This document shows, piece after piece, positions 1 through 47,573 of a DNA stretch of 47,573 nucleotides. The position numbers were made by a program, and so were the translations under genes. Under the pieces are notes generated by a model. That model was not told the origin of the DNA and did not search any database. It saw nothing but the letters and a program-made list of their open reading frames with translations. Location: positions 1 to 47,573 of IMG/VR virus record IMGVR_UViG_3300046739_000271. The stretch is one strand, 5' to 3'. Source of the DNA: a virus. Taxonomy: Duplodnaviria; Caudoviricetes. How positions within the stretch are numbered: the stretch's first letter is position 1; each line of letters opens with the position of its first letter.

Positions 1-127
1 GGCGGCCCCCGGCCCTCCGTCGCTCAATCCCTGATCGTCCAGCGAATAGCGCAACCAGCCGCCCGGCGTCCCCACGGACTTGCGGTCACGATCCGGGGTG
101 GCGGGCCGCCAGCCGTTGGCGAGTCGC
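1..127. repeat. 127-bp terminal overlap, identical to 47447-47573 (circular assembly)
   Basis: The first 127 nt match the last 127 nt exactly, and an ORF reads through the junction. Confidence 0.97.
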
Positions 128-741
128 TTGTCTTTCAGAGGGTCGCACAGCCGGCAGCACGGCGGCCACAATCCCGGATCATCGCCCTCACGCAGCCGGC
201 CCCGCCGCCCGTCTCCACGACGCCGGTCGGCGTGTCTGTCGTCATCCAGCGTCTGGCTCAGACCGCCGCCCGGCGGCCCGGCTCCAAGGTCCTGGTGTTC
301 CGCTCTGGCGGTCAGCCCGGCGTGGGTCGTGGCGTTGTCGTCGCCCGGCAATCGCAGCCGGCGGCCCGGCGCCCGCAAGGCCGCGTCATCGCTCTGACGC
401 AGCCGATCCCGCCGCCGGTGCCGACCGCCCCAATCGGCGCGGCCCTGGTCGTCCAGCGGTTGGCGCAGATAGCGGCCCGGCGACCCGGCTCGAAGGTACT
501 CGCCATCCGGTCCGGTGGCCGACCCAGCACGGCGCGGCAAGTCACAGTTACCCGTCAGTCACAACTGGCGAGCCGGCGACCGCAGGGCCGGGTGATCGTT
601 GTCCCGCAACCGTTCGCCCCGCCGGCCCCGCCGCCGGTCCTGCCACCCGACTCCGGGAGCGGTCGGATGTATTGGGCGCAGAAACAACGATTGGAGCGGG
701 AGGCGGCGGACCTCGCGCTCATCCTGTCGCTGATGGACTGA
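1..741 (+). CDS. 3' part of junction-spanning repeat protein (QRxAQPAARRP repeats)
   Basis: Frame 1 is open from 1 to TGA 741 and contains ORF 232-741. Confidence 0.8.
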   Translation, partial: GGPRPSVAQSLIVQRIAQPAARRPHGLAVTIRGGGPPAVGESLVFQRVAQPAARRPQSRIIALTQPAPPPVSTTPVGVSVVIQRLAQTAARRPGSKVLVFRSGGQPGVGRGVVVARQSQPAARRPQGRVIALTQPIPPPVPTAPIGAALVVQRLAQIAARRPGSKVLAIRSGGRPSTARQVTVTRQSQLASRRPQGRVIVVPQPFAPPAPPPVLPPDSGSGRMYWAQKQRLEREAADLALILSLMD

Positions 742-744
742 GGC

Positions 745-765
745 CGGTCGCTAATTTCGGGTATG
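745..765 (+). promoter_or_regulatory. Late promoter motif copy 1 (CGGTCG CTAATTT CGGGT ATG)
   Basis: Six-copy motif with a TAnnnT hexamer 5 nt before the ATG and no SD. Confidence 0.75.
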
Positions 766-1233
766 GTTGATCGCACTGTTCTCGGCGGCTTGCTCGGCCC
801 ACAGTTGCCGCTGGGTGGCCTCCTCGGCGTGCAACGATACGGCACTTTCCGCGAGGAGGACCACCCACGCGGGCAGCCGGAGAACGCGGGCCAGTTTGCG
901 CCGGGCGGCGGTGACGACGTTGAGAATCATCCCCGCGTCAAGAAGGCCCGTAAGATCGTCGAGCGAACTCGCCTTCAACTCCGCGCGGCCGAGGATCGGC
1001 TCGACGCATCACTCGAACACATCCACCATTTGCGGACGGTTCTGGATGAGGCCACGGCCCACAAGGCGAGAACTCAAGCGGAGGCTGATCGGCTCAAGAC
1101 CGAAAGCGACAAGCGATTGGCCGATCTCAAGGCGCAATTGCAGGCATCCAAGGTGAGGCTGCGACAGATCAATCAGGAATTGGCAGATGGAGAGAACGTG
1201 AAGCCGCTCGGCGGTCTACTCGGCCCATCCTGA
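763..1233 (+). CDS. Probable head-associated/internal protein (HPR...GQF motif, coiled coil, PLGGLLG repeats)
   Basis: FREEDHPRGQPENAGQF motif of the type seen in phage head-region proteins; position just before the protease gene. Confidence 0.7.
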   Translation: MVDRTVLGGLLGPQLPLGGLLGVQRYGTFREEDHPRGQPENAGQFAPGGGDDVENHPRVKKARKIVERTRLQLRAAEDRLDASLEHIHHLRTVLDEATAHKARTQAEADRLKTESDKRLADLKAQLQASKVRLRQINQELADGENVKPLGGLLGPS

Positions 1234-1248
1234 CCTGTCTCGTCTGCG

Positions 1249-1269
1249 CGGTCTCTATGTTCGGGTATG
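1249..1269 (+). promoter_or_regulatory. Late promoter motif copy 2 (CGGTCT CTATGTT CGGGT ATG)
   Basis: Motif match directly abutting the start codon. Confidence 0.75.
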
Positions 1270-2487
1270 GCCGAGTGGATCACCGAAACGGGAATCCCCT
1301 GCTTCCGGCCCCACGTCCGGCGCGACCCTGACGGAACTGTCCTCTACGAAGTGACCGCCGCCGACCTGCCGGAAATCGCCCGGAACTCCGCGACGGTCAC
1401 GATCGAACTGCATGGCGACAAGCCACCGATCACCGAAGGACACCGCGACTTCGCCCCCGACGCGCGGGAAGAGGATCAGCCCCTCGTCCTCGGCTACATC
1501 GAAAATTTCCGCGTTGGCCAGCTTCCCGATGGTACGCCGGCCGTCCTGTGCGACCGCCGGTACATGGCGAAGTACGCCCAGCGTTACCAGCGGCATCCGT
1601 TCCCGTCGGTCGATTACATCCACGCCCGCCGGGCCATCGTCGGACTGGCGAAACTCACCCGGCCGCCGGCCCTCAACACCGGCGCGGTGTACTACCCGGG
1701 GACCAATGACCCCGTTTACGTCTACGCATTGGGGGCCGACATGCCGCTAGAGTCTGGCAAGTCCGAGAAGACGGTCGGCGACAACATCAAGACCGAAGAA
1801 GAGGCCGGCAAGCCCCCGAAGCAGGCCGAGGCCATCGCCGAACGCGTCGCCGGTAATCAAATGGGCGACCGGGAAACGCCGCCCCCCTCATCCGCCGGAC
1901 CCCCGGAACTGAGCCCCGAGGAAGTGGCCGGCAGCGAGAAGGTCTATCGCTACCTCTGCTCGAAGTACAAGTGGATGGGCGACGCGCACGCCAAGTACCA
2001 GGCCGAGAGCGCCGGCCAGGCGGCCGGAGCCGCGTACCCGCAAGGCGACAACACGCATATCGCGGTCGACGAGTCCATGAAGAAGAAGCCGAAGGAGGAG
2101 ACCGTGTCCAACGCCGCCGACGCCAGCCGCATTCAGAAGTACGAGGCGCAACTGGCCCAACTGATCCAGGAGCGTGAGGCGGACAAGGTCGGCCGCCTGC
2201 TCGACCAGTTGGAGCAGGTCGAGCGATACCAGTTCGATCGGGCCGCCGAAGAGAAGCGAATGGTCATCTTGACCCAAGAGGAGCGGGTCGCCCGGTGCGA
2301 AGAAATCCGCAAGTTCCACCAGCGGCTTCCCGGCGCCGACCGCATCGAAATCTATCGCGGCGAGGTCGGCAGCATCAAGCAGCAGACCACGAAGGAGATG
2401 GCGGACAAGGCGGTCAAGTACGCGACCAAGCACGGCCTCAGCTACGACGAGGCGCTGGTCAAGGTGAAGGCCGGCGCGGCGGCGTAA
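1267..2487 (+). CDS. Putative prohead protease/scaffold fusion (Mu I/Z-like)
   Basis: Lies before the capsid genes. N-terminal domain has EGH...PSVD...LTRPPAL; the C-terminus is charged and helical, ending SYDEAL. Confidence 0.7.
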   Translation: MAEWITETGIPCFRPHVRRDPDGTVLYEVTAADLPEIARNSATVTIELHGDKPPITEGHRDFAPDAREEDQPLVLGYIENFRVGQLPDGTPAVLCDRRYMAKYAQRYQRHPFPSVDYIHARRAIVGLAKLTRPPALNTGAVYYPGTNDPVYVYALGADMPLESGKSEKTVGDNIKTEEEAGKPPKQAEAIAERVAGNQMGDRETPPPSSAGPPELSPEEVAGSEKVYRYLCSKYKWMGDAHAKYQAESAGQAAGAAYPQGDNTHIAVDESMKKKPKEETVSNAADASRIQKYEAQLAQLIQEREADKVGRLLDQLEQVERYQFDRAAEEKRMVILTQEERVARCEEIRKFHQRLPGADRIEIYRGEVGSIKQQTTKEMADKAVKYATKHGLSYDEALVKVKAGAAA

Positions 2488-2499
2488 TCAGGAGCGAAC

Positions 2500-2877
2500 G
2501 TGACGACACCTGCACAGAACGCGGCAGACAAGGCGGCGGAAGCCTCCAAGGCCGCCGACGCCGCCAACATGCCCGTTCCGATCAACCAGGGCGATCTGGT
2601 CAAGGTGAAGACCGAATTCCTCCCCGCCGGTGCGACATCGGAAGTCATGCGGGTGGAGGAGTTCCACTACCTGCGCCTGCCCGTGTTCGATGAGGTCAAC
2701 CGAACGACGGTGGCGAGGTGTATGCGGCCGGACCCGCCGGCCGACCCGAAGAAGCCGAACACCGGGCCCGCGACGTTCAGTGATCCGAACCGGTACGAGA
2801 ACTGGCCGGTCCGGCAACTCGACTTTGTCGAGACGCCGAAGAAGGCCCCGCCGCCCGCGCCGGCGGCTCCGAAGTAG
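2500..2877 (+). CDS. Hypothetical protein
   Basis: GGAG SD and GTG start; tight operon packing. Confidence 0.7.
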   Translation: MTTPAQNAADKAAEASKAADAANMPVPINQGDLVKVKTEFLPAGATSEVMRVEEFHYLRLPVFDEVNRTTVARCMRPDPPADPKKPNTGPATFSDPNRYENWPVRQLDFVETPKKAPPPAPAAPK

Positions 2878-2928
2878 CGCGAACAGTGAACCGATGCCGG
2901 ATAACTACCGGCCTCAGGAGGTCAGGCG

Positions 2929-3345
2929 ATGGACGGGGGAAACTTCGGCAGGATCGGCGGTCCGTCATACGTTGCCGGCGCGACGATCGCACCATTCACC
3001 ATCGTCAAGCACAACACGACCCCGCGGCAGGTCATCCCGGCCGCCGCCGCGACCGACATCCTCGTCGGAATCGCCCAGCCGGGCCAGCTCGGCGCGCCGG
3101 GCGTGGCCGGGTCGAGTACGGTCATTGCCGCGACCGTCGGCCTCGCGATCGACGTCATCACCGGTCCGAACGTCGCCAAGGTGACGTTAGGCACCGGCGG
3201 CTGTACGGCGGGCGACCAGTTGACCTCCGACGCCAGCGGCAATGCCGTGACGGCCGTGGCAACCAATTACGTGATCGGCAAGGCGCTGGAGACGGGCAAC
3301 GCCGGTGACCTTGTGGACTGCTTCGTTTGGCCGGGCCGGTTCTAA
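2929..3345 (+). CDS. Capsid decoration/cement protein (DUF2190-like)
   Basis: Small G/A/V-rich protein with AGDQLTSDASGNAV...IGKALETG..GDLV, immediately before the major capsid gene. Confidence 0.75.
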   Translation: MDGGNFGRIGGPSYVAGATIAPFTIVKHNTTPRQVIPAAAATDILVGIAQPGQLGAPGVAGSSTVIAATVGLAIDVITGPNVAKVTLGTGGCTAGDQLTSDASGNAVTAVATNYVIGKALETGNAGDLVDCFVWPGRF

Positions 3346-3401
3346 CCGCCCGCTCATCTGCCCACCTTGCCGGATAATTACCGGCCATTGGAGACGTAGA
3401 A

Positions 3402-4472
3402 ATGGCAACCGGTCCCGGCTTCCCCCAGGGCAACAATACCTACGTCCCGCCGGACATCTCGGGCCGGCTCCGGATCGGGTTCAGCCGCAACCCGAAGGAC
3501 TTCCGCTTCCCGCGATACTGGCAGTATGTCGAGACTCCGTTCTCATCCGCGTACTACCTGCGCCTGACCACCCAGGAGGCCGGCCGCGTCATCAACACGA
3601 CCGACTTCGAGTGGCCGGACGGCGCCCCAGACCGGCTCATCGAGGACGGGACGGAAAGTCACAACTTCGTTCCGTTCACCACGGACCGGCGAAGTTACAA
3701 GTTCCGCATCGGCGACAAGGCGGCAAAGCAGGCCGCGTGGGACATCCTCGAACAGCACGCGACGATCAAGGCCGGGCAGTTAATGACCAGCCGGAGCGTC
3801 CGCGGTCTGACGGTGGCGACCACGGCCGCGAACTGGCAGGCATCCGGCGACACGGCGAACCTGTCGGTAGACCACACGGCCACGGCCACGTCCCTGGCCG
3901 GCGGCAAGTTCGACGTGGGCAGCAGCACCAGCCCATTCATCCGGATCGGGTTGGGCAAGGTCGCGGATATCGTCAACCAGGATACGCTGGGCGTGGTGAA
4001 TTGCGAACCCGGCAAGATGTTTTTGGTCATGAACCCGACCACGGCCCGGAGTATCGCCAAGAGTGCCGAGATCGTGGATTACATGAAGGGTTCGCCGCAC
4101 TCCTACCCGTCCCTTGCCGGGACGCTCTACTCGGACGCCGGCACCTACAACCTGCCGCCGGAACTGTTCGGTTACACCGTGATCGTGGAGAACGCGGTCC
4201 GCACGACCAACAAGAAGGGCGGGGCCAAGGCGGTCTCCTACTGCATCCCGAACGACAACATCCTCGTCGTCAGCCGCGTGGGCGGCCTGGACGGCATCTA
4301 CGGCGCCCCGTCGTTCTCCACCCTCACGATGTTCTGGTGGCAGGACGAACTCACCGTGGAAAGCAATCACATCGAGTGGGACCGGATGACGGTCGGCCGC
4401 TGCACGGAAGACACGTTCGAGGCCGTCACCTGCCCGGCCTCGGGCTACCTGATCACTGCCACGAGCAACTGA
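3402..4472 (+). CDS. Major capsid protein
   Basis: 356 aa, synteny, and a C-terminal PASGYLITA typical of HK97-fold capsids of this class. Confidence 0.8.
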   Translation: MATGPGFPQGNNTYVPPDISGRLRIGFSRNPKDFRFPRYWQYVETPFSSAYYLRLTTQEAGRVINTTDFEWPDGAPDRLIEDGTESHNFVPFTTDRRSYKFRIGDKAAKQAAWDILEQHATIKAGQLMTSRSVRGLTVATTAANWQASGDTANLSVDHTATATSLAGGKFDVGSSTSPFIRIGLGKVADIVNQDTLGVVNCEPGKMFLVMNPTTARSIAKSAEIVDYMKGSPHSYPSLAGTLYSDAGTYNLPPELFGYTVIVENAVRTTNKKGGAKAVSYCIPNDNILVVSRVGGLDGIYGAPSFSTLTMFWWQDELTVESNHIEWDRMTVGRCTEDTFEAVTCPASGYLITATSN

Positions 4473-4473
4473 C

Positions 4474-4905
4474 ATGCGTCGGGTTCTGGTCGCGACCGTG
4501 CTGCTCCTGGCCGCGCCGGCACTGGCCGGGGACGCGGTCCTGGTCGGCGACTCCGTCTATTACAAGGGGATTTCCCGGACCGTCGTGTCGGCCAACTTCA
4601 GCGTGGCACCGGCGGCGACGGATTCCGCATTCGTCGCGGCAGCCGGGGCCGGCCTCAAAATCTACGTCATCGGGTACGATCTGCACGCCGGGACCGCGGC
4701 GAGCACGTTTCAGTTCAATTCCAAGCCCGCCGGGGCCGGCACCGCGATCAGTCCGGTTTACCCGCAGATCGCGAGCGGTCAAAAGGTGGTCGGCCCGTAT
4801 GCGTTCCCGCTCTACTCGACCAACGCCAACGAGGGGCTGTCCATCACGACCGGGGCCGGCACGGGAAACAGCGTCGGGACGGCCTGGTACTTCATCGCCC
4901 CGTGA
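4474..4905 (+). CDS. Hypothetical beta-rich protein with N-terminal signal peptide
   Basis: MRRVLVATVLLLAAPALA: basic/hydrophobic stretch ending in AxA. Confidence 0.7.
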   Translation: MRRVLVATVLLLAAPALAGDAVLVGDSVYYKGISRTVVSANFSVAPAATDSAFVAAAGAGLKIYVIGYDLHAGTAASTFQFNSKPAGAGTAISPVYPQIASGQKVVGPYAFPLYSTNANEGLSITTGAGTGNSVGTAWYFIAP

Positions 4906-4917
4906 CCGGGAGCCGTC

Positions 4918-5484
4918 ATGTCTCAGACGGTTAACAGTTCGCTAACCGCCTATGCGCTGCCCACGGACCTGACCGATTTACGATCGTGGGTGGCCATCGC
5001 GGACCTGCTTGAAGACCCGAGCACGTCCACGGCGCTGCCCACCCGCACCTTGAACCGAGCCGCCGTCGAGGCTCATGCCCTTGTGGCCCGATCGCTCAAA
5101 TGGGCATCGAGCGAGATTGAGTCGGCGGTTACGGCCGGGCAGCGGTACGACCCGTTAGACCTCCAGGCGCTACTCGCCAGTTCGAGCGTGGGCGCGGAAC
5201 TCCTGAAGGGCTTGACGTGTGACCTGGCGTTCTGGTGGCTGACCAAGCGGCGGAAGACCGGGGCCAAGATTCAGGACATAGCCGGGTGCTGGGACGCTTT
5301 CGAGAAGCTGGACCGCCTGAAAGCTGGCGAGCGCATCTTCCCGTTCGCGGACGCTCAGTCGGCCGGCCTGCCGGAAGTCTCGCCCCTGGACGCCAACGGC
5401 GACGTGGTCCGGGATTCGGTACCGGTCACTCAGAACGCTTTCCGGATGTTCGGGTGCCGGGGGAGCCGCTGGAACTGGCAGTAA
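4918..5484 (+). CDS. Head-tail adaptor (Mu gp36/DUF1320-like)
   Basis: YALPTDL...ASSEIESAV..RY.PL...LTCDLAFWWL...A.EKL..LKAG pattern; follows the capsid gene. Confidence 0.7.
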   Translation: MSQTVNSSLTAYALPTDLTDLRSWVAIADLLEDPSTSTALPTRTLNRAAVEAHALVARSLKWASSEIESAVTAGQRYDPLDLQALLASSSVGAELLKGLTCDLAFWWLTKRRKTGAKIQDIAGCWDAFEKLDRLKAGERIFPFADAQSAGLPEVSPLDANGDVVRDSVPVTQNAFRMFGCRGSRWNWQ

Positions 5485-5495
5485 GGGGATGAGCG

Positions 5496-7439
5496 GTGGG
5501 GACCGAGGCCACCTACGGGGACGTGCGTTTTAGCTACGTCCGGACGGCCGATGTCCAGTCCGCCCCCCAACAGGACCCATCGGGCGTCGATCACGTCTAC
5601 ACGGCCCACACAATCGCACTAGAAGCGGTCATAGCGGCCGGTGATACCGGTGGCCCTTGGCTGCCCGGCGAGTTGCCAGCTGACACCCTATCCCGGCTCC
5701 AGCACAAGCTGGAAATCCCCCGCCGCCGGTTCACTTACAAAGTCGGCGGGCGCGTTCTGTACGACGTGACGGGCCAGATCGGCGACGGGGCCCGCGACGC
5801 CGACGAGATGATCGGACCGGTTCCCAAGGTCCACGGCATCAAGCGTGTCACCGATCAGACGTTTATCGTCACCTGGACTGTGACCGTTCACCTGCGCGGG
5901 TGCAAGGACGTCCGGCAGACGTTCGCCTCGCTGCGGTGGACGCAGACACATTCCCAGGACGAGGCCCAGTACAGCACGCTCCGCATGACCGGGCGGCTCC
6001 TGTGTACCCGATCGATGCTGGTCGGGTTGCAGTCGATTGACGACCTGCGGTGGGTGGTGACGCCGCCCGTCCCGCCCGATTTCATCCGCACGTCGAGCGA
6101 GTGGACGGTCCAGCCGGACGGCCTGGCGGCCGACTTCAGTTTCGTGGACGAGGAGCGCTACAACACGCCGCCGGCCGGCACGACGCGCATCCGCGGGCAC
6201 TTCATCCGCTCGACCAACAACTTTGGGGCCATGTACGTCGCCGAGGTCCGGGTCCGCCTGACCGGTAAAAAGGAGACGCCAAAGTCAACCTTGATGGGCA
6301 TGTGCGTCGCGGTGGCCCTGGATAAGTTGACCCGGGCGAATATCGCCACTCAGGACGGCAGCGTTCTCATCAAGGACGGCGTGTTCCTGGAGACGTTGGA
6401 GACGAACGAAGTTGAGGTCATGTTGCGGGCCATGTGCGCCAACACGCCCGCCCGCGACAACTCCAAGACGGTCGAGGCGATTGCCAACAATATCGGGGGG
6501 GCGCTGGCGGGCGGCTTCTTGCCGGTGATTCCTTTGATCACCGCAATCCTCGGGCTCTCCGCGCAAAAGGCGGCCGTTCAGCCCCCCAAGGACCCGGTCA
6601 AGCCGCCGGGAATTGCCGGGCTCAATACCGCTCAGTTCTCCGGCATCTTGCCCGGCTGTTCCGTCCCGCCCCAGCCGGACGGAAGCTACGTCCCCGGCGC
6701 CGGCATCGCGCCGGAACTATACGGGCACCTGAAGCAACTCCGACTTCTGGCCGCCGCCTTTAATGACCCGTGCCTGACGCAATCGGTATTGCGGGCGAGC
6801 CGCAAGCCGGATACCGAAGCCCTGTCTACCCGCACCAACGACGGGACGCCTTACATACCCGGCAGCGTACAACAGGCCATTTCGCCCACGCTCAAGCCGA
6901 AGCCTTTGGACCCGACCACGGCAACCGTCAAGGTAGTCGCCAGTATTCCCGCCCGCTTGGTCTCGCCCGGTGCGCTCAACTATGACGGGCCGGGCGTCTG
7001 GGAAGAGTTCGCCTGCGAGATGCACTACGACTACCAGACGTCGAGGACAGTCCTGCCGCGGACCGTCTCCGGCCTGCCCGGCGCGGTCGTGCAGGGTTGG
7101 AACGATACTTGTGACCTGCACGTCACCTGGACGGCAACCAAATCGGGCACGAAGCCGACCGTACCTTCGTGGAGCGATTCGGCTGACGGTAATCTGATCT
7201 GTACGGCCCACCCGATCACGACCGACGAGGTTGAGTTAGGGCCGGACGGCGAGTCCCTGACATACACGATCGGCGGCCGCTACAGTTACTCGTTCGTGGA
7301 CGTGAGCAAGGCGGACATTCGCAACGCGATCCCGCCCTGGCTGGCCATCAACGGGGCAAACCTCGATCCGTACCCGGCGACGACCACGGTCATTCAGGGG
7401 GTGCAGTCGACGAGCACCCTGCGCAGTCAACAAAAGTAA
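5496..7439 (+). CDS. Large putative virion structural protein
   Basis: 647-aa ORF in the structural operon, beta-strand rich; no family recognised. Confidence 0.7.
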   Translation: MGTEATYGDVRFSYVRTADVQSAPQQDPSGVDHVYTAHTIALEAVIAAGDTGGPWLPGELPADTLSRLQHKLEIPRRRFTYKVGGRVLYDVTGQIGDGARDADEMIGPVPKVHGIKRVTDQTFIVTWTVTVHLRGCKDVRQTFASLRWTQTHSQDEAQYSTLRMTGRLLCTRSMLVGLQSIDDLRWVVTPPVPPDFIRTSSEWTVQPDGLAADFSFVDEERYNTPPAGTTRIRGHFIRSTNNFGAMYVAEVRVRLTGKKETPKSTLMGMCVAVALDKLTRANIATQDGSVLIKDGVFLETLETNEVEVMLRAMCANTPARDNSKTVEAIANNIGGALAGGFLPVIPLITAILGLSAQKAAVQPPKDPVKPPGIAGLNTAQFSGILPGCSVPPQPDGSYVPGAGIAPELYGHLKQLRLLAAAFNDPCLTQSVLRASRKPDTEALSTRTNDGTPYIPGSVQQAISPTLKPKPLDPTTATVKVVASIPARLVSPGALNYDGPGVWEEFACEMHYDYQTSRTVLPRTVSGLPGAVVQGWNDTCDLHVTWTATKSGTKPTVPSWSDSADGNLICTAHPITTDEVELGPDGESLTYTIGGRYSYSFVDVSKADIRNAIPPWLAINGANLDPYPATTTVIQGVQSTSTLRSQQK

Positions 7440-7448
7440 GGGGACACC

Positions 7449-7961
7449 ATGCCCGTACCCGCCGGACAAGCGTACCACGTCAACGGCCCGGCCCTCATCT
7501 ACGTCGGTCCCCAGGGAGTCAGCGCCGGATTGACCCAACTCGGCATGACCGAGGACGGCGCGGACATCACGATCCGGTACAGCGATGCCCCGATCATGAC
7601 CGACGCGGGCGGCGCCAGCATCCCGGCCGAACTCCAGGACATGGGTCGGGAAGGCGAAGTCGGCCTGCGCCTTCCCTTGTATGACGACAAGGTCTTGCGC
7701 TCGGTTCTGGAGAGGCGGTCGGCCGCCGGCTTGGAAGGGCAGGACTCCGTTCCGGGCGGCCTAATCTTTCAAAGCAATCTCGGGTTCCGCATGGTCATCG
7801 ACTCCTTGAACGAGGACCCGTATCGCTTTTTCTTCTGCACGATCCGTGGGGCCGCGTCGACCAAGATCGGCACCCGGCGGACACTCTGGAGCCTGACGAT
7901 TTACGCCGGGCGGCCGGTCAATCAGGGCGGCTACAAGTTGTTCGACCGCCGAAAGGGGTGA
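7449..7961 (+). CDS. Putative tail tube protein
   Basis: GPALIYVG...LGMTEDGADI pattern; precedes the chaperone and tape-measure-like genes. Confidence 0.6.
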   Translation: MPVPAGQAYHVNGPALIYVGPQGVSAGLTQLGMTEDGADITIRYSDAPIMTDAGGASIPAELQDMGREGEVGLRLPLYDDKVLRSVLERRSAAGLEGQDSVPGGLIFQSNLGFRMVIDSLNEDPYRFFFCTIRGAASTKIGTRRTLWSLTIYAGRPVNQGGYKLFDRRKG

Positions 7962-7963
7962 GC

Positions 7964-8455
7964 ATGTTCGCGTGGCTGCGCAGGCTGATGGGGAGAGAAC
8001 GGCGCATCTTCCGCTACTTCGACGGCCGGGAATATCGCTGGGCCGACCCGCTCGTCATCCACCGGTCTCTCGCCCGCGCCGGCGATTGGTTCGCCCTCAT
8101 CGGCAGTCTCAAGGCGGCCAGCCAGTTCGGGGCCGACCGGCTGGGGCCGGAACTGGCAGCCAAGGCACTCAACACCGATGCGGTGATCGAGGAGTTGGCC
8201 GGGATCGTCCGGACCGCGTTCGAGATCGAACCGGTTCACACGGCGGGGGGCCGGCCGGCCGGCCTGTCGGACTTTGAGTGCCTGGAATTGCTGACGGCCT
8301 TCGTCGGGTGGTTGAAGGACGTGGAGGCCGAGAACCTCCCTTTATCGAAGCGGCCGAGTGCCTCCCCGGCCTCGCACCCGGCCGACTCCGATACCGGGGA
8401 GTGGTCGCTCTCGCCATCGCCCGCCCCCGAATCCGCCGTGCCCATGCCGAAGTAA
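7964..8455 (+). CDS. Putative tail assembly chaperone (0-frame product)
   Basis: Lies between the tube and tape-measure-like genes; contains in-frame slippery C CCT TTA at 8338-8344. Confidence 0.65.
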   Translation: MFAWLRRLMGRERRIFRYFDGREYRWADPLVIHRSLARAGDWFALIGSLKAASQFGADRLGPELAAKALNTDAVIEELAGIVRTAFEIEPVHTAGGRPAGLSDFECLELLTAFVGWLKDVEAENLPLSKRPSASPASHPADSDTGEWSLSPSPAPESAVPMPK

Positions 8456-8517
8456 TGGCCGAGGGGATCGCGCTGGCATTCGCGCCGGCAAAGACGTCCG
8501 CCCCGCCGGAGCCCTGA
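8338..8517 (+). CDS. -1 frameshift extension of tail chaperone (G-T type)
   Basis: X XXY YYZ heptamer CCCTTTA; the -1 frame is open to TGA 8517, ending just before the next ATG (8519). Confidence 0.6.
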   Translation, partial: PFIEAAECLPGLAPGRLRYRGVVALAIARPRIRRAHAEVMAEGIALAFAPAKTSAPPEP

Positions 8518-8518
8518 C

Positions 8519-9460
8519 ATGCCCGTCAACGCCGAAGACATCAAAGAGGCCCTGGACCGATTGTCCAAGGCCCTGGAGGCTCAGGCTCAGCGGAAGGAGA
8601 AGGACCGGCAAGAGAAGGACCAGAAGGCGCAGGAACGCAAGCAGGAGCAGGAACAGAGGCGTCGCGAGCGCGACCAACAGGCTCGGGACAACAAACTCGC
8701 CCGCCTGGCGGAGAAAGAGGACGAGCCGACATTCGACCCGAACACGACGTTGGGCAAGTTGGAATCGGCCTACGGCAAGTACAAGAAGTTCCGGGAGGAG
8801 TACCGGGAAGCCAAATCGGGCGACCACCCCTTCAAGACCCTCGGCAAACTCTTCGGCCGTGGTGGTGGTGAGGCAGGCGCCGGCGAGGGGGGCGAAGCCG
8901 CGGGCGGTGCTGCCGAAGGGGCGAGCGGCGCCGCAGGCGGCGCGGCCGGGGCCGCGGGAATCGTCGTGGCCGCCTTCGTGGCCGTGTACGAGTACGGCAA
9001 AGCGTTAATTAAGTTCCGTAATTGGGTCGACAAGACGACCGATGCTTTGGTTGCGTTCAATCGAGAGTTTGCCGAGGCGTCCCCGTCGATGGCCGCGGTC
9101 ATGGCCCGCCGGGACGTGCAGGAACTGTTCCGCGACCGTCGCAAGGGTGAGGCCCTTGCCGAGTCCGCCGAATACCTGACCGGAGCCGAGCAACGACGCA
9201 AGGACTCCGAGGCCCCTCTGGTAGTTCTGTTTACCGATTGGAAGAATCGGGCGCTCGGGATCGGTAACGACGTGGTCGCCGGCATGGCGAAGCAGCTGAA
9301 CGCGCTCTTGGGACTGTCGGAGGACTTTGAGAAAGGCAAGGAGGTCGGGTTGGCCGCGGAACTGGAAAAGGTCGCCGCCGCGAACCGCCAACGGCTGGCC
9401 GACGAACGGGCCCGGCTCGACCGGATCAAGCAACAGCCGAACGGGGCCCGGCGGTTCTAG
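8519..9460 (+). CDS. Short tape-measure-like protein
   Basis: Helical and charged with a Gly/Ala-rich hydrophobic segment; follows the chaperone. Confidence 0.55.
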   Translation: MPVNAEDIKEALDRLSKALEAQAQRKEKDRQEKDQKAQERKQEQEQRRRERDQQARDNKLARLAEKEDEPTFDPNTTLGKLESAYGKYKKFREEYREAKSGDHPFKTLGKLFGRGGGEAGAGEGGEAAGGAAEGASGAAGGAAGAAGIVVAAFVAVYEYGKALIKFRNWVDKTTDALVAFNREFAEASPSMAAVMARRDVQELFRDRRKGEALAESAEYLTGAEQRRKDSEAPLVVLFTDWKNRALGIGNDVVAGMAKQLNALLGLSEDFEKGKEVGLAAELEKVAAANRQRLADERARLDRIKQQPNGARRF

Positions 9461-9885
9461 TCGGGGAGTGCCTTGCGGATTGTCTGGTGGAACGACCCGC
9501 CGCCGGTCGTGATCCGGAACCGGCCCCAGCTAAACGCGGTTCCGGCCGGATTCGTCCCGGCCAGCTCCTTCGCCTTGTCGGCTGTGGCGCAGCGCTGGAC
9601 ACGGAAGGTGTGCGTTCCGTCGGGCGTCCAGTAGTCCACGATGGGCCCGTTCGGGTCGTCGTCATGCCGGTCGGCGACCCGCAGTTCGATTCCCTTCTTG
9701 TCCAGATAGGCGACGAGCTCCTTGTGCGTCCAGTCCTTCCCTTCCGTGGCCGGTCGTGGCCCATCGCCCGCCGCGATCACGCACGCCCCGATGCCCAGCG
9801 CGCCGATCATAAAGGCGAGGCCGACGACGGCGAAGGCGAGTAGGCCGGTCCGGTAGCGGCGGCGGGTGTCGAGGTCGCGGGACAT
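9457..9885 (-). CDS. Counter-oriented membrane-anchored moron protein (142 aa)
   Basis: ATG at 9885, N-terminal TM helix (LLAFAVVGLAFMIGALGIGACVI), and TACAAT on the minus strand at 9918-9923. Confidence 0.75.
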   Translation of the reverse strand: MSRDLDTRRRYRTGLLAFAVVGLAFMIGALGIGACVIAAGDGPRPATEGKDWTHKELVAYLDKKGIELRVADRHDDDPNGPIVDYWTPDGTHTFRVQRCATADKAKELAGTNPAGTAFSWGRFRITTGGGSFHQTIRKALPD

Positions 9886-9932
9886 GGGGAGACTCACACG
9901 GGTTGAGTGTGGAAAGCATTGTATCGCGCCCG

Positions 9933-9953
9933 CGGTCGCTAAGTTCGGGTAGA
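9933..9953 (+). promoter_or_regulatory. Late promoter motif copy 3 (CGGTCG CTAAGTT CGGGT AGA)
   Basis: Motif match; positioned to restart rightward transcription after the moron, with a short leader to ATG 9970. Confidence 0.75.
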
Positions 9954-9969
9954 TACCCGAGGCTACCTC

Positions 9970-11394
9970 ATGACCATTCCGCTGACGGGAACGGGCGGCC
10001 TGTTCACCCGGCTCGGCCGGTTCGGCAAGCAGGCGCAGGACATGCGCATTTACCAGGGCACGCTGGGGACCAACTATACCTCGCTCGACGCGCAGTACGC
10101 CACTACCCGCCAGACGGACATCGACGGCATCGGTACGCAAGTCCTGAACGCCAAAACGTCTGTCGAGTCGCTGACCGTGACCGAGGCCGCCCAGGCGGCC
10201 GTGACGATGGTAGGGATGGTGCAGGATGACAACCCGACCGCCGCCGCGTCGATCCAGTCGGCCATCTCGGAACTGATCCGGCAAATGCGCGTCGCTGCCG
10301 CCAGCGTCCAGGCCTGTACGGTGACCGCCACGGCGGCGGCGTTCAGCACGCCCACGGCGAACAACGGTAACGGCGTCATCGCCGTTTCGACCAAGCGCGG
10401 CGACGGGCTCGTTCAGGAAAACCTGTTCCCCGAGACGGCCTACATCCTCTGCACCCAGGATTCGCAGACCGGCGGGGCCACCAGGGGCCAGGAACAATTC
10501 ACCTACTACGCCCAGACGGCGATTACGGACGTTTGGTCGAACCTCTACCCCGGCGGGGCCGGTGGCACACAGACCCTCTCGGCAATCGACGCCAGCGTGT
10601 ACCAGACTTCGACCGGGAACATGCTGAACAACGGCGACTTTGAGTTGTTCACGACGAACACGCCGAACCAATGGACGGTCCTCGTTGGCACGCCCGGCAC
10701 GGACTTCGCCAAGGACACCGGAACCGTTTTTGATGGGTCGGCTGATCTCAAGTTCATCGGCGGTACGGCGGTCCAGTCAAGTATCGCCCAGACGTTCAAC
10801 AGCGGGGCCGGCTCGACCGTCGTCCTCCAGCCGGACACGGTCTACGCGGTAAATTATTGGGTCAAGGCGGACGTGGTGCCCGCATCGGGCGTGCTGACCT
10901 TGGACCTCGTGGACGGGACGAATACCACGATCAACGATGACCAGGCCACGGCCAACACCTTCGCCCTGACCCTCAGCGGGATCAGTACGTCCTATGTCGC
11001 CAAGAGCACGTTTTTCCGAACGCCGCGGGCACTCCCGGCGACGCAGAAGCTACGGGTGCGAATCTCCACGGTGATCCCCGGCGGAAGCAACATCTTCTTT
11101 GACCGGCTGTCCATGACGCCGGCAACGACCCTGTACCCCGGTGGACCGATGGCCGCCATCTTCAGCGGCCAGACGACCGCTCCGTTCATCGCCAATACGT
11201 CAGCCAGCGCTCCCCCCGGCACGCCCGGCAACGGCGACGGGTTCATTCTCACGGCCACGAACAACTATGGCGGGGCCAGCAACCTATCGACCTGGCAGCA
11301 GCTTTTCGAGCGGCTGTTCGGGATGCGGGCTCTCGGGCTTGTGCTCCCCAGCAGCGGCGGCCCCACGATCGCTGACTCTCTGATAAGTACATGA
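9970..11394 (+). CDS. Virion protein with CBM/galactose-binding-like domain
   Basis: NMLNNGDFE...W...YAVNYWVK...IFFDRLS jelly-roll CBM signature; Thr/Gly-rich. Confidence 0.7.
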   Translation: MTIPLTGTGGLFTRLGRFGKQAQDMRIYQGTLGTNYTSLDAQYATTRQTDIDGIGTQVLNAKTSVESLTVTEAAQAAVTMVGMVQDDNPTAAASIQSAISELIRQMRVAAASVQACTVTATAAAFSTPTANNGNGVIAVSTKRGDGLVQENLFPETAYILCTQDSQTGGATRGQEQFTYYAQTAITDVWSNLYPGGAGGTQTLSAIDASVYQTSTGNMLNNGDFELFTTNTPNQWTVLVGTPGTDFAKDTGTVFDGSADLKFIGGTAVQSSIAQTFNSGAGSTVVLQPDTVYAVNYWVKADVVPASGVLTLDLVDGTNTTINDDQATANTFALTLSGISTSYVAKSTFFRTPRALPATQKLRVRISTVIPGGSNIFFDRLSMTPATTLYPGGPMAAIFSGQTTAPFIANTSASAPPGTPGNGDGFILTATNNYGGASNLSTWQQLFERLFGMRALGLVLPSSGGPTIADSLIST

Positions 11395-11912
11395 TCTTCG
11401 GCCTTCCCACGACGCTGCCGGCGATCCTGGACGCGATCGGCGCCCGCGCCGCCGCGTGCGTGGGTCTCGACCCGGCCTACGTCTTCCCGTCGCTGGACCT
11501 CGGGGACATGGCCGCGATCGGCGCCCCGACCGATGTTTTTATCGCCCTCACCCCGCTAAGCGGGATGGTCGAACAAGGCGACGTGATGGGCGGCGGACCG
11601 GATGCCCTGTCGATCGACGCCACGCTCGCCGTGGAACTGTGGACGCGGGTCGAAGTAGACGAGAGCTATCGTGACACGGCGGCCCTGAAGGACGCCACGT
11701 TCGGCATCCTGGCCCGCTGGCGGCTGTTGCTCAACCGCAACACCGGCTTGCAACTGTTCGCCCCGGTGGCCGTCGCGGGTGCCCAGCAAAGCATCCTGAA
11801 GGAACCGATGCGGCTGATTGACTGGTCGCTCCGGCCGCGCATCCCGGCGGCCGGCTGGGTCAAGCATGTCAGCCGGTGGCAGGTCAAGTACCTGGAGGAC
11901 ACCACGAACTAA
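11391..11912 (+). CDS. Putative tail completion/terminator-like protein
   Basis: Size, alpha/beta pattern and ATGA overlap; the function is inferred only. Confidence 0.5.
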   Translation: MIFGLPTTLPAILDAIGARAAACVGLDPAYVFPSLDLGDMAAIGAPTDVFIALTPLSGMVEQGDVMGGGPDALSIDATLAVELWTRVEVDESYRDTAALKDATFGILARWRLLLNRNTGLQLFAPVAVAGAQQSILKEPMRLIDWSLRPRIPAAGWVKHVSRWQVKYLEDTTN

Positions 11913-13513
11913 TGGCAGCGTTCCAACTCGCCTTCGGCCGTCCCAATCTCCAACTTCCCTTCGTCATGCCGACAGTGGAGTTATTGGACAGGGTACGCCA
12001 ATGGCTGAAGGTCGATTCAAACACACTGATCAAGACGAGTTACCCGCCCAGCTCGGACCTGGACCAACTGGCGAACGGCGGCCGGCCATTCCCGCCGGAG
12101 ATCGGCCTCTACGAACTATACATCCCGTCCGGGGTGAGCCGGTTCGGGTTCTTTCGCGGCCTGATGGACGCGGCCACGATCGCGATCCTGACCGGTACAA
12201 GTTCGTCGTCCGTCTTCTCCACTTCCGGCGGCACCCTACCAGACGTGGCCCAGGGCAAACTGTACATGAGCGTGGATGGGGTCACGACCATTCAGCGGTT
12301 TATGTACATGCTGCCGCCGCAGCCCCTCGTCGGAATCAACGGCGGCACGGACCTGTTCCTCGTTACGCTGGTTGACTTCCGCTACTTCGCCAACTTCGGA
12401 TCGGTGACGAATGCCGACGGGAATTGGGGCTCGACCGGAACGACGGGGAACAAGTGGGGCGACCTGATCCTCCGGGCCGTCAATGCAGCCCTGGCCTCCG
12501 TATCTACGACAACTTCCGGTGTCTGGCCCCCCGAATCGGTATACGGCCAGCCGGACATCGACAGCGACTTCTACACCTACTTCGGGCCGCCTGACTCCGT
12601 TGCCGAGGCGGCACTATGGAACGTCGGGCGGACGATGTCCGCCGACTACGTCATCATCCGATGGTCAGACGCTTCCGGGTTCGCCACGGCGGCACGGGCG
12701 GCGGCGGCCCCGAACAAGATTGCCGGCGGCCAGTTCTGGAACCCGCTTCAATCCGGCGCGACGGAGTTTCGGACCGGCCCGGTCATGCCGAACTCGATCA
12801 CCACGGTATTTCCGTTCTGGTACGACGGCTACGGGTATTACGATGCTTTGAGCGCGATTGGCAGTGCCCATTCCGACGACGCCGACCCGCGCACCCACTC
12901 CGGAGACGGGGAGTACGGAAACGTCCAGTCCCAGACTTACGGGCCAGCCGACCTGGGTAGCCCGTATACGTCTCTCGTGGTGACGCCCGGCACGATCAAC
13001 GCGAACAACTTGACCCTGCGGACCACGGCCAAGGCGGTTTTCGATACCGCCACCGGATTGTGGAATTCGGCAAATAAAACCGCCCTCCAGGCGCTGGCCC
13101 TCCAACTGACCAAAGACTTCTACGACTACCAACTACAGAACTTTGTCGAGACGTACCGGGGGCTGGTGTCATTCGATTCCCGCGCCTGCCTGGACGTGGT
13201 CTACAGCTATTGGCCGGAGCCGATGACGCGGGTGAGTCGTCGGCCGTTCAACGACTACCCGACCCAATTCGGGCACGGGCTCAGCGACATAACCGTCGCT
13301 GAGCGCGTCCAGATTGTCCACATCACGGGTGTGCAAAGCGGGGGCTTTTGGCCGGCCGTGATCGCACCGGGAGGCACGTCAACAGGCGTCGTCGTCAACG
13401 TTAAAGACGCGAACAACTCCACGCTGACCGTCGGTCTTAATTATCTGGCGATCCGGGCTAAGGCGCCGGGCTCGGCGTCGCCGGTTCCGCTCTACTACAC
13501 CTGCAAAGATTAG
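11912..13513 (+). CDS. Putative tail tip/baseplate protein
   Basis: TAATG overlap start at 11912; last gene of the structural block. Confidence 0.6.
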   Translation: MAAFQLAFGRPNLQLPFVMPTVELLDRVRQWLKVDSNTLIKTSYPPSSDLDQLANGGRPFPPEIGLYELYIPSGVSRFGFFRGLMDAATIAILTGTSSSSVFSTSGGTLPDVAQGKLYMSVDGVTTIQRFMYMLPPQPLVGINGGTDLFLVTLVDFRYFANFGSVTNADGNWGSTGTTGNKWGDLILRAVNAALASVSTTTSGVWPPESVYGQPDIDSDFYTYFGPPDSVAEAALWNVGRTMSADYVIIRWSDASGFATAARAAAAPNKIAGGQFWNPLQSGATEFRTGPVMPNSITTVFPFWYDGYGYYDALSAIGSAHSDDADPRTHSGDGEYGNVQSQTYGPADLGSPYTSLVVTPGTINANNLTLRTTAKAVFDTATGLWNSANKTALQALALQLTKDFYDYQLQNFVETYRGLVSFDSRACLDVVYSYWPEPMTRVSRRPFNDYPTQFGHGLSDITVAERVQIVHITGVQSGGFWPAVIAPGGTSTGVVVNVKDANNSTLTVGLNYLAIRAKAPGSASPVPLYYTCKD

Positions 13514-13534
13514 GGCCTCCGAGTGGCCGGGTGA

Positions 13535-13555
13535 CGGTCTCTAAGTTCGGGCATG
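13535..13555 (+). promoter_or_regulatory. Late promoter motif copy 4 (CGGTCT CTAAGTT CGGGC ATG)
   Basis: Motif match abutting the ATG. Confidence 0.75.
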
Positions 13556-14155
13556 GGCCGAACGTTCCCGACCCCGCGCCCGTCCACCTTCGACCGCAAC
13601 CGGCCCGGTTCGTCCGTTTTTCTTCGTGAGCGTGCCCGTCCCGAGCCGCCACCCTTGCCCGGCACCCGCAAGCGGCCCGGCGGTGGACCACCACCGATCC
13701 CGTCAAGCCACGTCAACCTCGACCGGCTCGGCACCGGGGCGCGGTTCAAGTCGAACCGGCTGACTTGGCTGACGAGCGGGTCGGAGACGGCGGCCCCGCT
13801 AGGCGATTGGGTGGACATGGTGTCCACCTGGGTGCTGCGGTCGAAGTACGACAGCTACGTCTACCTGTTCGGCGACCAAGGCCTCGGGGACTGGACGGTT
13901 GAGTTCCTGAACGGGGCCGAAGTCGTCTACCACGATACCCCCGCCTCGATCTGGAACGAGTTCTTTAACTCTTCAAGCAAGGGCATGTTCATCTACTACC
14001 GGTGCAAGGAAGAGGGCCGGCCTTACGAGTTGATCCGCGAGGGGACGCGGACCGTCACGGCGAAGCAGAAGAAGATTCGCGACGCGACCCGCAACGAGGG
14101 CAGCCGGGCGTTCGGGTTCTTGATGGAAATGGTCCGCGGCGGGAGGGTGTCTTAA
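13553..14155 (+). CDS. KTSC domain-containing protein
   Basis: VEFLNGAEVVYHDTPASIWNEFFNSSSKGMFIY matches the KTSC consensus. Confidence 0.75.
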   Translation: MGRTFPTPRPSTFDRNRPGSSVFLRERARPEPPPLPGTRKRPGGGPPPIPSSHVNLDRLGTGARFKSNRLTWLTSGSETAAPLGDWVDMVSTWVLRSKYDSYVYLFGDQGLGDWTVEFLNGAEVVYHDTPASIWNEFFNSSSKGMFIYYRCKEEGRPYELIREGTRTVTAKQKKIRDATRNEGSRAFGFLMEMVRGGRVS

Positions 14156-14156
14156 C

Positions 14157-14354
14157 GTGTCTCTTCTCATCTTCGTCCGAGACGATCGGGGCAAGGGCCG
14201 GTCGTGGCCGCCGCCAGTCCCGGACCAGCCGCCGCTGCCGTGGGAAGCCGTCCTGTACGACTGCCCGCAGTGCGGACACGAACATTTAGTGACCGTGGGC
14301 GAATGCCCCGAAGACGGCCCTCGGAGTCACCACGATGCTCCTGGCGGTGAGTGA
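14157..14354 (+). CDS. Small zinc-ribbon protein
   Basis: YDCPQCGHEH motif; packing between neighbours. Confidence 0.5.
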   Translation: MSLLIFVRDDRGKGRSWPPPVPDQPPLPWEAVLYDCPQCGHEHLVTVGECPEDGPRSHHDAPGGE

Positions 14355-14760
14355 CATCGTCTGGCAGGCTCTCATTGCCGCGGGCGTGACCGTCGTCCTG
14401 GCGTGGATCGGTCGGCGGGCGCAGATAGCCGCCACGAGTGCCGAGACCAAGACGGAAGAAGTCAAGACCACCCTCAAGGCCACGAACGCCGAGGTCGGCG
14501 ACAAACTCGACGGCATCGCCAAGGTGGGCGAGGCGACCCACGTGCTGGTCAACAACAACATGGCGATTCAGCTTCGGCTGAATGCCGTCCTCGCCCGCCG
14601 GCTGGCGGACGCGCCCGGGGCAACGCCGGCAGACCGCGCGGCGGCGGACGCGGCGGATCGGCTCCTCGCCGAGCATCTTGCCAAACAGGATAGGGTTGAC
14701 GCGACCGCGCTGACGAACGCCCGCCCGCTGGGCCCGCCCGTGAAAGGTGGTGGATCGTGA
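14347..14760 (+). CDS. Membrane-anchored protein (lysis cassette candidate)
   Basis: N-terminal TM followed by a helical tail (THVLVN motif). Confidence 0.65.
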   Translation: MSDIVWQALIAAGVTVVLAWIGRRAQIAATSAETKTEEVKTTLKATNAEVGDKLDGIAKVGEATHVLVNNNMAIQLRLNAVLARRLADAPGATPADRAAADAADRLLAEHLAKQDRVDATALTNARPLGPPVKGGGS

Positions 14761-14948
14761 CAATCTGGCTTGTGGTGTGGGTGGTATTGATGCTCTTTTG
14801 GCTGTTCTTCGGCTCGTACTACTCCTGGGACGCGGCCCGGCCCTACGGGATCGGCACGACGGTCATCCCGTGGCTGTGCGTTCTGATTCTGGGTCTCGTC
14901 GTCTTCGGAGCCATCGACGCGCGGCCGGCCGCCGTCATTGTCCGCTGA
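14757..14948 (+). CDS. Small 2-TM protein, holin-like
   Basis: 63 aa with two hydrophobic helices. Confidence 0.6.
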   Translation: MTIWLVVWVVLMLFWLFFGSYYSWDAARPYGIGTTVIPWLCVLILGLVVFGAIDARPAAVIVR

Positions 14949-14960
14949 TGGAGCTCGCCC

Positions 14961-15425
14961 GTGTCCCTCCTGGGCGACGCTGCCGCCGTCATTGAATGGG
15001 GTGGGGCTGTGGGGGGGCTCATCACGGTCGTCGGCGGCGCGGGCGTGGGCCTGTGGTACTTGTTCCGGTCCAAGCGCGTCGAGTTGGCGAAAGAGTCGTT
15101 CGCGGCCCAGCGGGAGGAGACGGCGGCCGTCACGGCGGCGGAAAAGGTCAAGCGCGACGAGGCGATTGGCGCACTCGGCAACATCATCGAGGATCTGCGC
15201 GGCCAGGTCGAACGCCAGTCCGAGCGCTACGAGAAATTGCAGTCGAGCGTGATCAGCATCCGCAAGGCGGACATCCGGGACATGGACGAGGTGAAGGCCC
15301 AGCTCCACGAGTGCGAGAAACGGCACGCGGTGCTCGAATCGAAGTACGCCGACATGCAAACGGAGTTGGACGAGACCCGGAAACGGCTGTGGGTACTCGA
15401 ACATGCCCCGCCTTCTGATCGTTGA
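14961..15425 (+). CDS. TM plus coiled-coil protein
   Basis: GGAG SD, N-terminal TM, heptad-rich remainder. Confidence 0.7.
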   Translation: MSLLGDAAAVIEWGGAVGGLITVVGGAGVGLWYLFRSKRVELAKESFAAQREETAAVTAAEKVKRDEAIGALGNIIEDLRGQVERQSERYEKLQSSVISIRKADIRDMDEVKAQLHECEKRHAVLESKYADMQTELDETRKRLWVLEHAPPSDR

Positions 15426-15720
15426 CGATGCCGAACCGGGGGTGGAACTGACCGGCCCCTATCCCACGGACGAGGAGCTAGTCCGGGCTGGCCGACAGGC
15501 GCTGGAGGCAAGAGCGGTGGCCACGCTATTCCGGTCGATCCGGGAGGGGTTAGAACGCCAGCGGGAACTGGTGAATCAGGCGGCGAAGGTGATGGCGTCG
15601 CTCGTGGTGCTGTTGGTCATCGGCTGGACCTGGCAACGGGCGGAAGTCGAGTCCATGCGGCACCAAGGCGAGGCTAGTGCCCTGGCGTGGTGGGCGGCTC
15701 AGCCGCCCGACAGCCGGTGA
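15403..15720 (+). CDS. Hypothetical membrane protein
   Basis: One TM helix; overlaps the previous stop. Confidence 0.55.
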   Translation: MPRLLIVDDAEPGVELTGPYPTDEELVRAGRQALEARAVATLFRSIREGLERQRELVNQAAKVMASLVVLLVIGWTWQRAEVESMRHQGEASALAWWAAQPPDSR

Positions 15721-16075
15721 TGAGGACATGAAAATCGTACCCCGGAAACTCGCGCGACTGACCGTCCACGACCTTGCCCCGACAGGTGCCGACGAGCCAG
15801 ATGACGGACCGGATCGGCGGCGGCTCGCCCTCGAATTCGCAGACAATCAGGGCGGGACTTTTCGGGCTGGATATGTGCCAGTGCAACTCGTACCCCGACC
15901 GCACTGGATTGGTCAAGGCGATGTGGATGGGCTGCCCGTCGTAGGCGCGGGCGGCGGTTCGGGGGTCATCGAGATAGAACCGGGCCAGGTGAGGCGCCGC
16001 CACGACGAGGGGCTTGTCCCGCGCGGGGCACCCGACGACGAGGGCGATGACGGGCAAAATGAGGGCGCGTTTCAT
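15674..16075 (-). CDS. Counter-oriented lipoprotein, tRNA_anti-like OB-fold
   Basis: MKRALILPVIALVVGC lipobox; Y.DD...A.RAYDGQPI...IVCEF...LVGTCRG pattern. Confidence 0.65.
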   Translation of the reverse strand: MKRALILPVIALVVGCPARDKPLVVAAPHLARFYLDDPRTAARAYDGQPIHIALTNPVRSGYELHWHISSPKSPALIVCEFEGEPPPIRSVIWLVGTCRGKVVDGQSREFPGYDFHVLITGCRAAEPPTTPGH

Positions 16076-16289
16076 GACTGACACCACTGCGACGGGATGC
16101 TTGACTTTACCACCTTACCCGGCCGGGGCCGGTCCGGGTTGCATTCTCTGGAGTGACGGGATCCACCTGCATTGGTCCGACCCGCCATCGGGCGTGGGGC
16201 AGATATTGACGTGGAGCGGAACGGAGTGGGTGCCGACCAACCCGGCGGCCGCTCCGACCCCGGCGGCCCAGCCGAAGAAGAAGAAGTGA
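16074..16289 (+). CDS. Hypothetical protein
   Basis: GAGG SD; GQILTWSGTEWVP is a motif seen in phage fiber repeats. Confidence 0.6.
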   Translation: MTDTTATGCLTLPPYPAGAGPGCILWSDGIHLHWSDPPSGVGQILTWSGTEWVPTNPAAAPTPAAQPKKKK

Positions 16290-16352
16290 CCACCCAGCCC
16301 CGCTAGCCGACCATTGGGAGAGTGGGCAGCGGCGGCGGGTGCCCGGGTGATT

Positions 16353-16451
16353 GCTGTCGGGGCGGGCACGGCGACCCGCGTGGATGATGTTCAGCCGGAA
16401 ACATTATTGCTCGGAAACCCGGCGAATCCGGTTCGACTCCGGACGACAGCT
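16353..16451 (+). ncRNA. tRNA-like RNA 1 (non-canonical cloverleaf)
   Basis: Acceptor GCTGTCG/CGACAGC; D-like GCGGG-CACGGCGA-CCCGC; 9-bp stem with 8-nt loop; variable arm; T arm TCCGG-TTCGACT-CCGGA. Confidence 0.8.
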
Positions 16452-16471
16452 TCAGTAACGGGAGGAATCCG

Positions 16472-16795
16472 ATGCGACTATTGACCCGCCGTCCGCCCCC
16501 CGTCGACTACGGACCGGCACTGGCCGAGGCACGCAGCCGAATCGCCATCCTGGAAATGGAGAATTCCCGGTTGGAAGACGTGTGCGAGCGGCGGCGGCAG
16601 ACGATCGAACGCCTGACCGAGGAGCGGGACGCGGCCTGGCAGGACACCAGCGAGGCCCGCGCTCAGGTCTCGGACCTGACGGCCCGGCTGGACGCGGCCC
16701 GCGAGGCGAAGGACGCCGTTGTGGCGTCGCTCGCATTTGCCGCCGAAGCGGTCACGAGCGAACTGGCGAAGTATCAGTCACGACGAACACCGTGA
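16472..16795 (+). CDS. Coiled-coil hypothetical protein
   Basis: GGAGG SD; heptad pattern. Confidence 0.7.
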   Translation: MRLLTRRPPPVDYGPALAEARSRIAILEMENSRLEDVCERRRQTIERLTEERDAAWQDTSEARAQVSDLTARLDAAREAKDAVVASLAFAAEAVTSELAKYQSRRTP

Positions 16796-16802
16796 GGACC
16801 AC

Positions 16803-17264
16803 ATGACGCCCGACGAAATCAAGCAAGTAGCGGCCCAACTTGCCGTGCACCTCAAAGCCGATCCGGCGGTCATCGGTCCGAACGGGAACCGAGTCCTCCG
16901 GGCGGCAGCCGATCCGGTCGCCCCGAGCCCGTGGGCCAACGTGGACTGGCACAAGTTACTCCAGACGGTCGGAACCGTGTTTATCACGATGGTGGTTGTC
17001 CCGGTCCTGGCCTACTACGGGTATAACCTGCCGTCGAACGCGGAGGCCGCCAAGAAGGACGCGGCGGCGGCCGTCCAGCAGAGCGAGAAGAATTCCGCCG
17101 AGATCAAGACCGCCCACGCGGAGAACGTGGCCAGCGTCGAAGCCGTTCACCAGGACGTGAAGGCGACCGGCCAGAAGGTATTGGCCGTTGACAGGCGGGT
17201 TGCCGATGCCGCCAAGGCCGCGGCCAAGAAGCCGGACGGCGATTCCGTACCCATCCCGAAGTAA
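16803..17264 (+). CDS. TM plus coiled-coil protein (spanin-like topology)
   Basis: GAGGA SD, ATG at 16803, single TM followed by an Ala/Lys-rich helix. Confidence 0.65.
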   Translation: MTPDEIKQVAAQLAVHLKADPAVIGPNGNRVLRAAADPVAPSPWANVDWHKLLQTVGTVFITMVVVPVLAYYGYNLPSNAEAAKKDAAAAVQQSEKNSAEIKTAHAENVASVEAVHQDVKATGQKVLAVDRRVADAAKAAAKKPDGDSVPIPK

Positions 17265-17272
17265 GGGGCACC

Positions 17273-18061
17273 ATGCGCACGCTGTTCGTCGCTTTGATCC
17301 TCGCCGGCCCGCTGGCGGCCCAAACGGTCCAGGTCCCCCGCGCGGACCCCGCGCCGATCACCGGTCCGCGGTCGGTCTCCGTCGCACCCGGCGAGACGAC
17401 GACATTCACCCTCAAGACGACGGCCACGCTCCAGTGGTCGGGCCGCATCGGGCACGACGTATTCACCGCAACGTCAACCACGGTGCCGGGTGGGCTTCAG
17501 TTTGCCGTCACGGGAACCGCTCTCGGGATCGGGCACCTGGTTGTCGTCACCGACCGGGTGATCGAGGTCGAGGTCGTGGTCACGGGGGTCAGGCCGACGC
17601 CGGTGCCACCAGTGCCGAACCCAACTCCTGACCCGACGCCCGTCCCGCCCACGCCGGGCCCAACGCCGGACCCGACACCGCCGACACCGGTCCCACCGAC
17701 ACCCACTCCACCGACGCCAGTCCCGCCGACGCCGACGCCCACGCCGACAAAGTTGTGGGGGATCGTCATCATCGAGGAGACGGCCGACGCGGTCGGGACG
17801 CGCGGGGCGTTCCTGGCCGACAAGGCATTCGCCGACTACCGCGCCGCGAACGGGCTCAAGTTCCGCGTGGTTGATAAGGACGTGGTCGGGGCGGACGGCA
17901 AGCCGCCGGCAGACGTGGTTCCGTTCCTCAACGATGCGAAGGCGAAGGCGCTGCCGATGGTCTACCTCGTGGACCTGAAGGGCAAGACGGTCCACTCCGA
18001 ACCGGTCCCGGCGACGCCGGCCGCAATGATCGCACTACTCAAACAGTGGAGTACGCAGTGA
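17273..18061 (+). CDS. Exported protein with Pro-Thr linker and thioredoxin-like C-terminal domain
   Basis: Signal peptide; PTPVPP/PTPDP repeats at about 17595-17745; LPMVYLVD..GKTV pattern without CxxC. Confidence 0.7.
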   Translation: MRTLFVALILAGPLAAQTVQVPRADPAPITGPRSVSVAPGETTTFTLKTTATLQWSGRIGHDVFTATSTTVPGGLQFAVTGTALGIGHLVVVTDRVIEVEVVVTGVRPTPVPPVPNPTPDPTPVPPTPGPTPDPTPPTPVPPTPTPPTPVPPTPTPTPTKLWGIVIIEETADAVGTRGAFLADKAFADYRAANGLKFRVVDKDVVGADGKPPADVVPFLNDAKAKALPMVYLVDLKGKTVHSEPVPATPAAMIALLKQWSTQ

Positions 18062-18849
18062 GCGGGCAAGCGACGATCACACTCCCGGACGGGACGCAGC
18101 GGCGACTCGGCAACAACCCGCCGCCGGTCAGTCACGTCCCGAAGTTGTTCCCCGAGTTCGGCACGACGCCGACGACCACCCTCATTCCGCGGTCGCAATG
18201 GCAGCCGGTTGACCTGTCCCGGTTCCGTTCGCCGATCAAGGACCAGGACGGCGAGGGCGCGTGCAATGCGTTCGATTCGATCTACATCCTTGAAGCCTGC
18301 CGGCGGTTGCAAGGACTGCCCGACGTGCTGCTGTCGCCCGGTTACTTGTACGGTCACATCAACGGCGGGTCCGATGACGGGTCGCTGTTGGAAGACGCGA
18401 TGGCGTCCCTGATGACGCTCGGCACCTGTACGGCCGCGACGGTTCCGGAACTCGACTGGCGCAACCGGCCGCCAGCGGCGGCGACCGAGGCCCTCAAGTA
18501 CCGGGCGTTGGAAGTGCTCGTCTGCCCGACGTTCGACCACATGGCCAGCGCGATCCTACAAGGGTTTTTCGTGTCGAGCGGTTTGTCCTGGTGCGACAAC
18601 TTCACCCCCGGGGCGGACGGGTGGCTGCCGATGCGGGGCAACAATTCGGTCGGCGGTCATGCGGTCGCTCGGGACCAACTCGCCACCAAGGGCGGCGTCT
18701 GGGGGCTGGGCGGCCCGAACTCGTGGGGGCCGTCATGGGGATTGGCCGGGGGGATGTTCATTGCCGAGAGCCTCTACGACAACCAGATCGGCGGCTTCTG
18801 GGCGATCCGGTCGGTCGTTGACGAGGGTGGGCAGGTCCCGACATCTTGA
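18058..18849 (+). CDS. Papain-like (C1) cysteine peptidase
   Basis: IKDQDGEGACNAF (Q, C), GGHAV (H), PNSWG (N). Confidence 0.9.
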   Translation: MSGQATITLPDGTQRRLGNNPPPVSHVPKLFPEFGTTPTTTLIPRSQWQPVDLSRFRSPIKDQDGEGACNAFDSIYILEACRRLQGLPDVLLSPGYLYGHINGGSDDGSLLEDAMASLMTLGTCTAATVPELDWRNRPPAAATEALKYRALEVLVCPTFDHMASAILQGFFVSSGLSWCDNFTPGADGWLPMRGNNSVGGHAVARDQLATKGGVWGLGGPNSWGPSWGLAGGMFIAESLYDNQIGGFWAIRSVVDEGGQVPTS

Positions 18850-18850
18850 A

Positions 18851-18943
18851 CCACTGGGCCGGGGCGGGAGCTGATCTGAGGGAGAGCGACCGTATCGTGC
18901 CGTCGTCTTGCTAGTGGGCTTGGACGGCGGCCCGGCCTGGTGG
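18851..18943 (+). ncRNA. Structured intergenic RNA element (13-bp closing stem)
   Basis: CCACTGGGCCGGG pairs with CCCGGCCTGGTGG (two G-U pairs); internal GCCGTC/GACGGC stem. Confidence 0.45.
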
Positions 18944-18960
18944 ATTTGACAGGAGTTCCA

Positions 18961-19461
18961 ATGCGTTGTCTCTTGTTCCTGTTCCTCGCCCCGGTTGCTC
19001 AGGCTGCGGATATCGGGAGTCCCGTCCCGCAACCCACGGGCGACCCGAACGCCGACATCGTTCGCATCGTCGGCTACCTGGAGAAATCGGAGGCCCGCGC
19101 CGCCGACCTGTCCGCCCGGCTTGCGGCGCTCGAGGCCCGCGTCAGCCACGGCGAACAGTTCGCCGCCCGCATGGCCGGGTACAAGCCGCTCAACCCGGCG
19201 GTCGCCGTACCGGCCCAGCCGCCCGTGGGGGTGGCGGCCGGCGTCCCCCCTACCATGCCGGACACACTTGCCCCACCTGCGGGGGTAGTCAGTACGTCAT
19301 CGCTGCTTACTTACCCAATGGTCAGCACGTACACGTATGCGCCCGCGATGGCACCGCATGGCGGCACTAGGGGCGGTCCGCTCGGCCTTGGCATCCTGCC
19401 GCGGTTGATGGGCGGGTGCGGTGGCGGGAGTGGCGGCGGTGCGTCCTATGGCGGCGGGTGA
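18961..19461 (+). CDS. Exported protein, possibly with a frameshifted alternative C-terminus
   Basis: AGGAG SD, signal peptide, short coiled coil. Confidence 0.7.
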   Translation: MRCLLFLFLAPVAQAADIGSPVPQPTGDPNADIVRIVGYLEKSEARAADLSARLAALEARVSHGEQFAARMAGYKPLNPAVAVPAQPPVGVAAGVPPTMPDTLAPPAGVVSTSSLLTYPMVSTYTYAPAMAPHGGTRGGPLGLGILPRLMGGCGGGSGGGASYGGG

Positions 19462-19498
19462 AGCTAGGAATTGGCCCCGGTCGGGGCGAAGGGAAATC

Positions 19499-19837
19499 AT
19501 GAACACCACCCTCGAACGCGAGTCAGCTACCCTAGGTCTGTCGCTGCCGGGCGTCGACCCGCTCATCATCCAACAACTCATCGGCGAGCTGATCGGACTT
19601 CTGCAAGGCTGCTTTCCCGATCCAACGCCGGACGCCGCCCTTGAATGGGTCAATTCGGGCGGAAGTCGGTACGGGTTCATTGGCCAGTGGATGTGGCGGC
19701 GGACCGTTAGCAGGGCCGTCGCGCGGGCGTGGACCGGTGACCGGGCCGTCGTTGGGATCGTTCAGGACGCAGTTCTACGCCGGCTCCAGTCGGGAATCAC
19801 TCGGTCGACGTTAATGGCCCTGTACGCGGGAGGATGA
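19499..19837 (+). CDS. Hypothetical protein
   Basis: ATG at 19499 after a purine-rich SD; packing. Confidence 0.65.
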   Translation: MNTTLERESATLGLSLPGVDPLIIQQLIGELIGLLQGCFPDPTPDAALEWVNSGGSRYGFIGQWMWRRTVSRAVARAWTGDRAVVGIVQDAVLRRLQSGITRSTLMALYAGG

Positions 19838-19838
19838 C

Positions 19839-21149
19839 GTGCGTCGGCTCGCCCTAGTATTCCCGTTCGTGGCCGTGACGCTGGCCCTCGTCGGCGTGGC
19901 CGCGACACCGACGCCGGAGCCGAAGATAGCCGTCCCGAAAGTGGCCGCCAACGTCTCGGCCGCGGGCCCGACAGCCGACCCGACCGAGGCGTTCGCGTCC
20001 GACGAGATGCTGACTAACGGGCTCACAACCCAAGCGGAATTCGATGCCAATTTCGATCAGTTCTCCGAATCCGCCCACGAGTTCGCCAGCGACACCGCTG
20101 AGGGTGGTCTTGGTCCGGTGTTCAATGGGGTATCTTGTGCCGCTTGTCATCCAAACGGGCACGGTTCCGGTCAACGTGAGTTACGCGCAGGCCACTTCGA
20201 CGGAACTAATTTTTCTGCCCCGGCCGGGGGTACCCTCGTTCACCTGAACGCCACCGACGCTCGCGCCGCCCAGCGACCGCTCCCCGGCTTCGATGACGTG
20301 ATTGCCGAGCGGCTGACGACCACGCTGCGTGGCCTGGCGTTCCTTGAATTCGTCCGCGACGGCGATCTGACGGCGATCCAGGCCGGCCAGACGCCCGACA
20401 TTCGCGGCACCATCATTCCGTCGGTCGTCACCACCGGCGTTAACCCGGACGGCACCTTTGCCACGGCCGCCCGGATCGGTCGGTTCGGGCACAAATGCCA
20501 GCAAGGTAGTTTGCTCGACTTCGCCGCCGACGCAGACAGAAATGAAAAGGGCCGCACGTCGCCGCTGCAACCGCTCAAGTCGCCGGCCCTGGACGGTCGG
20601 AGCCTCTACCAGTTCGTCCATCAATCGGACGGCCTGGACGATCCTGCCACGGCGGCGGCCCCGTTCGGGACCGACATTACCGCTTACACCCGCCTGATGC
20701 GAGGCCTGCCCGTCCCGCCGCGGGACTTCGCGACCCAGACCACGCCTGACGTATTGGCCGGCGAGAAGCTCTTCACGACGATCGGTTGCGCTAACTGTCA
20801 CGTCCCGACGATGACGACCGCGCCTGCCGGCTCGACCATCAACGGAGTCCCGAACGGCGTCCCGTCCGCCCTCGGGGGCAAGGTGATCCACCCCTACACG
20901 GACCTGATGACCCATGACGTGGGGACCGGGGACGGGATCGTGCAGGGTGCGGCCCCGCGGAACGAGATGCGCACGACGCCGCTGTGGGGACTTCGGAGGC
21001 GGACGCTGCTCATGCACGATGGGGCGAGCCGGACCCTGACGGACGCGATCGGCCGGCATGCCGGACAGGCGACGGGCGTGCGGGGTGCGTTCCTGTCGCT
21101 AAGTGCGGCCGATAAGGCCCGGTTGTTGGCGTTCCTGAATTCCCTGTAG
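19839..21149 (+). CDS. Di-heme oxidoreductase family protein (DHOR/DUF1111)
   Basis: Signal peptide; GLGPVFNGVSCAACH, IGRFGHK, GCANCH, PYTDLMTHDVG, RTTPLWGL, LMHDG. Confidence 0.9.
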   Translation: MRRLALVFPFVAVTLALVGVAATPTPEPKIAVPKVAANVSAAGPTADPTEAFASDEMLTNGLTTQAEFDANFDQFSESAHEFASDTAEGGLGPVFNGVSCAACHPNGHGSGQRELRAGHFDGTNFSAPAGGTLVHLNATDARAAQRPLPGFDDVIAERLTTTLRGLAFLEFVRDGDLTAIQAGQTPDIRGTIIPSVVTTGVNPDGTFATAARIGRFGHKCQQGSLLDFAADADRNEKGRTSPLQPLKSPALDGRSLYQFVHQSDGLDDPATAAAPFGTDITAYTRLMRGLPVPPRDFATQTTPDVLAGEKLFTTIGCANCHVPTMTTAPAGSTINGVPNGVPSALGGKVIHPYTDLMTHDVGTGDGIVQGAAPRNEMRTTPLWGLRRRTLLMHDGASRTLTDAIGRHAGQATGVRGAFLSLSAADKARLLAFLNSL

Positions 21150-21158
21150 GGAGCGATC

Positions 21159-21446
21159 GTGTCCTGGCTCACCCGGTGGCTGCCCCGAAAGCACGTCACC
21201 CATTTCGAGGAGAGGCTCTTGGCTACCCTGACCGACCTAAAAACGACGATTGACGGGGCCGTGACGAAGTTGACCGACGCAATCCCGAAGGTGCAGCAGC
21301 TCGCAGCCGAGCACGCGAGTTTCGTGGCCGGGACGGCGATCCCGCCGGCCGTACAGACCCAGATCGACGCGGCCGCCGCATCGGCCACGCAGATCGCGAC
21401 CGCGACCGATCAACTTGTGGCCGCACTGACGTCGCCGGCGGGATAA
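21159..21446 (+). CDS. Hypothetical helical protein
   Basis: GGAG SD; Ala-rich helices. Confidence 0.6.
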   Translation: MSWLTRWLPRKHVTHFEERLLATLTDLKTTIDGAVTKLTDAIPKVQQLAAEHASFVAGTAIPPAVQTQIDAAAASATQIATATDQLVAALTSPAG

Positions 21447-21449
21447 GCG

Positions 21450-21647
21450 ATGACCCGTAAAGTCGGCTCACCGCTCTCGGACGCGGAACTCGCCCAGCGA
21501 GTTGCGGCCTCGCGGATTCGGCGAGGCAAGGCCCTGCGGGCTCCGCGTCTGATGCGACCACATCCGCCGGCCACCGTTCTGACAGCCTCCCAGCGTGAAC
21601 GAGCCCGATTCGATTGGTGGAGCATGAACCGGCCACCAGGATACTGA
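21450..21647 (+). CDS. Hypothetical basic protein
   Basis: Packing only. Confidence 0.45.
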   Translation: MTRKVGSPLSDAELAQRVAASRIRRGKALRAPRLMRPHPPATVLTASQRERARFDWWSMNRPPGY

Positions 21648-21648
21648 G

Positions 21649-21861
21649 ATGAACCGCTTCCGCCGCACCATGACCTGCTCGTCGATGGAGGGATACACCG
21701 ACGAGCAATCGGCGTGGCTGAAAGCAGTCGCCCGATACCAGCAGCGGACCGGGCGACATTATCCGACGTGCCCCGAAGTGCTCAGGCTCGCTCGGGAACT
21801 GGGGTATCGGCTGGTCGCGGAGCCGGGCCCGTTGCCGGTGTTCGGGGGGCGGCGGAAGTGA
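21649..21861 (+). CDS. Small protein of a type I recall from Planctomycetes
   Basis: YTDEQ..WLKAV.RYQ...GR.YPTC.EVL.....LGY pattern (recalled, not searched). Confidence 0.65.
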   Translation: MNRFRRTMTCSSMEGYTDEQSAWLKAVARYQQRTGRHYPTCPEVLRLARELGYRLVAEPGPLPVFGGRRK

Positions 21862-22104
21862 CTACGCGGCCATGCCCCGCTCCCGAATCGCCGCGACGAT
21901 CCAGCGCAGTTCGCGGACCTCGCGCGGCTCCGGCGGCCGGGGGGGCGCGACCGGGACCGGCTTCGGTGGGTGCGGGACGGGGCGAGGCTTGTCGGTAAAC
22001 ATGGCAGGGACTCCGGCTGGACAATTCTACTCTCTACAAATCTGATGCCGGAAAGCGATTGCGGGTTCATCCGGCCTTGACCGGTGGGCCGAGTGAGCCC
22101 CATA

Positions 22105-22335
22105 CTACCCACCGCTACCCAAGGTCCCGCCAGGATCGGCAGGGCCCGGCGCGCGGAATCGCGGGAACCGGCGGCGAATCGGCTGGCGCTGTCCGACTTT
22201 TAATCCGTTGGTCGTGGGTTCGAGTCCCACCGCCTTCATTCGGATCAAGTCGTCACCCGCCCGCCACTTCGGATTCCGGCCGGCTCTCCGATTCCGCGCG
22301 TTGCCCTTCGGGCATGGGTAGCAATATTACCCATG
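22105..22335. promoter_or_regulatory. Putative attP arm sites and flanking inverted repeats
   Basis: YTACCCA at 22105, 22115, 22315 (inverted) and 22327; perfect 12-bp IR at 22150-22161/22289-22300. Confidence 0.6.
22195..22238 (+). other. attP core: 3' half of tRNA-Lys(UUU)
   Basis: GA-CTTTTAA-TCCGT anticodon loop, T arm GTGGG-TTCGAGT-CCCAC and 3' acceptor strand, with no 5' half; 95 bp before the integrase. Confidence 0.9.
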
Positions 22336-23472
22336 GCATGGAGGCCGAACGTGTCCAGTCCCATCCCAGCCCTGCGCTACCACCGCCCGACCCGCCAGTA
22401 TTACGTCTGGATCGGCCGGCTCAAAAAGCGGAAGACGTTCGGCTCAGACCCCGACGTCGCCCGCCGCCAGTACGCCCAATATCTCGCCGCCGCCGGGGGG
22501 CCTGCTGTTCTCCCGTCCCCCGACTCGATGACCGTCAACGACGCGTTGGAGGCCTACCGGCGATTCGCCAAGACACGCTACACGGATCGCCGGGAGGCCA
22601 ACCGCATCGGGACCGCCCTCGCCGCCGTGGCCGAATTGTATGGTCCCCAGCCGGCCGCCAGCTTCCGGGCGAAAGCACTCCGCGAGGTCCGGGGACGTCT
22701 CTTGACGGGCGGCAAAGAGCCGCGGAGCCGGCGGTACATCAACAAACTCACCAGGTCGATCCAGACGGCCTGGCGCTGGCTGGCCGGCGAGGAACTCATT
22801 CCGGCGGAATCGGCCGCCTCGGTGTGCGTGGTGCGTGCTCTGGGGCCGGGGGACGGTGGCCTGGAACGGGAGCCGGTCCTGCCGCCGCCACCCGGTCTGG
22901 TCGAGCAGACAACCCCCTTCCTGCCGCCCACGGTCGCGGCGATGGTCCGGGTGCAACTCCTGAGCGGGATGAGGCCCGGCGAAGTCTGCCGAATGCGGGC
23001 GGGTGAAGTGAGCACCGATTCGACCTCGCCGGTGAAAATTCCCGGCATGGGCCGGGCGGTGGCCGCGGTCGACGTGGCCGGGTGCGCCGTGTGGATGTAC
23101 GTCCCCGGCTCGCACAAGACGATCCGTCGGGGCAAGGTCCGGGTCGTGCCGATCGGCCCACGGGCCCAGAAGGAATTGTCGCCGTACCTCATCGGTAAGG
23201 GGGCTGGCGAGACCGTGTTTGCGACGTCGGCCGGGCGTTCATACCGGTCGGATAGCTACGCCAAGGCAGTCGCCCGGGCGTGTGCCAAGGCCGGGGTTGA
23301 GCCGTGGAGTCCGATCCAGCTGCGTCACGCGGCGGGGACGGAGGTGGCCAACCGGTTCGATGACCACACGGCCGCGTCGGTGCTGGGCCATGCGGCCGGC
23401 AGCACAGCGACGCGGGTCTATGTCGAGCAAAGCGTGCGGAAGGCGGCCGCGGCGGCGGCCGAAATGGGGTGA
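22333..23472 (+). CDS. int: Tyrosine integrase
   Basis: GMRPGE (R), HKT (K), QLRH, LGH and TRVY catalytic set. Confidence 0.93.
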   Translation: MAWRPNVSSPIPALRYHRPTRQYYVWIGRLKKRKTFGSDPDVARRQYAQYLAAAGGPAVLPSPDSMTVNDALEAYRRFAKTRYTDRREANRIGTALAAVAELYGPQPAASFRAKALREVRGRLLTGGKEPRSRRYINKLTRSIQTAWRWLAGEELIPAESAASVCVVRALGPGDGGLEREPVLPPPPGLVEQTTPFLPPTVAAMVRVQLLSGMRPGEVCRMRAGEVSTDSTSPVKIPGMGRAVAAVDVAGCAVWMYVPGSHKTIRRGKVRVVPIGPRAQKELSPYLIGKGAGETVFATSAGRSYRSDSYAKAVARACAKAGVEPWSPIQLRHAAGTEVANRFDDHTAASVLGHAAGSTATRVYVEQSVRKAAAAAAEMG

Positions 23473-23636
23473 GGAAAATTCCGTGCAGGTGGGGTTACTG
23501 TTATTGATGGCTGCGGCATATCTGACGGCTATCTGCCAGCGAGGGCCGCCACGGCTACTGACGTGGCGGCCACCACATCCACCCTGGCAAATTAGAGCCG
23601 GCGCCTGCCCCGACTCTCATCCCCTGTGACCCCACC

Positions 23637-23945
23637 ATGCCGGACCTCTCTGTCCCCTTCTCGAACGGCCGCGCCGTTGCGCCCGTAGATGCCTCTCTTC
23701 CCGCCCCGTCGGCCGCGGTCGCTGAACGGCTCATGGCCGAGGGCCTGCTGTCGCTCGTCCAGGCGGCGGCGTTGCTGCCCCCGGTCCGGGGTAAGCGGGT
23801 GGCCACGTCGTCACTGTTCCGGTGGATCATTCGCGGCAAGCACGGGGTCAAGCTGGAGGCGATCCAGCTTCACGGACCGGGCTGGTGGACGAGTAAGCCC
23901 GCGATTGCGAGATTCGCGGCGGCGGTGACGGCGGCGGGGGGCTAG
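23637..23945 (+). CDS. DUF1580-like HTH protein
   Basis: LLSLVQAA..LP...GKRV..SSLFRWI.RG..GVKLE......WWTS..AI.RF. Confidence 0.75.
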   Translation: MPDLSVPFSNGRAVAPVDASLPAPSAAVAERLMAEGLLSLVQAAALLPPVRGKRVATSSLFRWIIRGKHGVKLEAIQLHGPGWWTSKPAIARFAAAVTAAGG

Positions 23946-23971
23946 GTTCGGTTCCGGGAACGGGCGGGGGT

Positions 23972-24175
23972 TTAGCCAGCCTCATCAGTGCCGGACTCTT
24001 CCTTGATCGCCCGGCGAGCCTGGCTAATTTCGGCTCGGAAGTGTTCCCGGATCAGATCGTTCATTACTTCCGACGGAGACACGCCCGTCACGGCGGCCCG
24101 GATTTGGACCGCCCGGCGGAGTTCTTCTTCGGTGTCGATGATCAGACGGATACGGCTTGCCATAGTGGCGGTCAT
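23972..24175 (-). CDS. Ribbon-helix-helix regulator (candidate repressor)
   Basis: RIRLIIDTEEELRRAVQIRAAVTGVSPSEVMNDLI; GGAG SD; divergent from the early operon. Confidence 0.75.
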   Translation of the reverse strand: MTATMASRIRLIIDTEEELRRAVQIRAAVTGVSPSEVMNDLIREHFRAEISQARRAIKEESGTDEAG

Positions 24176-24269
24176 AGCCACTTCTCCCGGCGTCGTCCAA
24201 ATGATTCCATTGTACCCTCGGCATCAATGGGCATTTCGGACTATTTGGCGGATTCTTGGAAAACGTCGC

Positions 24270-24297
24270 TTGACTTCAAATGGTACCACGGTACCAT
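24270..24297 (+). promoter_or_regulatory. Early rightward sigma70-type promoter overlapped by a palindromic operator
   Basis: TTGACT-16 nt-TACCAT; palindrome ATGGTACC-AC-GGTACCAT at 24280-24297. Confidence 0.7.
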
Positions 24298-24349
24298 ACG
24301 AATAACTGGATGAGTGGTCAAGACGGATACACGCTGAAAGGGAAAGACC

Positions 24350-24634
24350 ATGACCGCCGTCGCCTCCCGCGCCCGACCGCCAGTCGCCCCCGAAGTCCGC
24401 GGCCTGTCCTGCCGCGACCGCTACTCGCCCGCCAAGTACTACTGGGTTTACAGCGTCGAGGACGGGGCCGCGACCCTGTACCGCACGGCGTGCCCCGCTG
24501 TGGCTGATAAGCTGGTTCGCCTGCTGGTGGCGGACGGGTGTCAGGCGGGGCGGATCGGCTGGCTCACTAATCTCTGGTGGGCGGCCAAGCAGGCGGCGTC
24601 GAAGGGTTGGACGGTCGTCCGAGTTGTGGAGTGA
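24350..24634 (+). CDS. Hypothetical early protein
   Basis: First ORF after the promoter; purine-rich SD. Confidence 0.6.
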   Translation: MTAVASRARPPVAPEVRGLSCRDRYSPAKYYWVYSVEDGAATLYRTACPAVADKLVRLLVADGCQAGRIGWLTNLWWAAKQAASKGWTVVRVVE

Positions 24635-24638
24635 ACCC

Positions 24639-24818
24639 ATGAAAACGCTTATGACCATCGCCCTGTTCGCCCTGCTTCTCGTGGTCCTCGTCGGCCTCGC
24701 CTCGCTGGCCCTGATCGCTCCCTGGTGGTGTGCGGTGCCGCTGGGGTTCGTCGGCTGGCAGTTCGGGTCGGCATGGCTGGACATGCTGCACGCAGTGCAT
24801 GGGATCGAGACGTGCTGA
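24639..24818 (+). CDS. Small membrane protein
   Basis: Two hydrophobic segments; GGAG SD. Confidence 0.55.
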
Positions 24819-24886
24819 GCCACGCCGCCCGGTCCGGAGTTATGCGTACCAGCCCCTTGCTGGTCCCCGACGCTGAGGAATCAGTC

Positions 24887-25324
24887 GTGAAATGCCGCTA
24901 TTGTCAGGCCGAATTCAGCCCGCAACCATACCAGGTCTCGCACCGGGATTACCAATGCCCCGAGTGTCGCAGACGGCGCAGGCGGAAGGACGTGAGCCGG
25001 GAGCACCTTGTTAAAAATCGGGAGTGCTACTTTCTTGATCGACTCAAGAAAGACAACCAGACGGGCTGCTGGCTGTGGACAGGACGAATCGACGGCCCCG
25101 GTTATGGGCGAATGAACCTGAACGGAGGCGAGATCAACTGCCACCGTTTCTCCTACCTGATTTTCTGCGGCCCGATACCTGATGGCCTGTTCGTTTGCCA
25201 CAGGTGTGATGTTCGTAGTTGCTGCAACCCGGTTCATTTGTTTCTTGCTACGCCCGCCGAGAACATGGCTGACATGACGCAAAAGAGACGCGGTCGGCCC
25301 GGGGGCAGAAGTGTCAGAAGGTAG
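24887..25324 (+). CDS. HNH endonuclease (HNH_3 type) with N-terminal zinc finger
   Basis: CWLWTG...GYG...HRFSY...[24 protein letters not shown]...EN; start uncertain. Confidence 0.85.
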
Positions 25325-25405
25325 GCATCGGGTCCGGACCGGTAACGCAAGGGCCAGGCCGGGCGGTGGCGGACGAAACTGAGGCCTTTCGCCTGGGGGC
25401 CGGGA

Positions 25406-25651
25406 GTGGAGCGAACGGATTACGATCTACTCTCGATCGACGAGGTTGCCCGGACGATCGGACAGTCGGTGCGGACGGTCCGCCGGATGATCCAGGACGG
25501 TGAATTCCCCCAAGGGTTTCCCGCCCCGAAGGTTTTGCGGTGGCGGTGGTCGACGGTCCGGGACTGGATTTTGATGACCGAGGCGTCCTTCAAGGTGTTG
25601 CCAAAACGGGACAATCCCGGCCAAACCGGGACATCCAAGAAGCCGCCCTAG
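25406..25651 (+). CDS. AlpA/excisionase-like HTH protein
   Basis: LLSIDEVARTIGQSVRTVRRMIQDGEFP......RW....V..W. Confidence 0.85.
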   Translation: MERTDYDLLSIDEVARTIGQSVRTVRRMIQDGEFPQGFPAPKVLRWRWSTVRDWILMTEASFKVLPKRDNPGQTGTSKKPP

Positions 25652-25708
25652 CGGCCGTGAAAACTCGGTGTAGCATCGGACACACTCTGATCCGGGAAGG
25701 CTTCCGCG

Positions 25709-25891
25709 ATGAGAAACACCTGGACCCGCCGACTCCTGTACTCGCTGCGATCCATGCGTCGTGAGGCCAGCCTGACGCGGACCCACTTCCGGCACGCCCG
25801 GAAGCCGCTGCCGGGCTGGGTCGGGGACGTGGAGCTGAGAGTGCCGCTGGCGATTGAGTACCTGATCGAGCGACTGGAGCGGAAGAGATGA
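25709..25891 (+). CDS. Hypothetical protein
   Basis: ATGA overlap with the next gene. Confidence 0.5.
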   Translation: MRNTWTRRLLYSLRSMRREASLTRTHFRHARKPLPGWVGDVELRVPLAIEYLIERLERKR

Positions 25892-26097
25892 TTACCCATG
25901 CTGACCCGTCGCGGCGAATCCTGACCGAGAAGGCCATCGCCAGCTACGCGGACTACGGCGATCCGCACCCGACCTGCCGGGTCTGCGGTCACAAGCTCAA
26001 GGCGGGTGACTTTGTGGACCCGTTCCACCCCTACGACCACACCGGCAACCTGCACCAGAAATGTGCGGCCGACGCCCCGGTCCGACGAGGTTATTAA
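25888..26097 (+). CDS. Small zinc-binding protein
   Basis: CRVC...HQKC. Confidence 0.55.
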   Translation: MITHADPSRRILTEKAIASYADYGDPHPTCRVCGHKLKAGDFVDPFHPYDHTGNLHQKCAADAPVRRGY

Positions 26098-26137
26098 CCG
26101 TGATTTGGCTCGCCCTGGCCCCTTGCGTGGTGATCCT

Positions 26138-26437
26138 ATGGCTCGCGAGCGGCTTCAAGTGGAGGACGACCTCGCACGGAGCACTTTCGATCCCTTGCAG
26201 GTCGCCCTCTGGGACGCGGTGAACGAGTACGCCGAATCGTGCGGCGGCGACACTGGACCGGCCACGATTGGCGGCCGTCGAATGAAAGCGGTGTCCGAGG
26301 TGAGTCGTGCCGTCTGCGATCTTATTGACAGGGACAAAGAGGCGGACGGTCTCAACCTTGCCCGCGGCCTGCGAAACGTCCTGATCGCGTTTACGGTGAT
26401 TGCGGCCGTCGTGGTCCTGATCGCGTCCTTGCGATGA
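26138..26437 (+). CDS. Hypothetical protein with C-terminal TM
   Basis: GGTGA SD, ATG at 26138. Confidence 0.6.
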   Translation: MARERLQVEDDLARSTFDPLQVALWDAVNEYAESCGGDTGPATIGGRRMKAVSEVSRAVCDLIDRDKEADGLNLARGLRNVLIAFTVIAAVVVLIASLR

Positions 26438-26443
26438 AAGGGG

Positions 26444-26848
26444 ATGGCGATGAGTGTGATTGCGTCGAGTGTGAACTTGGAGTCGGTCACGTGTGGTTGC
26501 TGCGGTGGAGTGTACGCGCTGACAGAGCGCTACATGGAGAAGAAGCGAGAGTCCAGCGGCCGGTGGCATTGCCCGTATTGCCGGGCCGGTTGGGGATACG
26601 CCGAAGGGGAGAACGACCGTCTGCGGCGCGAATTGTCCGAGTCCAAAACGAACGCGGCACGAGAGAAGGCCGCCCACGATCAGACCCGGGAGGCGCTGAA
26701 GACCAGCGAAGAGGAATGCCAACGCGAGAAGGAGAAAGCGGCGCGGGTCAAAAAGCGCATCGCGCACGGCGTCTGCCCGTGCTGTCATCGAACGTTCCGG
26801 GCCCTCGCCAGGCACATGAAAACCAAGCATCCGGAATACGCGACCTGA
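26444..26848 (+). CDS. Zinc finger / coiled-coil / C2H2 protein
   Basis: CGCCG, CPYC, coiled coil, GVCPCCHRTF..LARHMKTKH. Confidence 0.8.
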   Translation: MAMSVIASSVNLESVTCGCCGGVYALTERYMEKKRESSGRWHCPYCRAGWGYAEGENDRLRRELSESKTNAAREKAAHDQTREALKTSEEECQREKEKAARVKKRIAHGVCPCCHRTFRALARHMKTKHPEYAT

Positions 26849-26986
26849 CACAACGAACCTCCCGCCCCATCGCGAGTGCGTGGGCGTGGGGCCGGCCGCC
26901 AGAAGGGTGGCGGCCGGTGAAACAGAGGAGCGTGGCGGTGGACCTATTCCCGCCATTCGGCCGTGCGGAATGCCAACGCACGGCCG

Positions 26987-27171
26987 GCGGATGGAAGCGG
27001 ATAAGGTGATCCGCCACGCGCCCACCGTGGCCCATAGGTGGGAGTTGGGAAATCGACCGGGCTGACGAGCGCCGCCGACCTGACTTCCACACGCTCCCCG
27101 GCCGCCGAGTCCGCGGACGTTAGGCACTGGTCGGGAATGAGGGCGAGCCGGTTCAACTCCGGCCATCCGTG
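26987..27171 (+). ncRNA. tRNA-like RNA 2 (185 nt, large inserted domain)
   Basis: Acceptor GCGGATG/CATCCGT; D-like GCGGAT-AAGGTG-ATCCGC; T arm GCCGG-TTCAACT-CCGGC. Confidence 0.75.
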
Positions 27172-27188
27172 ATCGAAGGGTGTGGCTG

Positions 27189-27431
27189 ATGATTTGCTTC
27201 CACGGCACTAATCGGAAGAACGCCGAATCTATCCTGCAGGAAGGGTTCCGGGTCGGGACGTGGTTCGCAATTGAGAAAGAAAACGCAATCAAGTTCGGCG
27301 GTCCTTACGTATTTGCGGTCAAACTCGACAGGAACTTGTTGGGTCCCGGTGTCTCATGGCAGTTCCATACGCTCATACCGATCCCGGCGAGCGCAATTGT
27401 CTCTTGCCATGAGATCGCGGGGCGAAATTAA
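27189..27431 (+). CDS. Mini ADP-ribosyltransferase-fold protein (HGT motif)
   Basis: CFHGTNRKNAESILQEGF...TWFA....A..F; 80 aa. Confidence 0.65.
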   Translation: MICFHGTNRKNAESILQEGFRVGTWFAIEKENAIKFGGPYVFAVKLDRNLLGPGVSWQFHTLIPIPASAIVSCHEIAGRN

Positions 27432-27527
27432 TCAGTGTGAGACGTGCCGCGTGCGCGGTGCGGGGCCGTCGGCGTGCTTTAACCAAGTTTCTTGGTCGAA
27501 GGGCGAACGCCCGGCGGCTCATTTGAC

Positions 27528-27666
27528 GACGAACGCAGGCCGGCGGGTGGCCGGCTCACAGACCTGAGAAGCCGCTGTGTCTGAAGGTGCCCTTTGGGGC
27601 CGACGCAGGTACGCCGCATGGTCGCGGCTATGGATGCGGCCAGCCGTTCAACTCGGCCGTTCGTCA
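27528..27666 (+). ncRNA. tRNA-like RNA 3 (8/4 acceptor/T fold)
   Basis: GACGAACG/CGTTCGTC 8-bp stem; GGCCGGC-GGGTG-GCCGGCT arm; T arm GCCG-TTCAACT-CGGC. Confidence 0.75.
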
Positions 27667-27741
27667 ATGGGTCCGGTCGGTCGTGCTGCATGATGCAACT
27701 CCTGGGTGAGCCGGCCGGACCCTCTTTTCACGGGTGACTCC

Positions 27742-27930
27742 ATGGACGCCGACACGCCGACGGTTCCCGACCTGGACCTTGACAGCGAATTGACCAAGGC
27801 TGCCACGAAGATGGCGGTTGACGCTTGGGATGAGATGTCAACGGACCTGCAACTCCGGATCACGTTCGACTGGCTGGTCGAGCGGTTTCGCAAGATTCTT
27901 CTCGCCCGCAGCAAGGAGAAGCGGTCGTGA
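27742..27930 (+). CDS. Hypothetical protein
   Basis: GGTGA SD; GTGA overlap with the next gene. Confidence 0.55.
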   Translation: MDADTPTVPDLDLDSELTKAATKMAVDAWDEMSTDLQLRITFDWLVERFRKILLARSKEKRS

Positions 27931-28628
27931 TTGGTGAAGGCGAGGCCCTAACTCGGTCTGTGCTGATGTCGTTGGAGGATGACGCCCCGCGGCTAGTGTA
28001 CGCCGACTGGCTGGATGAGCGGGCCGACTGCGAACTAGCCTCAAGCCTCCGGCTCGGCTCGCTGGTGACCCGGAAGCCGTCCGTTCGGGGCGACGGCGGC
28101 GACGGCGGCGGCGGCGGCGGCGGCGACGGCGGCGGCGGCGGCGGCGACGGCGACGGCGGCGACGGCGGCGGCGGCGGCGGCGGCTTCGGCGACGGCTACG
28201 GCGGCTTCGGCGGCGGCGGCGACGGCTACGGCGGCTTCGGCGGCGACGGCTACGGCGGCTTCGGCGGCGGCGGCTTCGGCGGCGACGGCGACGGCTCTAA
28301 TTCAGAGGTCACGTACATGGTCGATGGACTCTACATCATCACGCTTCCGGGCGGCTGGAATCCATATGTGGTGATCGGTTGGGTTGAAGTCGTGGGCCTC
28401 GAACTGACGGTGCGAGGCGGCCGATGTATCCGGCGATTCGGCGCGAACCAATCCCTCTCCGTCTTGGCCGCCAAGGGACCGGCCAGCGATACGCAACTCC
28501 TGCCACCGTCCGAAGAGGAGTTGTTCTGGCGTCCCAACGTCGGCCGCGCTATCGCGGCGAATCCAAAAGCGTGGAAGAAGGAATGCCCGCGGCCGAAGAC
28601 GCACGCGCTGGCCGCAATGGAGGATTAA
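27927..28628 (+). CDS. TIGR02996-like domain, Gly-rich repeat and DUF6948-like domain
   Basis: EDDAPRLVYADWLDE; GGDG/GYGGF tract; RCIRRFG....LSVLAAKGP..TQL. Confidence 0.75.
   Translation: MIGEGEALTRSVLMSLEDDAPRLVYADWLDERADCELASSLRLGSLVTRKPSVRGDGGDGGGGGGGDGGGGGGDGDGGDGGGGGGGFGDGYGGFGGGGDGYGGFGGDGYGGFGGGGFGGDGDGSNSEVTYMVDGLYIITLPGGWNPYVVIGWVEVVGLELTVRGGRCIRRFGANQSLSVLAAKGPASDTQLLPPSEEELFWRPNVGRAIAANPKAWKKECPRPKTHALAAMED
28089..28295 (+). repeat. GGC/GAC/TAC/TTC low-complexity coding repeat
   Basis: Runs of GGC codons punctuated by GAC, TAC and TTC. Confidence 0.95.
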
Positions 28629-28631
28629 ACC

Positions 28632-28835
28632 GTGCTAGTGTTATCCCGCAAGGAATCCGAGTCTCTGAAAATCGGCCCCGACATCACAGTGATGGTCGTC
28701 TCGGTCGAGCGGGGCAAGGTCCGGCTCGGTATTACCGCTCCCCGGAGCGTGCCGGTGTACCGGACCGAATTACTCGAAGTTGACCACCGGCATGACGAGC
28801 CGGTCCTGCCGCCGGAGTACGGGGGTGAGTCGTAG
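28632..28835 (+). CDS. csrA: Carbon storage regulator CsrA/RsmA homolog
   Basis: MLVLSRKESESLKIGPDITVMVVSVERGKVRLGITAPRSVPVYRTEL. Confidence 0.93.
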   Translation: MLVLSRKESESLKIGPDITVMVVSVERGKVRLGITAPRSVPVYRTELLEVDHRHDEPVLPPEYGGES

Positions 28836-28850
28836 CCACGGAGCGAGGCC

Positions 28851-29111
28851 ATGCCAACACACGAGCCGGTGAGCGATGCTACCTCGCTCGCCCGGATGGC
28901 GGACGGGTGGATCAGAATCAGGCCGCCGGACGGCGTGCGGGTGTTCCTGCGGCCCGGCGGCGGGTTTGATCTCTACTTGGACCCGGTGAGGGCCGCGGAG
29001 TGGTCAGCGATGAACCACGTGACACGGATGCGTGATCTGGTATGGCGGTCGGCCCCGTTCACGATGACGAATGGGCACGGCCTGAACGGCGAGGCGATTG
29101 AGCCGGAGTGA
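28851..29111 (+). CDS. Hypothetical protein
   Basis: GGAG/GAGG SD. Confidence 0.6.
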   Translation: MPTHEPVSDATSLARMADGWIRIRPPDGVRVFLRPGGGFDLYLDPVRAAEWSAMNHVTRMRDLVWRSAPFTMTNGHGLNGEAIEPE

Positions 29112-29139
29112 CGGTGGGATAACCGTCGTTCTGTTAAGG
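29112..29139 (+). other. dif/Xer-like site 1: CGGTGGGATAA-CCGTCG-TTCTGTTAAGG
   Basis: 11-6-11 architecture resembling E. coli dif (GGTGCGCATAA-TGTATA-TTATGTTAAAT). Confidence 0.6.
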
Positions 29140-29177
29140 TTTTGTTGAGTTGGATAGTGACCAATGGGAAGCCTTGG

Positions 29178-29271
29178 CGGATGGGTGGCGAGTGGGTGAT
29201 ACCCCTGGCCGTGCCCGCAAGCACTCACCCTCATCAGGTGGGGAAACCGGGTTCGATTCCCGGCCGTTCCA
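29178..29271 (+). ncRNA. tRNA-like RNA 4 (CAT loop; 5' boundary uncertain)
   Basis: TCACC-CTCATCA-GGTGG arm, 5-nt variable region, T arm CCGGG-TTCGATT-CCCGG; acceptor pairing imperfect. Confidence 0.55.
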
Positions 29272-29275
29272 TTAG

Positions 29276-29515
29276 CCCGACCGCCCCCGCGTGAGGTCCT
29301 CCATGCTCAGCAACCCGCGACCCGGCCAACGCGTTCGCCTGCACTACGCCAACGCGCGGCGGTCGTTCTTCGTCTACTACGGACGGTCCGGAACCGTGGA
29401 GATCGCCGGGAAAGGCCGACCGCGGAACCATTTGGTCCGGCTCGATGACGGCACGCGGGTGATTGTCCCGGCCGGTAATCTGTATCCCGACTCCCCGACC
29501 GCCCCCGCGTGAGGT
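29276..29515 (+). repeat. 22-bp exact direct repeat (29276-29297, 29494-29515) flanking one gene
   Basis: CCCGACCGCCCCCGCGTGAGGT occurs twice, and each copy supplies a GAGGT SD. Confidence 0.9.
29303..29512 (+). CDS. Small SH3/KOW-like protein
   Basis: PGQRVRL...GRSGTVE...HLVRLDDGTRVIVP.GNL. Confidence 0.65.
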   Translation: MLSNPRPGQRVRLHYANARRSFFVYYGRSGTVEIAGKGRPRNHLVRLDDGTRVIVPAGNLYPDSPTAPA

Positions 29516-29520
29516 TCCCC

Positions 29521-29778
29521 ATGAGCAACTTTATCAGCCATCGCGAAGAAGAGTTGGGAGAGACGTGCGACCGGCTCCAAACCTGGCTCGACACCTGCCT
29601 CCCTCCGGAATCTGAGTTTTACGTCGAGTTGTGCCTGACGAGGTATACGTCGGCCATTCTGATCGGTGACATCCTAGTGTGGGAGTCGGAGAACAGCCCG
29701 TGCGAGCCCACCTTCGAGAACTGCCGCGATGTGTTCCGGGAGAGGATGCAGAACTTGGCGAAGTTGATGAATCAATAA
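29521..29778 (+). CDS. Hypothetical acidic protein
   Basis: GAGGT SD supplied by the repeat. Confidence 0.65.
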   Translation: MSNFISHREEELGETCDRLQTWLDTCLPPESEFYVELCLTRYTSAILIGDILVWESENSPCEPTFENCRDVFRERMQNLAKLMNQ

Positions 29779-29782
29779 GGTT

Positions 29783-29810
29783 GGGTCGGATAGCGCCTCA
29801 AATGTTAAAT
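29783..29810 (+). other. dif/Xer-like site 2: GGGTCGGATAG-CGCCTC-AAATGTTAAAT
   Basis: The right arm matches the E. coli XerD arm at 9 of 11 positions. Confidence 0.65.
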
Positions 29811-29833
29811 TGCATGAAAGAACGACCGTCCAT

Positions 29834-30343
29834 ATGAGCCGGGGCATTCACACACTACCGAACCGTGGCCTGTCGAATGACTGGCTAACGCCGCCGTCGA
29901 TCATCCGGGCGCTTGGTCCATTCGATTTCGACCCATGTGCGCATCCGAAGCAAGAGAAGTTCAACAGGACGGCTGCCGTGATGGTTGCCCCGCCGGCCGA
30001 TGGACTTGTTGTCCCTTGGTCCGGAAGAGTCTGGCTGAACCCGCCTTACGGAAGCGAGTTGAGGCTGTGGATTGGCCGGCTTGCCCACCACGGTCAAGGA
30101 ACTGCTCTCGTCCCGTCTCGCACGGAAGTTGAATCATGGTTCTGGCCGTTCGTGTGGGAAGCGGCATCCGCGATCCTGTTCATCCGAGGCCGGCTTTACT
30201 TTTTTCGGCCTGACGGGACGACCGAAGGCAACGCTGGCCATGGGTCCGTTCTGGCGGCCTATGGAGACCTGGACGTTGAGCAACTGAAAAAAGCGGCTCG
30301 GACCAACAAGATCCCGGGTCGGCTGGTGGAGAACATCCGATAG
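29834..30343 (+). CDS. Phage DNA N6-adenine methyltransferase (Dam-type)
   Basis: DWLTPP, FDFDPCA, VWLNPPY, FIRGRLYF. Confidence 0.88.
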   Translation: MSRGIHTLPNRGLSNDWLTPPSIIRALGPFDFDPCAHPKQEKFNRTAAVMVAPPADGLVVPWSGRVWLNPPYGSELRLWIGRLAHHGQGTALVPSRTEVESWFWPFVWEAASAILFIRGRLYFFRPDGTTEGNAGHGSVLAAYGDLDVEQLKKAARTNKIPGRLVENIR

Positions 30344-30360
30344 CTGATCTTATGTTTGGT
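30333..30360 (+). other. dif/Xer-like site 3: ACATCCGATAG-CTGATC-TTATGTTTGGT
   Basis: 11-6-11 architecture; the left arm contains the methylase stop codon. Confidence 0.6.
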
Positions 30361-30365
30361 GAGAA

Positions 30366-30890
30366 ATGGCACACTTGTTCGACACCGAGCCCGAGACGCT
30401 GAGCGGGGCGACCATCAGCGAATGCGGCCTCTACCGCTACCGCCTCTGGCGGGTGTGGAACCAAGAGGCCCCGCTGATGGTGTTCGTCATGCAAAACCCG
30501 TCCACCGCGGACGCCAGCGAAGATGACCCGACCATCCGCAAGTGCATCGGCTTCGCCCGGAAGCACGGCTTCGGCGGAATTTCCGTGCGGAACGTGTTCG
30601 CGCTCCGGGCGACCGACGAGCGGGAACTATTGACCCATCCCGACCCGTTCGGGCCGGTGAACGAGGGGCACCTGATGGCCGCCCGTGCCGAGTCCCTGAT
30701 GACCCGGCTTGTCGTGGCCTGGGGGAACCGGCTGGGTGGGAGGCGGCTCCGGCATCATTACGACCGGGCCGCGGCCTGTTGCCTGACGCTCAAGCCCTAC
30801 TGTCTCGGGACCAATGCCAGCGGCGAGCCGAAACACCCGCTGTTCGTGCCCTACTCGGCTGCGTTGGTCCCCTGGCGGCACGTCGGATAA
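30366..30890 (+). CDS. DUF1643 family protein
   Basis: SECGLYRYRLWRVW...FVMQNPSTAD...DDPTIRKC..FA...NVFALRATD...AWG...PKHPL. Confidence 0.9.
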   Translation: MAHLFDTEPETLSGATISECGLYRYRLWRVWNQEAPLMVFVMQNPSTADASEDDPTIRKCIGFARKHGFGGISVRNVFALRATDERELLTHPDPFGPVNEGHLMAARAESLMTRLVVAWGNRLGGRRLRHHYDRAAACCLTLKPYCLGTNASGEPKHPLFVPYSAALVPWRHVG

Positions 30891-30894
30891 GTTT

Positions 30895-30922
30895 GGGTCC
30901 GAGAAGACCGATTATGTTCGTT
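30895..30922 (+). other. dif/Xer-like site 4: GGGTCCGAGAA-GACCGA-TTATGTTCGTT
   Basis: 11-6-11 architecture; preceded by an extra left-arm-like ACGTCGGATAA containing the DUF1643 stop. Confidence 0.6.
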
Positions 30923-30958
30923 TAGACATCACATGAGGATTGAGACGGGTGATATGTA

Positions 30959-33124
30959 ATGAGCTTGTCGCCGTGGACATTGAGAGCCAGGGGATCAACC
31001 GTCGGCATGGTGGCCGACGCATCGGAGGTCGGCCGCGCGTTTCGGCTATTCTGCGACGCCGATCACGCTTGCGAGGTCCGGGCGTTAACCACCGGTGCCC
31101 ACCGGAGCTTGGACGGCGGCGACGTTGACGGGCTGGTCGAGGCGGTCAGGGAACTTCCCTCGGGAATCGGAATCTACTTCGTCCTGAACCCGCTTCCGGT
31201 GGGGCTGGACAGTCCGGCGACGAATGCCGACGTGGTGTACCGGCGGTGGGTGTACATCGACGTCGACCCGCCCAAACCCGACGGGAAGGGCAAGTCGGCC
31301 ACCGACGCGGAGAAGGAATCCGCGGTGGCCCTCGGGCGGGAAGTGCAGGCTTACCTGGCCGCTCATGCGTGGCCGGCCCCGGTGGTGGTGGACTCGGGGA
31401 ACGGGGTGGCCCTGTACTACCTGGCCGAACTGCCCAACGACGAATTGGTCCGGGCGGCGTACTCCCGGCTGCTCGGCTTGCTGGGGAAGAAATTCGCCCA
31501 CGTCCCCGGCAGCATCGACCGGAGCGTGCATAGCGCGGCCCAGCTTGTGAAGCTGCCGGGGACGTGGGCACGGAAGGGGCCGGACGCCGACGATCGTCCT
31601 CACCGACCGTGCGAGATCACGTTCGTCCCGAAGAGTCTGGAGAAGCTGACCTTCGATGAGCTGAAGGTGGCCGGGGAAGGAGGGGACGAGAAGCCGGCGG
31701 CCGAAGGCCTGTCCAACGGGGCTAAACCGACGACGGAGGCGGCCCGACGATGCCTCGAAGCCGGGTGTGCCCGGATCGTCATGGCGGCGAAGGCCGACGA
31801 GGGGCGGAACAACGCTCTGAACGCCGCGGCCTTCGACATGGGCCGCAAGTTCATCAACGTCGGCTCGATCAGCCGCAAGGAAGTCGAGGAGCGGCTGTAT
31901 GAGGCGGCCTGCGAGTCCGGTCTGGACACGGATCACAACTGCGGGCCGGAGGGCATCCGCAAGACGATTGCCAGCGGTCTGGGTTCGGGCGAGAAGAAGA
32001 GGCCGGAGCCGATCCCGACCATCAAGGGGACGACGGCCGAGAGCAACGGGAAGCCGGGTCCGGACCGGCTGACCGTGAGCATGGCGAACGTCAAGCCTGC
32101 GGAGGTCGACTGGCTGGTGAGGAACCGGATTCCGAAGCGGTTCATCACGGTTTTTTCGGGGCGGACGGGGATCGGCAAGTCCTATGTCGCCCTAGATCTG
32201 GTGGCCCGGATCTCACGCGGCGGGGAGGTTCCGCTGGCCGGGGGTGAGAGATTCACGGCAGGCGGTACCCTCGTGCTGAGTGAAGACCCGCACGAGTACG
32301 TAATCGCTCCGCGGCTGATTGACGCCGGGGCCGAGTTGGAACGAATTCACGCCATGACCTGGGAAGCGATGGGGAAGTACCAGCTCGGGGACACGGAGAT
32401 GCTGTCGCGGGCGTGTGCGGAGGTTCCGGGCGGGGTCTCCGTGGTGATGATCGACCCGCCCACGAACTTTCTGGAGGGCACCGACGAGCACAAGAACGCC
32501 GAGGTCAGGCAACTGGTAATGAAGGTCGTTGAGTGGGCGATCGGTCGTGACGTGGCCGTGCTGTTCATCCTGCACGTGAACAAGAACGTGAAGGGCGTGG
32601 AGGCCTTGAACCGGGTGATGGGGTCGGTGGCCTGGGTGACGACGGCACGGATCGCCCATGCCTTCTGCGCCGACCCGGACGACCGGTCGCGGTCGCTCTG
32701 GGTGCCGATGAAAAACAACCTCGGGCCGCTGGAGAAGGCGATCGCGTTCCGGATCGTGAAGGACGGCGGCACGACGACGGTGCGGTGGGAGGGGGAGATC
32801 GACACCACGGCTGACGACGCCATGGGTCGGGAGCCCGACCGGAAGAGGCGTGACATCCGGGCCGGTGAATGGCTGGTGGATCAATTCCGAACACGCCTGG
32901 AATGGGAGTCGGGGGACCTATTCGAACGGGCCCGGCAGGACGGGGTGAGCCGGAACGCCATCTTCGAGGCGAAGGAGTCGCTCAAGCTGCCGCGGGCCCG
33001 GCGGCAGGTCAAGGAGAATGGTGAAGAAGTGTACATATGGTGGGTATCCGTGGACTGGCTGGCCGAGCACTCCAAGCCGCCCCGGTGTCCCACGACTGGT
33101 ACATCCGGGACACCGGGACAGTAG
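30959..33124 (+). CDS. Primase (AEP-like)-helicase (AAA_25/RepA-like) fusion
   Basis: YIDVD, VDSGNG, KLPGT, GRNNAL; Walker A GRTGIGKS, VMIDP, ILHVNK, KNNLG. Confidence 0.85.
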   Translation: MSLSPWTLRARGSTVGMVADASEVGRAFRLFCDADHACEVRALTTGAHRSLDGGDVDGLVEAVRELPSGIGIYFVLNPLPVGLDSPATNADVVYRRWVYIDVDPPKPDGKGKSATDAEKESAVALGREVQAYLAAHAWPAPVVVDSGNGVALYYLAELPNDELVRAAYSRLLGLLGKKFAHVPGSIDRSVHSAAQLVKLPGTWARKGPDADDRPHRPCEITFVPKSLEKLTFDELKVAGEGGDEKPAAEGLSNGAKPTTEAARRCLEAGCARIVMAAKADEGRNNALNAAAFDMGRKFINVGSISRKEVEERLYEAACESGLDTDHNCGPEGIRKTIASGLGSGEKKRPEPIPTIKGTTAESNGKPGPDRLTVSMANVKPAEVDWLVRNRIPKRFITVFSGRTGIGKSYVALDLVARISRGGEVPLAGGERFTAGGTLVLSEDPHEYVIAPRLIDAGAELERIHAMTWEAMGKYQLGDTEMLSRACAEVPGGVSVVMIDPPTNFLEGTDEHKNAEVRQLVMKVVEWAIGRDVAVLFILHVNKNVKGVEALNRVMGSVAWVTTARIAHAFCADPDDRSRSLWVPMKNNLGPLEKAIAFRIVKDGGTTTVRWEGEIDTTADDAMGREPDRKRRDIRAGEWLVDQFRTRLEWESGDLFERARQDGVSRNAIFEAKESLKLPRARRQVKENGEEVYIWWVSVDWLAEHSKPPRCPTTGTSGTPGQ

Positions 33125-33294
33125 TGCAGGAAGTCTATACGGGATATGGACTTCCCTACTGTCCCGGTGGTCGGGACAGTAGACCGACCGGGACAGCAGC
33201 TATCGTCCTGGTGTCCCGGTCAGTCTGAAAACCGGGACAGTAGGGAAGTCCTTATGTGGTATGAGTTTCCAGCACTACTGTCCCGGTGTCCCGG
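33105..33294. repeat. Putative replication origin: nested inverted repeats with CCGGGACA iterons
   Basis: IR pairs 33105-33140/33259-33294, 33148-33168/33231-33251 (perfect 21 bp) and 33181-33195/33212-33226. Confidence 0.8.
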
Positions 33295-33371
33295 TGTCCC
33301 GTTTGTCCGTGAATCACCCGCCCGAATCGTTCGGCCGGGAACCTGTGACCGTGAACGTGGAGTGAGTGAAC

Positions 33372-34202
33372 ATGTGGACACAAAAGGCAACGAAGGGCGG
33401 GGACGGACAGTTTGAGCGTGCCCCTGCCGGCAACCACCCCGCCGTGTTGATCGGCCTGATCGACATGGGCACCCAGGAGAACAACTACCAGGGTAATACG
33501 ACGTGGCAGCACCGGGCGTACTTCGTCTACGAGCTGGTGCTGGAGAAGATGCAGACGAGTCCGGGCCGGAACTTCATCCTGGCCACCGATCTGACCGTCT
33601 CCATGAACGAGAAGGCCAAGCTGCGCAAGTGGATCGAGGCCCGGACGGGCAAGCAGATTCCGGACGGGGTCGAATACGACGTCAGCCAGGAAGTCGGTCA
33701 GCCGGTCCTGCTCAACGTCGTGCTGAACAAGGACGGGTACCCGAAGATCGAGTCGGTGGGCAGCGTGCCGAAGGGCATGGCGGTCCCGGCCCCGCAGAAC
33801 AAGCCGGTCATCATGACCCTGGACGAGTTCCGCGCCACCGGAAAGGTGCCCGAGTTCTGCCCCTGGCTCTACGGGGAGCGGTTGGAGGACCACATCAAGC
33901 GGGCACAGGAGATCACCGGCAAAGGGGTCAAGACTCCGGAGACGGGTGGGCAGTCTCCAACCACGTCGAGCAGGCCGACCCCGCCCTCCAAGCCGAACAC
34001 GCCGCCATCGGCAAACGGCAGCCGATCACCAAAGTTTTGGGTTGACCTCGGCGGTGGTCAGATGAACGACGAGCCGGTCGACGCGGCCGCGGTTGCCCAC
34101 CTGCTGCTCGCCAAGGGCCTGAACGAGTCGGCCGCCTGCTGCCAGGATGGGACGGAGATTTGGAAGCCGGCCCGCGATTTCGGGATCGCGCTACCGCTAT
34201 GA
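33372..34202 (+). CDS. SSB-like replication protein (NGO0469-like)
   Basis: FERAPAGNHPAVLIGLIDMGTQ...SMNEKAKLRKWIE..G...VGQPVLLNV. Confidence 0.75.
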   Translation: MWTQKATKGGDGQFERAPAGNHPAVLIGLIDMGTQENNYQGNTTWQHRAYFVYELVLEKMQTSPGRNFILATDLTVSMNEKAKLRKWIEARTGKQIPDGVEYDVSQEVGQPVLLNVVLNKDGYPKIESVGSVPKGMAVPAPQNKPVIMTLDEFRATGKVPEFCPWLYGERLEDHIKRAQEITGKGVKTPETGGQSPTTSSRPTPPSKPNTPPSANGSRSPKFWVDLGGGQMNDEPVDAAAVAHLLLAKGLNESAACCQDGTEIWKPARDFGIALPL

Positions 34203-34411
34203 GACCTATTCCACCCTCGGCGCGGACCGGCCGGCCGGTCCCGCCGAGCGGGCTGGTCCCGCTCAAGGCCGATTGGCCATTGCCGGACCGGCCCGAACCC
34301 GAGTTCTGTGGGATGTGCGGGTCGTGGTGCTACCACGACGACGGGAGCGATGCGTTTTGCACCCGGCGGGACTGCGAGTACCGGTTCAAGAGGCTGCGGG
34401 TGGGCAAGTGA
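34199..34411 (+). CDS. Small Cys-rich protein
   Basis: ATGA overlap; CGMC...CTRRDC. Confidence 0.55.
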   Translation: MRPIPPSARTGRPVPPSGLVPLKADWPLPDRPEPEFCGMCGSWCYHDDGSDAFCTRRDCEYRFKRLRVGK

Positions 34412-34598
34412 GGCCCACCCCGCCATCGGCCCATGGGTGGGTCGGCTGGTGTCGCTTGTCGGATGCGCTCCGCCGCGTCTGGCAGATCGTGGCGGAAGCC
34501 CCGACGGAGCGGGAGTGCTGGGCGAAGGTGTACGCGGTGATGGACCGCCGGCGGGGCGGGGCGCGGGATTGGTGCGTGTTGCCAAGTGGAGAGAAGCC

Positions 34599-35828
34599 GT
34601 GAGTCATCGCGAAGACTGGATGATTGCCCGGATGAGTCCAGCGGTTCGGGCTCTTGCCGAATGCAAGGATGCCGGGGACGCCAAGCGGGTTGCCGATCTG
34701 GCTCATGCTGCCGAGGTCTACGCCCGGCGGCAGAAACTCGGCAACGAGGCCATCGACTACGCCCGCGCCGTCGTCGTGGACGCCATGACGATGATGGGGG
34801 AGATGCTGAGGACCGAGCCCAAGAACCCGGGGACCCGCACAGCGGGCGGCGGGAAGGGGGCAGGTGGTTCCATCAAGGCACCGCCTGCCACCCCTAAGCT
34901 CGCCGACCTGGGCATCTCGAAGAAGGAGTCGGCGGCGGCTCAGACGCTCGCCACGATCAAGAAGAAGGCCCCGGCGCTGCACGACAAGATCAAGGATGGT
35001 AAGACGACGGTCGCCAAGGCTAAGGTCGAGGTCCGCCGGCAGGAGAAGCGGGAAGAGTTGAAGCAGAAGGCCAAGGCCGCCCCTGCCTCGCCGAACTGGC
35101 AGATCATCCACGGCGACTGTCGCGCCCAACTTGGCATCAGTGAACGGCCGCGCCTGATCTTCGCGGACCCGCCTTACAACATCGGCATCGACTACGGCGA
35201 GGGCGAGGAAGCCGATGAGTTGCCCTACGACGACTTCATTCAATTCTGTTCCGAGTGGATCGCCGTCTGTCACGCCCGCCTGACTCCCGACGGCAGTCTG
35301 TGGGTACTAATCGGCGACGAGTTCGCGGCCGAGATCGCCGTCCTACTTCGACAGCATGGGTTCCACCGACGGGCCTGGATCAAATGGTATGAGACGTTCG
35401 GCGTGAACTGCGCCAACAATTTCAACCGCTGCTCGCGCCACTTGTTCTATTGCACCCGTGAGCCGGATAACTTCGTCTTTAACGAGACGGCTGTCCTTCG
35501 CCCGTCTGCCCGCCAAGTGATCTACAACGACGGACGGGCTTCCACTAGCGGCAAGTTATGGGACGACGTTTGGGTGATTCCGCGTCTTCCGGGGACGGCC
35601 AAGGAACGAATACCCGACTTCCCCACTCAACTGCCTCTCGAATTGATCACGCCGATCATCGAGGTTGCCACCGAACCGGGCGACTTGGTTCTTGACCCGT
35701 TCAGTGGGAGCGGAACGACTGGTGTTTCGTCCATTCGCCTCGGTCGCCGGTTCGTGGGAATCGAGAAGTCTAAAGAGTTCGTCGAGCGGTCCCGGGAGCG
35801 GCTTGCCGCGGAGGGTTGCACCAAATGA
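34599..35828 (+). CDS. N4/N6 DNA methyltransferase (beta type) with N-terminal extension
   Basis: IIHGDC, FADPPYN, FPTQLP, VLDPFSGSGTT; start GTG 34599 or ATG 34620. Confidence 0.9.
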   Translation: MSHREDWMIARMSPAVRALAECKDAGDAKRVADLAHAAEVYARRQKLGNEAIDYARAVVVDAMTMMGEMLRTEPKNPGTRTAGGGKGAGGSIKAPPATPKLADLGISKKESAAAQTLATIKKKAPALHDKIKDGKTTVAKAKVEVRRQEKREELKQKAKAAPASPNWQIIHGDCRAQLGISERPRLIFADPPYNIGIDYGEGEEADELPYDDFIQFCSEWIAVCHARLTPDGSLWVLIGDEFAAEIAVLLRQHGFHRRAWIKWYETFGVNCANNFNRCSRHLFYCTREPDNFVFNETAVLRPSARQVIYNDGRASTSGKLWDDVWVIPRLPGTAKERIPDFPTQLPLELITPIIEVATEPGDLVLDPFSGSGTTGVSSIRLGRRFVGIEKSKEFVERSRERLAAEGCTK

Positions 35829-36277
35829 CGTTCAGCGAAATTGACCTTTACGAAGCGATCTACGACGTTCGCGCCGAACTGGAACGGTCCGGCCGCTCGA
35901 CCGGTTCCGACGGGCTACTCATCGACCTTGACCGACGCGAGGAATTGTGTCGGATGATCCAGTTCAGGTTACCGATTGGTACTCCGTACTCGGCCGCACA
36001 AATGGTTGATGCTTGGGTCGCGTTCCGAAAGCGATCCGATGGTAAGGCGTTGCTCGTCGTTGAAATCGCCCGGAGTCACGGTCGTCAATGTTTCTGGAAA
36101 GGACGCGGCCTCGGAAACTGCTCGGATGATGTGAGCATTGACCGATTGCTGCCCGGGAGTCGGGGCGGCTTGTACACGGTCGCCAATTGCGTGCTCGCTT
36201 GCGGGACGCATAACTCGATGAGACGCGACCGGACGATTGAAGAATTCCTTGGTCACTCAGTTGGAGTCGTATCGTGA
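35825..36277 (+). CDS. HNH endonuclease-like protein (degenerate active site)
   Basis: CFW...C..SIDRLLPGSRGG...NCVLACGTHN; the usual DH is DR here. Confidence 0.7.
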   Translation: MTFSEIDLYEAIYDVRAELERSGRSTGSDGLLIDLDRREELCRMIQFRLPIGTPYSAAQMVDAWVAFRKRSDGKALLVVEIARSHGRQCFWKGRGLGNCSDDVSIDRLLPGSRGGLYTVANCVLACGTHNSMRRDRTIEEFLGHSVGVVS

Positions 36278-36648
36278 GTCGCTTCGGCCGCCCCGACCCC
36301 GAGACGGTTCGTCGCTGCCTGGACCTGGCCGCCGGCCCGCAGCCGCGGCCGAAGATCAGCGAGAAAGCATTCATGGCCGAGGTCATTCGGCTGGCGAAGC
36401 GGAACGGGTGGCGATACTTCCACCCGTTTGACAGCCGGCGCAGCGTGGCAGGATTCCCCGATTTGGTCTTGCTTCGCGGCAAGACGATCATCGTGGCCGA
36501 GTTGAAGGTGGGCGATAACGTACTGACCACCGATCAACTTGATTGGCTGGGGGCGTTCACGGACGCCGGAGTTCGAGCGGTTATCTGGTACCCGGGCATG
36601 TTTGAAGAGATCGGGCGGATCCTGGCGGACGCGGGCACACGCGGCTGA
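36274..36648 (+). CDS. VRR-NUC domain nuclease
   Basis: SEKAF...GFPDLVLLR....VAELKV......Q..W. Confidence 0.85.
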   Translation: MSRFGRPDPETVRRCLDLAAGPQPRPKISEKAFMAEVIRLAKRNGWRYFHPFDSRRSVAGFPDLVLLRGKTIIVAELKVGDNVLTTDQLDWLGAFTDAGVRAVIWYPGMFEEIGRILADAGTRG

Positions 36649-36672
36649 CCCGGCACGGCCGGGCGGGAGGGG

Positions 36673-36903
36673 ATGATGGCAGATCAGATCGACTACGACG
36701 ATCCGGGTAGGAATATGTTCGGCCTCCGTCCGTGCCCGAAGTGCGGGAGCAAGTACCGCTGGCCCACTCGTTCGGATCACCCGACTGATCCGAACGGCAT
36801 TCTGTGCGACGATTGCGGCCACAAGGAGTTGCTTGATGGTCGCGTGCGAAACAAGTACGACCCGCGCGACGTGGCCATGCTCGGCGGTGACCCGTCCGAA
36901 TAG
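36673..36903 (+). CDS. Zinc-ribbon protein (Lar-like)
   Basis: LRPCPKCGS...ILCDDCG. Confidence 0.7.
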   Translation: MMADQIDYDDPGRNMFGLRPCPKCGSKYRWPTRSDHPTDPNGILCDDCGHKELLDGRVRNKYDPRDVAMLGGDPSE

Positions 36904-36932
36904 GCTGACCGCGGGCCGGCCAACGGGAGGGG

Positions 36933-37706
36933 ATGACGATGGACGACGCAACGCGGGCGGACTGGCTTCAGGCCGCCATCGAAGTAACCGAGACCAAGAG
37001 CGACCCGCTAATTGAGGACGCTTACGACGCAGCCCGGGTGAGTGTGCCCCGCAACGCCTGGCTGTCTGCCGTGGCGACGGCGTGCTTCTCGCGTGCCTAC
37101 CTCGCCGCCCACGCCACGCCCCCGCCGGCCGGCCAACGGGAGGGGATGACGATGGACGACGCGGAGAAAAGGGCCATCGATGCCGTGCGTGTCTACCTTC
37201 GTTTCGTGGAGTCCAAGAGGGACGTTCCCGGAGCGGTTATATGTGATTTCGTTCAACACCGGAATGCCGCACTGGCTGCCTTGCTGAAAGAGTATGACGC
37301 CGCCACGCCCCCGCCGGCCGACGACGAGGCGGGGCGGCTGCGAGAGTTGCTTCGGAGGATGGTGGAGCGGTATGCTCCCCACTCCAGCTCGTGCGGCAGG
37401 TTCGACGAGTCCGGCAAGGTCGTCATAACAGAGGCGAGTTGCCAGTGCGATCTGCTGGCGAAAGAAGCACGCGCCGCCCTCGCCCACCGACCGGGCGACA
37501 CCCAGGCCGCCGACGAGGCGGGGCGGCTGCGGGCGGCCCTGCTGGTGTACCGAACGGCTCAGCGACGAATGCTGGAACGTTGGGCCGATGGTGACGCTGC
37601 GGTCCGTCAAGAATTGTGGCGAGACTTACACGCCTGCGAAGAGGTCGCAGACGAAGCCCTCGCCCACCGACCGGGCGGCGGGCTCGCCGGGAGGGACGCG
37701 ACGTGA
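36933..37706 (+). CDS. Mosaic protein of four modules joined by repeated linkers
   Basis: MTMDDA x2, ATPPPA x2, DEAGRLR x2 and ALAHRPG x2, each exact at DNA level. Confidence 0.75.
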   Translation: MTMDDATRADWLQAAIEVTETKSDPLIEDAYDAARVSVPRNAWLSAVATACFSRAYLAAHATPPPAGQREGMTMDDAEKRAIDAVRVYLRFVESKRDVPGAVICDFVQHRNAALAALLKEYDAATPPPADDEAGRLRELLRRMVERYAPHSSSCGRFDESGKVVITEASCQCDLLAKEARAALAHRPGDTQAADEAGRLRAALLVYRTAQRRMLERWADGDAAVRQELWRDLHACEEVADEALAHRPGGGLAGRDAT

Positions 37707-37846
37707 TGACCTTCGGCTGGTATCCGTGGCATGGCGCAGGACTGCCTAGTCCGGTGCTCGGCTGGGCGGTGTTTGTCACCTTCTGGCTGGTCGCCCTTGG
37801 GTTGGCCAGTTTATCGCGCCGAATCGGAAAGGCCGGTGCCCCATGA
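37706..37846 (+). CDS. Small membrane protein
   Basis: TGATG and ATGA overlaps; one TM. Confidence 0.55.
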   Translation: MTFGWYPWHGAGLPSPVLGWAVFVTFWLVALGLASLSRRIGKAGAP

Positions 37847-38187
37847 CCCAGACGATTCAGGAGGACCGCGACGTGACTCTAGAAGAGTTCTGGTACAACT
37901 TGGCTGAGTGGTCGAACCGGACATTCGGCTATGAGCACGACCGGGGGCCGGTCGGACCGCTCCGACACTTGGCCAAGGAAGTACAAGAAACGCTCGACCA
38001 ACCGACGGAACTGATCGAATACGCTGACATGCTCCACTTGATTTTCGATGCCTGCCGTAGAGCCGGGTACAGTTACGACGATCTGAGGCATGCGGCGGCT
38101 TACAAGTTGTCGGTCAACCAACACCGACTTTGGCCTAAGCCGACTAGCGATGAACCGGTCGAACACATCCGAGACAGTGCCCCATGA
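37843..38187 (+). CDS. DUF550 / dATP-dGTP pyrophosphohydrolase-like protein
   Basis: WSNRTFG...GPVGPLRHLAKEVQE...EYADM...D..RRAG...KL.VN..R.WP. Confidence 0.85.
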   Translation: MTQTIQEDRDVTLEEFWYNLAEWSNRTFGYEHDRGPVGPLRHLAKEVQETLDQPTELIEYADMLHLIFDACRRAGYSYDDLRHAAAYKLSVNQHRLWPKPTSDEPVEHIRDSAP

Positions 38188-38699
38188 CCCCGACCCCACT
38201 GCCCGCGAGCGGGACCCACGACGGCAAGCACAATTTCAACGACGGGGCGGACCGGATGACATGCGTCCTGTGCGGCTACCTCGTTCGCGAGGGAGAACCG
38301 ACTGATCCGGTCTGTCCCGGAGTTAAGCCCGCGAGCCCCCAGGTGGGGGAGCGGAGAATCACTCCGATTAACGACGACTTCGCGATCGTATGGGAGCCAA
38401 GTGGCCGGGCGTTGACTCATGCGATTCCGATTGCCGACGCCGACCTGCTCGCCCACGGCCGCGAGCGGATCGCGGACCTGGAGACTCGAGTACGAACACT
38501 CCGCAAGATGCTGGCCGCCGCGTGCAGTCCCGAAGAGGAGAAGCGGATCGCGAACCTGGAGCGGCGATTGGTGGCAACCGCCGTGCGAATCGCGCCGGAC
38601 AACCGGGTGTGTTGGTGCGGCACGGTCAACCCGAACGGAAAACACAGCCTGAATTGTATCGCTAACCGGGCGGCCCTGGCCGACTCATCTCCCGGCTAA
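38184..38699 (+). CDS. Hypothetical protein with Cys motifs and duplicated RIA(D/N)LE coiled coil
   Basis: ATGA overlap; CVLC and CWC...H..NC. Confidence 0.65.
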   Translation: MTPTPLPASGTHDGKHNFNDGADRMTCVLCGYLVREGEPTDPVCPGVKPASPQVGERRITPINDDFAIVWEPSGRALTHAIPIADADLLAHGRERIADLETRVRTLRKMLAAACSPEEEKRIANLERRLVATAVRIAPDNRVCWCGTVNPNGKHSLNCIANRAALADSSPG

Positions 38700-38879
38700 C
38701 GTGAACCTATTACGTGAGAGGTTCCACGCCGGGCCGGATAAGCCGGGGGGAAGCCGGAAGCGCCAGCCGTAAAAGGATTTGACCCCTAGACATGGCCCGG
38801 GATTTCGTAGTACACTGAATAACCGAGTGCGCAACGTGGACGGGGACGGGTCCGCCGCCTTCTCTCTCATTCGGAAACG

Positions 38880-38951
38880 GGTGGGGGAGGGGAATCGAAC
38901 CCCCCTCAGTCGTTTACAAAACGACTGCTTTAGCCGCTAAGCTACCCCCAC
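38880..38951 (-). tRNA. tRNA-Thr(TGT), no encoded CCA
   Basis: Full cloverleaf: GTGGGGG/CCCCCAC, GCTT/AAGC, GTCGT-TTTGTAA-ACGAC, GGGGG-TTCGATT-CCCCT. Confidence 0.9.
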
Positions 38952-39390
38952 CATGCGGCCGCTCACGTCGCCGGCCCGGCGGTGCTAACGACACCGCCGG
39001 AACCGGCGACACTCAGGCTAATGTCGCGTGCTTCATCGCACGCCCTCCAGTCTGAGAATGCTCCGCCTCTCCGGTCCCAGGGCGTCGAAACTCGGGAACC
39101 TTCGGGTGCGGATCGGTAGGGTTTGGGTGACTGGCCCCGCGCCAGTCACCCTTGCCCGAAATCAGGTCTATAGTCGCGGGAGACATGGGTTCCTCCCGGA
39201 CGTGTTTCTCTTCCGTCACGACTTCGCGGCCGCTAGCATTTCGCGCCACCCTTTTTTGAGCTTCCAAAACCCCAGCCGAAATTGGGAGGGATTAACTGGC
39301 CCATGCTGTGCGAGAAAGGCCGTGAGGTCCTGGCCGGCGGGCGGGGCGGGGATATGCCGTGATGGCCCCAATTCCTTGTACAATCCTCGC

Positions 39391-39969
39391 ATGGCCGGCA
39401 AACGGCCCACACGCCCCATGACCGAGGCCCACGACATCGCCAAGGCTCAGGCCGGCGACCGAGACGCCGCCGGCCGCGTCCTCGCCGCCCACCGCGGCCT
39501 CATCGTCCAGTGGTGCAACGACCTCGTCCAGCCCGGCCTCGAACTTGATGACATGATCCAGGAGGCCCATCTCGCCGGCCTCTCCGCCATCCGCTGGTTC
39601 CGACCACGACGCGGCTTCCAGTTCAGCACGTACTTGAAACGCTGCGTGTGTAACCGGCTGGCGACGTGGCGACAGGACCGCCGCCAGCGACCGACCGCCC
39701 AGGAGCCCGAAGAGGATGGCACGCTCGAACTGCTCGCCGAGCTCGACAGCCACGACAATTTCGTCGTCATGCAGATGGTCCGCAGCTTAAGCAAGCGGGA
39801 CCGAACCGTCCTCGATCTGCGCTTCGGGCTCAGCGGCGGTGGACCGCTGGGCCCCGTCACCGTCGCCCGTCGGCTGGGCATCTCCGAGGCCCACGTCCGC
39901 CAGATCGAAGTCGAGGCCAAGGCCGACCTGCGCTTCATGGCGGGGCCGGGGTACGACCCGGCGGGCTAA
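39391..39969 (+). CDS. Sigma-70 family RNA polymerase sigma factor (regions 2 and 4)
   Basis: DDMIQEA..A...AI..F.P.RGFQFSTY; LSKRDRTVLDLRFGL...VARRLGISEAHVRQIE; TACAAT 6 nt upstream of the ATG. Confidence 0.9.
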   Translation: MAGKRPTRPMTEAHDIAKAQAGDRDAAGRVLAAHRGLIVQWCNDLVQPGLELDDMIQEAHLAGLSAIRWFRPRRGFQFSTYLKRCVCNRLATWRQDRRQRPTAQEPEEDGTLELLAELDSHDNFVVMQMVRSLSKRDRTVLDLRFGLSGGGPLGPVTVARRLGISEAHVRQIEVEAKADLRFMAGPGYDPAG

Positions 39970-39980
39970 GTTTGGGCATG
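39966..39980 (+). promoter_or_regulatory. Late promoter motif copy 5 (CTAAGTT TGGGC ATG)
   Basis: Overlaps the sigma stop codon and abuts the terminase small subunit ATG. Confidence 0.7.
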
Positions 39981-40430
39981 GCCGCGCGGCGAGCGAGGTA
40001 CACCGAAGAATACATCGCGAACGCCTTGGTCCGGCTGGCCGCGAATGGTGGAAACGTCTGCAAGACGGCGCGGGAACTCGGCATCAACGAGGCCACGCTC
40101 CGGCACTGGAAGAAGGGAAACCGTGCCCCGGAAATCCGTCAAGTGGCCGCACTTAAAATGCGCCCGGCCGCCGAAGACTGCGAGCGGATCGCGGTCCTGC
40201 TCCTGAACCAGATCGAGTCGAAGGTCGATACCAGTAACCTCGTCGGCACGTCCACCGCGTTCGGGATCATGCTCGACAAGGCGGGTATGTTGCGAGCCGC
40301 CGCCCCGCCCGAAGACGGTGAGCAGCCCATCGACCTGTCGAAACTCAGCCCCGAGCGATTGGAAATCCTGAATGGCTGGCTTGCTGAGTCCAATGATCCA
40401 ACCGGCGATCCATCGGGCGCTGGCTCGTAA
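39978..40430 (+). CDS. terS: Terminase small subunit (HTH)
   Basis: YTEE...GNVCKTARELGINEATLRHW; directly before the large subunit. Confidence 0.7.
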   Translation: MAARRARYTEEYIANALVRLAANGGNVCKTARELGINEATLRHWKKGNRAPEIRQVAALKMRPAAEDCERIAVLLLNQIESKVDTSNLVGTSTAFGIMLDKAGMLRAAAPPEDGEQPIDLSKLSPERLEILNGWLAESNDPTGDPSGAGS

Positions 40431-41910
40431 AAGACTCCATCACTTCACCCGCCTGACGTGGCCGGCCTACCAGTGGAGCTGGCACCACCGGGCCATCTGC
40501 AAATACTTGGACGCGCTGACGGACGGCACGATCAATCGCCTCATGGTCCTCGCCCCGCCCCGGCACGGTAAAAGCGAGCTCGCCTCCCGTCGGTTCCCCG
40601 CCTACTACCTCGGCCGGTTCCCGGACAACGAGGTGATGCAACTGACCTACGCGGCCGACCTGGCGAGTGCGATGAATCGGGACGTGCAGAGGATCATCGA
40701 CAGCCCGACTTACGGCCGCGTGTTCCCCGGCACCCGGCTGGCCGCCAAGGGAGCCCACCACCAGCAGCATCGGGCCAAGCGGACCGACGATCTGTTCGAG
40801 GTGGTCGGCCGCAAAGGTCGGCTCCGCTCGACCGGTATCCTGGGCGGGATCACGGGCATGGGGTTCCACCTGGGCGTGGCCGACGACTTGTACAAGAACG
40901 CGGAAGAGGCGCTGTCCATCACGATCCGGCAGAAGGTCATGGAGGAGTGGCGGTCATCGTTCCTGACCCGCCAGTACCCGGACGCGGCCATTCTGCTCAT
41001 CGGCACGCACTGGCATCATGACGACATTTACGGGGTGTTGAGCCGGGAGGAGGATTGGGAGATTCTGACGTTCCCGGCCCTCTCGGAAGGCCGGCTCCAC
41101 GTCGATGACGAGCGGACCGAAGACGGGTTGGCACTCTGGCCGGAGCGATTCAACGCCGACTGGCTCGCCAAGATCAAACGCGACGTCGGATCGCTGTGGT
41201 GGAATGCGCTTTACCAACAGCATCCCATTCCCGAGGGCGGCAACTACTTCACGCGGAAATCGTTCGGCCGGTACAAGGATGCGGGCGATTACTGGATTCT
41301 CGCCGACCGACCCGGCGCGATCCATAAGTCGTCGTGTACTGTGCTCGGCAGCGTGGACCCGGCCGCCTCGGAGAAGCAGTCGGCCGATTACACGGCCATG
41401 CTCGCCGGGGCCCTGACCCCGCTGGGCGACCTGCTCTTGCTGGAGTCGGAGAAAGAGCGGATGACGCCCGACAAGATTCCGCCGGCCATGCTCCGGTTCG
41501 CCCGCCGCCACGGGATCGAGTTCTACACGTTCGAGGACAGCGGATTCCAGATCGCGGTTGTGTTGGAAGCTCGCAAGCTGAACGGGATGCCGCCGATCCG
41601 CGAAGTGGCCCCGCGTGGCAAGGGCAAGGTGGTCCGGGCCACCCCGGCTATGGTCAAGGCCGAGGCCGGTCAGGTGTACGTGCCCGACCCGTCCCCGCCG
41701 TGGCTGGACAACTGGTTCGATGTGCTGGAACGGTTCCGGGGTGAGGACGAGGAGAATGACGTTGTCGATGCGTTCGCCGATATGGTCCGTCAGTGCCCGC
41801 GGCTGACGGCCGAGAAGTCCACGATGGACGAGGACGAGGTCATGGAGCGGCTGAGCCTGCGGGACCGTGAGGCGACATCGACCCGGCATGGGATGTGGGG
41901 GCGACGGTAG
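40393..41910 (+). CDS. terL: Terminase large subunit
   Basis: APPRHGKSE Walker A, GVADD Walker B, ALYQQHP, SVDPA...DYTA, DVVDA. Confidence 0.95.
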   Translation: MIQPAIHRALARKRLHHFTRLTWPAYQWSWHHRAICKYLDALTDGTINRLMVLAPPRHGKSELASRRFPAYYLGRFPDNEVMQLTYAADLASAMNRDVQRIIDSPTYGRVFPGTRLAAKGAHHQQHRAKRTDDLFEVVGRKGRLRSTGILGGITGMGFHLGVADDLYKNAEEALSITIRQKVMEEWRSSFLTRQYPDAAILLIGTHWHHDDIYGVLSREEDWEILTFPALSEGRLHVDDERTEDGLALWPERFNADWLAKIKRDVGSLWWNALYQQHPIPEGGNYFTRKSFGRYKDAGDYWILADRPGAIHKSSCTVLGSVDPAASEKQSADYTAMLAGALTPLGDLLLLESEKERMTPDKIPPAMLRFARRHGIEFYTFEDSGFQIAVVLEARKLNGMPPIREVAPRGKGKVVRATPAMVKAEAGQVYVPDPSPPWLDNWFDVLERFRGEDEENDVVDAFADMVRQCPRLTAEKSTMDEDEVMERLSLRDREATSTRHGMWGRR

Positions 41911-41921
41911 CCTACGACGAC

Positions 41922-41940
41922 CGGTCTAAGTTCGGGCATG
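41922..41940 (+). promoter_or_regulatory. Late promoter motif copy 6 (CGGT CTAAGTT CGGGC ATG)
   Basis: Motif match abutting the portal ATG. Confidence 0.75.
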
Positions 41941-43998
41941 GCCGGCCTCTTCTCCCGCGTCCTTGGCGGCATCCTCGGCAAACCCGTCCGCGACTCGGAC
42001 AACCCCCGCGAGTCGAACGGCGTCCGTACCGACCCCATCCCCGATCAGGAGGCCGCCCTGGGTAGCGACGACCGCGCCGCCCCGCATGTGCTGACGTTCG
42101 GTCAGTTGATGAACACGGTCTGGAAGACCTACTCCTACCGCTACGACGAGGCCCTGCGGAACAACCCGGCCGACGCGCTGGCCATGCGGCGGGACTGCTA
42201 CTTCCGCTCGCTACTCCAGGAACGGCTCCTGCCGACCGCACGCCGCAAGTGGCAGCTTGAAGTCGATTCCCCCAATGACCCCAACCAGAAGCTTGTCCGT
42301 GACGGGCTGACCACTTCGATCAAGTCAATCACCCGCTTCGCCCGCATGCGTCGCTACCTGCTCGAAGCGGAGTGGTACGGCCGTTACGGCAGTCAGGGGA
42401 CGTGGGAACAGGACAAGAACGTCAAGGACCCGGGCGGGATGCCCTTGTGGGTCTACAAGCGACACCAGCCGGTCAACGGCGACAAGATTCAGCACCAGTG
42501 GGACGGCACGCCGGCCGTCATGGTCAACCGGGCTATGGGGACGTGGCCGCAAGAGTCGATCATCCTCGGGAACCGCGCCCCCTTGCTCCGACTCGACCGC
42601 CCCGAGTGGCGGCGTCAGTTCGTGATCCACACCTACGACGTGGAAGACGCGGACTACTACGAGGGCGACATGGCCGGCGCCGTCAACGGTGTCGGGCTGC
42701 GCTCGCACATCTACTGGTCGTGGTGGATGCGGGAGGAGATGCTGGGGTGGGCGGTGGACTTCATGCAGAAGGTCGGCACGCTGGGCCTGCTCATCTTCTG
42801 GTACGAGCAAGGGAACAAGGCGGCCGAGCGGCAGGCCGAAGCGAACGCCAAGAGCGCCAACAACCGCGCCGCGTTCGTCATGCCCCGGCCAGGCGGTAAG
42901 ACGGACATGCCACCCGGCGGCGTCGAACAGATCGCCCCGCAGACCGGCGGCATCGAAGCACTTCAAGACATGATCGCGAACTATTGGGAGCGGCACCAGG
43001 AGCGTCTGTTCGTCGGCCAGTCGATGTCGGGCGGTGCCGACAATGAGAGCGGGCTGGGCGGAACCGGGCGCGCCGACTTCGCCAAGGACACGAAGTACCA
43101 GATTCTCGCGTACAGCGCCGAGAACCTGGATGAGACGCTGACCCAGGACCTCGTGCGCGTGGCGAAGGAACTCAACTACCCGTGGGCCGACTTCCCGGTG
43201 CGGTTCAAGAGCATGGTGCCCGACCCCGACATGGCCGACAAACTCGACAAGCTGACGAAGGTCTGGGACCGGCTGAAGGTCAAGGAAGAGGAGGCCTACG
43301 AAGTGACGGGGTTCACGGTGCCCGAGGCCGACGACATCACGATCGGCGGGGCACCGGAACTGGGCGCGGGTCTGCCGGGTGAACCGGGCGCAGAGAACGG
43401 CAACGGCAAGCCGCTGGGTGGGGTGCTGGGCGACCAGAAGCCGCTCGGTGGCCTACTTGGCGACCAGCGGCCTCTGGGCGGCTTGCTCGAGCGCGGGGTG
43501 AGCCTGAACGGCAACGGCAACGGACACGCGAAGCCGTTGAATGGTCCGCTGGCTCCGAAGCCACAGACCTACGCGGCGACCGATGCACTCGCTGAGGAGG
43601 AAGAAGACGTGACCGGCAAGCAACTGGCCGCCGGGTTCGAGGCCCTCGCGAATGCCATGCGCAACCAGGCCGCTCCGGTGATCCACGTCGCCCCGCCGCA
43701 CATCGACATTCCGGCCCCGGTCGTGAACGTGACGACCCCCGAAGTCCACGTCGCACCGCCGGTGGTCCATGTGGCCGCCCCGGAAGTGACGGTCCAGTCA
43801 CCGGCCGTCACCGTCGAGGCCGCCGTCATCCCGGCCCCGGTCGTCCACGTTGCCGCGCCCCAGGTCACCGTGGAAGCACCCGACGTGACTGTCGAAGCCC
43901 CGGTCGTGAACGTGGAGGCGCCCGCCAAGTCCAAGATCGTGACCCTGGACCGGGACGCTTACGGGAACGTCAAGAAGGCCAGGATCGAAGAAGAGTAA
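41938..43998 (+). CDS. Portal protein (DUF935/Mu gp29-like) with long C-terminal extension
   Basis: Follows terL; LLEAEWYG, G.GL....YW.W, LFVGQ, L.ETL..DLV; the C-terminus has PLGGLLG and PVVHVAAP repeats. Confidence 0.85.
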   Translation: MAGLFSRVLGGILGKPVRDSDNPRESNGVRTDPIPDQEAALGSDDRAAPHVLTFGQLMNTVWKTYSYRYDEALRNNPADALAMRRDCYFRSLLQERLLPTARRKWQLEVDSPNDPNQKLVRDGLTTSIKSITRFARMRRYLLEAEWYGRYGSQGTWEQDKNVKDPGGMPLWVYKRHQPVNGDKIQHQWDGTPAVMVNRAMGTWPQESIILGNRAPLLRLDRPEWRRQFVIHTYDVEDADYYEGDMAGAVNGVGLRSHIYWSWWMREEMLGWAVDFMQKVGTLGLLIFWYEQGNKAAERQAEANAKSANNRAAFVMPRPGGKTDMPPGGVEQIAPQTGGIEALQDMIANYWERHQERLFVGQSMSGGADNESGLGGTGRADFAKDTKYQILAYSAENLDETLTQDLVRVAKELNYPWADFPVRFKSMVPDPDMADKLDKLTKVWDRLKVKEEEAYEVTGFTVPEADDITIGGAPELGAGLPGEPGAENGNGKPLGGVLGDQKPLGGLLGDQRPLGGLLERGVSLNGNGNGHAKPLNGPLAPKPQTYAATDALAEEEEDVTGKQLAAGFEALANAMRNQAAPVIHVAPPHIDIPAPVVNVTTPEVHVAPPVVHVAAPEVTVQSPAVTVEAAVIPAPVVHVAAPQVTVEAPDVTVEAPVVNVEAPAKSKIVTLDRDAYGNVKKARIEEE

Positions 43999-44022
43999 CC
44001 AGCGTTTTCGCAGGAGTAGACG

Positions 44023-44325
44023 ATGGCCAGCAATCGCATCGCGATCGACCGGACGAAGTTCATCAGCCAGCGCATCCTCGCCGTGATCGGTACGGGGGCG
44101 CTCTTTCGTGAACAGCTTGCGGAACTCAACAGCATCATCGGCTGTTACAACGCGGACGCCAGCTTTCAGACCGACACCGGCGTCAGTGCGGGCGACCAGA
44201 CCACGCTGACCGCACTGGTCGCGAACGCGGCGGCCGAGATGAGCACAGTCACGAACGTGGCGGTGGGCCTGGGTGGGCAAACGAACGTTCGGCTGTTGTT
44301 GGACAAGCTTTCCACCGTTGGGTGA
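44023..44325 (+). CDS. Hypothetical protein
   Basis: AGGAG SD. Confidence 0.7.
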   Translation: MASNRIAIDRTKFISQRILAVIGTGALFREQLAELNSIIGCYNADASFQTDTGVSAGDQTTLTALVANAAAEMSTVTNVAVGLGGQTNVRLLLDKLSTVG

Positions 44326-44336
44326 GGACATGACCG

Positions 44337-45059
44337 GTGGCAATCGGCGTCAACCCGAGTATCAGTTCGGCCGACCTGGCGAACCAGGCGAGCGGGACGA
44401 TCACGATCAGCAAGCCCGCCGGCACGGCCGCGACGGATGTACTGGCCGTGGCCTTCGCCCTGGACGACGTGAACTCCGGCAGCCCGACCATAAGCGCCCC
44501 GACCGGCTGGACCGCGATCACGGCGGGGTTCCGGCAGGCGTCGGGGGTGAACTCGCTCACCCTGTACGGCTTCTGGGCGCTGGGCAACGTGGCGAACCTC
44601 GGGTTCACGTTCACCCGCGGCGGGGCGAGCAACGCGGACATCGGCTGGCTCTGCATCGATTACACGGGCGTGGACAACACGACGCCGATCGACGCGAACG
44701 ACGGGGCGGCCAACGGGACCGCGGGCGCGTCGAGTGTGACATCCAACGCGGTGACGGTCGTGACCGATCAGGCGTGGCACGTCATCCTCAGTTGCGACTT
44801 TCTCGGCAAAGTGGCGTTCACGGCGACCGGCTTTACCGAACAGCACAATGGGGCGGTGAACGCGGCCATCGTTCAGCTTTACAACCAGTCGCCGAAGGCC
44901 ATCGGTTCGACGGGTACGGTCGTGGTGAACAACAGCGACGCCACGTCCAGCGGTGAGGTCATGGCCGCCATGCCGTTCGCCTTGCGGCCGGCCGCCGGCA
45001 GTGGCGGGTTCGGCGACTTCGGCGTCATCAACCGGCCGGTCGCTCAAGGCTGGATATGA
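44337..45059 (+). CDS. Putative virion accessory/fiber-domain protein
   Basis: TISKPAGT..TDVL...APTGWT...YTGVD.TTPID beta-rich pattern. Confidence 0.7.
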   Translation: MAIGVNPSISSADLANQASGTITISKPAGTAATDVLAVAFALDDVNSGSPTISAPTGWTAITAGFRQASGVNSLTLYGFWALGNVANLGFTFTRGGASNADIGWLCIDYTGVDNTTPIDANDGAANGTAGASSVTSNAVTVVTDQAWHVILSCDFLGKVAFTATGFTEQHNGAVNAAIVQLYNQSPKAIGSTGTVVVNNSDATSSGEVMAAMPFALRPAAGSGGFGDFGVINRPVAQGWI

Positions 45060-45397
45060 CGCCGGTCTGGCAGACGGAGTTTGGGCCCCGGGGAAACTGT
45101 TACGCGGCCTGCCTGGCAACGGTGTTGGAGTGCGAACTGGCGGACGTGCCCGACTTCCGGGGCCGTGCCGATTGGGGCGAAGCGGTTCAGAAGTGGGCGG
45201 CCGGGCGTGGTGCCGTGGTGAGATTTCAGCACGGACCACCGCCGCCGGGGCTAGCGATTGCCAGTGGCCTCGTGCTCGACGGGACGGTTCACGCGGTCGT
45301 GTTCGAGGACGGCCAGATGGTTCACGACCCGGCCGGGCGGCCATTCTGGCGGCCAGGTGATCCGGTCCTCTTGTGGACCTTGATCGGAGGGAGTTAA
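45056..45397 (+). CDS. Small C39-like peptidase-fold protein
   Basis: GNCYAACLATVL...HAVV......HDP. Confidence 0.6.
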   Translation: MTPVWQTEFGPRGNCYAACLATVLECELADVPDFRGRADWGEAVQKWAAGRGAVVRFQHGPPPPGLAIASGLVLDGTVHAVVFEDGQMVHDPAGRPFWRPGDPVLLWTLIGGS

Positions 45398-46161
45398 TGT
45401 CCGCGTTTGCCGATGCACTTCGGGAAGTGCGCCGCTGGTTCGCCCCTTGGGACGACCGCATTTCGGAGGGCGAGTACGAGGCGTTCCGCCGGCTCGGCCG
45501 GCGGGCCCGGCTCCGGATCATCGGGGAACGCAAGCGGCGGCTCTGCGATACGTGGGCCGGTGAGTACCCGTTCCGACCCGCTCCGGCCCTGATGGGCGGC
45601 GGTGTCCAGGGCTGGGAAGAGACGCTTGAGGCCACGGTCGCTGACGGGACGCAGATCAGCAACAGCGTCTCCGAAGCGCTGATCGTCCCCGACTTTTCGT
45701 TCCCCGCTTTCTACATGGCACCCGGCCGTACCTTGCGCGTGTGGTCGTTCGGCGTCTGCTCCAACGTGGTGACGACGCCGGGCACGCTGACGGTACGGGT
45801 GCGCTGGGGCGGCCTCGCGGGTACGGTCCTCTTGGCGACCGCCGCGCAGGGCATGGACACGACGGCCCACACGAACGCCCTATGGTGCTTCGTGAGTTAC
45901 CACACGCTCCGGAGTGCCGGGGCGACCGGGACCTTCATGTCCGGTGGGTCGTTCAATCAGTTCAACCTGTTAACCACGACATCGGCGAACCTCTTGCCGG
46001 CGCTGATGGGTTCGGCCGGCACGCCGGGCGCATCGGGAAACGTCGCGGTGACGGTCAGTACGATCGTCGCCCAGCTTCTGAGCGTCACCGGGCAATTCAG
46101 CGTCGCGACGAGCCCGACCAACCTGACCGGGCAAATGCGAGTCGTCGAGGTGCTCAACTAA
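45397..46161 (+). CDS. Putative virion accessory protein
   Basis: GGAG SD, TAATG overlap; Thr/Gly-rich beta domain. Confidence 0.7.
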   Translation: MSAFADALREVRRWFAPWDDRISEGEYEAFRRLGRRARLRIIGERKRRLCDTWAGEYPFRPAPALMGGGVQGWEETLEATVADGTQISNSVSEALIVPDFSFPAFYMAPGRTLRVWSFGVCSNVVTTPGTLTVRVRWGGLAGTVLLATAAQGMDTTAHTNALWCFVSYHTLRSAGATGTFMSGGSFNQFNLLTTTSANLLPALMGSAGTPGASGNVAVTVSTIVAQLLSVTGQFSVATSPTNLTGQMRVVEVLN

Positions 46162-46413
46162 ATGGACATCCGCACCAATGGCCCGTACCCGCCACCGCCG
46201 CCAGCGGCCGGCGGTGTTCGCCCGATGATCGGCAACGCCCGGCCGGGAAAACTGTTTCGGCCGGGTCCGGGCCGGCCGGGTCTGTCCCGGCTCGTGCCCA
46301 TGTTCAAGCATTCCGTTGTCGACCTGGGCGACTCGAATCTGCCGGCCACGGGGCCGCCGGTTGGTCACGCGATCATCGTGGGGCAGTCCGTCTCAAACGC
46401 AGCAACCTTCTGA
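46162..46413 (+). CDS. Hypothetical Pro/Gly-rich protein
   Basis: Fills the gap exactly between neighbours. Confidence 0.5.
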   Translation: MDIRTNGPYPPPPPAAGGVRPMIGNARPGKLFRPGPGRPGLSRLVPMFKHSVVDLGDSNLPATGPPVGHAIIVGQSVSNAATF

Positions 46414-46422
46414 GGAGATTCC

Positions 46423-46932
46423 ATGCAGTTTTTGATCCCCAACGGCGCCATGCAGACAACGGCCGCACCCACCAAGGTAGCAGTCTCGACCATCAAAACG
46501 ATGCTCCAGGTGCTTCCCCTGGTGCCGATGAAGATCGTCGAATGGGGGTGCAGCTTCGACGGGGCGGCGGCGGCGACGCCGGGCCAGGTCGAACTCATCG
46601 ACACGGGCGCTATCGCCGGGACGGTCACAGCGTCCGTCGCCGCCGACCTGACGCAGTACGACGCCGAGGCCATTCTCTTCAACAGCAACGCCACGTTCTT
46701 CACGCTCAGCACGGCCGGCACCGGCTACACGGCGTCGGTGGAGGGTTCGATCACCGCGGTCCGGAACTTGGCAGGACCACAACAGATCGCGTCAACCAAC
46801 CAGTTCATCGAGCAGTTCCCGCTGGGCTACCGGCCGGTCGTTCCGGGTACGGCTGCCAATAAGATCATGCGTATCCGTATGACGTTCGGCACGCCGACCA
46901 ACGCCTACTGCTATGTGATAGTGGAATTCTGA
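46423..46932 (+). CDS. Putative virion accessory protein
   Basis: GAGGAG SD; beta-rich. Confidence 0.7.
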   Translation: MQFLIPNGAMQTTAAPTKVAVSTIKTMLQVLPLVPMKIVEWGCSFDGAAAATPGQVELIDTGAIAGTVTASVAADLTQYDAEAILFNSNATFFTLSTAGTGYTASVEGSITAVRNLAGPQQIASTNQFIEQFPLGYRPVVPGTAANKIMRIRMTFGTPTNAYCYVIVEF

Positions 46933-46968
46933 TGCGTAATTCGATAGACGGGAATCAGGAGTAATGAA

Positions 46969-47172
46969 ATGCAGGCCGGACAAATCCTGGTGAAGTGGGA
47001 CACGCTGGGCATGGTGGAGATCAAGACCTCGCTCGGCATGGCATCGAGCGAAAACAAGAAGCTGGCCGTCCGCGTGCTCCTCGACGCCGCCAAGGCGATC
47101 CTGGAATGCGGCACGCCCCTGGAAGTGCCGCTGGGGACGGCGGGCGTGCGGCTCCTGGGCGCGGCCGGCTGA
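46969..47172 (+). CDS. Hypothetical protein
   Basis: AGGAG SD region. Confidence 0.55.
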   Translation: MQAGQILVKWDTLGMVEIKTSLGMASSENKKLAVRVLLDAAKAILECGTPLEVPLGTAGVRLLGAAG

Positions 47173-47188
47173 GGAGAGGAGATGATCG

Positions 47189-47573
47189 GTGGCCGTCTTC
47201 GGGCGCCGACAACCGCACGCGCCGCTGATCCTGCGCGGGCAGTTGCCAGCCCAGCCGGCCATCGGGCTCGTTCAGGTTGTCGGCCAGAAGACAAGTCAAC
47301 TCGCGGCCGACCGCTACTTCCGCCGGTCCTTTCCACCGAAGATTATTCGCGGTGGTGGCCCTCCCGCGACGGCACAATCGGTCGTCATCCAGCGTCAGGC
47401 CCAGCCGGCAGCCCGGCGGCCACATGGCCTGGCCCTCATCCTCCGCGGCGGCCCCCGGCCCTCCGTCGCTCAATCCCTGATCGTCCAGCGAATAGCGCAA
47501 CCAGCCGCCCGGCGTCCCCACGGACTTGCGGTCACGATCCGGGGTGGCGGGCCGCCAGCCGTTGGCGAGTCGC
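47189..47573 (+). CDS. 5' part of junction-spanning Arg/Pro-rich repeat protein (continues to 741; about 332 aa)
   Basis: GTG at 47189 after a GAGGAG SD. The frame (MAVFGRRQPHAPLILRG...) is open and in phase with frame 1 at position 1. Confidence 0.8.
   Translation, partial: MAVFGRRQPHAPLILRGQLPAQPAIGLVQVVGQKTSQLAADRYFRRSFPPKIIRGGGPPATAQSVVIQRQAQPAARRPHGLALILRGGPRPSVAQSLIVQRIAQPAARRPHGLAVTIRGGGPPAVGES
47447..47573. repeat. 127-bp terminal overlap, identical to 1-127
   Basis: Exact match to the window start. Confidence 0.97.

Follow-up and report, generated by a model that had tools for sequence, protein, structure and literature searches.

The closest described relatives of the small phage protein considered here are the tRNA-repair enzymes Tpt1/KptA (PF01885). 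In Tpt1, residues 1-85 form an RNA lobe which carries Arg18, His19 and Arg68 of a four-residue set (Arg-His-Arg-Arg, the tetrad), the fourth residue being Arg121 (PMC6333775, available text). According to the accessible part of another paper (PMC8120803), classic ADP-ribosyltransferases (ARTs) that lose the catalytic Glu suffer a several hundred-fold drop in activity, ARTs with altered triads such as Arr, AcrIF11 and Tpt1/KptA are nonetheless active, and KptA modifies 5'-phosphorylated RNA in vitro. As for RNAs, oversized tRNA-shaped phage RNAs are already known as a kind, with T4 RNA C and the allo-tRNAs as examples. Allo-tRNAs with an 8/4 acceptor/T branch and five-stem irregular tRNAs, from soil, have been reported near toxin-antitoxin genes (Mukai et al. 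2017, PMC5389517; also PMC7609411 and PMC10690425, each in its available text). T4 RNA C (rnaC, species 1 RNA, 139 nt) is annotated as a small stable RNA of the tRNA region, and the available text of PMC3014915 gives it no known role. In plant mitochondria, tRNA-like folds between genes, called t-elements, set mRNA ends (PMC1920247, available text). Here we describe a phage locus in which a gene for a minimal ART-fold protein lies between two oversized tRNA-like RNAs.

The window, that is the whole stretch of 47,573 nucleotides that was analysed, makes up a complete contig whose ends share a repeat of 127 nt, which argues for a circular genome of 47.4 kb. It encodes a terminase, portal, integrase, excisionase-like HTH protein, primase-helicase-like AAA protein, methyltransferases, sigma factor and CsrA, and this gene set is that of a temperate phage. 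Its proteins contain DUF1580 and TIGR02996 domains, which we take to be markers of a Gemmataceae-type Planctomycetota host, so that the host is probably a planctomycete of this type. The 24 sequencing runs listed for the window come from DNA of soil or rhizosphere samples, and 15 of them may be its source. In the contigs of eight runs that share the phage in part, its pieces occur without substitutions or joints, and thus no variant lacking the ART gene was seen among them. The ART locus (Table 1) sits within a run of small plus-strand genes that follows a divergent promoter-like pair at 24270-24321, which consists of consensus matches alone (two found versus 1.3 expected). No PHROG match was obtained for any of the nine small ORFs that overlap the RNA regions. 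The downstream TIGR02996 gene continues after this domain with a long linker of low complexity (Gly/Asp/Phe/Tyr), ends in an uncharacterised C-terminal domain, and is followed by the phage CsrA gene (28632-28835).

Table 1. Features of the ART locus and further tRNA-like elements of the phage, with positions in the window
Feature	Position	Strand	Remarks
RNA1, tRNA-like, 98 nt	16353..16450	+	not called by ARAGORN or Rfam
Upstream neighbour, Cys-rich protein, 134 aa	26444..26848	+	phrog_33336, no assigned function; served as control gene
Non-coding hairpin-rich leader between Cys-rich gene and RNA2	26860..26985	+	predicted fold
RNA2, tRNA-like, 184 nt	26987..27170	+	ends 18 nt before ART ATG; discriminator G27171; CCA not encoded
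Stand-alone ART-fold protein, 80 aa, like the Tpt1/KptA NAD+ lobe	27189..27431	+	His5, Trp25, Phe36, Gln58
Two predicted hairpins between ART stop codon and RNA3	27443..27520	+	predicted fold; would form the 3' end of the excised mRNA
RNA3, tRNA-like, 138 nt	27528..27665	+	starts 96 nt after ART stop; discriminator A27666; CCA not encoded
Downstream TIGR02996-domain gene	27927..28628	+	43.7 bits, cut-off 29.05
RNA4, five-armed, tRNA-like	29179..29271	+	ARAGORN: tRNA-Ala(TGC)

The original prediction had described an ORF of 80 codons with the motifs FHGT, SILQEGF and WFA closely behind one tRNA-like RNA and ahead of another, and this arrangement was confirmed on both sides. The ORF would encode 83 residues if translation began at an in-frame GTG at 27180, and an SD-like GAAGGG lies at 27175-27180, 8 nt before the ATG. 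The GC content of the gene is 0.53, compared with 0.59-0.66 for five neighbours, as expected of a later insertion.

For the fold we used an alignment-based AF2 model (pLDDT 92.2, pTM 0.81) instead of the poor model obtained from the single sequence (pLDDT 53.6). All nine PDB matches found by Foldseek at E<=0.001 were Tpt1/KptA. The best match of an exhaustive structural aligner (VIA) was KptA 9ld3 (Z 10.5, rmsd 2.0 A, 73 aligned residues), where model residues 1-74 fall on chain residues 94-180, the C-terminal NAD+ lobe. TreX (Z 8.5) and mouse Tpt1 (Z 8.2) came next, TreTu scored Z 6.8, and the remainder of the list were essentially ART folds. A profile match to Tpt1 7kw8 (E 0.0023) was also obtained, as were TM values of 0.75 to PARP and Tpt1 clusters in the Atlas, under its naming bar, and BFVD contains many uncharacterised phage proteins of about 100 aa with the same fold (TM up to 0.84). 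Thus the predicted proximity to Tpt1/KptA, proposed earlier from motifs, is borne out at the level of the model, which indicates that the protein has the split beta-sheet, NAD+-binding ART fold and corresponds to a lone Tpt1 NAD+ lobe.

The H-Y-E clade, to which the gene had also been assigned, fits in fold but not at the catalytic Glu. Among 178 aligned domains of the family, the strand-1 His is present in 99% (His5), and the strand-2 Tyr position holds Tyr in 58% and Trp in 41%, the latter being found in this phage. At the position of the catalytic Glu, as set by motif order and by strand E58-61, 98% of the members have Gln and 1% have Glu. Because of this Gln, the protein is not a strict H-Y-E enzyme, and because the Tpt1 RNA lobe is absent, it is not a Tpt1 either. 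The lobe would be the home of three of the four tetrad residues, and the sequence upstream of the 80-aa ORF is non-coding RNA; the motif with the fourth residue (RxxVHLS) falls in a gap of the alignment. With Tpt1/KptA (9ld3, 8tg3, 7kw8) the protein shares the NAD+-lobe fold, the HGT...I..EG motif and the absence of the catalytic Glu, whereas it differs from them in having Tyr/Trp for the second His, a conserved WQF motif and half their length. Likewise, it resembles the H-Y-E (diphtheria-toxin/PARP-like) ARTs, Arr, AcrIF11, TreTu/TreX and DarT in fold and first His (Z 5-8.5), but differs from them in its Gln at the Glu position and in a length of 72-80 aa in its shortest relatives. The protein presumably cannot carry out the two-step 2'-phosphate removal of Tpt1.

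Its relatives form a large and conserved family with a His-Tyr/Trp-Gln site for which there is no curated model. A word-based search found one relative (P0003, 63% identity, the closest homologue), a profile search found 31 family proteins, and a full HMMER scan found 533 clusters (at 50% identity) at E<=1e-3, or 285 at 1e-10. Conservation was counted on the 178 aligned domains of 177 family proteins (median length 106 aa), the scan giving individual entries for the best 150 of the 533 clusters: besides the residues above, Gly6, Thr7 and Gly37/Gly38 are conserved in 99%, Ile15, Gly19 and Phe20 in 98-99%, and Trp57 in 95%. The protein reached no curated family at cut-off in Pfam, PHROG, NCBIfam or PADLOC, its PARP match in Pfam (E 0.003) staying below the cut-off, and neither PADLOC nor PTS_2-RNA matched any of the 31 core members. 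In 301 genomes from the order of a TIGR02996-positive genome, the ART profile had no match. Fusion of the ART domain to GIY-YIG, HNH or DUF551 was seen in four of the 30 long members scanned and in two further loci (L015 and L016). Considering the homologue loci free of such RNAs, the fusions and the low GC, the gene shows the pattern of a mobile phage accessory module. In the searched literature, most of it outside subscription journals, we found no paper on this family or on an arrangement of an ART gene with tRNA-like RNAs.

Several family members are of interest in themselves. The GIY-YIG nuclease is fused to the mini-ART in L015 (574-1044), L016 (1332-1814), P0036 and P0114, and P0036 has two tandem mini-ART copies behind an N-terminal region with an HEXXH-like motif. 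A separate family in planctomycete-like genomes (L020:558-1622, L022 and L026) combines an HGT-type N-terminal domain with a helical repeat-like C-terminus.

The two RNAs that flank the gene are likely to be non-decoding tRNA-shaped RNAs, as judged from predicted folds. Both have the acceptor stem and the T-arm with a TTCRA loop of a canonical tRNA, the T-loop being TTCAACT in each. RNA2 folds with a 7-bp acceptor, a 6-bp D-like stem whose loop contains GGTG, three inner hairpins and a 5-bp T-arm; its acceptor/T branch can be drawn as 7/5 or 8/4, the eighth pair having a probability of 0.42. RNA3 has an 8/4 branch in which all eight acceptor pairs are Watson-Crick, a 6-7-bp D-like stem with a GGGTG loop, and three inner hairpins with an uncertain middle fold. 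In these single-sequence folds neither RNA has a 5-bp anticodon stem with a 7-nt loop. Both were missed by ARAGORN and Rfam, and the threshold of the canonical tRNA cloverleaf (RF00005) was not reached. In all, the phage has four irregular tRNA-like elements, of which two lie a long way from any ART gene. RNA1 has a perfect 7/5 top half, a 9-bp extended stem at the anticodon position with an 8-nt loop, and a variable arm, and RNA4, by eye, has an additional hairpin and, adjoining its T-arm, an arm with a CAT loop; its first pair is a C-C mismatch, and a G3-U70-type pair is present as well.

The thermodynamic evidence for these folds is mixed. The folding z-scores of RNA2 (-1.16) and RNA3 (-1.37) are not significant. 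The tRNA-like fold of RNA2 is the MFE structure in isolation, its acceptor being absent from the equilibrium folds of longer stretches, and the T-arm of RNA3 forms only in a structure that is 1.2 kcal/mol less stable than the MFE (its T-stem pairs have a probability of 0.02). With descriptors that were chosen post hoc, the window contains six T-arm motifs versus a mean of 0.6 (maximum 4) in 200 dinucleotide shuffles, and four T-arms with a closing acceptor versus 0.04 (maximum 1). A single-sequence model of RNA2 ranked RNA3 (25.3 bits) and RNA1 (19.0 bits) highest among 13 non-self matches, the next scoring 15.8 bits and the region of the true tRNA-Thr 11.6 bits.

Compared with the allo-tRNAs and five-stem irregular tRNAs, RNA3 and possibly RNA2 share the 8/4, 12-bp acceptor/T branch, and both share extra stems, an origin in soil and a proposed non-coding role beside conflict genes (PMC5389517, available text). 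They are far longer, with six-way junctions and no recognisable anticodon arm, and they come from a likely planctomycete phage, not from Acidobacteria, which sets them apart from the RNAs in the available text of that paper. The Sec-like body of allo-tRNAs, with an anticodon arm and a single long variable arm, is absent in RNA2 and RNA3, which have three inner hairpins. T4 RNA C, when folded here, gave the same plan, with a terminal stem, long inner hairpins and a canonical T-arm, although the likeness is one of predicted architecture only: T4 RNA C (L176) was not matched by the models of RNA2 and RNA3 (R1 and R2), and it is part of a tRNA cluster instead of bordering an ART gene. In their position between genes the two RNAs also resemble t-elements and the tRNA punctuation of polycistronic transcripts, a role which is here predicted.

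Relatives of the two RNAs were sought in several collections. Neither blastn against 50,697 phage records nor the single-sequence covariance models, run on 150 genomes each (sets with no positive control genome), gave a homologue. Six weak DNA matches in 401 Planctomycetota genomes and three in 251 genomes from the order of the TIGR02996-positive genome were attributed to chance, none having a T-arm with an acceptor. The pattern of the RNA2 T-arm with its 3' acceptor occurs at eight places in IMG/VR, six of which are within tRNA genes called by ARAGORN (L002-L007) and two of which are not called (L001 and L008). The RNA3 T-arm has at least 111 distinct matches there; among those listed, five have an acceptor partner and none is RNA3-like, three being tRNA-sized, one 103 nt long and one 300 nt long in coding-like sequence. 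A pre-T motif shared by the two RNAs had 42 matches, three of them with a T-stem and none with an acceptor, and an R1 match at L174 (25.4 bits) was rejected, lying inside an ORF and lacking the T-loop. Readings of RNA2 and RNA3 as tmRNA, Y RNA or ribozyme were dismissed on the lack of any Rfam match at E<=10 over either RNA; a hairpin-ribozyme match upstream of them (E 3) was judged to be chance. Since no RNA homologue was found, each fold rests on one sequence, without covariation support. The searches also brought up tRNA-like genes of viruses for which an 8/4 acceptor/T branch is a possible drawing, namely L132 (103 nt), L082 (94 nt), L105 (78 nt) and L055 (82 nt).

Whether protein and RNAs travel together was judged on 16 homologue loci from metagenomes and IMG/VR, which fall into 11 lineages (L009-12, L013, L014, L015/16, L017, L018/19, L045, L046, L047, L048 and L178); P0003 is outside this set. 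Left out were L020-L022 and L026, where the match is limited to an HGT stretch at the N-terminus of an unrelated and longer protein, L023 (30% identity at E 3e-4), L024-L025, which matched in the wrong frame, L027, whose match covers 29 residues, and L177, from the same contig as L045. None of the 16 loci has an acceptor-closed tRNA-like element on the same strand within 400 nt upstream, and none was matched by R1 or R2 at E<=1. A T-loop-like motif 124 nt upstream in L009-L012 was discarded, as it lies inside a long open frame and has no acceptor partner; in L010 there is an uncalled T-arm 349 nt downstream of the homologue. The co-occurrence across lineages expected of a conserved RNA-protein module or a type III toxin-antitoxin system is therefore not seen, and the module proposed in the original prediction, which had itself named homologues without structured RNAs as a refutation, finds little support. 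Because the relatives do without such RNAs, the ART gene and its flanking RNAs are likely neighbours and not one dedicated machine, and their pairing looks incidental. One weak point in favour of a link comes from tRNA genes that ARAGORN called in the retrieved flanks, which reach up to ~4 kb: they occur at eight of the 16 loci, or five of the 11 lineages, the call in L048 being doubtful. For the upstream Cys-rich gene none of 11 loci, all of them longer, has such a call, and for TIGR02996 two of five do, in a control that is small and unmatched for phage genome size. A tRNA-related role may be behind this, or tRNA regions may simply collect accessory genes.

The reading we lean towards, with somewhat better than even confidence, is that the ART effector and the two tRNA-shaped RNAs are separate parts, and that the protein acts alone, probably without need of the RNAs. 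RNase P and RNase Z read the acceptor/T-arm top half of tRNA. By this half RNA2 and RNA3 would be recognised in a rightward early transcript, which host RNase P would cut at their 5' ends and RNase Z or 3' trimming would cut after their discriminators. Cuts at 26987, 27171, 27528 and 27666 would give two stable non-decoding RNAs and a monocistronic mRNA of about 356 nt (27172-27527), which would keep a 17-nt leader with the SD site and end in the predicted hairpins. Excision of the ART mRNA by host tRNA processing, which had been offered earlier as the plainer alternative, is likely in that it fits the anatomy of the locus. The gene itself would be a mobile accessory gene, found in other phages alone or fused to GIY-YIG, HNH or DUF551, and its product an NAD+-using early effector. 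The protein likely binds NAD+ and likely ADP-ribosylates a host target. Considering the Gln in place of the catalytic Glu and the missing RNA lobe, the likeliest chemistry would be a single transfer of mono-ADP-ribose to an acceptor that does not depend on Glu. This might be a terminal phosphate of nucleic acid, as for KptA, a first guess based on the likeness to KptA and the missing Glu.

A different view, which we consider unlikely, is that the mini-ART family has tRNA or tRNA-like RNA as its target and might, for instance, cap phosphate ends with ADP-ribose, with RNA2 and RNA3 as substrate, decoy or stand-in for the RNA lobe of a functional module. Its closest solved fold is indeed a tRNA-repair enzyme, the gene is tightly flanked by RNAs in this phage, tRNA genes are near it in the five lineages mentioned above, and L010-L012 each have a tRNA-Met, encoded on the opposite strand, some 140 nt beyond the ART stop. 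Nevertheless, the other six lineages have no tRNA in their flanks and none has the sandwich, at several of the loci with tRNAs these form clusters at a distance of 1-3 kb, in one case on a 267-kb contig, the control genes are not matched for phage size, and the Tpt1 tetrad is missing. A bolder form of this idea, which we consider improbable, is that a widespread phage family shed the RNA-binding lobe of Tpt1 and, reduced to a minimal NAD+ lobe, works on tRNA-shaped RNA by attaching ADP-ribose to the ends of tRNAs from host or phage, and that here two expanded tRNA mimics, processed from the same transcript, take the part of RNA lobe, of substrate or of inhibitor for it, making a ribonucleoprotein ADP-ribosyltransferase. 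Still less can be said for an addiction or defence cassette of the prophage, of type III- or type I-like design, in which the protein would be a toxin and the flanking RNAs an RNA antitoxin or antisense regulator. Small ART toxins do come next in the fold list (TreX and TreTu), and one report places irregular allo-tRNAs close to toxin-antitoxin systems (PMC5389517, available text), but the homologues lack the RNAs, PADLOC recognised no core member, and RNA2 and RNA3, which do not form tandem repeats, have at most 7 and 6 nt of complementarity to the ART mRNA.

The substitution of the catalytic Glu also bears on whether the protein is a transferase at all. It may be just an NADase, or it may bind NAD+ or ADP-ribose without catalysis, in the role of a sensor, a sponge or a decoy; the near-universal Gln, the activity loss of classic ARTs without that Glu (PMC8120803, available text) and the little acceptor surface left by 72-80 aa would agree with this. 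We regard it as a slim possibility, given that the full H-Y-E set is not needed for activity in Tpt1/KptA, Arr and AcrIF11 (same text) and that a near-invariant pocket, Gln included, fits a chemical role. Finally, RNA2 and RNA3 might be functionless, either what is left of decayed tRNAs or GC-rich runs of hairpins that arose by chance, in line with the lack of homologues found, the z-scores and the unencoded CCA. This is quite improbable in view of the shuffle statistics, the intact acceptor, T and D-like stems, the placing of RNA3 and RNA1 above the true tRNA-Thr region by the RNA2 model, and the fact that a compact operon retains ~600 nt of non-coding DNA.

The mini-ART, found in hundreds of clusters, is an ART fold cut to 72-80 residues, about half the size of Arr, which is itself unusually small according to the available text of a review. 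With it, the smallest working ART core and Glu-independent chemistry can easily be put to the test, and it is a candidate phage effector. RNA2 and RNA3 add two cases to the oversized tRNA-shaped phage RNAs, whose role has been open since T4 RNA C, and they give a clear prediction, namely mRNA excision by tRNA-processing enzymes.

Other parts of the window also carry repeats and tRNA-related sequences. A stretch resembling tRNA-Lys(TTT) but broken in its acceptor stem (22164-22238, plus strand) lies just upstream of the integrase gene and is probably attP, and an imperfect inverted repeat of 190 nt (33105-33294) directly after the primase-helicase-like gene is a possible origin. Near the contig start there is a ~280-nt duplication (148-635 and 47378-47421, 71% identical), a 41-nt direct repeat pair is found at 36909-37162 (98% identical), and a direct repeat of ~39 nt (29276-29314 and 29494-29529) has its first copy just after RNA4. 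The phage sigma-70-family factor (39028-39969, plus strand) adjoins a canonical tRNA-Thr(TGT) gene (38880-38951, minus strand).

Follow-up and report, generated by a model that had tools for sequence, protein, structure and literature searches.

Dif modules and IMEX arrays are already well known. In the pdif or dif modules of Acinetobacter plasmids and chromosomal islands, small accessory genes lie between nonidentical 28-bp sites with variable cores, and no dedicated recombinase is present (PMC5790767, PMC9455709, PMC12907356, PMC7399989). According to PMC7399989, pdif sites are "mostly in opposite orientations"; some direct pairs also occur, the one active pair described shares its core, and inner positions 8 to 11 and 18 to 21 are termed critical (PMC5790767). 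HigB-HigA is typical dif-module cargo (PMC9455709). IMEX arrays at dif, as seen with CTXphi, TLCphi, Vibrio inoviruses, and DJR phages, consist of tandem units between same-direction dif-like hybrid sites and arise by successive host-Xer insertions, and noncanonical arms can protect them against excision (PMC9226527 and PMC12715192); moreover, a XerC-first, replication-resolved route exists (PMC9226527). Here, we describe an array of four sites in a tailed phage which, by their sequence, are imperfect same-direction copies of planctomycete dif.

The window, by which we mean the whole stretch of DNA analyzed (47,573 nt), is a complete circular phage genome with a GC content of 65%; its first 100 bases are repeated at 47447, and closure of the circle was confirmed by a contig in metagenome run X1. 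The 24 matching runs listed by a DNA search are soil, rhizosphere, or root metagenomes; 14 of them are possibly the source of the window, and none is an RNA run. The phage is temperate; its gene products include a large terminase, a tyrosine integrase, and a Mu-type portal, as well as CsrA, a sigma factor, HTH proteins, DUF1580, and a TIGR02996 protein. The features of interest, in window coordinates, are as follows.

22197..22238, plus strand: predicted attP core, the 3' half of tRNA-Lys(TTT), with an exact match in planctomycete genome G254
22333..23472, plus strand: phage tyrosine integrase, 34 bits against a XerC profile with a cutoff of 335
28632..29111, plus strand: upstream flank, a CsrA-like gene and an 86-aa ORF
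29112..29139, plus strand: site 1, dif-like (XerC-type arm, core, XerD-type arm), starting 1 nt past the stop of ORF 28851-29111
29179..29271, plus strand: tRNA-like sequence, called tRNA-Ala(tgc) by ARAGORN, with only the T-arm convincing
29276..29305, plus strand: first copy of a 30-bp direct repeat, whose end falls in the start codon of ORF 29303
29303..29512, plus strand: 69-aa ORF, no family match, 34 database matches at E<=0.001
29494..29523, plus strand: second copy of the 30-bp direct repeat (93% identical), whose end falls in the start codon of ORF 29521
29514..29541, minus strand: candidate fifth site, inverted, which overlaps the start codons of ORF 29521 and whose XerD-type arm is poor
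29521..29778, plus strand: 85-aa ORF, no family match, three homologues (69-76%)
29783..29810, plus strand: site 2, dif-like by the profiles, the most degenerate (3 changes in 8 inner positions)
29834..30343, plus strand: phage N6-adenine methyltransferase (PF05869, phrog_111), the only gene between sites 2 and 3
30333..30360, plus strand: site 3, dif-like, its right arm equal to that of Isosphaeraceae MAG site L129 and its left arm ending in the methylase stop
30366..30890, plus strand: DUF1643 protein (PF07799), the only gene between sites 3 and 4
30880..30890, plus strand: extra XerC-type half site, the best left-arm-only score in the genome, ending in the DUF1643 stop
30895..30922, plus strand: site 4, dif-like, its right arm identical to that of host-order site L516
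31007..33124, plus strand: downstream flank, a primase-helicase-type replication gene (AAA_25)

An earlier note, made from the letters of this DNA alone, had stated that the phage has its own integrase, and this is borne out: judged by its profile score, the enzyme is not a Xer, and a tRNA attP lies beside it. The 42-nt tRNA-Lys(TTT) stretch upstream of the integrase gene was matched with at most 2 mismatches in 4 of 301 Planctomycetia genomes, and G254 combines its exact match to the attP core with 11 TIGR02996 matches. In the profile scan of the phage genome, the tRNA-Lys attP scored as no dif-like site. Since the phage has an integrase and a tRNA-Lys attP of its own, it likely does not integrate via the dif-like sites; rather, it likely integrates at the tRNA by its own enzyme. 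Four of the five genome-collection loci with primase homologues were planctomycete and, taken together, these loci, the attP match in G254, and TIGR02996 point to a planctomycete as the likely host. No match beyond 14 nt was found between 41 CRISPR spacers and the phage, a terminase search returned one distant match in 121 genomes, and the phage genome holds three KOPS, too few to judge.

The four 28-bp sites of 11-6-11 geometry that the earlier note had described, with their arms, their common direction, and their spacings of 671, 550, and 562 bp, were all recovered as stated, and their 6-bp cores are indeed unlike (0 to 3 of 6 bases identical pairwise). The note had proposed a weight-matrix scan of the phage genome; with leave-one-out profiles, every held-out site ranked first of 95,089 positions (both strands), scoring 16.4 to 18.6 bits against 12.1 to 13.8 bits for the next best position. 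A profile of 18 host dif sites ranked the phage sites 1 to 4, and a phage-independent profile of three published dif sites ranked them 1, 2, 3, and 5; with either profile, four such matches within 2 kb arose in 0 of 200 block shuffles. Furthermore, the four sites were within the phage's top five for every host-built profile set tried. With a pooled profile of 89 host sites, sites 3 and 4 exceeded any shuffle, and the expected number of matches per shuffled genome was 0.03 for site 2 and 0.11 for site 1; sites 1 and 2 are thus modest singly, and support for both depends on clustering. Each site consists of an 11-bp XerC arm, a 6-bp core, and an 11-bp XerD arm resembling host dif, and several such sites bracket accessory genes in an array without a recombinase. 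None of the four is canonical: the inner positions 8 to 11 and 18 to 21 carry 1, 3, 1, and 1 mismatches at sites 1 to 4, a kind of deviation seen in 3 of 89 host sites in a set that was itself selected by pattern. We consider it highly probable, on these sequence comparisons, that the four sites are Xer-type.

As the earlier note had also observed, the sites lie at gene boundaries. They start 1, 5, -10, and 5 nt from the end of a stop codon, all within 10 nt, a proximity shared by 3.6% of the positions in the region when a hand-chosen gene set is used. The stop codons of the methylase and DUF1643 genes do fall within left-arm or left-arm-like sequence, as the last 3 nt of the site 3 arm and of the extra arm at 30880-30890, respectively; this extra arm begins 15 bp before site 4. 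No further scoring copies were found at other operon starts or at the many other gene joins of the phage genome. The inverted candidate at 29514-29541 has 0.09 expected matches per shuffled genome; it is uncertain, because the codons that it overlaps are partly conserved in three homologues, and it may be a coincidence.

A genome-wide dif survey failed to predict dif for Planctomycetes (PMC3025954); planctomycete dif was located by the present work. Because the pattern first used to search host genomes derives from the phage sites, the match between phage and host is partly circular; the position at the terminus and the published-dif profile are not circular. This pattern matched 133 of 151 genomes of the phylum, often once and with a recurring AT-rich core, and the dif motif was found in 59 of 61 relatives of G254, reversed-pattern controls not being near zero for either search. 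A refined pattern, for which the reversed control was near zero, matched 60 of 61 genomes of the order of G001, at about one copy per replicon and with differing cores; likewise, the complete genomes G190 and G287 have an own core for each replicon. The expectation in the earlier note that planctomycete dif would lie near the terminus held clearly in two of three genomes. The motif of G080 is at the terminus, where GC skew and KOPS polarity switch, and that of G182 is at a KOPS switch (17 plus and 1 minus before it, 2 plus and 19 minus after it); G190 is noisy, with the same KOPS trend and no clear skew switch. Two Xer genes, XerC and XerD, were present in 5 of 5 planctomycete genomes searched. 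The note's description of the sites as dif/Xer-like therefore stands in the sense that they match the dif of the likely host phylum. A back-to-back double dif was seen at the terminus of one planctomycete group. The literature searched, which covered few subscription journals, held no report of planctomycete dif or of double dif.

Comparable arrays occur in planctomycete genomes, reached here via closely spaced pattern matches only and scored with a host-only profile. Within about 40 kb of one G462 contig (C17), all of the 8 sites found are on the same strand and have unlike cores, and further single-strand arrays with unlike cores were found in G462:C6 (7/7), G482:C17 (4/4), and G534:C20 (3/3); G196:C6, G196:C4, G214:C3, G514:C46, and G403:C40 hold arrays of mixed orientation. 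Left-arm variants of phage sites 3 and 4 recur in host arrays. The cargo of the host arrays includes PIN and HigB toxins, AbiEii, kinases, methyltransferases, and IS, and on a 95-kb contig of G196, a same-direction pair brackets a HigB-HigA pair. No tyrosine recombinase was found among the 66 and 26 host-array ORFs scanned, apart from one control ORF that came from a different, single-site locus. A direct pair in G055 was not counted, as it lies within a longer duplicated flank beside an IS91-type transposase.

In G462, a 1,326-bp segment, 98.5% identical, is present in two of the arrays; in both copies, one end falls within a site's XerD arm, and the other end abuts a site in one copy only. 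Moreover, a leader of about 140 bp plus a XerC arm occurs in five copies, which continue into three different cores and each into a different right side. This host leader is absent from the phage. The comparison within this one host-order genome, with its hybrid junctions, is evidence that such dif-like sites act as junctions in a planctomycete.

The earlier note had taken the phage array to be shuffled by host XerC/D and had suggested a search for excised forms in reads and for related phages with breakpoints at the sites; neither search upheld active shuffling. Assembled contigs from 8 runs, including three deep ones, showed no excision joint at any site; assembly into contigs loses rare forms, and three of these 8 are possible sources of the window. 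The array was intact on a single contig in X1 (75x) and X2 (27x), and X4 (65x) had one break, at the second 30-bp repeat. The joints in X1, X2, X4, X16, and X24 avoid the sites and, circular closure excepted, have short sides; cover in X16 to X19 was partial, owing to a depth of about 4x.

Bracketing sites were found around none of the cargo homologues checked, at 81 viral loci, at 30 host loci of DUF1643, and at 10 where the 69-aa ORF occurs. Likewise, an upstream site cluster was found at none of 44 primase-homologue loci from three collections, many of which have short flanks; at the closest of them (57%), unrelated genes stand in the array's place. These 44 loci came from an alignment search, and a single-protein primase search of viral contigs gave nothing. 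Another 23 host primase loci with 1.5-kb flanks held no array, and locus L088 has three mixed-orientation matches, downstream of its primase homologue. A DNA search of annotated phages and plasmids yielded only DUF1643-region matches among those listed. Thus, no array-bearing relative of the phage was found. In searches for phage arrays by near-perfect sites, two matches occurred at 3 of 120 loci in the first scan and at 2 of 29 in the third; the second gave at least two at 12 of 120, one of these being three matches in a 5-kb contig. The first two scans took in 8 and 15 of 64 parts, with 40 short-flanked loci each; since cover was partial and the 16-base pattern misses all four phage sites, these counts do not prove that phage arrays are rare.

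The earlier note's account of the enclosed genes, namely, two ORFs, a methylase, and DUF1643, is correct. The accompanying tRNA-like RNA fared less well: it is called by ARAGORN, it matched no tRNA family of Rfam, and its folding z-score was 0.02. Within the first interval, the 30-bp repeats hint at exchange of another kind. Two contigs of 151 nt in X24, at a depth of 2, have a match to the 69-aa ORF and part from the phage sequence either at the repeats (29276 and 29494) or just beyond them; these points of divergence are not at dif-like sites. A one-residue variant of the same ORF occurs on 5 other contigs, and the clusters of the neighboring genes lack such a full-length variant. One cargo gene thus seems to move at a separate 30-bp repeat; the data faintly suggest that a second kind of exchange, based on the repeats, operates within the first interval, and the interval between sites 1 and 2 may not always move whole. 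Two identical viral contigs carry a match to the core of the 30-bp repeat, in another context.

How, then, might the array have arisen? We consider it moderately probable that the sites are junctions left by host XerC/XerD inserting small gene modules successively into a phage-borne dif-like site. A small circle with one dif-like site would enter the phage-borne site via host XerC/XerD and thereby generate direct repeats, and the module unit would read core and XerD arm, gene, and XerC arm, a layout that fits because two stop codons end exactly at XerC-type arms. Exchange would begin with XerC and be resolved by replication, and would presumably tolerate unlike cores here. Because all cores differ and each site carries one to three changes in the inner eight positions, poor mutual recombination and rare excision are predicted, in agreement with the joint-free runs. 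The array is therefore probably locked or a relic rather than actively shuffled, with its cargo locked in and exchange rare.

Other readings of the same sites deserve weighing. The main rival, unlikely in our estimation, is that the joints are ordered and "barcoded," such that each site recombines only with the site of equal core in a prophage or in a relative infecting the same cell, and a gene is swapped by a double Xer crossover, not added as a circle. Unlike cores would block deletion within the array and permit like-for-like exchange, and the own core of each replicon in G190 and G287 is in keeping with such pairing; however, a relative with the same ordered cores was not found, and the G462 leader, which with its XerC arm joins different cores, fits insertion better than a fixed order. 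It is improbable that the sites are not junctions at all and instead bind a protein (host XerC/D, a phage regulator, or the sigma factor) controlling the early operon. All of them are indeed at gene starts or ends in one operon of a phage that encodes possible regulators, and no movement was seen, but both arms match host dif at exact spacing, the other operon starts are without copies, and no sigma-70-type promoter was found in 27000-31500. We also give little credence to the view that only sites 3 and 4, around DUF1643, are true dif-derived junctions, site 1 being a worn fragment or mimic of a type I-G CRISPR repeat and site 2 a chance match or heavily decayed. Of the last 23 nt at the 3' end of a planctomycete type I-G repeat, 19 are matched by site 1, among them 7 of the 8 positions that the dif consensus leaves free (no host dif site matches more than 4 of these 8; n = 71), the stem is kept with one compensatory pair, and the modest single scores of sites 1 and 2 lean the same way. 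This comparison was made post hoc, and the full repeat matches at only 22 of 37 positions, tied with an unrelated position; in addition, the match is antisense to the repeat's inferred transcription, the handle end is missing, and the dif match of site 1 runs past the repeat's end. Racrs are described as solitary repeat units (PMC10651486), and site 1 holds no full repeat in the transcribed sense. Moreover, sites 1 and 2 both ranked first in the leave-one-out scans, and both lie at stop codons.

The earlier note had spoken of an integron-like cassette array, and the likeness survives as an analogy only, as neither an IntI nor an attC fold was found. That the sites are of the integron attC/attI type, or are used by the phage's own integrase, is very improbable. 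Their right arms do contain the GTT core that is used by integron sites as well, and site 3 can pair in a fold with a stretch lying 31 bp upstream (P = 0.03 when taken alone), but no site has a significant fold (z of -1.5 to +0.8), the combined inverted-copy P value is 0.07, and an integron integrase is absent among the 69 ORFs scanned; use by the phage's own integrase is further opposed by the failure of its attP to score as a site. A 59-bp spacing at sites 1 and 3 had prompted an attC reading, which was abandoned after testing. Scarcely credible, finally, is chance, by which AT-rich stop and ribosome-binding sequence would mimic dif in a GC-rich genome. Gene joins do have a higher AT content, and two of the left arms share bases with codons; nonetheless, the cluster never arose in the shuffles, the many other gene joins do not score, and two right arms agree with host sites at all 11 bp. 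Chance is refuted for sites 3 and 4 by the shuffles and the pooled host profile.

If successive insertion by host XerC/XerD is correct, tailed phages can gain accessory genes at defined joints via the chromosome-resolution enzymes of their hosts. Phage mosaicism would thereby gain a site-specific route, and dif modules, in a form with same-direction sites and unlike cores, would reach beyond Acinetobacter plasmids into Planctomycetota. A broader proposal, which we offer tentatively and regard as possible rather than likely, is that planctomycete phages, plasmids, and chromosomes have in common an integrase-less gene-capture platform on which housekeeping XerC/XerD stack modules one-directionally at attenuated, unlike-core dif-like sites; the phage would be a working miniature of it, set in the early operon and carrying a methylase and other host-conflict genes.

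In the literature searched, with few subscription journals covered, a same-direction dif array inside a tailed phage is not reported, and the locus differs from each of the described systems that it resembles. Unlike IMEX arrays, it lies inside a phage and not at chromosomal dif, has no perfect dif at either end, and is made of units of 0.5 to 0.65 kb without replication genes. The phage as a whole, moreover, has an integrase and a tRNA-Lys attP, whereas IMEX lack an integrase and use a dif-like attP, and it shows no folded single-strand attP made from two inverted dif-like halves as in the CTX type. The single dif-type dimer resolution sites of plasmids and phages are the same kind of site, near-perfect single copies being common in viral contigs (an estimated 510 stretches or so), but here there are four imperfect copies in 1.8 kb and not one good one. 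With integrons, the array shares compact, promoter-poor, same-direction gene units between short sites; it differs in its dif geometry and in having neither IntI nor an attC hairpin with paired R and L boxes. The pdif modules differ in that the four main phage sites are all direct, with one weak inverted candidate at 29514, and in that inner positions are not intact in the phage. Occurrence of the same module in other contexts, ending at sites, was not found for the phage cargo and was found in the G462 host arrays. The carrier, too, is distinct: in place of Acinetobacter plasmids and chromosomal islands, it is a tailed temperate phage, likely of Planctomycetota.

Around the phage array, the bases upstream of the left arm agree at seven of eight positions between sites 2 and 4 (window 29775-29793 and 30887-30905), and the TT preceding the GGGTC start is also present in some host dif sites. 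Two consecutive ORFs each have a start codon that forms the end of one copy of a 30-bp direct repeat (window 29276-29305 and 29494-29523), which is a possible second module boundary. Ahead of the array, a TIGR02996 domain is followed by a long low-complexity Gly/Asp tract (window 27927-28628).

Dif-like sequences were also found in other viral contigs and, in several arrangements, in planctomycete genomes, as listed below.

Dif-like features outside the phage genome
L388:3563-5026, viral contig: pair of dif-like sites, same direction
G254:C25:26209-26280, genome matching the predicted attP core: double dif, back-to-back near-perfect sites
G182:C1:3228289-3228382, planctomycete genome: double dif at the KOPS polarity switch
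L687:10130-11430, with further loci L688, L689 and L690: type I-G CRISPR repeat array
G462:C17:110347-150188, planctomycete genome: same-direction dif-like array
G462:C6:2239751-2266950, same genome: same-direction dif-like array
L541:4180-16355 and L614 (G196:C6), planctomycete contig: pdif-like cluster

The two sites in viral contig L388 (27 kb) lie 1.4 kb apart and have unlike cores. Near-perfect single dif sites are common among viral contigs, with about 510 stretches estimated from one 16-base pattern; these single sites are represented by loci L356-L474.

Among relatives of G254, 22 of 30 fetched loci carried a back-to-back pair of near-perfect dif sites, with the XerC arms facing inward, a spacing of 25 to 71 bp and two cores that were never identical (loci L659-L686, besides the G254 and G182 examples). 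The G182 pair is located where KOPS polarity switches. No report of such a double dif was found in the literature searched, which covered only a minority of subscription journals. In several host loci, two sites were merely 57 to 90 bp apart. Furthermore, the 37-nt type I-G CRISPR repeat of four planctomycete genomes is dif-like in its 3' part, which runs from the inner XerC arm through 6 bp to the start of the XerD arm.

Elsewhere in the phage genome, an inverted repeat of 64 bp (86%), which itself includes several short repeats (window 33105-33294), sits between the primase gene and a replication-initiation-family gene; this region is a candidate replication origin. A di-haem oxidoreductase (DHOR, PF06537) gene (window 19839-21149) immediately precedes the integrase region, and metagenome run X2 contained numerous sequence variants at window 19179-19814. 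A tRNA-Thr(tgt) gene (window 38879-38951) lies on the minus strand, and its surrounding genes run the opposite way.

In G462, the dif-like sites form long arrays, all in one direction, in which a leader of ~140 bp recurs ahead of the XerC arm (loci L621, L602, L603, L625 and L615); one module is common to two of these arrays. The 95-kb contig G196:C6 carries a pdif-like cluster of at least six sites in mixed orientations, one pair of which flanks HigB-HigA.
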